Shown here: positions 1-64,000 of the stretch, piece after piece
How positions within the stretch are numbered: position 1 is the stretch's first letter
Layout of the letters: every line of letters begins with the position of its first letter
Assembly: GCA_051313645.2 (NCBI GenBank)
Contig: JBNRSN020000029.1
Span: forward strand, 24,180,001 to 24,244,000
Reading direction: 5' to 3'
From: Centroscyllium fabricii
Lineage: Eukaryota
Length of the DNA: 64,000 nucleotides
The notes under the pieces: model-generated
What the model was told of the DNA's origin: nothing
Databases searched by the model: none
Seen by the model: the letters and a program-made list of their open reading frames with translations, nothing else
Translations under genes and position numbers: made by a program

Positions 1-730
1 GCATGAACAGAGAGACCTGGGGGTATATGTGCTCAAATCGTTGAAGGTGGCAGAACAGGTTGGGAAAGCACTTAAAGAGAGCTTACGGGATCCTGGGCTT
101 CTTGAATAGAGGTGTAGAGTACACAAGCTTTTTAAATTATGATGCTCCTGTATAAAGCACTGGTTCGGCTCCAACTGCAGTATTGTGTCCAATTCTGGGC
201 ACCACAATTTAGGAGGGATGTGAAGGCCTTAGGAATGGTACAGAAAAAGATTGACAAGAATGATTCCAGGGATAAGGGACATCCGTTACCTGGATAGACT
301 GGAGAAGCTCGGGTTGTATTCCTTAGAACAGAGATAATTGAGAGGAGATTTGTTAAAGGTGTTTAAAATAATGAGGGGTCTGTACAGAGCAGTTAGAGAG
401 GAACTGTTCCCATTGGCAGTAGTGTCGAGAATCAGAGGGCAGATACTTAAGATGATTGGAAAAAAAAAACAAAGACGACATAAGAAGAGCCTTTTTCAGA
501 CAGCGAGTGACAAGGATCTGGAATGCACTGCCTGAAAAGGTGGTGGGGGCAGATTCCATCACAGCCTTTAAAAATGAGTTGAATATGTAACTGAAGGAAA
601 GAAAATGCAGCGCGACAGGGAAAGGACGGGAGAGTGGGACTCGCTGAAGTGATCTTGCTGAGTGCCGGCACGGACTCGAAGTGCCGAATGGCATTCTTCC
701 GCGCTGTAACCATTCAAATCTCTGATTCTG
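1..730 (+). mobile_element. CR1 LINE 3' fragment (RT C-terminus and tail), degenerate
   Basis: Encodes CR1-type motifs (RDLGVYV, YCVQFWAP, ELFPLA); paralog at 60790-61490. Confidence 0.9.
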
Positions 731-1392
731 TGAAAGGCACTACATAAGTTCAAGATGTTGTTGTAATACAGTTTTTATAATATCCGTAACATAAAAATCC
801 AAACTTTACAAAATTAACTCTACGCAAAATGCCATGGGGAAATTAATTTCAGTAACATCCATTGCACCTTTGCAACACATCTTTCCGCTTATTTGTGTTT
901 CCTCAGTTTGCTGATAAATATTTAACTCACGGCCTGTTCACATTAATAGTCACAAGCAGTATCAGATAGACATAGCGTGTTTGACCGCTCGAAGATGTGT
1001 CAAAATCATAATCCAGTTATAACGGCACAACAGGAGGCTATTCAGCTTATCGAGTCGGTGCCGGCTCTCTGTGTAGAGAATTCCAGTCCGTCCTGTTCCC
1101 CCGCTCTATCTCCGTAGCCCTGCAAGTTTATTTCCCTCAGGTGCCAATCCAGTCTCCCCTTGAAAACATCCTCCTGCTGTTTATTTTCATAATCCTACAG
1201 AATATTCGAAATTGACCTCAACATGTTATACACCTCTTAAATATCGGAATGGTTAGATTGTTGTAATGATCGCTGCGATTCTTCCAGATTTGATAAATTT
1301 GCAGAAAATTAAATATCACAAAACCGTTATTGCCACCAGTAAACACGGTCAGTGACGTGTGAATTTAACCTGTTGGAAAAGTATTTTTAGTT

Positions 1393-1474
1393 GCTGCGAT
1401 GGCCGAGTGGTTAAGGCGTTGGACTTGAAATCCAATGGGGTTTCCTCATGCAGGTTCGAACCCTGCTTGCAGCG
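1393..1474 (+). tRNA. tRNA-Ser(TGA), partly decayed
   Basis: GCTGCGATGGCCGAGTGGTTAAGGCGTTGGAC-TTGAAA-TCCAA...GGTTCGAACCCTGCTTGCAGCG; CpG-type changes in the variable arm. Confidence 0.88.
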
Positions 1475-1509
1475 GGTTCTTTCATTATTGTATTTCTTCA
1501 ATCTGATCC

Positions 1510-2118
1510 CTCTGGAATGATTTTGACATTTTCGATCTCGATTTTAAGGAAAATAAAGGACTGGCGACTAACCTGGATCACTTAATTACTTCAAGAAGGC
1601 TTGCTGCGTTTGCTGGCCAATTCTTAAAATTTGCTGCAGATTGTTTGGAAGCTCCAGATAAGGAGGCCTCGAGAGTCTCTGAGGAACCTTCTCAGACACT
1701 CGGTGCTGTCCGGTAGCATCATTCTGTGTAACGATGGGAGAGAGAGAATTGAAAGTCACTGGAAAGCTTGTTTCTGTTAGCAGCAATGGTATAAGAGCTG
1801 CCATTCTAAAGTAAAAAGCAGAATCCAGTCCAGGAGACAGTCCAGGAGACAGTCAAACGGAGAGGGGATCGCGAAGACTGACCAGAAACACACCAAGAAA
1901 CGTATCAACAGATAATTCATCTCTCCGACTCCCGAAGCAGAAGAATTGACCATTCTGAGTTTCGAGTTGTACCACTGACGTAAAGGTTGTACAAATCTCT
2001 CTGTGTAAAACTTGTACGAAATGTTAATAAAAACATTTGTTCGGAAAGTGCAAAGCCTTGGTTGATCTTAGCTCTGATTACCCTAAAGAGTGAAGAGAGT
2101 TAAAACAAAAACCCAACA
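1510..2118 (+). mobile_element. Probable solo LTR
   Basis: AATAAA at ~2026 and ...cccaaca terminus; left boundary uncertain; also present in copy B. Confidence 0.4.
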
Positions 2119-3343
2119 GTTCCTGCTGTCCAAGATAACATTTTCCTCGCGAGCATGCTACATCTAGCTCATGGCATGGTTCAAATTACTAATATGTAGT
2201 CGGAATGGGAAACTTTGATGGACTGTGGTGGAGAGCAGTGGAGTGGTGCGCGGGCATTTAACTCACTGGGCGAAACTTTTTCTTCCTTGTTCTGAACCTG
2301 GCTTCAGAGGACCAGTAAAACCGATCGCAGGACTAATCCATTGTGTTTCGCAATATAAAATTGCACTCTAACTATTTCTAGCCAACAATGTTAGCCTCCA
2401 TTTATTAAAAATATTTTTCCACTTACAAATTGTTTTGTCAGAATCAATTGCTCTGAAGCTACATTGTCGCCCGTCTCCACATCCTGATATTGTAAACACT
2501 GCCATAAATATACTGCACTCAAATTGCTGTGAGAGCGAAGTGAAAGGTAAATGTGAAGATAACCTAACTTCAATAACACGATGATGATAAAATTCATTGT
2601 TTTCGATGCGATTGGGGGCAGCTTAAATGGTTCTTTAAACACATGAGCTGTGTTTTGTTTTGCTTGTTTTGGTTTCGCATTTTTAATGTAAGCAAGGAAG
2701 GAAAATATCTCTAATCCGAGATTCCTCGCTGTATTTATCGGCTCTGTATATATCCCCTCCTGCTCACTGTTTCTTTGTTCAGTTCTGAGCAATGACAGAC
2801 AAGGGTATTAAGGGCTATAGAACCGAGGCGGGTGGATTGAGTTAAGATACAGATTGAGTTGAGTTAATCAGCCATGACATAAATGAATGGGGGACAGGCT
2901 CGAAGGGCTGAATGGCCTCCCCCATTTCCTGTGTTCCTATGTATGGTCCAAACCCCTAAAATAAACCTTTCTGTTTTGTCCACAGATGTTGAATGACCAG
3001 CCGTGTGGGTCCAGTGTTTTTGTTTTGCTGTTTAAAGCTAGGTTTTGGGGAATGAGCTTATGAAGTGGAAACCTGTCGTGGATGGAGGGTGGGTTGGTTT
3101 TCTGGAAGGAGCAAGTCAACTGGGCCGAAAAATCCCCTCCAGACCAAATTACCAAAATATTCCCCACCTCACTACCGCATAACGGCAAGTACTGCTCCAC
3201 TCTACCATATAAACCCAACTAGTGTCCCTTCAATTCGACAATCTTCACCAGTGTCCCCACTATTATACAACCTCAGATGCGCATGTACGGAGTGTGGGTC
3301 TTTGACAGTGGGTTTTATGCAACAGCAACCGTCAGTCCTCTTG

Positions 3344-5479
3344 TGTAACGGAATGGTGGCGGGGCCCAAATGCAGAGACACTGAAACGTCTTTCTAAAGC
3401 AAAAACTCCTTTAATATATATATATAACAAATTACCCAAAAACATAATAAAAGTATTCACACACAAATATATACATCTAAACAAGTTCCCCTTCGGAACT
3501 GGCTCCAAATTTCCCAAAGTTGTGAGGAATGAGTAGAGGAATGCTACGCAGCCAAGCGCATCATTTACCAGAGGAATTCCTGTCCAAATCCTGTAAAACA
3601 GGTAGCAAGCAATGTCCAAACCTGAGTTCGGGTGTTGATGAACCAAATGTCCAAGTAGTAGATTCTGAACACTCTTCCGAGTCCGCCCTGCGGTCGAGAC
3701 TCACTCAGACTGTGTCTTCAGAGGAAGAGAATACCTGATCCACAAGCAGGGGAATGCCCTTACTAAACATATGAATGTCCAAACCTGAACTGCAGAATAG
3801 CAGAGTGCAATGTCAAGGCTGAGTGATATGAGCTCCAAACCTCATTGCCTCTCAAGTAGCCCAGCCTGAGCTGCAGGTGGCTGAACACAATGTCCAGACT
3901 GATGACAAATTGTAATTCACTGAAGTCTACTCCACAGCCAGTCTCACTCCAGCTGCCACAGCTAGTCTCACTCTAGCCGAGTCTTCCAAAGAGAATCCGT
4001 CCTCAATAGGGCAAGGGAAAGCCCAAACCCATAGCCTCTCCAGCAGCACAGAATCAGTAACCACTTCTTCCAGTGGTTTGTAGAATGTCTTAGTGAAATC
4101 CAATGATCCCGCACCTGCCACATCCAGACCTCCAGCTTATGAGCCAAAACCGGCAAACAGATCATTTGGGTTTAACCAACCAGCTGCAGGCACTGACATC
4201 AAGCACACACAGGAATGAGAGCACCTAATTGAGGTAATTTAACAATACAAACTAACACAACAAGATACAAAGATGGATACCTTAAAGCGGTATACACCTT
4301 AAAAAGGTATGCCAACTGTGACAGAACCCCCCCCCCCTTAAAGGACGACTGCTGACGTCCAAAAGTACCCAAATACCAAAATTTAAGGTGGGTGGAGGGG
4401 TACGGAAGAGGAACCAACCGTCCCCCATATATAAAAAGGAATAAAAGGAGAGCTAGACGCTTCAGTGTCTGCTGGACCCCAAATTTGGCGGGATCATTCT
4501 GTAACGGAATGGTGGTGGGGCCCAAATGCAGAGACACTGAAACGTCTTTCTAAAGCAAAAACTCCTTTAATATATATATATAACAAATTACCCAAAAACA
4601 TAATAAAAGTATTCACACACAAATATATACATCTAAACAAGTTCCCCTTCGGAACTGGCTCCAAATTTCCCAAAGTTGTGAGGAATGAGTAGAGGAATGC
4701 TACGCAGCCAAGCGCATCATTTACCAGAGGAATTCCTGTCCAAATCCTGTAAAACAGGTAGCAAGCAATGTCCAAACCTGAGTTAGGGTGATGATGAACC
4801 AAATGTCCAAGTAGTAGATTCTGAACTCTCTTCCGAGTCCGCCCTGCGGTCGAGACTCACTCCGACTGAGTCTTCAGAGGAAGAGAATACCTGATCCCCA
4901 AGCAGGGGAACGCCCTTACTAAACATATGAATGTCCAAACCTGAACTGCAGAATAGCAGAGTGCAATGTCAAGGCTGAGTGATATGAGCTCCAAACCTCA
5001 TTGCCTCTCAAGCAGCCCAGCCTGAGCTGCAGGTGGCTGAACACAATGTCCAGGCTGATGACAAATTGTAATTCACTGAAGTCTACTCCACAGCCAGTCT
5101 CACTCTAGCTGCCACAGCTAGTCTCACTCTAGCCGAGTCTTCCAAAGAGAATCCGTCCTCAATAGGGCAAGGGAAAGCCCAAACCCATAGCCTCTCCAGC
5201 AGCACAGAAGCAGTAACCACTTTTTCCAGTGGTTTGTAGAATGTCTTAATGAAATCCAATGATCCCGCACCTGCCACATCCAGACCTCCAGCTTATGAGC
5301 CAAAACCGGCAAACAGATCATTTGGGTTTAACCAACCAGCTGCAGGCACTGACATCAAGCACACACAGGAATGAGAGCACCTAATTGAGGTAATTTAGCA
5401 ATACAAACTAACACAACAAGATACAAAGATGGATACCTTAAAGGGGTATACACCTTAAAAAGGTATGCCAACTGTGACA
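3344..5479 (-). mobile_element. Non-autonomous mini LTR retrotransposon (TRIM-like): LTRs 3344-4323 and 4500-5479, 176-bp non-coding interior
   Basis: Two ~980-bp direct repeats with TG..CA ends, G-rich PPT abutting the 3' LTR, flanking duplication CTCTTG. Confidence 0.92.
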
Positions 5480-5648
5480 CTCTTGTGTCACACTAAGTAA
5501 AACTAGATGCCATAAATATAAGATCCTCAATAATAAATCCAGTAGGGAATTCAGGGAAAACTTGTTTATGGAAAGAGCGGTTGGAATGTGGAAGTATCAC
5601 AGGCAGCAGGCATCAGTGAGGGGAGAAGCGTGATTTTAGCTGTAAAAT

Positions 5649-5725
5649 GATTCCGTGGCTTAGCTGGTCAAAGCGCCTTCCTAGTTTAAACACGAGAGCC
5701 TGGGTTCAAATCCTGGCGTGGTACT
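5649..5725 (+). pseudogene. tRNA-Thr(AGT) pseudogene
   Basis: CCGTGGCTTAGCTGGTCAAAGCGCCT..CTAGT..CCTGGGTTCAAATCC resembles vertebrate Thr-AGT; stems disrupted. Confidence 0.75.
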
Positions 5726-6820
5726 TTTAAATAACAAAATATTCTCTTATGATCGCACAGAGCCTGGTTGCTTCCCGTTTGAAAGTACTGTAATCCTTTG
5801 GATGGGAACAGATAAAGGCTCATCACAAATACATATTAAAGTCTGACTGGCATTCGGCCAACGTTATAACATTTCCTCCAGTCAGCAACAGAAAGTTACC
5901 GGGTCATTAATGGCGATTAAAGCAATTATTCATCTTGATAATGCCTTTAATTATATGTTAGTGTCATTGATTTAATAAGCTGCACAACTGTTTTATAAAA
6001 ATCAGTCCGGAAATAACCCCGTGCTGCGGTTGCACCGAATTCCAACCCCTGGCCCACCAGGGACCGCTCCACCTAGCAGCTGTGAGAGCTGTAAATATAC
6101 AGGGTGCACCCCCGCTAGGTACAAATATATTCCTGGCTTGTGTTCGATATAAATGTTTATTATCTCTGCATATTACAAGTGTCTGTAGATATATCTGAAT
6201 GAATTATTCATTTATTGGCGTTCATCTGCTTTAATTGTGAATTGAGGCAGTGCATTACAGACCCCAACAACTCGCAGTGTAAAACAATGGTTCCTAATGT
6301 CACCTCGATTCTTCGGTCAATCACCTTCAATCTGTGTCCTCTGGTCACCGACTAATCAACGACTGGAAAAATGTTTCTCCTCATTTACGATATCAAACCC
6401 GTTCATGAATTTAAACACCTGTTATAACCTCTGCTCTAAGGAGAACAACCCCAGCTTCTCCAATCTCCCACATTCTGAAGTCACTCGTCCCTGTTACCAT
6501 TCCAGTAAATCACTTCTGTTCATTTCTTCCTTCTAGTGAAACGATTATATGAAAAAGCAAGAACAGAATACAAAATAGAGAAATTCATACTGAGCAAAAT
6601 GTATTTGAATGTTTAAGAACATAATAAATTGGAGCAGGAGTAGAACATTCGGCCCTTCGAGCCTGCTCCCAAATTAAATGAGATCATGACTGCTCCTAGA
6701 AATTGAAATAACAGAATATCTGAGTTTTATGATCGGCCAGTGAGAGGAATACATCTTTCAATCGGGCTTTGGCTGTTGGATTTACTGATAAAGACAGACA
6801 GAGAGGTATGCTGTGTACAG

Positions 6821-6893
6821 GCCCGGCTTGCTCAGTCGGTAGAGCATGAGATTCTTAATCTCAGGGTCGTGGGTTCGAGCCCTACGTTGGGCG
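6821..6893 (+). tRNA. tRNA-Lys(CTT)
   Basis: GCCCGGC..TCAGTCGGTAGAGCATGAGA-TTCTTAA-TCTCAGGGTCGTGGGTTCGAGCCCTACGTTGGGCG followed by TTTT; about 3 deviations from consensus. Confidence 0.9.
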
Positions 6894-8204
6894 GTTGCTT
6901 TTACTACTGATGGTCCAGCCGATCCTCAGCTCTGAATTCCGCGGGAGAGAGTCCAAGGCCTGTTTGATATAAATAAGATTCAACAACAATATCAGAAAAT
7001 CTCTCCATGAATCTGGACTCTTATCTCTCTCTCGTTGAACTTCATATCATCTCACCTGCAGTGCGGCTCAGTGGGACTTAGGGCCAGTCTCTCCCTTCAG
7101 AACCCATCAGGGCCGGGAAAACAACGGGGAATTTTACACACATGTTGTGCTCTCTAACTTCTTATAAAAACTTCAGGATACTTCTCTCCATGTCCAGCCC
7201 TGTGAGGTCTCCCCCGGTGGGTCAGCTTTAGATGTTTATAAACACGTCCGCAGAACATTAACATAACCTGAGCTCCGAGATCTGGCCGGGTCCCATTCCC
7301 CCGAAGTGATTAATGAGCAGGAGGGATTTTGTGTCTCTTTCTTTGGGTCCTTTTCTCGAACTTCCCAATTTAAACTGAAGTCTTTCATCCGTCACTGAAG
7401 GGTTGGGTTTGAATAGAGGGAGACATCAAGGATGGGAACTATTTCTATTGTCTGTATTTAGCTTTTATTTCTCTGCCTCCTTCTGCACTTTTCTCTGATT
7501 TATTCCCACCCGGTGCCCAGTGAACATTTACCCAAAACTGAGGCATTTACACATCTCGGGGCGGTCACACACGCTCTGTCGGTCTGTTACTGCTTGTAAC
7601 TATGAACGGGAACAGGCCGCCAGTTAAACTTTTATTAGCAAACTGAAGAAAGACAAATAAACTGAAAGATGTGTTACTCCGCCCCAGTGCAAAGGCGAAA
7701 TGGATTTTACTCAAAATAATTTCCCCCTGACAGTTTGTGTAGATGTTTTGTAAAATCTGCATTTTCAGTGTCAGGAGAAACTGAAAAGGTAAGAAATAAA
7801 CTGCTGATGACCCGTACAAGAATTAAACCCGTTCCCTGAGCGATATCAGCAGCGCGCTCTGAACAACTGTGAAAACCGGCCAGAAATAGCTGTCCGGATT
7901 GTTCGAGCCCCGCGCTGGGCGGTTTGTGTTTTACTTCTCACACTGGGTCACAGTGTTATTGTAGAGACAATGAACACACCACATCGCTTAAACATTGTTC
8001 CGATATAAAATAATCACTATTATTAACCGATTGTGTAAATCCAAAGTAACAGATAGAGAGAACTTAACTGCGAAAAGAATTATTGCGCCAACAGTGAAGG
8101 GAATCTGCCGGCCTCCGCCATTCTCATCCTGTGACTGTGGGAGTTTGGTTCGGGCAGCGGCTTGACTGTGACGACACGAGCCCTCCCCTCACCCCCGCTA
8201 CACA

Positions 8205-8548
8205 GAAATATAGAAGATAGGAGCAGGAGTCGGCCATTCGGCCCCTCGAGCCTATTCTGCCATTTAATGAGATCACGGATGATCATCCAAATTCAGTAAC
8301 CTGTCCCTGCCTTCTCCCCATATCTCTTGATCCCTTTAGCCTTAAGAATTGTCTCTGATTCCTTCTGGAATATATTTAATGAATTGGCCTCAACTGCCTT
8401 CTGTGGTAGAGAATTCCCCATGTTCACCACTCTCTGGGTGAAAACATTCCTCCTCATCTCTGTCCTAAATGGCTTACCCCTTATCGTTAGACTGTGACCC
8501 TTGGTTCTGGACTCCCCCGCCAGCGGGACCATCCATCCTTGTTCATCC
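8205..8548 (-). mobile_element. CR1 3' end fragment
   Basis: RGKPFRTEMRRNVFTQRVV motif and typical CR1 tail. Confidence 0.85.
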
Positions 8549-9572
8549 TGAAAAGTGTCTGGCAAAAATTCACAACAGGCGAGGAGAAAGTAACCCTTCG
8601 GAGAGGTTTGTGTTCCTGAATCACGAACTATTCTGGCTCTTTTTGACATGTCCCCATTCAATGTACAGACCCTCTCCTCAGTCTGCCCCTCGAGACCTGT
8701 CAACTCACATTTCTCTCCAGCTAATTTCAAATCATGTTTTACACACCCCTCCAGGATTGACCTGGAGTCCCCTTCAAGCTTTATTCAACCGGATTTGGTC
8801 GCCCCAATTGGCCCGCACAGCCTTGGGACCATTTGGGTTTGTCTGGGTTAAGGCTCACTTGGGGGATTGTCAGTTTAATGGTTGTTTGTTTGTGGCTCTG
8901 TATCCATGTAATGGCTTCCAACAAATTGGTTTTCCCATTGTAATTTGTGGTTATTTGAGTGACAATGACACGTTGCGTGCCAAGGAGACCCGGATGAACG
9001 CTTCGTATAACGAAGCCAATCTGTCCTACTCCGAAATTGATCTGATATTTTGTCGGATGTCAGAGGACAATATTTTTGTGATACTGTTCATCAGGGCGAT
9101 GGTAATTGAACATCCTGTATGGAAGATCTCGCTCCTGTAATTTTGATGTTCGGTTAAATTAATCTCTAATTGTGCATCGGGAGTTTGGGCGTCCTTGTAA
9201 TTCTCAGCACCGTGTTGAGGTGAATCCTTGTTTGTGTTCAACGTGATGTAGCAAACTTGTATAGATAATCCGTGAGTTTACACATCTTCCCGTTTGTGCC
9301 AAATTTTTACTCACTGCGTTGAAATCGAATCTGTTTCCTGCACACTATTCTTTGCCTGATAGTTGCTGGTTTAACAGTTAAAACTGACCCCACCTTTCCT
9401 CCTGCAAATAAACAATACTGAAGAGCTCCTTTTATAGTCTCATCCGTTTTTGCAACAAGGTGGGCCTGAGAAAGCAAAGAGCTCACGTGGAACAAATAAC
9501 AAGTCGATAGTTTCCCAAACACCAATTGTACCATCTGTTCCGTGAGAAATATTGCATCGCCAAAGCATTGGC

Positions 9573-9667
9573 TACATCAGTTGAGGCTCGAAATCACAAC
9601 CTCGGCATTTCACCGAGTCTGCAATGTTGTATAAGCACTGCGCACTAGAGCCGTGCGACAATCAGGG
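9573..9667 (-). pseudogene. Intron-containing tRNA-Ile(TAT) pseudogene
   Basis: Reverse complement gives ..CTTATA[~21-nt intron]ATGCCGAGGTTGTGATTTCGAGCCTCA; D and acceptor arms decayed. Confidence 0.75.
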
Positions 9668-9726
9668 TGATTTATCGGTGCTCATTTACTTGCACATCTC
9701 ATGTTGTCTCATCGTGCCGGGACACA

Positions 9727-9815
9727 GGGCTCATCCGGGATTTGAACCAGTTACCGCTTTCATTTTAATTTAATTGAATTACAAAAACCAGAACCACACC
9801 CTAGACCAAAGAGCC
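9727..9815 (-). pseudogene. tRNA-Pro pseudogene with intron-sized insert
   Basis: GGCTC..TGGTCTAGGG...GTTCAAATCCCGGATGAGCCC; 89 nt long. Confidence 0.7.
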
Positions 9816-10545
9816 GCTAACAGTGCATTGCGTGTTTAATCTGAGCAATGATAAATTCACATACATAAATCGGACATTTTAGATCAGAAACAACGTTAAA
9901 TCACATATATTGCTCAAAGGCATGATATGTGTGAATATGACATTAAAAGTGTTTCCATACAGTGGGTGGATTTAAAGCAGATTCGGGGTCAGTGTTTTCC
10001 AAGGAGATATTCGCTGTGTCTCTCTTGCCTCCCACTCCACTTCCTCCCACACGCTGCCGGTTTTTACACCTTGTTTTAAATCTGCTACTCTGGGCCAGTG
10101 CATTCTACAGTCTCAAAAATACCGTTTCAATTATTGACTTCTCTGTTTATTGTTTATGAATCACCTTGAGGTGCAATTGTGGCGTTTGTGACGTCAAATT
10201 AAAAGGCGGCGAATTGGAAAAACTTTGGGGTCACAGTTTATTTTTGCCCAGAATTGAACCTCACTCATTCAAGCTGGAATGTTATATTTTCTGCATCGCA
10301 ACCAATGGCCCAGAGATTGGGGTCTCCAGGGGTGAGTACACGCTGGGTACACATCCGCAGGCCCCACGAAAGTGCCGTTTCGTGAATGCACTGCGCAAGC
10401 GCGGGAAACCGGTACTTCCGTTCCTTCGAGCTCAGGGGTTGAGAGGCGAAGCGCATGCGCGGGAGCGGCCGCGTGTGCCCATTGCACTTACGTTTTTTTA
10501 ATCGGCTTTTCTGTCAGGGTAAGTGTCCAACAGTTGCATTTGGCA

Positions 10546-10627
10546 GACGAGGTGGCCGAGAGGTTAAGTCTATGGATTGCTAATCCATTGTGTTTTGCAC
10601 GCGTGGGCTCGAATCCCATCCTCGTCG
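10546..10627 (+). tRNA. tRNA-Ser(GCT), decayed
   Basis: GACGAGGTGGCCGAG..TTGCTAATCCATTGTG..CGAATCCCATCCTCGTCG; B-box altered. Confidence 0.8.
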
Positions 10628-10976
10628 TTATTATTTTGCACTGAATGTTGCGTAAAACATAATTTGTAATCGCAATTTCATCAAAATCACGCTGGTGAGT
10701 CAGCGCTGTGCCCCTGCACTCTTCATGTCTTGTTAATATAATAGCAGACCCCTGGCGTTCTTGAACTGAAGGTGGAGCAGCAATCGCGAATCGCAGGTAC
10801 TCAACGAAAGACTGGCAGGGACAAAGCCGAATGATTAGGGAGAAGAACCATAACATTTCCTATTCGCAGGAAATGTGATTTCAACCATATTTATCGACCT
10901 TAATGGCGAGATTTTCTGTTTTAGTTTCATTGGTTGAGAGATAAGTTATGGGGAGTAATCCTGAATCTTTTACAGA

Positions 10977-11340
10977 GAAGATAGGAGCAGGAGTAGGCCA
11001 TTCGGCCCTTCGAGGCTGCTCCGCCATTAAACTAGATCATGGCCGATCATCCAAACCCAGCACCCTGCCTTGTCCCCATATCGCTCTCGAGCCAGCACCA
11101 ACACATATCCCACCCTATCCCCATAACCCCACCTATTGAATCGCCCTAACACTAATGGTCAATTTATCATAGCCAATCAACCTAACCCGCACATCTTTGG
11201 ACTGTGAAAGGAAACCGGAGCACCCGGAGGAAACCCACTCAGACACGGGGAGAATGTGCAAACTCCACACAGATAGTACCCGAGGTTGGATTTGAACCCG
11301 GTCTCTACTGCTGTAATGCTAACCACTATGCCACCGTTCG
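10977..11340 (-). mobile_element. HE1/V-SINE-like SINE
   Basis: tRNA-like head, core TGTGTGGAGTTTGCACATTCTCCCCGTG, CR1-type tail. Confidence 0.85.
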
Positions 11341-11832
11341 GCATCTTTTCATGGGATCTGAGGTCTCGGTTGAACCTCATACCAGAAAGACGGCACCGTT
11401 GACATTTTAGTTCTCCCTCAGCACTGCAATGGAGTGTCAGCCAGGATTATGTGATCAGGTCACTGGTGTGTGACTTGCGGTTGCTCCCGCTGAGCCACGT
11501 CTGACACCTCAACTCAGTTCATTCTGCTGGAATGAAATGACGGAGAGAAAGTGAGAATGATAGTCGAGCAAAACTTCAAATTAACCCAGTAGAATAAATC
11601 GCGCATTGTCATCTGCCGTCCGTTATATAAACCGCCGATTTATATTTCCATCCGTTTCATAAGCAATGATAATCAGGCCTGTTTATAATGGCGGGGTCAG
11701 TCAAGGTTCACTCTGTGTCTGGTTAAGCCGGGTATGCTCACAGTCCCGGATCATTCAGTGTGTCAGTACATTTTGAAGAAAAGCGATCGCAGATGTGATG
11801 GCTGATTTGGTGAGGTTTTACTAAATATGGCG

Positions 11833-11921
11833 GGGCTCGTTCGCGATGCGAACCCGGGATTTCTCGCATTTTATGTTGCGCAACTCCCAAAGCCGGAACC
11901 ATTCGACGAGACCAAGGAGTC
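11833..11921 (-). pseudogene. Intron-containing tRNA-Pro(TGG) pseudogene
   Basis: Pro backbone, TTTGGG loop, then a 17-nt insert ending TAAAA; T-loop degraded. Confidence 0.75.
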
Positions 11922-12101
11922 GCCGAGACCCTGACCGAAATTGCATTATGTTGCCCTGCGCTGTTGTGAACCCATGTCGCAGAGAACCTGTTCATTGACT
12001 TGAAATATGTTTATCTTTTCTGAAATTAACTTCTTTATATGAGCTCTTTCTCTGAATCTGCTCAAAACTCTGCGCATCAGATGAACACCGGAGCTAGCGG
12101 T

Positions 12102-12190
12102 GGCCGCGTGGCCTAATGGCTAAGGCGTCTAACTTCGGTGTAAATCTTTCAGTTATCAGAAAATTGCAGGTTCGAGTCCTGCCGCGGTCG
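12102..12190 (+). tRNA. tRNA-Arg(TCG) with 16-nt intron (anticodon stem mismatch)
   Basis: GGCCGCGTGGCCTAATGG..CTTCGG[TGTAAATCTTTCAGTT]ATCAGA..GGTTCGAGTCCTGCCGCGGTCG. Confidence 0.85.
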
Positions 12191-12438
12191 TTTAAATATA
12201 TGGGATGATCTTTTTCTTCCCTAGTCTGAATCTAGTTTCCAAACGACCATATATTTCAGTCCCTCACCTGAAAATAACGGAAGGCCTTTTGCTTACATGA
12301 AGCTGATTGTATATTTTTCAACATCGTAGATCTGAGTGCACGGGCAGGACAAGCGGGGAAGGGGACATTCGTTCAGAGTTGTTTCTGCTTAGATGAAAAT
12401 TACAGGACATGGAAAGATTGAATGCCGTGCATCTGGCA

Positions 12439-12523
12439 GACGAGGTGGCCGACAGGTTAAGAGGTGATGGAATGCTAATCCATTGTGTTCTGCACGCATG
12501 GGTTCGAATCGTCATCCTCGTCG
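12439..12523 (+). pseudogene. tRNA-Ser(GCT) pseudogene
   Basis: Same family as 10546, with small insertions. Confidence 0.8.
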
Positions 12524-13285
12524 TTATTACTGTGCATGAATGTTGCGCAAAGCAGGAGTTGTAATCGCAAATTCATCAACATCACACTGGTATTCAGCGC
12601 TGTGCCCCTGCACTCTTCATATCCTGTTACAATAATAGCAGACCATGGCCTTCTTGAATGAAGGTGGAACCGCAATCGCGAATCGTAGGTACTCAACTGA
12701 AAGACTGGGGAGCAGATTAGGGAGCAGAACCATAACGGGTTCGAACCTATCCAGAAGTTAATGCTGCGAAGTGACCGCTGAGTTAAACTGACGCTGATCA
12801 GAGAGCGGGAAACCGCTCAATATCAGCTCACAAACATCAGGGGCAGTGCAGTCTGGTCAGCGTCAAGCCCCTCCTTTCTTATTCAGCGACAGGAACGGAA
12901 GTCAGACACCATGAACTTTAATTAAAGGCACAAATACGAGAAACGTTTACATTCAAATCTTTTCACTGTACCATTCTATCACTTTATTTCAAATCTGACT
13001 ACGTTTGAATCTGTTCATTACTGACTCTATTTTCGGAGCGTGTCATGTTCAATCGGACCAAAGTTGCCCAGATTCCTGCGTTCATCAGCAATGAACATTT
13101 TAAACCAGACTCCTAAAGCACATTGTGTAAAATGAGATATTACAGTTAACATGCAAAGCACAAATAAAATGACTGAAGTATCGACTCTCGCTCAGTTATC
13201 AGTTCTTTCATTGTGCAAAAGAAGATCATCGGCTAATTAATGATGCTTTTCCGTGAAAGCAATATAAAGTTGAACAAAAAGGATT

Positions 13286-38899: not shown

Positions 38900-39375
38900 T
38901 GTAACGGTTGTAGGTTGGGCCCAAATGCAATACACCGAAACAGCCACGTAGAAGTAAACTCCTTTATTTCTGAGCAGTAGAAGACATAGGCAACAGTGGG
39001 TCAATATATCGGCAGAAGGTTCACGGAGGCAACAAGTCCAAAACAGAGGTCAGGCAGAAGAGAATCCAAATACCAAAAACAGGTCAATACCGGGTAGTCC
39101 GTCCACGAGAGCGACAAATCCAAAACGAGGTCAGCAGAAGAGAATCCAAATTTCAGAAAGCAGGTCAGTATCTTCAACAGGCAGGATCAGAGAGCTAGAA
39201 CTACACACAGGTGTCACAGTCAGAAAGAACAACGATCTGGCAACCACTAGGTAGAAAGCAGGAGCTTATATACAGCTCTTGATTATCACTGGTGAATCTG
39301 GTCTGTTCAATCAGGTGCGGGCAGTAGAGCTAACGAGGTGATAACCAGTTCAAGGGGAAGAACCAGCCTATGACA
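38900..39375 (-). mobile_element. Solo LTR of the Gypsy family at 43924-49433
   Basis: Near-identical to those LTRs; TSD GCCAT/GCCTT. Confidence 0.93.
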
Positions 39376-39949
39376 GCCTTTCTGCTTTCAGATGACCAAG
39401 ATCTGCCACCCGCATAGCCTGTCCCCGAAGTAATGGAGAGTGGAGATGATGAAGATGCCCCACCACACGTCAGTGCATCTGACACTCAGACACCAGCTCA
39501 GAAACTGTCACTGTGTGGAATGTAGAGGGTAATATAGATGTGGGATCTGCACATGGTTAAAAGAAGCACACACACAAAAACATGTAGACACTGCCAAGCA
39601 TAAACGTCCAGAATGACAGAACACATGCACGTCCCGGTAGGCGCACACAGACTCAGCAAGAGGGAAATGGTTAAGGTTGTACGTGGATTGAAATCAGTTC
39701 GAGAGAGTGAGATTTTAAACAGGCTTCTGAAGGCACTTGTTCAACACGTAGAAGCCTGTCTTCCAATTTTGCGCCGAGTGTGGTACAAATCTGACATCTC
39801 ACCAAGGACTGTTTGAAATTCCCCACATTCGTTTTACACAAGAGCTTCGGTAGGGGTGAAAGGGCAGAGTTTTGACCCTCTGTGACATCAGTACATTGCT
39901 GAAGAAGATTGTTTCGAGTGCTGTACCGTGAGTTTTCAGAATTTACTAT

Positions 39950-41210
39950 CGAATTCCATAGTATTTACAGCACAGAAACAGGCCAGTCAGCCCAACATGT
40001 CCATGCCGGTGTTTATGCTCCACCCTGAGCCTACTCCCACCTTAATTCTCCTAACCCTCCCATCATATCCTTCTATTCCTTTCTCCCTCATGTACTTGTC
40101 TAGCTTACCCTGAAAGACACTCTGCTATTCACCACAACTACTCTATGTGACAGCAAGCTCTACATTCTAACCACTCTCTGGGTCAAGAAGATTCTCCTGA
40201 ATTTCTCATTGGATTTATTAATGACTATCTTATGTTTATGACCCCTAGTTTTGGACTCTCCACAAGTGCTAACATCTTTTCTACATCTACCCCATCAAAC
40301 CCCTTCATAATTATAAAGATCTCTATGTCTATTAGATCATCGCTCAGCCTTCTATTTTCTAGAGAAAGAGCCCCAGCGTGTTCAGTCATTCTGGATGCTT
40401 AGAATCCCTGAGTTCTGGTATAATGCTTGTAAATCCTTTTTGCTCCTTCGACAGTTTCTCGGTATATTTTCATAAAGGGAGACCAGAATTGTACACAGCA
40501 CTCCACGTGGGGTCTAACCAAGGTTCGATACACGTTTAACATAATTTGCAATTCTCTTACTCTAGAAAAGCACTGGAGACCCGGGTTCAAATCCAGCCTC
40601 GGGTACTATCTGTGTGGAGTTTGCACATTCTCCCCGTGTCTGCGTGGGTTTCCTCCGGGTGCTCCGGTTTCCTCCCACAGTCCAAAGATGTGCGGGTTAG
40701 GTTGATTGGCCAGGATAAATTGACCCTTAGTGTTAGGGGGATTGAATATGTGGGGTTACGGGGATGGGGTGGGATGTGTGTCGGTGTAGGCTTGAGAGGG
40801 ATATGGGGAGCGGTCAGGGGCGGGGTACTGGGTTTGGATGATCAGCCATGATCTCACTGAATGGCGGAGCAGGCTCGAAGGGCCAAATGGCCTACTCCTG
40901 CTCCTATCTTCTATGCCTATGTCTATGTCTATGGCCTTGTTAACCTTGTTTAATGATTTGTGCATGTATCCCTCTCGATCCTTTTGCTCCTCTACCCCAT
41001 TTAGACACTGACTATCCAAGAATTTGGCCTCCTTATTCCTCCTAATAAAATACACCACCTCACACCTCTCCTTTTGAAATTAATTTGCCATTTACACACC
41101 CATCATCCAAGTTTATTAACATCTTGTATTGTATCAAAATCCTCCTCAGTATTAATTAAAACACATTAGGTGTCATCCACAAATTTTGAAATTGTACCAA
41201 CAATTCCAAG
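39950..41210 (-). mobile_element. CR1 fragment split by a SINE
   Basis: RPHVECCVQFWSP and related motifs. Confidence 0.8.
40568..40932 (+). mobile_element. HE1/V-SINE-like SINE, 5'-truncated
   Basis: Core and tail, ending in (CTATGT)n. Confidence 0.85.
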
Positions 41211-41489
41211 TAAACATATTAGTGCCTCAATCTCTTCCTTGCTTCATTCAGTTTGTGTGAAGTAATACATCCAGATCGGCCCCTAGGAATGGCAGAAAAT
41301 GCCTCAGTTTTTAACCTGGTTTTGAATGTTGAGGGTTGCTGCTTCTACCACCCTTCAGGCAATGAGTTCCAGATTCCAAACATCCTCTGGGTGACAACGA
41401 TTTTCCTCAAATCCCCTCTAAACCTCCTGACCCTTATCTTGAAACTATGCCCCCTGTCTATTTTTTTTAATTCATTGATGGGATAATGG

Positions 41490-41935
41490 GGTCGCTGACT
41501 GGCTAGGCCTGCATTTAGTGCCCATCCCTAATTGCCCTTGAGAAGATGGTGGTGAGCCGCCTTCTTGAACCGCTGCAGTCCATATGGTGTAGGTACACAC
41601 ACAATGTTGTTAGGAAGGGAGTTCCAGGATTTTGGCCCAGCGACAGTGAAGGAGCGGCGATACAGGTCCAAGTCAGGATGGTGTGTGGCTTGGAGGGGAA
41701 CTTGTAGGTGGTGCTGTTCCCATGCGTCTGCTGCCCTTGTCCTTCTAAGTGGTAGAGGTCGCGGGTTTGGAAGGTGCTGTTGAAGGAGCTTTGGCGAGTT
41801 GCTGCAGTGCATCTTGTAGATGGTACATACTGCAACCACAGTGCGCCGGTGGTGGAGGGAGTTAATGTTGAAGGTGGTGGATGGAGTGCCAATCAAGCGG
41901 CCTGCTTTGTCCTGAATTGTGTCGAGCTTCTTGAC
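41490..41935 (-). mobile_element. Non-LTR retrotransposon 3' fragment (CR1/L2 group)
   Basis: SLHHRRTV..IYKMHC..SWNSLP..LQRFKKAAHHHL. Confidence 0.8.
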
Positions 41936-43007
41936 TGTACTCAGTGTCTGCCTTTTTCTTTCATTTTGATGTTGCCTTCATCTCTGTTCTTCCCTGGTGT
42001 TTCATCGTTGGTTAGTTTGATCTTGTTTCTTTTAGTGGAATATATTTCTCCTGAACTCCATTGATCACCTTTTTAAATATTTCCCACTGCTGTTTTATCT
42101 CTTTGTCTCTTCTGTTACAGTTTATCTTCACTAGCTCCATTTACATCCCCTCAATCAGTTTTTTCCAAACGATTATTTTTGTGTTCCTCAATCATTATTA
42201 CGATGCTCTGCTCGATACTCTCCAGAGCTTCACCTAAGTTTACTTCCTTTATCTGCTCTGGTCCATTTCCCATTATAGATCCATCAATGATCCTCTCTTG
42301 TTGGGCTTCTTACACACTGGGTAAGAAAGGTGTCCTGAACACACTAAACACTCCAGTCCCTTTTCCCCTTTCGTTATCTCTGCTTGACAGATTATTTGGT
42401 GTTGTTGAAATCTCCTATGATTATTAGATGTATTTTACACATTTTATAGATTTGCTGACATTTTTCCTTCAGTTCCCTTCCACTGTTATGTAATCAGTAA
42501 AACAACCTTTTCAGCTTTATTTTAACCTGCCATGGATACCTACTCTCCCAAGGCATCTGTGTCCTATGAAAATACGCTCAGCAGATCAGCAGGAATCGCT
42601 TGCCAATTTTTCACACATTTCAGATACCCTTACAAAATGACCTAACCGATTCAATAACAGAGACAGGCTGACAAAAATCTTAAAAAACAAGGACCAGTAG
42701 ATTTACAGAGAGGAGCACATCGTAGGCAAAGTGCACACAAGCGGCCGTAGACGTCACTGGACGGTGACATGTAATAAAATGAATTGAGGAGTGGGCTGAA
42801 TGAGATGTGGCGGCAGAGGTGCAGCAGAAGTTAGAACCAAAAGCAAGCTTCCCTCTGGATCATCACCAGGTCTGGCAAATCCTGGAGAGGTCCTTTTAAA
42901 ACTGGGGGTGAAGAAGCAGTGACCAGCTCATGTAATGTGTTCAGAGCACAGGCCAGGCTATGTGTTGAAGTGGTTGTGTTCAGAGAGTGCTGTTACGTGA
43001 TAAATCT

Positions 43008-43095
43008 AAGAAGTCACACAACACCAGGTTATATTCCAACAGTTTTATTTTAAATCACAAGCTTTCGGAGCGTTGCTGCTTCGTCAGGTGAAAGA
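43008..43095 (-). ncRNA. Penelope pLTR piece with minimal hammerhead (43055-43091)
   Basis: TCAC CTGACGA AGCAGC AAC GCTCC GAAA GCTT GTGA. Confidence 0.65.
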
Positions 43096-43119
43096 GAAGT
43101 TGATTTAAAGAATCTAGAC

Positions 43120-43460
43120 TGAGAAGGTAGAAACTGAAAGAGAGAGGAGGGTGCAGATGGAGAGAGGGGAAGGGAGGCTGACAGTCAAAAAGAGGGAACA
43201 AGTGGAAGTGAAGACAAAGGCTGAAAGAGTAAAACACAGCGAGGCAAAGATAACGATGAGAGACTTGGAGCAAGGATGACTGAGAGACAGAGAGAGAGAG
43301 AAATAAAGGAAATGAGCTGGGGAGCAACAGAGCCAGACAGAGGAAGAAGCAGAGCAGAGGTAGAGCAAGGTTGAAGAGAGAGAGAGAGAGAGAGAGCGAA
43401 AGCAAGAGTGTGAGGCATAGCAAAAGAGAAAGAGGCAGACAGAGACCGAAAGAGATTTCA
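43120..43460. repeat. GA-rich low-complexity tract
   Basis: (GA)n; paralogous tract at ~51965-52430. Confidence 0.85.
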
Positions 43461-43674
43461 TTTTAAATCGCTCCTTCTCTCTTCAGTTCAATATTTCTCA
43501 AAGTTTTGTTCCTCTATAATATAAGAGCACTGCCAGGGTCTAATCACTAACTTTAAAGCAATGAGATTTTGTTCAGTCAGAACAGGTTTTGAGACTGGAA
43601 CTGACTTCAGAGCAGGGTGGTCCAGCAGATCTGAGTTATACTGCCAGCTTCACATGGGTCTCTGGTCAAACGCC

Positions 43675-43923
43675 CTCTAAACCGTCCCATCAAACACTCC
43701 CAGCGCAGGTACAGTGCGGATTAGATACAAGGTAAAGCTCTCTCTACACTGTCCCATCAAACACTCCCAGGGCAGGTACAGTGCGGATTAGATACAGAGT
43801 AAAGCTCCCTCTACACTGTCCCATCAAACACTCCCAGGGCAGGTACAGCACAGGTTAGATACAGAGTAAAGCTCCCTCTACACTGTCCCATCAGACTCGC
43901 ACAGGACAGGTATAGCGCGGGTT
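43675..43923 (+). repeat. ~66-bp tandem repeat, continuing at 49434-49510; single unit at ~35260-35355
   Basis: GGTTAGATACAGAGTAAAGCTCCCTCTACACTGTCCCATCAAACACTCCCAGGGCAGGTACAG units. Confidence 0.9.
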
Positions 43924-46900
43924 TGTAATGGTTGTAGGTGGGGCCCAAATGCAATACACCGAAACAGCATACATAGAAGTAAACTCCTTTATTTCTGAGC
44001 AGTAGAAGACATAGTTAACAGTGGGTCGATATATAGGCAGAAGTTCACGGAGGCAACAAGTCCAAAACAGAGGTCAGGCAGAAGAGAATCCAAATACCAA
44101 AAACAGGTCAATACCGGGTAGTCAGACCACGAGAGCGACAAATCCAAAACGAGGTCAGGCAGAAGAGAATCCAAATTCCAGAAAGCAGGTCAGTATCTCG
44201 AACAGGCAGGATCAGAGAGCTTAGAACAAAACACAGATATCTCCGTCAGAAAGCACAAACGATCTGGCAACCACTAGGTAGAAAGCTGGAGCTTATATAC
44301 AGCTCTTGATTATCACTGGTGACTCTGGGCTCTTCAATCAGGTGTGGGCAGTAGAGCTAACGAGGTGATAACCAGCTAAAGTGGAAGAGCCAACCTATGA
44401 GTTAAAGGGGAAGAGCCAACCTACGACAGAACCCCCTCCCTCAAGGGACGGCTCCCGACGTCCCAAACCCCAAATGCGGAGTCGGGTGGGCGGAGGGGGT
44501 GTGGAGGAGGGAATAATATTCCCCGGAACCCTCATCCACGTCCATTTCATCAATTGAATAATGGGAATTCTCCTCATCAGAGGATTGCACCTCCTCGTCC
44601 AGGGTTTCAGGAGAATGCACGGAACTGGTCCCATGCCCAGGTTTCCCAGGGGGCGCAGTCCTCCTACTCGGTTGGTCGAGGTGCCTTCTGTGGAAGTCGG
44701 CCATAAGCTGAGGATCAACAATGTGACGAGCAGGAACGCAGGACCTCTCCTCTGGATCATACCCCTCCCAGTCCACCAGGTACTGAAGTCCTCTTCCTCA
44801 GCGACGGGATTGAAGCAGGCGGCGAACAGTGTAGACCAACCCCCCGTCGAGCATACGAGGAGGCGGAGGGGGCGTGGCAACAGGCACCAATGCACTCTCT
44901 CATGCTGGGTTGACCCGCGACACATGAAAAGTGGGATGAACCCGCATGGATCGAGGAAGCTTGAGTCTCACTGCCGCTGGGTTGATGACCTTCTGGATCT
45001 CGAAGGGACCGATAAACCTGGGAGCTAGCTTCTTAGACTCCACCTGGAGGGGCAGGTCCTTAGTGGAGAGCCACACCATCTGACCAGCCTGCTAGGTAGG
45101 AGCCTCCGAGCGACGACGTTTGGCAGCGGCAGAGTAGCGGTCCGCTGAGCGAAGCAACGAAGTCCGTGCCTGGGCCCATGTCCGGCGACAACGATGAATA
45201 AATGACTAGACGGACGGACAGGAAACCTCCCTCTCCAGGTCCGGAAACAATGGGGGCTGGAACCCATAGGCCCACTGGAACGGGGAGAGTCCGCTGGCAG
45301 AACTGGTCAGGGTGTTGTGGGAGTACTCTACCCACAGGAGTAACTGGGACCAGGAAGAGGGATTCTGGGAGACCATGCATGGTAGAGCCTTCTCCATCTC
45401 CTGATTCATGCGTTCAGACTGCCCATTTTACTGCGGATGAAAACCTGAAGACAGACTGACTGTGGCCCCGATCAGCCTGCAGAACTCCCTCCAGAATACG
45501 GACGTAAACTGTATACCCCGATCAGAGACTACGTCGACAGGAAGACCATGAAGACGGAAAACATGTTGCAGCATAAGTTCAGCCGTCTCCTTCGCCGATG
45601 GCAGTTTAGAAAGTGGTATGAAATGAGCCATCTTGCTGAATCGGTCCACCACTGTCAGGATAGTGGTTAGTCCCTTGGATGGAGGCAGACCGGTAACAAA
45701 GTCCAAGGATATGTGGGTCCAAGGACGATGTGGCACCGGCAGAGGTTGCAGGAGACCAGCGGGAGCCCGACGAGACGGCTTGTGTTGGTTGCAGACCGAG
45801 CAGGCTTTGACAAACTCCCGGGTGTCTTCTTCCAGAGTATCCCACCAGAACCTCCGCAGAATAACCACTTTGGTCCTTTGAGCCACCGGATGGCAGGAAA
45901 GCTTCGAAGCATGGGCCCACTGGAGGACATCAGGTCGAAGGTCCTTGGGAACGAATAGACGGTCGGGAGGACAACCGCTGTGTCCAGACTGATTCTGCAC
46001 GGCTGATCTCACCCTCTCCTCGATCTCCCACGTAACGGCAGCAATCAGACATGGAGCTGGAAGGATGAGGTCAGATCCAGGAGCGGAACTCTCCTCCTTC
46101 TGGAACTGGCGGGACAGAGCATCAGGCTTGACATTGCGAGAACCAGGCCGGTAAGAGAGGGTGAAGTTGAAATGGGTAAAGAAGAGGGACCACCTAGCCT
46201 GCCGTGAATTCACCCTCTTGGCCGTACGAATGTATTCGATGTTCTTATGGTCTGTCCAGACTCGGAGCGGCAGCTTGGTCCCCACTAGCCAATGGCGCCA
46301 CTCCTCCAATGCCATCTTGACCGCCAGTAACTCCCAGTTCCCGATGTCATAATTCATCTCAGCCGAGGACAGGCATTTAGAAAAATAGGCACAGCGATTT
46401 AGCTTTTGGTCGGAAGCAGAACGTTGGGACAGAATAGACCCTACTCCAACATCAGATGCGTCCACATCTACCACGAACTGCTGATCCGGATCAGGCACCT
46501 GGATAATGGGAGCAGAGGTGAACCGGGACCGGAGACGTCGAAAAGCCTCCTCTGCTGCGCAAGACCACAGAAACGGCACCTTAGAGGAGGTAAGGGCCGA
46601 TAAAGGGGCCGCTACCATGCTGTAGCCGCGAATGAACCTTCGATAGATGTTAGCGAACCCCAGGAACCGCTGTAGCTGTTAACGTGTCTCCGGAATAGGC
46701 CAAGACATGACAGCTGACACCTTCTCTGGATCCATCTGCATGCTCCCCAGTGCAATGATGTACCCCAAGAAAGATACGGTAGTGACATGAAACTCACACT
46801 TCTCCGCCTTCACAAATAACGAGTTCTCGAGAAGCCATTGCAGGACAGTCTGGACATGGTGAACATGCTCCTCACGAGACTTAGAAAAATCAAAACGTCG

Positions 46901-49433
46901 TCCATGTAAACGAACACGAACCGGTTCAGCATGTCTCTTAACATGTCATTCACCAAGGCTTGGAATACAGCCGGGCCATTGGTTAACCCGAACGGCATTA
47001 CGAGGTATTCATAATGACCAGAGGGAGTGTTGAAAGCTGTCTTCCATTCATCGCCCTCTCGGATCTGGACCAGGTGATAGGCGTTATGAAGGTCAAGCTT
47101 GGTAAAGATGATCGCACCCTGTAGCAACTCAAAGGCAGAAGAGATGAGAGGATGATGTCATTTAGGCCCCTGTAGTCGATGCATGGTCGCAGCGACCCGT
47201 CCTCCTTACCAACAAAAAAGAATCGAGCCCCAGCAGGTGATGAAGAGGAAGGGATGATCCCCGCCGCCATAGAGTCGCTGAGGTACGTATCCATGGCATC
47301 CCTCTCAGGTTAAGACAAGGAATACAGGCGTCCCTTTGGTGGGGAAGACCCTGGCAGCAGATCAATGGCGCAGTCATAGGGGCGATGTGGAGGCAGCGAC
47401 GTGGCTCTAGCCTTGCTGAATACCTCCCTAAAATCGTGGTATTCAGTAGGGATGACCGAAAGATCTGGAGCGGGAAGAGGTGTTAATTGCTGTCGGGAGA
47501 TGGTATCCTGTTTCAGGCAGTCCTGGTGACAGGAGGAACTCCACCCCAGAATATTTCCCGTGCTCCAGTCAATGTGGGGGTGGTGGCGGTGAAGCTAAGT
47601 ATGTCCCAGAATCAAAGGAAGCTGAGGTGATTTCAGGATATGAAACTGAATACTTTCATAATGATTACCAGACATAAGCATGTGAACTGGTGAGGTCTGA
47701 TGTGTCACCGTTCCCAGCAGGTTACCGTCGAGGGCGTTGGCAGGTACCGGCTGTGGCAGTGGAACCCGGTCAATCTCCAGCTGCGTGACAAGCTCCTCAT
47801 CAATAACATTAACGTCGGCTCCAGAGTCAACAAAGGTGGCGAGAGTCTGGAAACCACTGGGAAGAAGACGTCTGACCTGCCACAAGGGTCGTGTATTGGG
47901 AGAGAGTCTTGTAGGAGTTCGGCTCACCAGTACGACCCCATCTACTGGTGAGCCCGGCCTTTTGCTGGGCATCGGGAAACAAATTGGCCGGCCTAACCAC
48001 AGTACAGACAGAGATTCCCCTGGCGGCGTCGTTCATGCTCCTCTAATGAGAGACTGGTGCGACCCAACTGCATCGGTTCGGGCCCCGCTGACTGTGACCT
48101 TGCTGTAGCAGTAGACCTGGGTGCCACGAAATTCTCTTGAGACCGTTTCGGAGGAGATCGACCAGTCGTTCTCAGTCGTCTCTCACGTCGACACGCCTAG
48201 ATACGGAGGTCAATCCTGGTGGCAAGTCTAATTAGTTCATCCAGGGTGGAAGGGAGATCATAGGAGACCAGTTAATCCTTGATGTACTCTGCAAGCCCAT
48301 GGAGAAAAACGTCACATAATGCAGCAGAGTTCCAATCACTCTGACGAGCTCTGATTCGGAAGTCTATGGAATAGTCGGCCACTCTCTGATTACCCTAGCT
48401 CAGATTCATGAGTCCCCGAGCTGCTTCAGAGCCGTAGGACACCATGCCGAACACCTTTCTTAATTCAATGGCAAACATCTGGAAGGAAGAGCAAGCCAGT
48501 GTCTCTCTCTCCCACTCGGCGGTTCCCCAGAGGCGAGCTCTTCCTGTAAGGTGGTTAAAAACAAAGGCTACCTTTGCCGCCTCATTGGGAAAGCTGTGGG
48601 GCTGCAATGCAAATAGAATGGAACAGTTTGTGAGGAAGAGATTGCATTCCTCAGGTTCCCCAGCATAACGCTCCGGGACCCCGACCCGGGGTTCCTCTGT
48701 GAGGCCTTGTGGGTGAGGCATGGATGCCGACACCGATGCTGGAGCAAGAACTGGTAGTGGTGGGATCCCTTCCACGTCCTTAGCTGCCCGTTAGATCAGG
48801 GCGGCGGTTAGCTGCTCCACTTGAGCAGAAAGCTTCCCCAAGGCCTGCCCCTGGTGCCTTATGGTGGCCTCGACCTGTACAAGACGATCCGGTGTGTCTG
48901 CTGGGTCCATTTCTGGCCAGATCGTACTGTAACGGTTGTAGGTTGGGCCCAAATGCAATACACCGAAACAGCATATGTAGAAGTAAACTCCTTTATTTCT
49001 GAGCAGTAGAAGACATAGCTAACAGTGGGTCGATATATAGGCAGAAAGTTCACGGAGGCAACACGTCCAAAACAGAGGTCAGGCAGAAGAGAATCCAAAT
49101 ACCAAAAACAGGTCAATACCGGGTAGTCCGTCCACGAGAGCGACAAATCCAAAACGAGGTCAGGCAGAAGAGAATCCAAATTCCAGAAAGCAGGTCAGTA
49201 TCTCGAACAGGCAAGATCAGAGAGCTTAGAACAAAACACAGGTATCTCCGTCAGAAAGCACAAACGATCTGGCAACCACGAGGTAGAAAGCAGGAGCTTA
49301 TATACAGCTCTTGATTATCACTGGTGACTCTGGGCTGTTCAATCAGGTGCGGGCAGTAGAGCTAACGAGGTGATAATCAGTTAAAGGGGAAGAGCCAACC
49401 TATGAGTTAAAGGGGAAGAGCCAACCTATGAGA
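43924..49433 (-). mobile_element. Full-length Ty3/Gypsy chromovirus (Tf1/sushi-like); LTRs 43924-44428 and 48928-49433
   Basis: TSD GGGTT; PPT GAGGGAGGGGGTTC; gag-PR-RT-RH-IN-chromo order. Confidence 0.97.
44441..48910 (-). pseudogene. Gypsy gag-pol, disrupted by frameshifts and stops
   Basis: PERYAG..FL gag, FVDSGA protease, YMDD RT, DASD RNase H, H..H..C..C and DFVTGLP integrase, [10 protein letters not shown] chromodomain. Confidence 0.95.
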
Positions 49434-49589
49434 GGGTTAGATACAGAGTAAAGCTCCCTCTACACGTTCCCATCAAACACGCCCAGGACAAGTACAGCAC
49501 GGGTTAGATGCAGTGTCTGTAAGTCTAATATAGATCATATCTTATTCCAGTCTGCCTCAAGAAACCCATGAACTTGGGGATACAGAGCA

Positions 49590-50430
49590 GAATTTAGAAA
49601 TGTACAGATGACACGAAACTTGGAAGTGTAGTAACGAGTGAGGAAGATAGCAATAAACTTCAAAACGACATAGACAGGATGGAATGGCGGACGAATTTCA
49701 ACGCAGAAAATGTGAGGTGACACTGCTTGGTCAGAAGAATGAGGTGAGACAATACAGGCTAAATGGTCCAATTTTACACGGGGTGCGAGAACAGAGAGAG
49801 CTGGGGTTGGTTGTGCACGAAACTTTGGGGGCAGGACAGGTTAGCAACAGTCAGGAAGTTATGTTAAACTGACATTAAACACTAGTGCGGTCCCAGCTGG
49901 AGTATTGTGTCCAATTCTGGGCCCCACACTTTAGGATGGACGAGAATGATTTGGTACAGAAGAGATTTACTGGAATGATTTCAGGGATGAGGGACGACTG
50001 TTATACGGACAGACTGGAGAAGATGGGGTTTCTCCTTGGAGCGGGGAAGGTCAAGAGGAGATTTGTTGGGTGTTTAAATTCATGAAGGGTTCAGATCGAG
50101 TCAATAATGATAATCTGTTTCTAACGGCTGAAGTGTCGATAACCAGAGGGCACAGACTAAAGGTGATTGGCAAACGAAACAGAGGCGACATGAGGAGAAA
50201 CTTGTTTATGCAACGAGTGGTTAGGATTTAGATTGACTGACTGATCGGGTGCTGGATACAGATTCAATAATAGCCCTCAAAGGGGAATTGGCTAAATACG
50301 TGAAGGAGAAACAATTGCTGTGATCGGGGAAAGAGCGCGGGGAGGGGGCTGGCTGGATTGCTCTTCGAAAGATCCGGTGCAGAGTCAATGGGCCGAAGGG
50401 CTTCCTTCTGGGCTGTATCATTCTCTGAAC
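49590..50430 (+). mobile_element. CR1 3' fragment
   Basis: QLEYCVQFWAPHF motif and tail. Confidence 0.85.
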
Positions 50431-50507
50431 CTGCTTCCTGTAAAGGAAGGTTCCATTCAGTGGGAATGTGGAGAGCTCGGACTGGTGGGAATCCGTCACT
50501 GGATCTT

Positions 50508-50613
50508 TCACCGTTTCGCTCTGCAACATCGAAATCCACCGGGGATGGACAGTGGCACACATTTCTTGTTCGTGTTACAGGGGCCCTTATGATACAGTGT
50601 ACAAAGCCCACTC
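50508..50613 (-). pseudogene. Beta-defensin-like last exon, degenerate paralog 2
   Basis: TTCTTACAG acceptor; ..PCNTNKKCVPLSIPGGFRCCRAKR*; stop and proximal 3'UTR align with 35750-35830. Confidence 0.6.
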
Positions 50614-51057
50614 CTGTAAGAATATCAACCTAATTTTGAATTACTTTTAGTTCGGACAAATAAGGGATTGTTCAGGCAGAGAAATTCTACTCACGCCAAG
50701 GACAACACCCCCTCCCCCTTCACACTGTCCCCCAGGCCCCCTCACCCTCCGCAGAGTATGCGTCACCAGGCCCGGGCAGCCCTCAGTCCCGGGACACTAA
50801 CCCGCAAAACCCGAGGCCGAGGCACATGCTCTTCCCGGCTTCCGCCTTATTCCGTTTTGTCCATTTTTTCCGTTAACCAACTGCCTCCATCCAGGGACTT
50901 GCAATGGACATTACTGTCCGCTCATTCTGTTTGCTGAAAACAGGTGATTAACATCCCGCCCAGCAATCGATGCCCGGTGCACTCGATTCACGCCCGCCCG
51001 CTTCGCTTCATAAATCGAACGTCAGGCAGCTGGGCCTAAGCGCGAGCCAGGCAGAGC

Positions 51058-51318
51058 AAGTGTGACCTCAGTAACCCGGCCACACGGACTGGGTGACCTC
51101 AGTAATCCGGCCACACGGGCTGTGTGACCTCAGTAAACCGGCCACACGGGCTGTGTGACCTCAGTAACCCGCCACTCGGGCAGGGTGATCTCAGTAACCC
51201 GGCCACACAGGCTTTGTGACCTCAGTAACCCGGCCACATGGGCCGTGTGACCTCAGTAACCGGGCCACACGGGCTGTGTGACCTCAGTAACCCGGCCACG
51301 CGAGCTGTGTGACCTCAG
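51058..51318 (+). repeat. ~30-bp minisatellite, about 9 copies
   Basis: GTGTGACCTCAGTAACCCGGCCACACGGGCT units. Confidence 0.93.
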
Positions 51319-52708
51319 AGCCCTGCCCCAGGGGTGGGGTGGGCTTCGGGTTTAGTTGAAATCTCCCATGATTATTATGTTATGTAATTTACTCATAATA
51401 GATTTGCTACAATTTCCCTTCCAGTGTTAGGTGGTCTGTATAATAACCTTTTCAGCATTATTTTAATGTGACTGGGAACCCTGCTCTCATGAGGCATGTT
51501 TGCCCTAAATGAAAACACGCTCAGCAGATCAGCAGGAATCGCTTGCAAATGATTCAATAATTTAAGATACATTTACAAATTTATGAAACTCATTCAATTG
51601 CAGAGACAGGCTGTCAAAAATAATTTAAAAACAGGCCCAGTAGAATTACGGAGAGGAGCACATCAGAGGCAATGTGTACATAAGCAGACGGATATCTAAC
51701 TGGACGATGAAAGGTAATAAGATGTGTTCAGGAATGTGGCTGGATGGGACGTGGAGGCGGAGGCTGGAACCCAAAGCAAGCGTCGCTCGAGATTAACAGA
51801 GACATCTTGCAGGATTCTAAGCCCCTGGTGGGGCCTGGCACATCCTGGACAGCTCATTTTAAAACTGGGGGTGCAGAAGCTGTGATCAGCTCATGGAATG
51901 GCTCAGAGCACAAGCTGGGCTCAGTGTTAGTGTGTGTTCGGACAGTCCTCTCACATCAGGAATCTTGAGAGAGAGAAAGGGGGAAACTCGGAGAGTGGCA
52001 GGGGCAGAGAGAGAGGGGACACGTACAGAGGGGAGAAAAAGAGGTAGATTAAGAAAAAGAGTAGAGACAGAAAGGGAGCAAGAGAGAGATGGGTAGAGAG
52101 GGAAGGGACATAAGTGATACAAAGAGAGAAAGAGATATTTAAGCAAATAGATTGTGGGGAAGAAAGAATGAGGCAGAGATAGAGGAGGCAAAGATGAGAT
52201 AATACCTGAGATAGCGAGAGAGAGATTAAGGCAGAGAGAAGAAAGAGGAGCAATTCAGAGGGACTGAGTGACAGAGAAGAGAAAGACAGAGTGAGAAACA
52301 TCCAGGCAGAGAGAAATGAGAGAGGTAGAGAGAGAAGAGGGAGACAGAGCCAAGGTGAATGAGAGAGAAAATAAGGCAGGGAGATATTGGGCCATTCAGA
52401 GAGAAAGAAACAGAGGCTGACAGACAAAGAACGTGTTATGAGGCATTTACACAGGTTCCCTGAAGCGGTTTCCTCTTCCCATTTCCTGCGATTCCCAAAT
52501 CTTCTCCAAGCCTCATTCCACGCACGAACACGTTGTCCTCGGACACACTGATCCTAAAGAGACACAAGACACGAATGTGAAGCTGTGATCAATGCAGTAA
52601 GTTTTATTTATGAGTACAGCCCATTATTCTGACAGCAGTAAAACAGGGTCCGGGGTTTGGGACCTAAACAATCAAACAGAGCCTGCTTCCCGTGAAGGAA
52701 CGTTTCAT

Positions 52709-52830
52709 TCAGCGAGAATGTGGAGAGCTGGGGCTGGTGGGACTCCAGCACTCGATCTTGCACTGTTTCGGTCTGCAACATCCAAACCCACCGGGGCAGG
52801 ATAGTGGGAAAGACAGATACGTATGGCGAG
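52709..52830 (-). pseudogene. Beta-defensin-like C-terminal relic, paralog 3, truncated by CR1
   Basis: TYLSFPLSCPGGFGCCRPKQ; 3'UTR and flank 52460-52770 match 35520-35820, including AATAAA. Confidence 0.6.
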
Positions 52831-52849
52831 CTGGATGTCGCCGGGACTG

Positions 52850-54120
52850 GTGAACTATTCCAAATAGAGATTCAGGTGCTGAGGTTTTGCACACTGGCAT
52901 AGATTGGCAATTGGTTAATAGACAGGAAACAGAGAGCAGGAATTAATGGGTATTTTTCGGGGTGGCAGGCAGTAACTAGTGGAGTACCGCAGGGATCAGT
53001 GCTTCGGCCCCAGCTATTCACAATATAGATCAATGATTTGGATGACGGAAAAAATGTAATATTTCCAAGTTTGCTTGCGACACAAAACTAGGTGGGGTGG
53101 TGAGTGTTAAGGAGGATGCAAAGCGGCTTCAATGCGATGTGGACAGGTTGAGTGTGTGGGCAAATACATGGCAGATGCAGTATAATGTGGATAAATGTGA
53201 AGTTATCCACATCGGTAGGAAAACCCGTAATGCCCCAGTTTCACTGGAGGCTACGAATTGCCGAATCGTGCCGATTGTGAAATTTGGCCGATTCGTGGGT
53301 AATTCTTGCGATTCGTAGTGGATTCGTAGTGGATTCGTAGAGTTCGCGGAAGTTCGCGGGATTTCCTTGAGGTTTCAAGAAAGTTTTTGTTTGTCAAAAA
53401 ATTTCGTGGGAGGGTTCACGAATGCCCAATTCGTGATAGATTCCTAAACAATTCTTGACCCTTTCTTACCATTCTTAACCCTTTCTTACCGTTCGTAACT
53501 GATTCGTAGTGGATTCCTAGTGCATTCTTGCCTATTCTTGGGCATTCTTGATTTTTTCAAATTCGTGGAAAAACGCCGAATTCATCACGAATGTCCACGA
53601 ATGTCCACGAATGTCCACGAATGCACTACGAATGCACTACGAATGCAATTCGTAGATAATTCGTAGCTAATTCGTAGAATTCGTAACTAAATCGTGGAGG
53701 TCGTAGTGGATTCGTTAATTAATTCTTCATATTCGTGAGTGATTCGTACCTCATTCCTACAATAATTCGTGATAGATTCGTAACCTTGTCCAGAATCGCC
53801 AAGAATTCACCAAGAATCGCCAAGAATCAACCAAGAATTTTCGCATTTTTTGCAGAATCGCCAAGAATTTCGATTCTTGATGATTCTTGATATTCTTGAC
53901 ATTCTTAGCCTCCGGCAGAGTATTATTTAAATAGTGATAGATGGGGAAACGCTGATGTACAAAGGGATCTGGATGTCCTTGTACACCAGTCACTGAAAGC
54001 AAACATGCAGGTGCAGAAAGCAGTTAGGAAGGCCAATGGTATGTTGGCCTTCATTGCAAGAGGATTTGAGTACAGGAGCAACGATGTCTTACGACATCTA
54101 GTTACACAGGGCCTTGGTAA
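52850..54120 (+). mobile_element. CR1 RT fragment split by an insertion
   Basis: SGVPQGSV, WQMQYNVDKCEVIH, KANGMLAFIARG. Confidence 0.88.
53232..53914. mobile_element. Non-coding insertion rich in ATTCGT/ACGAAT motifs (MITE-like)
   Basis: Interrupts CR1; CTGGAGGCTACGAA near the left end is inverted against TTCTTAGCCTCCGG at the right end. Confidence 0.65.
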
Positions 54121-54206
54121 AGTGGTGAAGGGGACATTAGTTCAGAGTTGTTTCTGCTTAGATGCAAATTACAGGAAATGGAATGATTGAATACCGCGCA
54201 TTGGCG

Positions 54207-54288
54207 GACGAGGTGGCCGAGAGGTTAAGGTGATGAACAGCTAATCGATTGCGCTCTGCACGCGTGGGTTCGAATCCCATCCTCGTCG
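54207..54288 (+). pseudogene. tRNA-Ser(GCT), decayed anticodon arm
   Basis: Same family as 10546. Confidence 0.8.
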
Positions 54289-54692
54289 TTATTGTTTTGC
54301 ACTGAATGTTGCGGAAAACAGGATTTGCAGTCGCAATTTCATCGAAATCACACTGGTGAGTCAGCGCTGTGCCCCTGCACTCTTCATGTCTTGTTAATAT
54401 AATAGCAGACCCCTGGCGTTCTTGAACTGAAGGTGGAGCAGTAATCGCGAATCGCAGTTACTCAACGAAAGACTATCAGGCACAAAGACAAATGATCCGG
54501 GAGCAGTACCATAACATATCCGATTCGCAGGAAATGTAATTTCAACAATATTTATCGACCGTAATGGCGAGATTTTCTCTTTTAGTTTCATTGGTTGAGA
54601 GATACATTATGGGGAGTAATCCTCAATCTTTTACATAGAAACATAGAAGCAGGAGTAGGCCATTCGGCCCTTCGAGCCTGCTCCGCCATTCA

Positions 54693-55386
54693 ATGAGAAT
54701 GAGACTACAAAGGTCAGCAAAGAAGTAAGAAACTCATTGGGAAAACAAAAGTTTAAATGCACCAAGAAGTAAGAAACTAAATAGATCTCTAGTGGGAAAC
54801 GAAACTGAGAATGTGTAAGGAAAGGAGAATACTATTAGTACAAGGTCGTCATTAGGATAAAAGTAAGAGATAGTATGAACTTTTGAACTGGGTAGTTAAT
54901 GCTGTTGTAAGATACTGACTGTGAAACACACGACTAATTCTGAAGAATGCTGCATATTCTGTTATCTGAGTAAACCTCCTGGCTTTGTAGTGCTAATTCA
55001 ACCAGGATGTCCTTGGCAGTTAATGGGCAGTGAAACATAACAGAAGATGTCACTGGCAGCTAAAGGAGGCAATAAAATATAGAACTGTTGTTTGGGAATT
55101 GGGGAATTGGCGCCTTCTTTGTGTTTTAAAGTAACAAGTCCTGACCCCTGGGGTCACTGCTGTAACTGTGACTGTGCAGCTGCATGATAAGAAACGGTGG
55201 AAAACTGTTTAAATATGTTACCCTCTGTATGTCAAATTGCCTTTGCTCTGTGCACTCCACAGACTCTAGTGTGAGTCTGCGCAGAGGTCTCAGAGTATTG
55301 GGCCCGCGGATGATAATAAATGTGTTGAACCTTCCGACTGTATTCGACTCAATGATTGCTGAACCAGTCGGATGGAAAATAACTCA
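54693..55386 (+). mobile_element. Probable solo LTR inserted in a SINE tail (partial copy at ~57473-57930)
   Basis: TGAG..CTCA ends, AATAAA; absent from the paralogous SINE at 10977. Confidence 0.6.
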
Positions 55387-55394
55387 GATCGTCA

Positions 55395-55715
55395 AGATCA
55401 TGGCTGATCATCCAAACCCAGCACCCTGTCCCGTACTTTTCCCCATATCGCTCTGGAGCCTGCACCGACACATATACCACCCTATCCCCACAACCCCACG
55501 TATTCAATCCCACTAACACTAAGGGTCAATTTAGCCTGGCCAATCAATCTAACCCGCACATCTTTGGACTGTGAGAGGAAACCGGATAACCCGGAGGAAA
55601 CCCACGCAGACACAGGGATAATGTGCAAACTCCACACAGATACTACCCGAGGCTGGAATTGAACCCCGGTCTCTAGTGCTGTAAGGCAACAGTGCTAACC
55701 ACTATGCCACCGTGC
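55395..55715 (-). mobile_element. HE1/V-SINE-like SINE, paralog of 10977
   Basis: Head and core, same flanks. Confidence 0.85.
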
Positions 55716-55843
55716 GGCATAATTTCATGGGATCTGAGGCCTCGGCTGAACGTCATGCCAGAAAGACGGCACCGCTGACATTTCAGTTCTCCCTCAGCAC
55801 TGCAATGGAGTGTCAGCCAGGATTATGTGTTCAGGTCTCTGGA

Positions 55844-56003
55844 CAAATGCAAGAAGTCATGCAACACCAGATTATAGTCCAACAGTTATTTTAAATCACA
55901 AGCTTTCTGAGCTTTTGATTTAAAATAAAACAGTTGGACTATAATCTGGTGTTGTGTGACTTCTTGCATTTGTCCACCCCAGTCCAACACCGGCACCTCC
56001 AAA
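55844..56003. mobile_element. Palindromic Penelope-derived insertion
   Basis: Hairpin 55841-55975, flanked by duplicated TCAGGTCTCTGGA. Confidence 0.75.
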
Positions 56004-56381
56004 TCAGGTCTCTGGAGTGCGACTTGCGGTTGCTCCCGCTGAGCAACGTCTGACACCTAAATTCAATTCATTCGGCTGGAATGAAATGACGGAGATAAAG
56101 TGAGAATGATAGTCGAGCAAAACTTCAAATTAACCCAGTAGAATAAATCGCGCATTGTCATCTGCCGCCCGTTATATAAACCGCCGATTTATATTTCCAT
56201 CCGTTTCATAAGCAATGATAATCAGGCCTGTCTGTAATTGCGGGGTCAGTCAAGGTTCACTCTGCGTCTGGTTAAACCGGGTATGGTCACAGTCCCGGAT
56301 CATTCAGTGGGGCAGTATATTTTTTTAAATAGCGATCCCAGATGTGATGGCCGAGTTGGTGAGGTGTAACTAAATATGGAC

Positions 56382-56470
56382 GGGCTCGTTCGCGAAGCGA
56401 ACCCGGGATTTCTCACATTTTAAGTAGCGCAACTCCCAAAGCGAGAATCATTCCCCTAGACCAAGGAGAC
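56382..56470 (-). pseudogene. Intron-containing tRNA-Pro(TGG), T-arm decayed
   Basis: TTGGTCTAGGGGAATGATTCTCGC-TTTGGG[AGTTGCGCTACTTAAAA]TGTGAGA. Confidence 0.8.
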
Positions 56471-56650
56471 GCCGAGACCCTGACCGAAATTGCATTAGGT
56501 TGCCCTGCGCTGTTGTGAACCCATTTCGCAGAGGACCTGTTCATTGAATAGAAATATCTTTATCTTTTCTGAAATTCACTTCTTTATATTAGCTGGTTCT
56601 CTGAATCTGCTCACAATTCTGTGCACTAGATGAACTGCGGAGCTAGCAAT

Positions 56651-56739
56651 GGCCGCATGGCCTAATGGATAAGGCGTCTGACTTCGGTGTACATTGTTCA
56701 GTTATCAGAAAATTGCAGGTTCGAGTCCTGCTGCGGTCG
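56651..56739 (+). tRNA. tRNA-Arg(TCG) with 16-nt intron, cloverleaf intact
   Basis: GGCCGCATGGCCTAATGGATAAGGCGTCTGACTTCGG[TGTACATTGTTCAGTT]ATCAGA..CCTGCTGCGGTCG. Confidence 0.9.
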
Positions 56740-56987
56740 TTTAAATAAATGGGTTAATCTTTTTCTTCCCTATTCTGAATCAAGTTTCCAAACGACCATT
56801 TATTTCAGTTCCTCACCTGAAAATAACGGAAGGCCTTTTGCTTACATGAAGCTGATTGTATATTTTTCAACATTGTAGATCTGACTGCTCGGGCAGGACA
56901 AGCGGTGAAGGGGACATTCGTTCAGAGTTGTTTCTGCTTAGATGCAAATTACAGGAAATGGAATGATTGAATGCAGTGCATTAGGCA

Positions 56988-57069
56988 GACGAGATGGCCG
57001 AGAGGTTAAGGCGATGGACTGCTAATCGATTGTACTCTGCACGCGTCGGTTCGAATCGCATCTTCGTCG
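56988..57069 (+). pseudogene. tRNA-Ser(GCT), decayed
   Basis: Same family; stem mismatches. Confidence 0.8.
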
Positions 57070-58279
57070 TTATTACTTTGCACTGAATGTTGCGTAAAAC
57101 AGGATTTGTAGTCGCAATTTCATCGAAATCACACTGGTTAGTCAGCGCTGTGCCCCGCACTCTTCATGTCTTGTTAATATAATAGTAGACCCCTGGCGTT
57201 CTTGAACTGAAGGTGGAGCAGTAATCGCGAAAGGCAGTTACTCAAAGAAAGACTGGCAGGGACAATGCCAAACGATTCGGGAGCAGTACCGTAACATTTC
57301 CCGTTCGCAGGAAATGTAATTTCAACAATATTTACCGACCTTAATGGCGAGATTTTCTGTTTTAGTTTCATTGGTTGAGAGATAAATTATGGGGAGTAAT
57401 CCTCAATCTTTTACGTAGAAACATAGAAGCAGGAGTAGGCCATTCGGCCCTTTGAGTCTGCTCCGCCATTCAATGAGAATGAGACTACAAAGGCCAGCAA
57501 AGAAGTAAGAAAGTCATTGGGAAAACAAAACTTTAAATGCACCAAGAAGTAACAAACTAATCAGACCTCTAGTGGGAAACGAAACTGAGAATGTAATACT
57601 ATTAGTACAAGATCGTCATTAGGATAAAAGTAAAAGATAGTAGGAACTTTTGAACTAGGTAGTTAATGCTGTTGTAAGATACTGACTGTGAAACACACGA
57701 CTAATTCTGAAGAATGCTGCATATTCTGTTATCTGAATAAACCTCCTGGCTTTGTAGAGCTAGTTAAACCAGTATGTCCTCGGCAGTTAATGGGCAGTGA
57801 AACATAACCGAAGATGTCACTGGCAGCTAAAGGTGGCAATAAAATATAGAACTGCTGTCTGGGAATTGGTGAAATGGCGCCTTCTTTGTGTTTTAAAGTA
57901 GCAAGTCCTGACCCCTGGGGTCACTGCTGTTAGATTTGTGTTTCTCTGTATAGTTCTGCACAAACTCAAAACACTACAGTGTCGCTCGCTCTCCCCCATT
58001 CCCAGCCCTGGCCGTGCAGAAAGCCCCTCTCAAATCTGCACATTCCGGCTGCTTTGTGTTGAATTGTGAAAGATTATTCAAGGGTCCTGCAGCGTTGCCT
58101 CAGTTCACAACAGCAGCAGACCTGAGCCGCGTTTCTGCAAACTACGAACCAAGTTCTCCAGAATTGCAAGGTGTATAAGGAGCTCTGCCATTAAAATCCC
58201 TTTCTTTAACCACAGCGATTCAGGAAATCTTCTGATCGAAAAGCCTTTATCGTCCTTGTCAATATCTCTCGTCTATTTC

Positions 58280-59200
58280 ATTTCATTCCTGCCTCTACAC
58301 CCTTTATCTGTGCTTTGACCAACTCGCTAAATGAGTTATCAACTACATTCTCAGCATCGCGAATGCTCCTATATGAATCCAGCCACAGCTCCAGTGCCAC
58401 AACGTGGTCTGATATTAGCCGCAGTTGGATACACGTCCTGCACACATGTTTGTCAGGGACATAGGAAGTGTACCTGATTTCCGACATAAAGCAGGAGTAG
58501 CATACCATGGGTCTGAGCGGTCCTGACATGACTTACCCATTAATTAAGTTAGATTAATTCAATACCACCAATTAAAGATATACTCAAGGGCGCTTGTTTG
58601 TCAGAAGTCCCCCGCTATACCACAGAGACCCTAGAAAAAATAAACTGCTGAACTGAAGTTATCTTACAGCTAAATTATATTTTTAAGGGCTCTGGTTTAC
58701 AAACAAACTATATACCGAGTTTAGTTTTCAAAACACTGACATACTTCCCACTCAATCATTTACCTCTTTTGTGGTGACTTCACACTGTAAGAAGCGCGCT
58801 AAAGTGAGGTTTCGAACTCACCCGGGCCTTAGCGCACTGGTCCCTGCGCTCATGACTCCAAGCACTGTAAGAAAGATGCGAAAGTGAGGTTTCCCAATAA
58901 CATTTGCCTCGGCTCACTGGTCCGTTCGCTTCCGACTCCAACCACTTCCTTTAGATTAAGTTAATTTTTTATTTTTTTGGTTTCCAGCCGCCACTGCTAC
59001 ACCTCTGAGCTTTGAAACTTTCAACCAGAGCTTAAGTTTGGAACCTGGATTGCTGCCTCGCCCCTCGCCGCCGCTCACCGCTCCCTCGCACGTTCGATCC
59101 CTCCGATGCCTCGGGGCTCCGGCCCAGCCGCTCTCCGCCGTCTCTTTAAGGTTTCGCCGCCGCTCGCCGCACCCTCGCACGTCCGCTCCCTCCGATGCCT
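58280..59200 (-). mobile_element. CR1 5' fragment (5'UTR + ORF1 zinc finger)
   Basis: MSG..CYSC..HVCRTCIQL..LELWLDS. Confidence 0.75.
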
Positions 59201-59202
59201 CC

Positions 59203-59765
59203 AGACCAGCATTTATTGCCCATTCCTCATTGTCCTTGAGGAGGTGGTGGTGTGCCGCCTTCTGGAACCGCTGCAGTCCGTGTGCTGCGGAATATTCCCA
59301 CGGTATTGTTAGAGAAGGAGTTCCAGGATTTTCACCAGTGAAAATGAAGGAATGGCAATATATTTCCAACTGAGGATGATGTGTGACATGGAATGGAACT
59401 TGGAGGTGATGGTGCTCCCATGTTCCTGCTGCCCCTGCCCATCTAGGTGAATGATTTCACGGGTTTTGGAGGTGCTACCGAAGAAGCCTTGGCGAGTTGC
59501 TGCAGTGCATCTTGTAGATGGTACACACTGCATTCACGGTACGCCGGTGGAGGAGGGTGTGAAGGTTTAAAATGGTGAATAGGGTGCCAATCAACAGCGC
59601 TGCTTTGTCCTGGATGGTGTCGAGCTTCTTGAGTGCTGCTGGAGCTGCACTCATTCGAGCAAGTGGAGTGTATTCCATCACACGCATGACTTGTGCCTTG
59701 TACATGGCGGAAATGCTTTAGAGAGTTAGGAGTTGCGACAGTCGCCACAGAATATCCAGCCTCTG
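59203..59765 (-). mobile_element. Non-LTR 3' fragment, same family as 41490
   Basis: YKAQV..LDTIQDKAA..IYKMHC. Confidence 0.8.
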
Positions 59766-60199
59766 ACCTCTTGTAGACACAGTGCTCAGCGGTCCCCAGA
59801 CATGGCTCAGGCAGGGACCGGCAGCTCTCCGTCGGTAGATTACAGAGCGGGGATGCCGCGATGTTGTTGGTGTGGCCTGGCTGCTGCTGCTTACGCCTCT
59901 CGCACTCCGAAAGCCGGGGTGGCGGTCTGCACCGATGTCCCTTCCTAAGACTCGGCGTTACTTGTAAACTATGAGCCTCGTAGCGGGAACGCCAGCGTAT
60001 CTGCATTCACAGTAAATTGCTGTGTGTTTGAATCACTACGGGATCACTGAGCGTTCATAGTTTGCGGTCCTGAATTTATATCAGGGCACTGTTTGAAGTA
60101 TTCAATGTCCAGTTTTGGGGCAATAATTATTTCAGATTTATGTGCGCTTTTTTGTTACTTTTGATTACCTTGTCAGATTTTCTGTTAGAGGGTATTTTG

Positions 60200-61490
60200 C
60201 AAATTTTATACTGGAACAATGCTTAACCGATGTGGTGCGCTCACTGATCGTAGAATAACTCTCTCGCCCACTTGATTGTGATTTCTGATGAGGTAACAGA
60301 GAGGGTAGATGAGGGAAATACGGTTGACGTGGTCTGCATATACTTCCAAAATCCATTTGACTATGTGCCCCCTAATAGACTTGCCGAGAAAGGTAAAGCC
60401 CATGGAATAAAAGGGACAGTGGCAGCATGAATACGAAATTGGTTAAGTACAGGAAACTAGAGAGTTGTGGTGAACTATTACTTTTCGAAATTGAGGAAGG
60501 TGTTCCCGGGGTCGGTTCTAGAACCACTGCTTTTCTTGATAAATATTAATGACTTAGATGTGTGGGGCGTTTACGGCACAATTTCAAAAGTTGCAGCTGA
60601 ATCAAAACTTGGAAGTATAGTGAACAGTGGGCAGGATAGTGACAGAGTTCAAGAGATCATAGACAGGCTCGGGCAATGGGCGGGCACGTGGGAGGTGAAA
60701 TCTAACGCAGAAAAATGCGAAGTGTTGCATTTTGGTAGAAAGAATGAGGAGATGAAATGTCAACTAAAGGGTACAATCCTAAAGCGGGTGCATGAACAGA
60801 GAGACCTGGGGGTATATGTGCTCAAATCATTGAAGGTGGCAGAGCAGGTTGGGAAAGCAGTTAAAGAAAGCTTAGGGGATCCTGGGCTTCTTATGATGCT
60901 CCTGTTTAAAACACTGGTTCGGCTCCAACTGGAGTATTGTGTCCAATTCTGGGCACCACAATTTAGGAGGGATATGAAGGCCTTAGAAATGGTACAGAAA
61001 AAGATTGACAAGAATGATTCCAGGGATGAGGGATATCCGTTACCTGGATAGACTGGAGAAGCTCGGTTTGTTATCCTTAGAACAGAGATAATTGAGAGGA
61101 GATTTGTTGGAGGTGTTTAAAATAATGAGGGGTCTGGACAGAGTAGTTAGAGAGGAACTGTTCCCATTGGCAGTAGTGTCGAGAATCAGAGGGCAGATAC
61201 TTAAGGTGATTGGAAAAAAAAACCAAAGACGACATAAGAAGAGCCTTTTTTAGACAGCGAGTGACAAGGATCTGGAATGCACCGCCTGAAAAATGGTGGG
61301 GGCAGATTCCATCACAGCCTTTAAAATGGAGATGGATATGTAACTGAAGGAAAGAAAATGCAGCGCTACAGGGAAAGGACGGGAGAGTGGGACTCGCTGA
61401 AGTGATCTTGCTGAGAGCCGGCACGGACTGGAAGTGCCGAAGGGCCTTCTTCCGCGCTGTAAACATTCTAATCTCTGATTCTGTGAAAGG
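60200..61490 (+). mobile_element. CR1 RT 3' portion
   Basis: GSVLEPLLFLININDL, KCEVLHFGR, YCVQFWAP. Confidence 0.9.
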
Positions 61491-64000
61491 CACTACATAA
61501 ATTCAAGATGTTGTTATAATAGTTTTTATAATATCCGTAACATAAAAATCCAAACTTTACAAAATTATCCACGCAAAATGCCAAAGGGAAATTCATTTGA
61601 ATAACATCCATTGCACCTTTGCAACACATCTTTCCACTTATTTGCGTTTCCTCAGTTTGCTGATAAATATTTAACTCACGGCCTGTTCACATTAATAGTC
61701 ACAAGCAGGATCAGATAGACTCAGCGTGTTTCACCGCTCGGGGATGTACCAAAGGCATAATCCAGTCATAACGGCACAGCTTATCGAGTCGGTGCCGGCT
61801 CACTGTGTAGATAATTCCAGTCCGTCCTGTTCCCCCGCCCTATCTCTGTAGCCCTGCAAGTTTATTTCCCTCAGGTACCAATCCAGTCTCCCCTTGAAAA
61901 CATCCTCCTGCTGTTTATTTTCATTATCCTACAGAATATTCGAAATTGACCTCAACATGTTATACACCTCTTAAATATCGGAATGCTTAGATTGTTGTAA
62001 TGATCGCTGCGATTCATCCAGATTTGATAAATTTACAGAAAATTAAATATCACAAAACCGTAATTGCCACCAGTAAACACGGTCAGTGACGTGTGAATTT
62101 AACCTGTTAGAAAGTATTTTTCAGCAGCTGCGATGTCCGAGTGGTTAAGGCGTTTGACTTGAAATCCAATGGGGTTTCCCCGCGCAGGTTCGAACCCTGC
62201 TCGCAGCGGGTTTTTTCATTATTGGAATCAACTAAAAATAATTTTCTTCAATCTGATTCCTCTGGAATGATTTTGAAATTTTCGATCTCGATTTTAAGGA
62301 AACTAAAGGACTGGCGACTAACCTGGATCACTTAATTACTTCAAGAAGGCTTGCTGCGTTTGCTGGCCAATTCTTAAAATTTGCTGCAGATTGTTTGGAA
62401 GCTCCAGATAAGGAGGCCTCGAGAGTCTCTGAGGAACCTTCTCAGACAATCGGTGCTGTCCGGTAGCATCATTCTGTTTAACAATGGGAGTGAGAGAATT
62501 GAAAGTCACTGGAAGGCTTGTTTCTGTTAGCAGAAATGGTATAAGAGCTGCCATTCTAAAGTAAAAAGCAGAATCCAGTCCAGGAGACAGTCCAGGAGAC
62601 AGACAAACGGAGAGGGGATCGCGAAGACTGACCAGAAACACACCAAGAAACGTATCAACAGATAAGTTATCTCTCCGACTCCCGAAGCAGAAGAATTGAC
62701 CATTCTGAGTTTCGAGTTGTACCACTGACGTAAAGGTTGTCCAAATCTCTCTGTGTAAAACTTGTACGAAATGTTAATAAAAACAATTGTTCGGAAAGTG
62801 CAATTGGTTGATCTTAGCTCTGATTACCCTAAAGAGTGAAGAGAGCTAAAACAAAAACCCAACAGTTCCTGCTGTCCAAGATAACATTTTCCTCGCGAGC
62901 ATGCTACACATAGCTCATGGCATGGTTCAAATTACTAATATATAGTCGGAATGGGAAACCTTGTCGGACTGTGGGGGAGAGCAGTGGAGTGGTGCGCGGG
63001 CATTTGACTCACTGGGCGAAACTTTTTCTTCCTTGTTCTGAATCTCGATTCAAACCGACCATTAAATCGATGGCAGTACTAATCCATTGTGTTCCGCAAT
63101 ATTAAGTTGCACTCTAACTATTTCTAGCCAACAATGTTAGCCTCCATTTACAAAAAACATTTTTCCACTTACGAATTATTTTGTTAGAATCAATTGCTCT
63201 GAACCTACATTGTCGCCTGTCTCGACATCCTGATATTGTAAACACTGCCATAAATATACTGCACTCAAATTGCTGTGAGAGCGAAGGGAAAGGTAAATGT
63301 GAAGATATTCTAACTTCAATAACACGATGATGATAAAATTCATTGTTTTCGATGCAATTGGGGGCAGCTTAAATGGTTCTTTAAACACATGAGCTGTGTT
63401 TTGTTTTGCTTGTTTTGGTTTTGCATTTTTAATGTAAGCAAGGAAGGAAAATATCTCTAATCCGAGATTCCTCGCTGTATTTATCGGCTCTGTCTATATC
63501 CCCTCCTGCTCACTGTTTCTTTATTCAGTTCTGAGCAATGACAGACAAGGGTATTAAGGGCGATAGAACCGAGGCGGCTGGATTGAGTTAAGATACAGAT
63601 TGAGTTGAGTTAATCAGCCATGATATAAATAAATGGGGGACAGGCTCGAAGGGCTGAATGGCCTCCCCCTGTTCCTGTGTTCCTATGTATGGTCCAAACC
63701 CCTAAAATAAACCTCTCTGTTTTCTCCACAGATGTTGAATGACCAGCCGTATGGGTCCAGTGTTTTTTTTGCTGTTTAAAGCTGGGTTTTGGGGGATGAG
63801 CTGATGAAGTGAAAACCTGTCGTCGATGGAGGGTGGGTTGGTTTTCTGGAAGGAGCAAGTCAACTGGGCCGGAAAATCCCCATCAGACAAAATCACCAAA
63901 ATATTCCCCACCTCACTACCGCATAACAGCAAGCACTGTTCCACTCTACCATATAAACCCAACTAGTGTCCCTTCAATTCGACAATCTTCACCAGTGTCC
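60790..64000 (+). repeat. Segmental/tandem duplication, copy B (matches 1-3257)
   Basis: Colinear match up to the window end. Confidence 0.97.
62127..62208 (+). tRNA. tRNA-Ser(TGA), D- and anticodon-stem mismatches
   Basis: Paralog of 1393. Confidence 0.88.

Follow-up and report, generated by a model that had tools for sequence, protein, structure and literature searches.

Introduction

Self-priming of reverse transcription has been demonstrated in the yeast LTR retrotransposon Tf1, whereas in vertebrate elements it is only implicated (PMC4600332), with the implicated range extending from fungi to vertebrates (PMC4600332, PMC6317226). In Tf1, the 11 initial bases anneal to the primer-binding site (PBS), with RNase H cleavage falling between bases 11 and 12, according to the available text of PMC7175516, and a "pretzel" of three duplexes has been described (bioRxiv 2022.12.06.519325). 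Non-autonomous LTR elements are known from a different setting. TRIMs, which include plant TRIMs, PbTRIM, ta-TRIM, biv-TRIM, Helenus, Ajax and Cassandra, are defined as shorter than 1 kb with terminal repeats of 100-250 bp (PMC6934838) and a tRNA-type PBS (PMC6934838, PMC10886601). Vertebrate Helenus elements use tRNA 3' ends (PMC10886601), and the available text of PMC6934838 assigns no priming mechanism to biv-TRIM. LARDs exceed 4 kb, and for 115 sugar-beet families the reported PBS motifs are tRNA-derived (both as given in the available text of PMC13570524). A search of literature lying mostly outside subscription journals, Repbase and Dfam found no publication on a protein-less self-primed family.

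Here, we analyse a 64,000-nt stretch of Centroscyllium fabricii DNA (the window), which contains two short LTR elements, E1 and E2 (the minis), and a broken Gypsy element. The minis probably represent a protein-less LTR family that derives from vertebrate Tf1/sushi (V-clade) chromoviruses, has been reduced to cis-acting signals and is self-primed.

Anatomy of the mini element E1

E1, a young copy, lies on the reverse strand at 3344-5479 (2136 bp, TG...CA ends). Its 980-bp LTRs, the 5' copy with internal sub-repeats at 4500-5479 and the 3' copy at 3344-4323, enclose a non-coding core of 176 bp, exactly as laid out in the initial annotation, all coordinates of which check. The LTR pair differs at 16 positions (8 transitions, 8 transversions, 0 gaps; K2P 1.65%) and AATAAA is found 72 nt from the LTR end. 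A 6-bp target-site duplication, CTCTTG on the forward strand, flanks the element (3338-3343 and 5480-5485). A 7-bp inverted repeat spans the junction at 5474-5491.

The reverse-strand core begins with one G, which separates the terminal CA of the 5' LTR from the PBS, AATGATCCCGC (4488-4498). The PBS is a perfect 11-nt complement of 5268-5258, at LTR position 212, and this reverse-strand segment is the putative self-primer and the predicted first 11 nt of the RNA. CATAAG, a TATA-like box and candidate promoter element (5292-5297, reverse strand), starts 29 nt above the primer copy. The complementarity and its spacing to the box had been proposed before and are confirmed; among 20,000 trials with Markov-resampled E1 LTRs, 11 gave a complement of at least 11 nt at any position. 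The proposal that there is no canonical tRNA site and that the anatomy is of the Tf1/sushi self-priming type holds as well: the core starts with GAATGA and not with TGG, which excludes a tRNA 3' end as primer. At the other end of the core, also on the reverse strand, a small predicted hairpin (4343-4360), located in a stretch 77-80% alike to the 3' end of the window Gypsy, precedes a polypurine tract of AA plus 11 G (4327-4339), then TTC and the 3' LTR.

The longest ATG frame has 69 aa in E1 and 83 aa in E2, and neither of the two long stop-free E1 frames has a Pfam match. Comparison of E1 with E2 by tblastx gave matches in all frames; these are DNA similarity and were not taken as coding. Rfam and ARAGORN gave no match inside E1, and no small-RNA gene and no tRNA- or 5S-derived LTR sequence was found.

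A second copy and a multi-copy family

E2 is located on the forward strand at 22598-24685 (2088 bp), with 962-bp LTRs, a 164-bp core and a 5-bp duplication, GAGTG. Its LTRs differ at 11 positions (4 transitions, 7 transversions; K2P 1.15%). The putative primer copy (22814-22826) and the PBS (23561-23573), both on the forward strand, form a 13-nt complement reached in 0 of 20,000 chance trials, and CATAAA lies 29 nt above the 11-mer shared with E1. Identity between E1 and E2 is ~68% over the whole element and 63% in the R body, and it rises to 100% at primer and PBS; of 1145 11-nt windows, only 97 are identical between them. The diverged copy, which like the target-site duplication of E1 and the U5-leader helix is absent from the initial annotation, keeps the same duplex. 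The core layout is the same, core lengths are similar and the gag ATG is absent from both.

The E2 LTRs end in a duplicated ...GTTACA CCAGT CCGGTTACA (23532-23559). The extra LTR-end piece pairs with sequence just below the E2 primer (22829-22841). Both are absent from E1, a hint that a third duplex may be specific to the subfamily. E2 sits in a 3.2-kb repeat (22237-25461) which, when read by eye, resembles a non-autonomous DNA transposon: its terminal inverted repeats are 13 bp long, with one mismatch, and it contains internal duplications.

Contigs from four of 11 listed sequencing runs, one for each of four studies and one of them labelled fish gut, were mapped to the window. No RNA run is among the 11 listed, and nothing is concluded from this. 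On 4300-5540, the four runs gave 2254, 1009, 33 and 603 contigs, spread over all identity bands; their depth was not taken as copy number, and their length does not allow primer and PBS to be phased. Both the short core and the U5/PBS junction are spanned by deep contigs (X5 records 17, 18; X9 record 26). A one-off deletion, which the initial annotation had named as a refuting outcome, is ruled out because multi-subfamily contigs come from four studies and deep contigs carry the short core. With E2 in the window and contigs in all four runs, the non-coding multi-copy LTR family proposed there is upheld.

At 4821-4893, contigs of all four runs skip ~71-73 nt, and other small skips occur too; subfamilies vary in the number of LTR sub-repeats. 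Several contigs stop matching at 5244-5258, just below the primer, and one E2-like loose contig end has a changed base at the last position of the primer. No variant inside the duplex is present among the 40 rows listed, the best 40 of 92, and nothing is drawn from this.

Primer and PBS pairing across the clade

A search pattern in which the U5 motif and the leader were fixed and the PBS was left free matches exactly the three elements within the window (0 matches in 100 shuffles). The same pattern finds 24 metagenome loci, none of which is a mini copy, and neither of two pattern scans run on viral contigs had a match. Eighteen of the 24 loci were dropped as chance matches, having neither similarity to the window elements nor a gag-type start; an upstream complement longer than 7 nt occurs in none of these. 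The remaining six have a gag-type start after the PBS, and four of them carry an upstream complement of 10-11 nt. The other two are truncated, showed no primer copy and were left out of the pair count: in L001 the upstream sequence is only 289 nt long, the primer of its near-twin L010 being at 327, and in L009 ~40 nt of U5 is recognisable.

Over seven elements (the two minis, the window Gypsy and four metagenome loci), 75 of 77 primer/PBS pairs are Watson-Crick pairs even though the letters differ, and seven of the 11 pair columns hold at least two pair types. Every primer starts with G. Non-cognate combinations of primer and PBS form only 4-8 of 11 pairs, and a TATA-like word is located 29-32 nt upstream of the primer in all six testable elements. 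As primer copies were found by complement search, the pair count and a permutation test (1/720) are partly circular, and the latter was not relied on. The independent parts of the covariation case are the chance test and the TATA spacing.

Between the minis and the window Gypsy, both strands differ at three of the 11 pair positions (3, 4 and 9) and pairing is compensated, as had been claimed, with a T-T mismatch at position 11 of the Gypsy duplex. The 11-bp duplexes of E1 and E2 are identical, which is conservation, with no compensation in the two phased copies. The covariation read from the first comparison is therefore real, but it belongs to the clade and lies between families, not within the mini family. 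Similarly, the U5 motif TGCATTTGGGCCC..GTTACA is indeed common to mini and window Gypsy, and it also occurs in six unrelated fish-like elements. It is thus clade-wide and does not name the helper, which corrects the initial annotation. The GGGCCC form of the motif is present in the window Gypsy and the minis and in none of the six outside loci.

Two PBS formats can be distinguished. In the "GAA" format, 11 pairs run from the second base (E1, E2, L002, L010 and L015), and in the "GTA" format 10 pairs are followed by a terminal mismatch (the window Gypsy at 48927, and L016). Since the minis have the former and the window Gypsy the latter, the parent is probably another family.

L002, L009, L015 (415-1440) and L016 (1039-1422) are fish-like and carry the same U5 and leader signals, with a self-primer in L002, L015 and L016. 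The first ORF of L015 and L016 is Pro/Ala-rich and, unlike that of L010, has no gag Pfam match; elements of this type are possibly another non-autonomous lineage.

Predicted RNA structure

In E1, the U5 arm (4517-4548, reverse strand) is predicted to pair with a leader arm (4455-4481, reverse strand), which aligns to the gag start of the window Gypsy and lacks the ATG. The predicted energies of this U5-leader helix are -44.6 kcal/mol for E1, -38.2 for E2 and -24.4 for the window Gypsy, and -20 to -30 kcal/mol in the six outside loci, in which the search pattern itself fixed part of the helix. None of 500 shuffles reached the predicted energy, except for the Gypsy (7 of 500). Throughout the U5 arm, E2 matches each E1 base. 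Between minis and Gypsy, one G-C pair is swapped to A-U, and at position 4476, where E1 has G-U, the base in most of the contig depth gives G-C. In the coding elements, the leader arm holds the first ATG; both minis are without this ATG and their helix is lengthened, exceeding that of any coding element examined.

The PBS sits in the loop of the U5-leader helix, so the primer/PBS helix and the U5-leader helix cross, and a nested fold therefore cannot hold both. In nested minimum-energy folds, the primer/PBS duplex is present for E2 (pair probabilities 0.86-1.00) but for neither E1 nor the Gypsy, and nested E1 folds prefer a local 5' hairpin. Opening primer and PBS costs 5-14 kcal/mol versus -18 to -19 kcal/mol for the duplex; the net estimates are -13.6, -5.5 and -7.1 kcal/mol, with pseudoknot costs ignored. 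In these models, the minis match two of the three Tf1 pretzel duplexes. Support for the third, in which the sequence flanking the PBS on its 5' side would pair with the LTR below the primer, is limited to E2: the E2 value was reached by 0 of 200 local shuffles, but by 112 of 200 shuffles of the whole region. In the other six elements, 29-115 of 200 shuffles reached the respective value.

The window Gypsy and a candidate helper

The window is rich in repeats (SINE-like, LINE-like and LTR elements). The stretch 16319-22160 holds a LINE with a reverse transcriptase (RT) match and a short tandem tail, preceded by ~1.6 kb of a 92-bp G+A-rich minisatellite. Nine tRNA-like calls between 1392 and 62208, several at paralogous places (1392/62127; 10546/54207/56988; 12101/56650), are probably repeat heads, and 137-1792 recurs at 60891-62542 with 95-97% identity.

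A broken chromodomain Ty3/Gypsy element is located on the reverse strand at 43924-49433, with 505-506-bp LTRs (10 transitions, 9 transversions; K2P 3.9%) and a 5-bp duplication. Stops and frameshifts interrupt its frames, but a domain scan of eight fragments, six of them with matches, recovers capsid, protease, RT, RNase H, integrase, a Tf2-type SH3 and a Chromo domain, the last just under the cut-off. As to its placement in the V-clade, only 60% identity to two fish-like loci and a best PDB match to Ty3 were obtained. These matches bear out the suggested relation to a chromodomain Gypsy. The element has a self-primer duplex of its own, 10 nt long (48925-48916 with 49273-49264; 16 of 20,000 by chance) and 29-31 nt below a TATA word. 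Its 5' LTR begins with TC, not TG. A solo LTR of the same family, 93-94% identical and with a 5-bp duplication bearing one mismatch, lies at 38900-39373 on the reverse strand. The LTR pairs of E1, E2 and the Gypsy alike have about as many transitions as transversions. For vertebrate DNA, such a transition share is low.

The LTRs of the minis and of the window Gypsy can be aligned only over the last 44 nt (82%). By comparison, the mini core reads as a splice of Gypsy-type ends, in which the PBS and a gag-start-like leader are followed by the last ~90 nt before the LTR (77-80%), while its middle has no clear match to the Gypsy. Judged by sequence, the minis are kin of the window Gypsy lineage and not simple deletions of that copy. 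Furthermore, this copy is broken and older than the minis (K2P 3.9% versus 1.2-1.7%) and therefore cannot have moved them, so it was rejected as the helper. Some V-clade Gypsy of the same genome would be the candidate.

Alternative explanations

The minis might be internal-deletion products of an unseen autonomous family with the same ~980-bp LTR and PBS, in which case the letters of the duplex would be parental and not parasite-specific. A parent other than the window Gypsy family agrees with the distribution of the "GAA" and "GTA" formats, and the loose contig ends at hand are the best 24 of 330. Yet E1 and E2 are ~30% different and nevertheless share core layout, core lengths (176 and 164 bp) and the absence of the gag ATG, the mini helix surpasses that of every coding element examined, and contigs running into unlike sequence make up 1-2% of those mapped in each of three runs (the fourth, which is shallow, has 42%). 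We thus regard this origin as unlikely; it is in any case compatible with self-priming and alters only the origin story.

The complementarity itself could be an inherited relic, with priming achieved otherwise, e.g., by a tRNA fragment or by the strong-stop DNA of a co-packaged helper. Fragment-primed elements are known, such as fungal Helenus (PMC10886601), and the local 5' hairpin favoured in nested E1 folds would fit. Against a relic, the duplex is invariant between E1 and E2 next to an R body of 63% identity, and PBS letters vary freely across families while always matching the LTR of the same element. Moreover, the core lacks a TGG start, none of the nine tRNA-like genes in the window has more than 5 nt in common with the PBS complement, and cross-duplexes with the Gypsy reach -7 to -15 kcal/mol versus -18 to -26 kcal/mol for cognate ones. 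This reading is more doubtful still than a deletion origin. That the locus is a local tandem duplication or an assembly artefact of a solo LTR and not a transposed unit can be given hardly any credence: the core is very small beside the repeats, but both minis have target-site duplications and carry PBS and PPT at the right ends, the E2 flanks match an unoccupied paralogous stretch near 25000, and the short core is found in independent runs.

Comparison with described elements

A protein-less, self-primed family related to the Tf1/sushi chromoviruses, the preferred reading, can be placed among described elements as follows. By analogy, the mini works like the self-primers of the Tf1/sushi group (Tf1, Tf2, Tj1 and sushi-ichi; GyDB V-clade): an 11-nt self-complementary PBS directly follows the LTR, the primer copy lies just below a TATA-like box and a U5-leader duplex is predicted to flank the pairing. 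As in the Sushi LTR model (PMC3601003), the E1 ends fit the att motif and AATAAA is near the LTR end; the E2 end is one base off this motif, which, according to the same source, does not separate Sushi from rGmr1. Unlike the Tf1/sushi group, the minis have neither gag nor pol and have lost the gag ATG, a third duplex is not clearly found and one copy has a 6-bp duplication in place of the 5 bp of E2 and the window Gypsy. In contrast to the neighbouring Gypsy, their LTRs are about twice as long and cannot be aligned save at the U5 end.

With TRIMs, the minis share two LTRs around a short non-coding core with PBS and PPT, and for TRIMs, too, mobilisation in trans is presumed (PMC10886601). The TRIM-like label of the initial annotation does not survive in its classical sense: at 2136 and 2088 bp, with LTRs of 980 and 962 bp, the minis are too large, and their PBS is not of tRNA type. 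The minis do fit the length-free use of the term in the available text of PMC13570524. Helenus, Ajax and Cassandra (TRIMp3) were rejected as labels on the Rfam and ARAGORN results, the LTRs containing no small-RNA gene and no tRNA- or 5S-derived sequence. Like LARDs and mid-sized non-autonomous LTR retrotransposons, the minis are non-coding with long LTRs, but they are well below 4 kb, and the LARD label was rejected. Unlike the 115 sugar-beet families, they have a self-complementary PBS. In the broad sense they are non-autonomous LTR retrotransposons, with two LTRs, PBS, PPT, a target-site duplication, no coding capacity and multiple copies. The minis are a combination of two known features in a clean new example, not a new mechanism.

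Proposed mechanism and implications

We infer self-priming and mobilisation in trans from the analogy to Tf1. RNA polymerase II would start at ~5268, and the first 11 nt of the RNA would pair with the PBS, presented in the loop of the U5-leader helix, to form a pseudoknot of the pretzel type. A helper would supply enzymes and capsid: its RNase H would cut after base 11, its reverse transcriptase would extend the resulting 3' end into U5, the PPT would prime the second strand and the helper integrase would insert the DNA.

More tentatively, the minis may form a long-lived, abundant and tRNA-independent parasite lineage without proteins but with LTR and primer letters of its own. Helper RNase H might then read the shape of the pretzel and not its sequence, so that several Gypsy families could mobilise the minis, and all that remains of the gag start would be a helix arm that became longer when it no longer had to code. 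If true, the family would offer a naturally occurring, minimal substrate of self-priming in trans.

None of this implies new chemistry or a new host function. This abundant family would escape annotation that looks for a tRNA-type PBS or for protein domains. A core of ~170 bp that still transposes is a natural deletion, which shows the signals that are needed: the PBS, the U5-leader helix, the 3' hairpin region and the PPT. It also suggests that, in fish-type chromoviruses, the conserved letters of the gag start are retained in part because of RNA structure, and the family would exemplify self-priming with enzymes that belong to another element.
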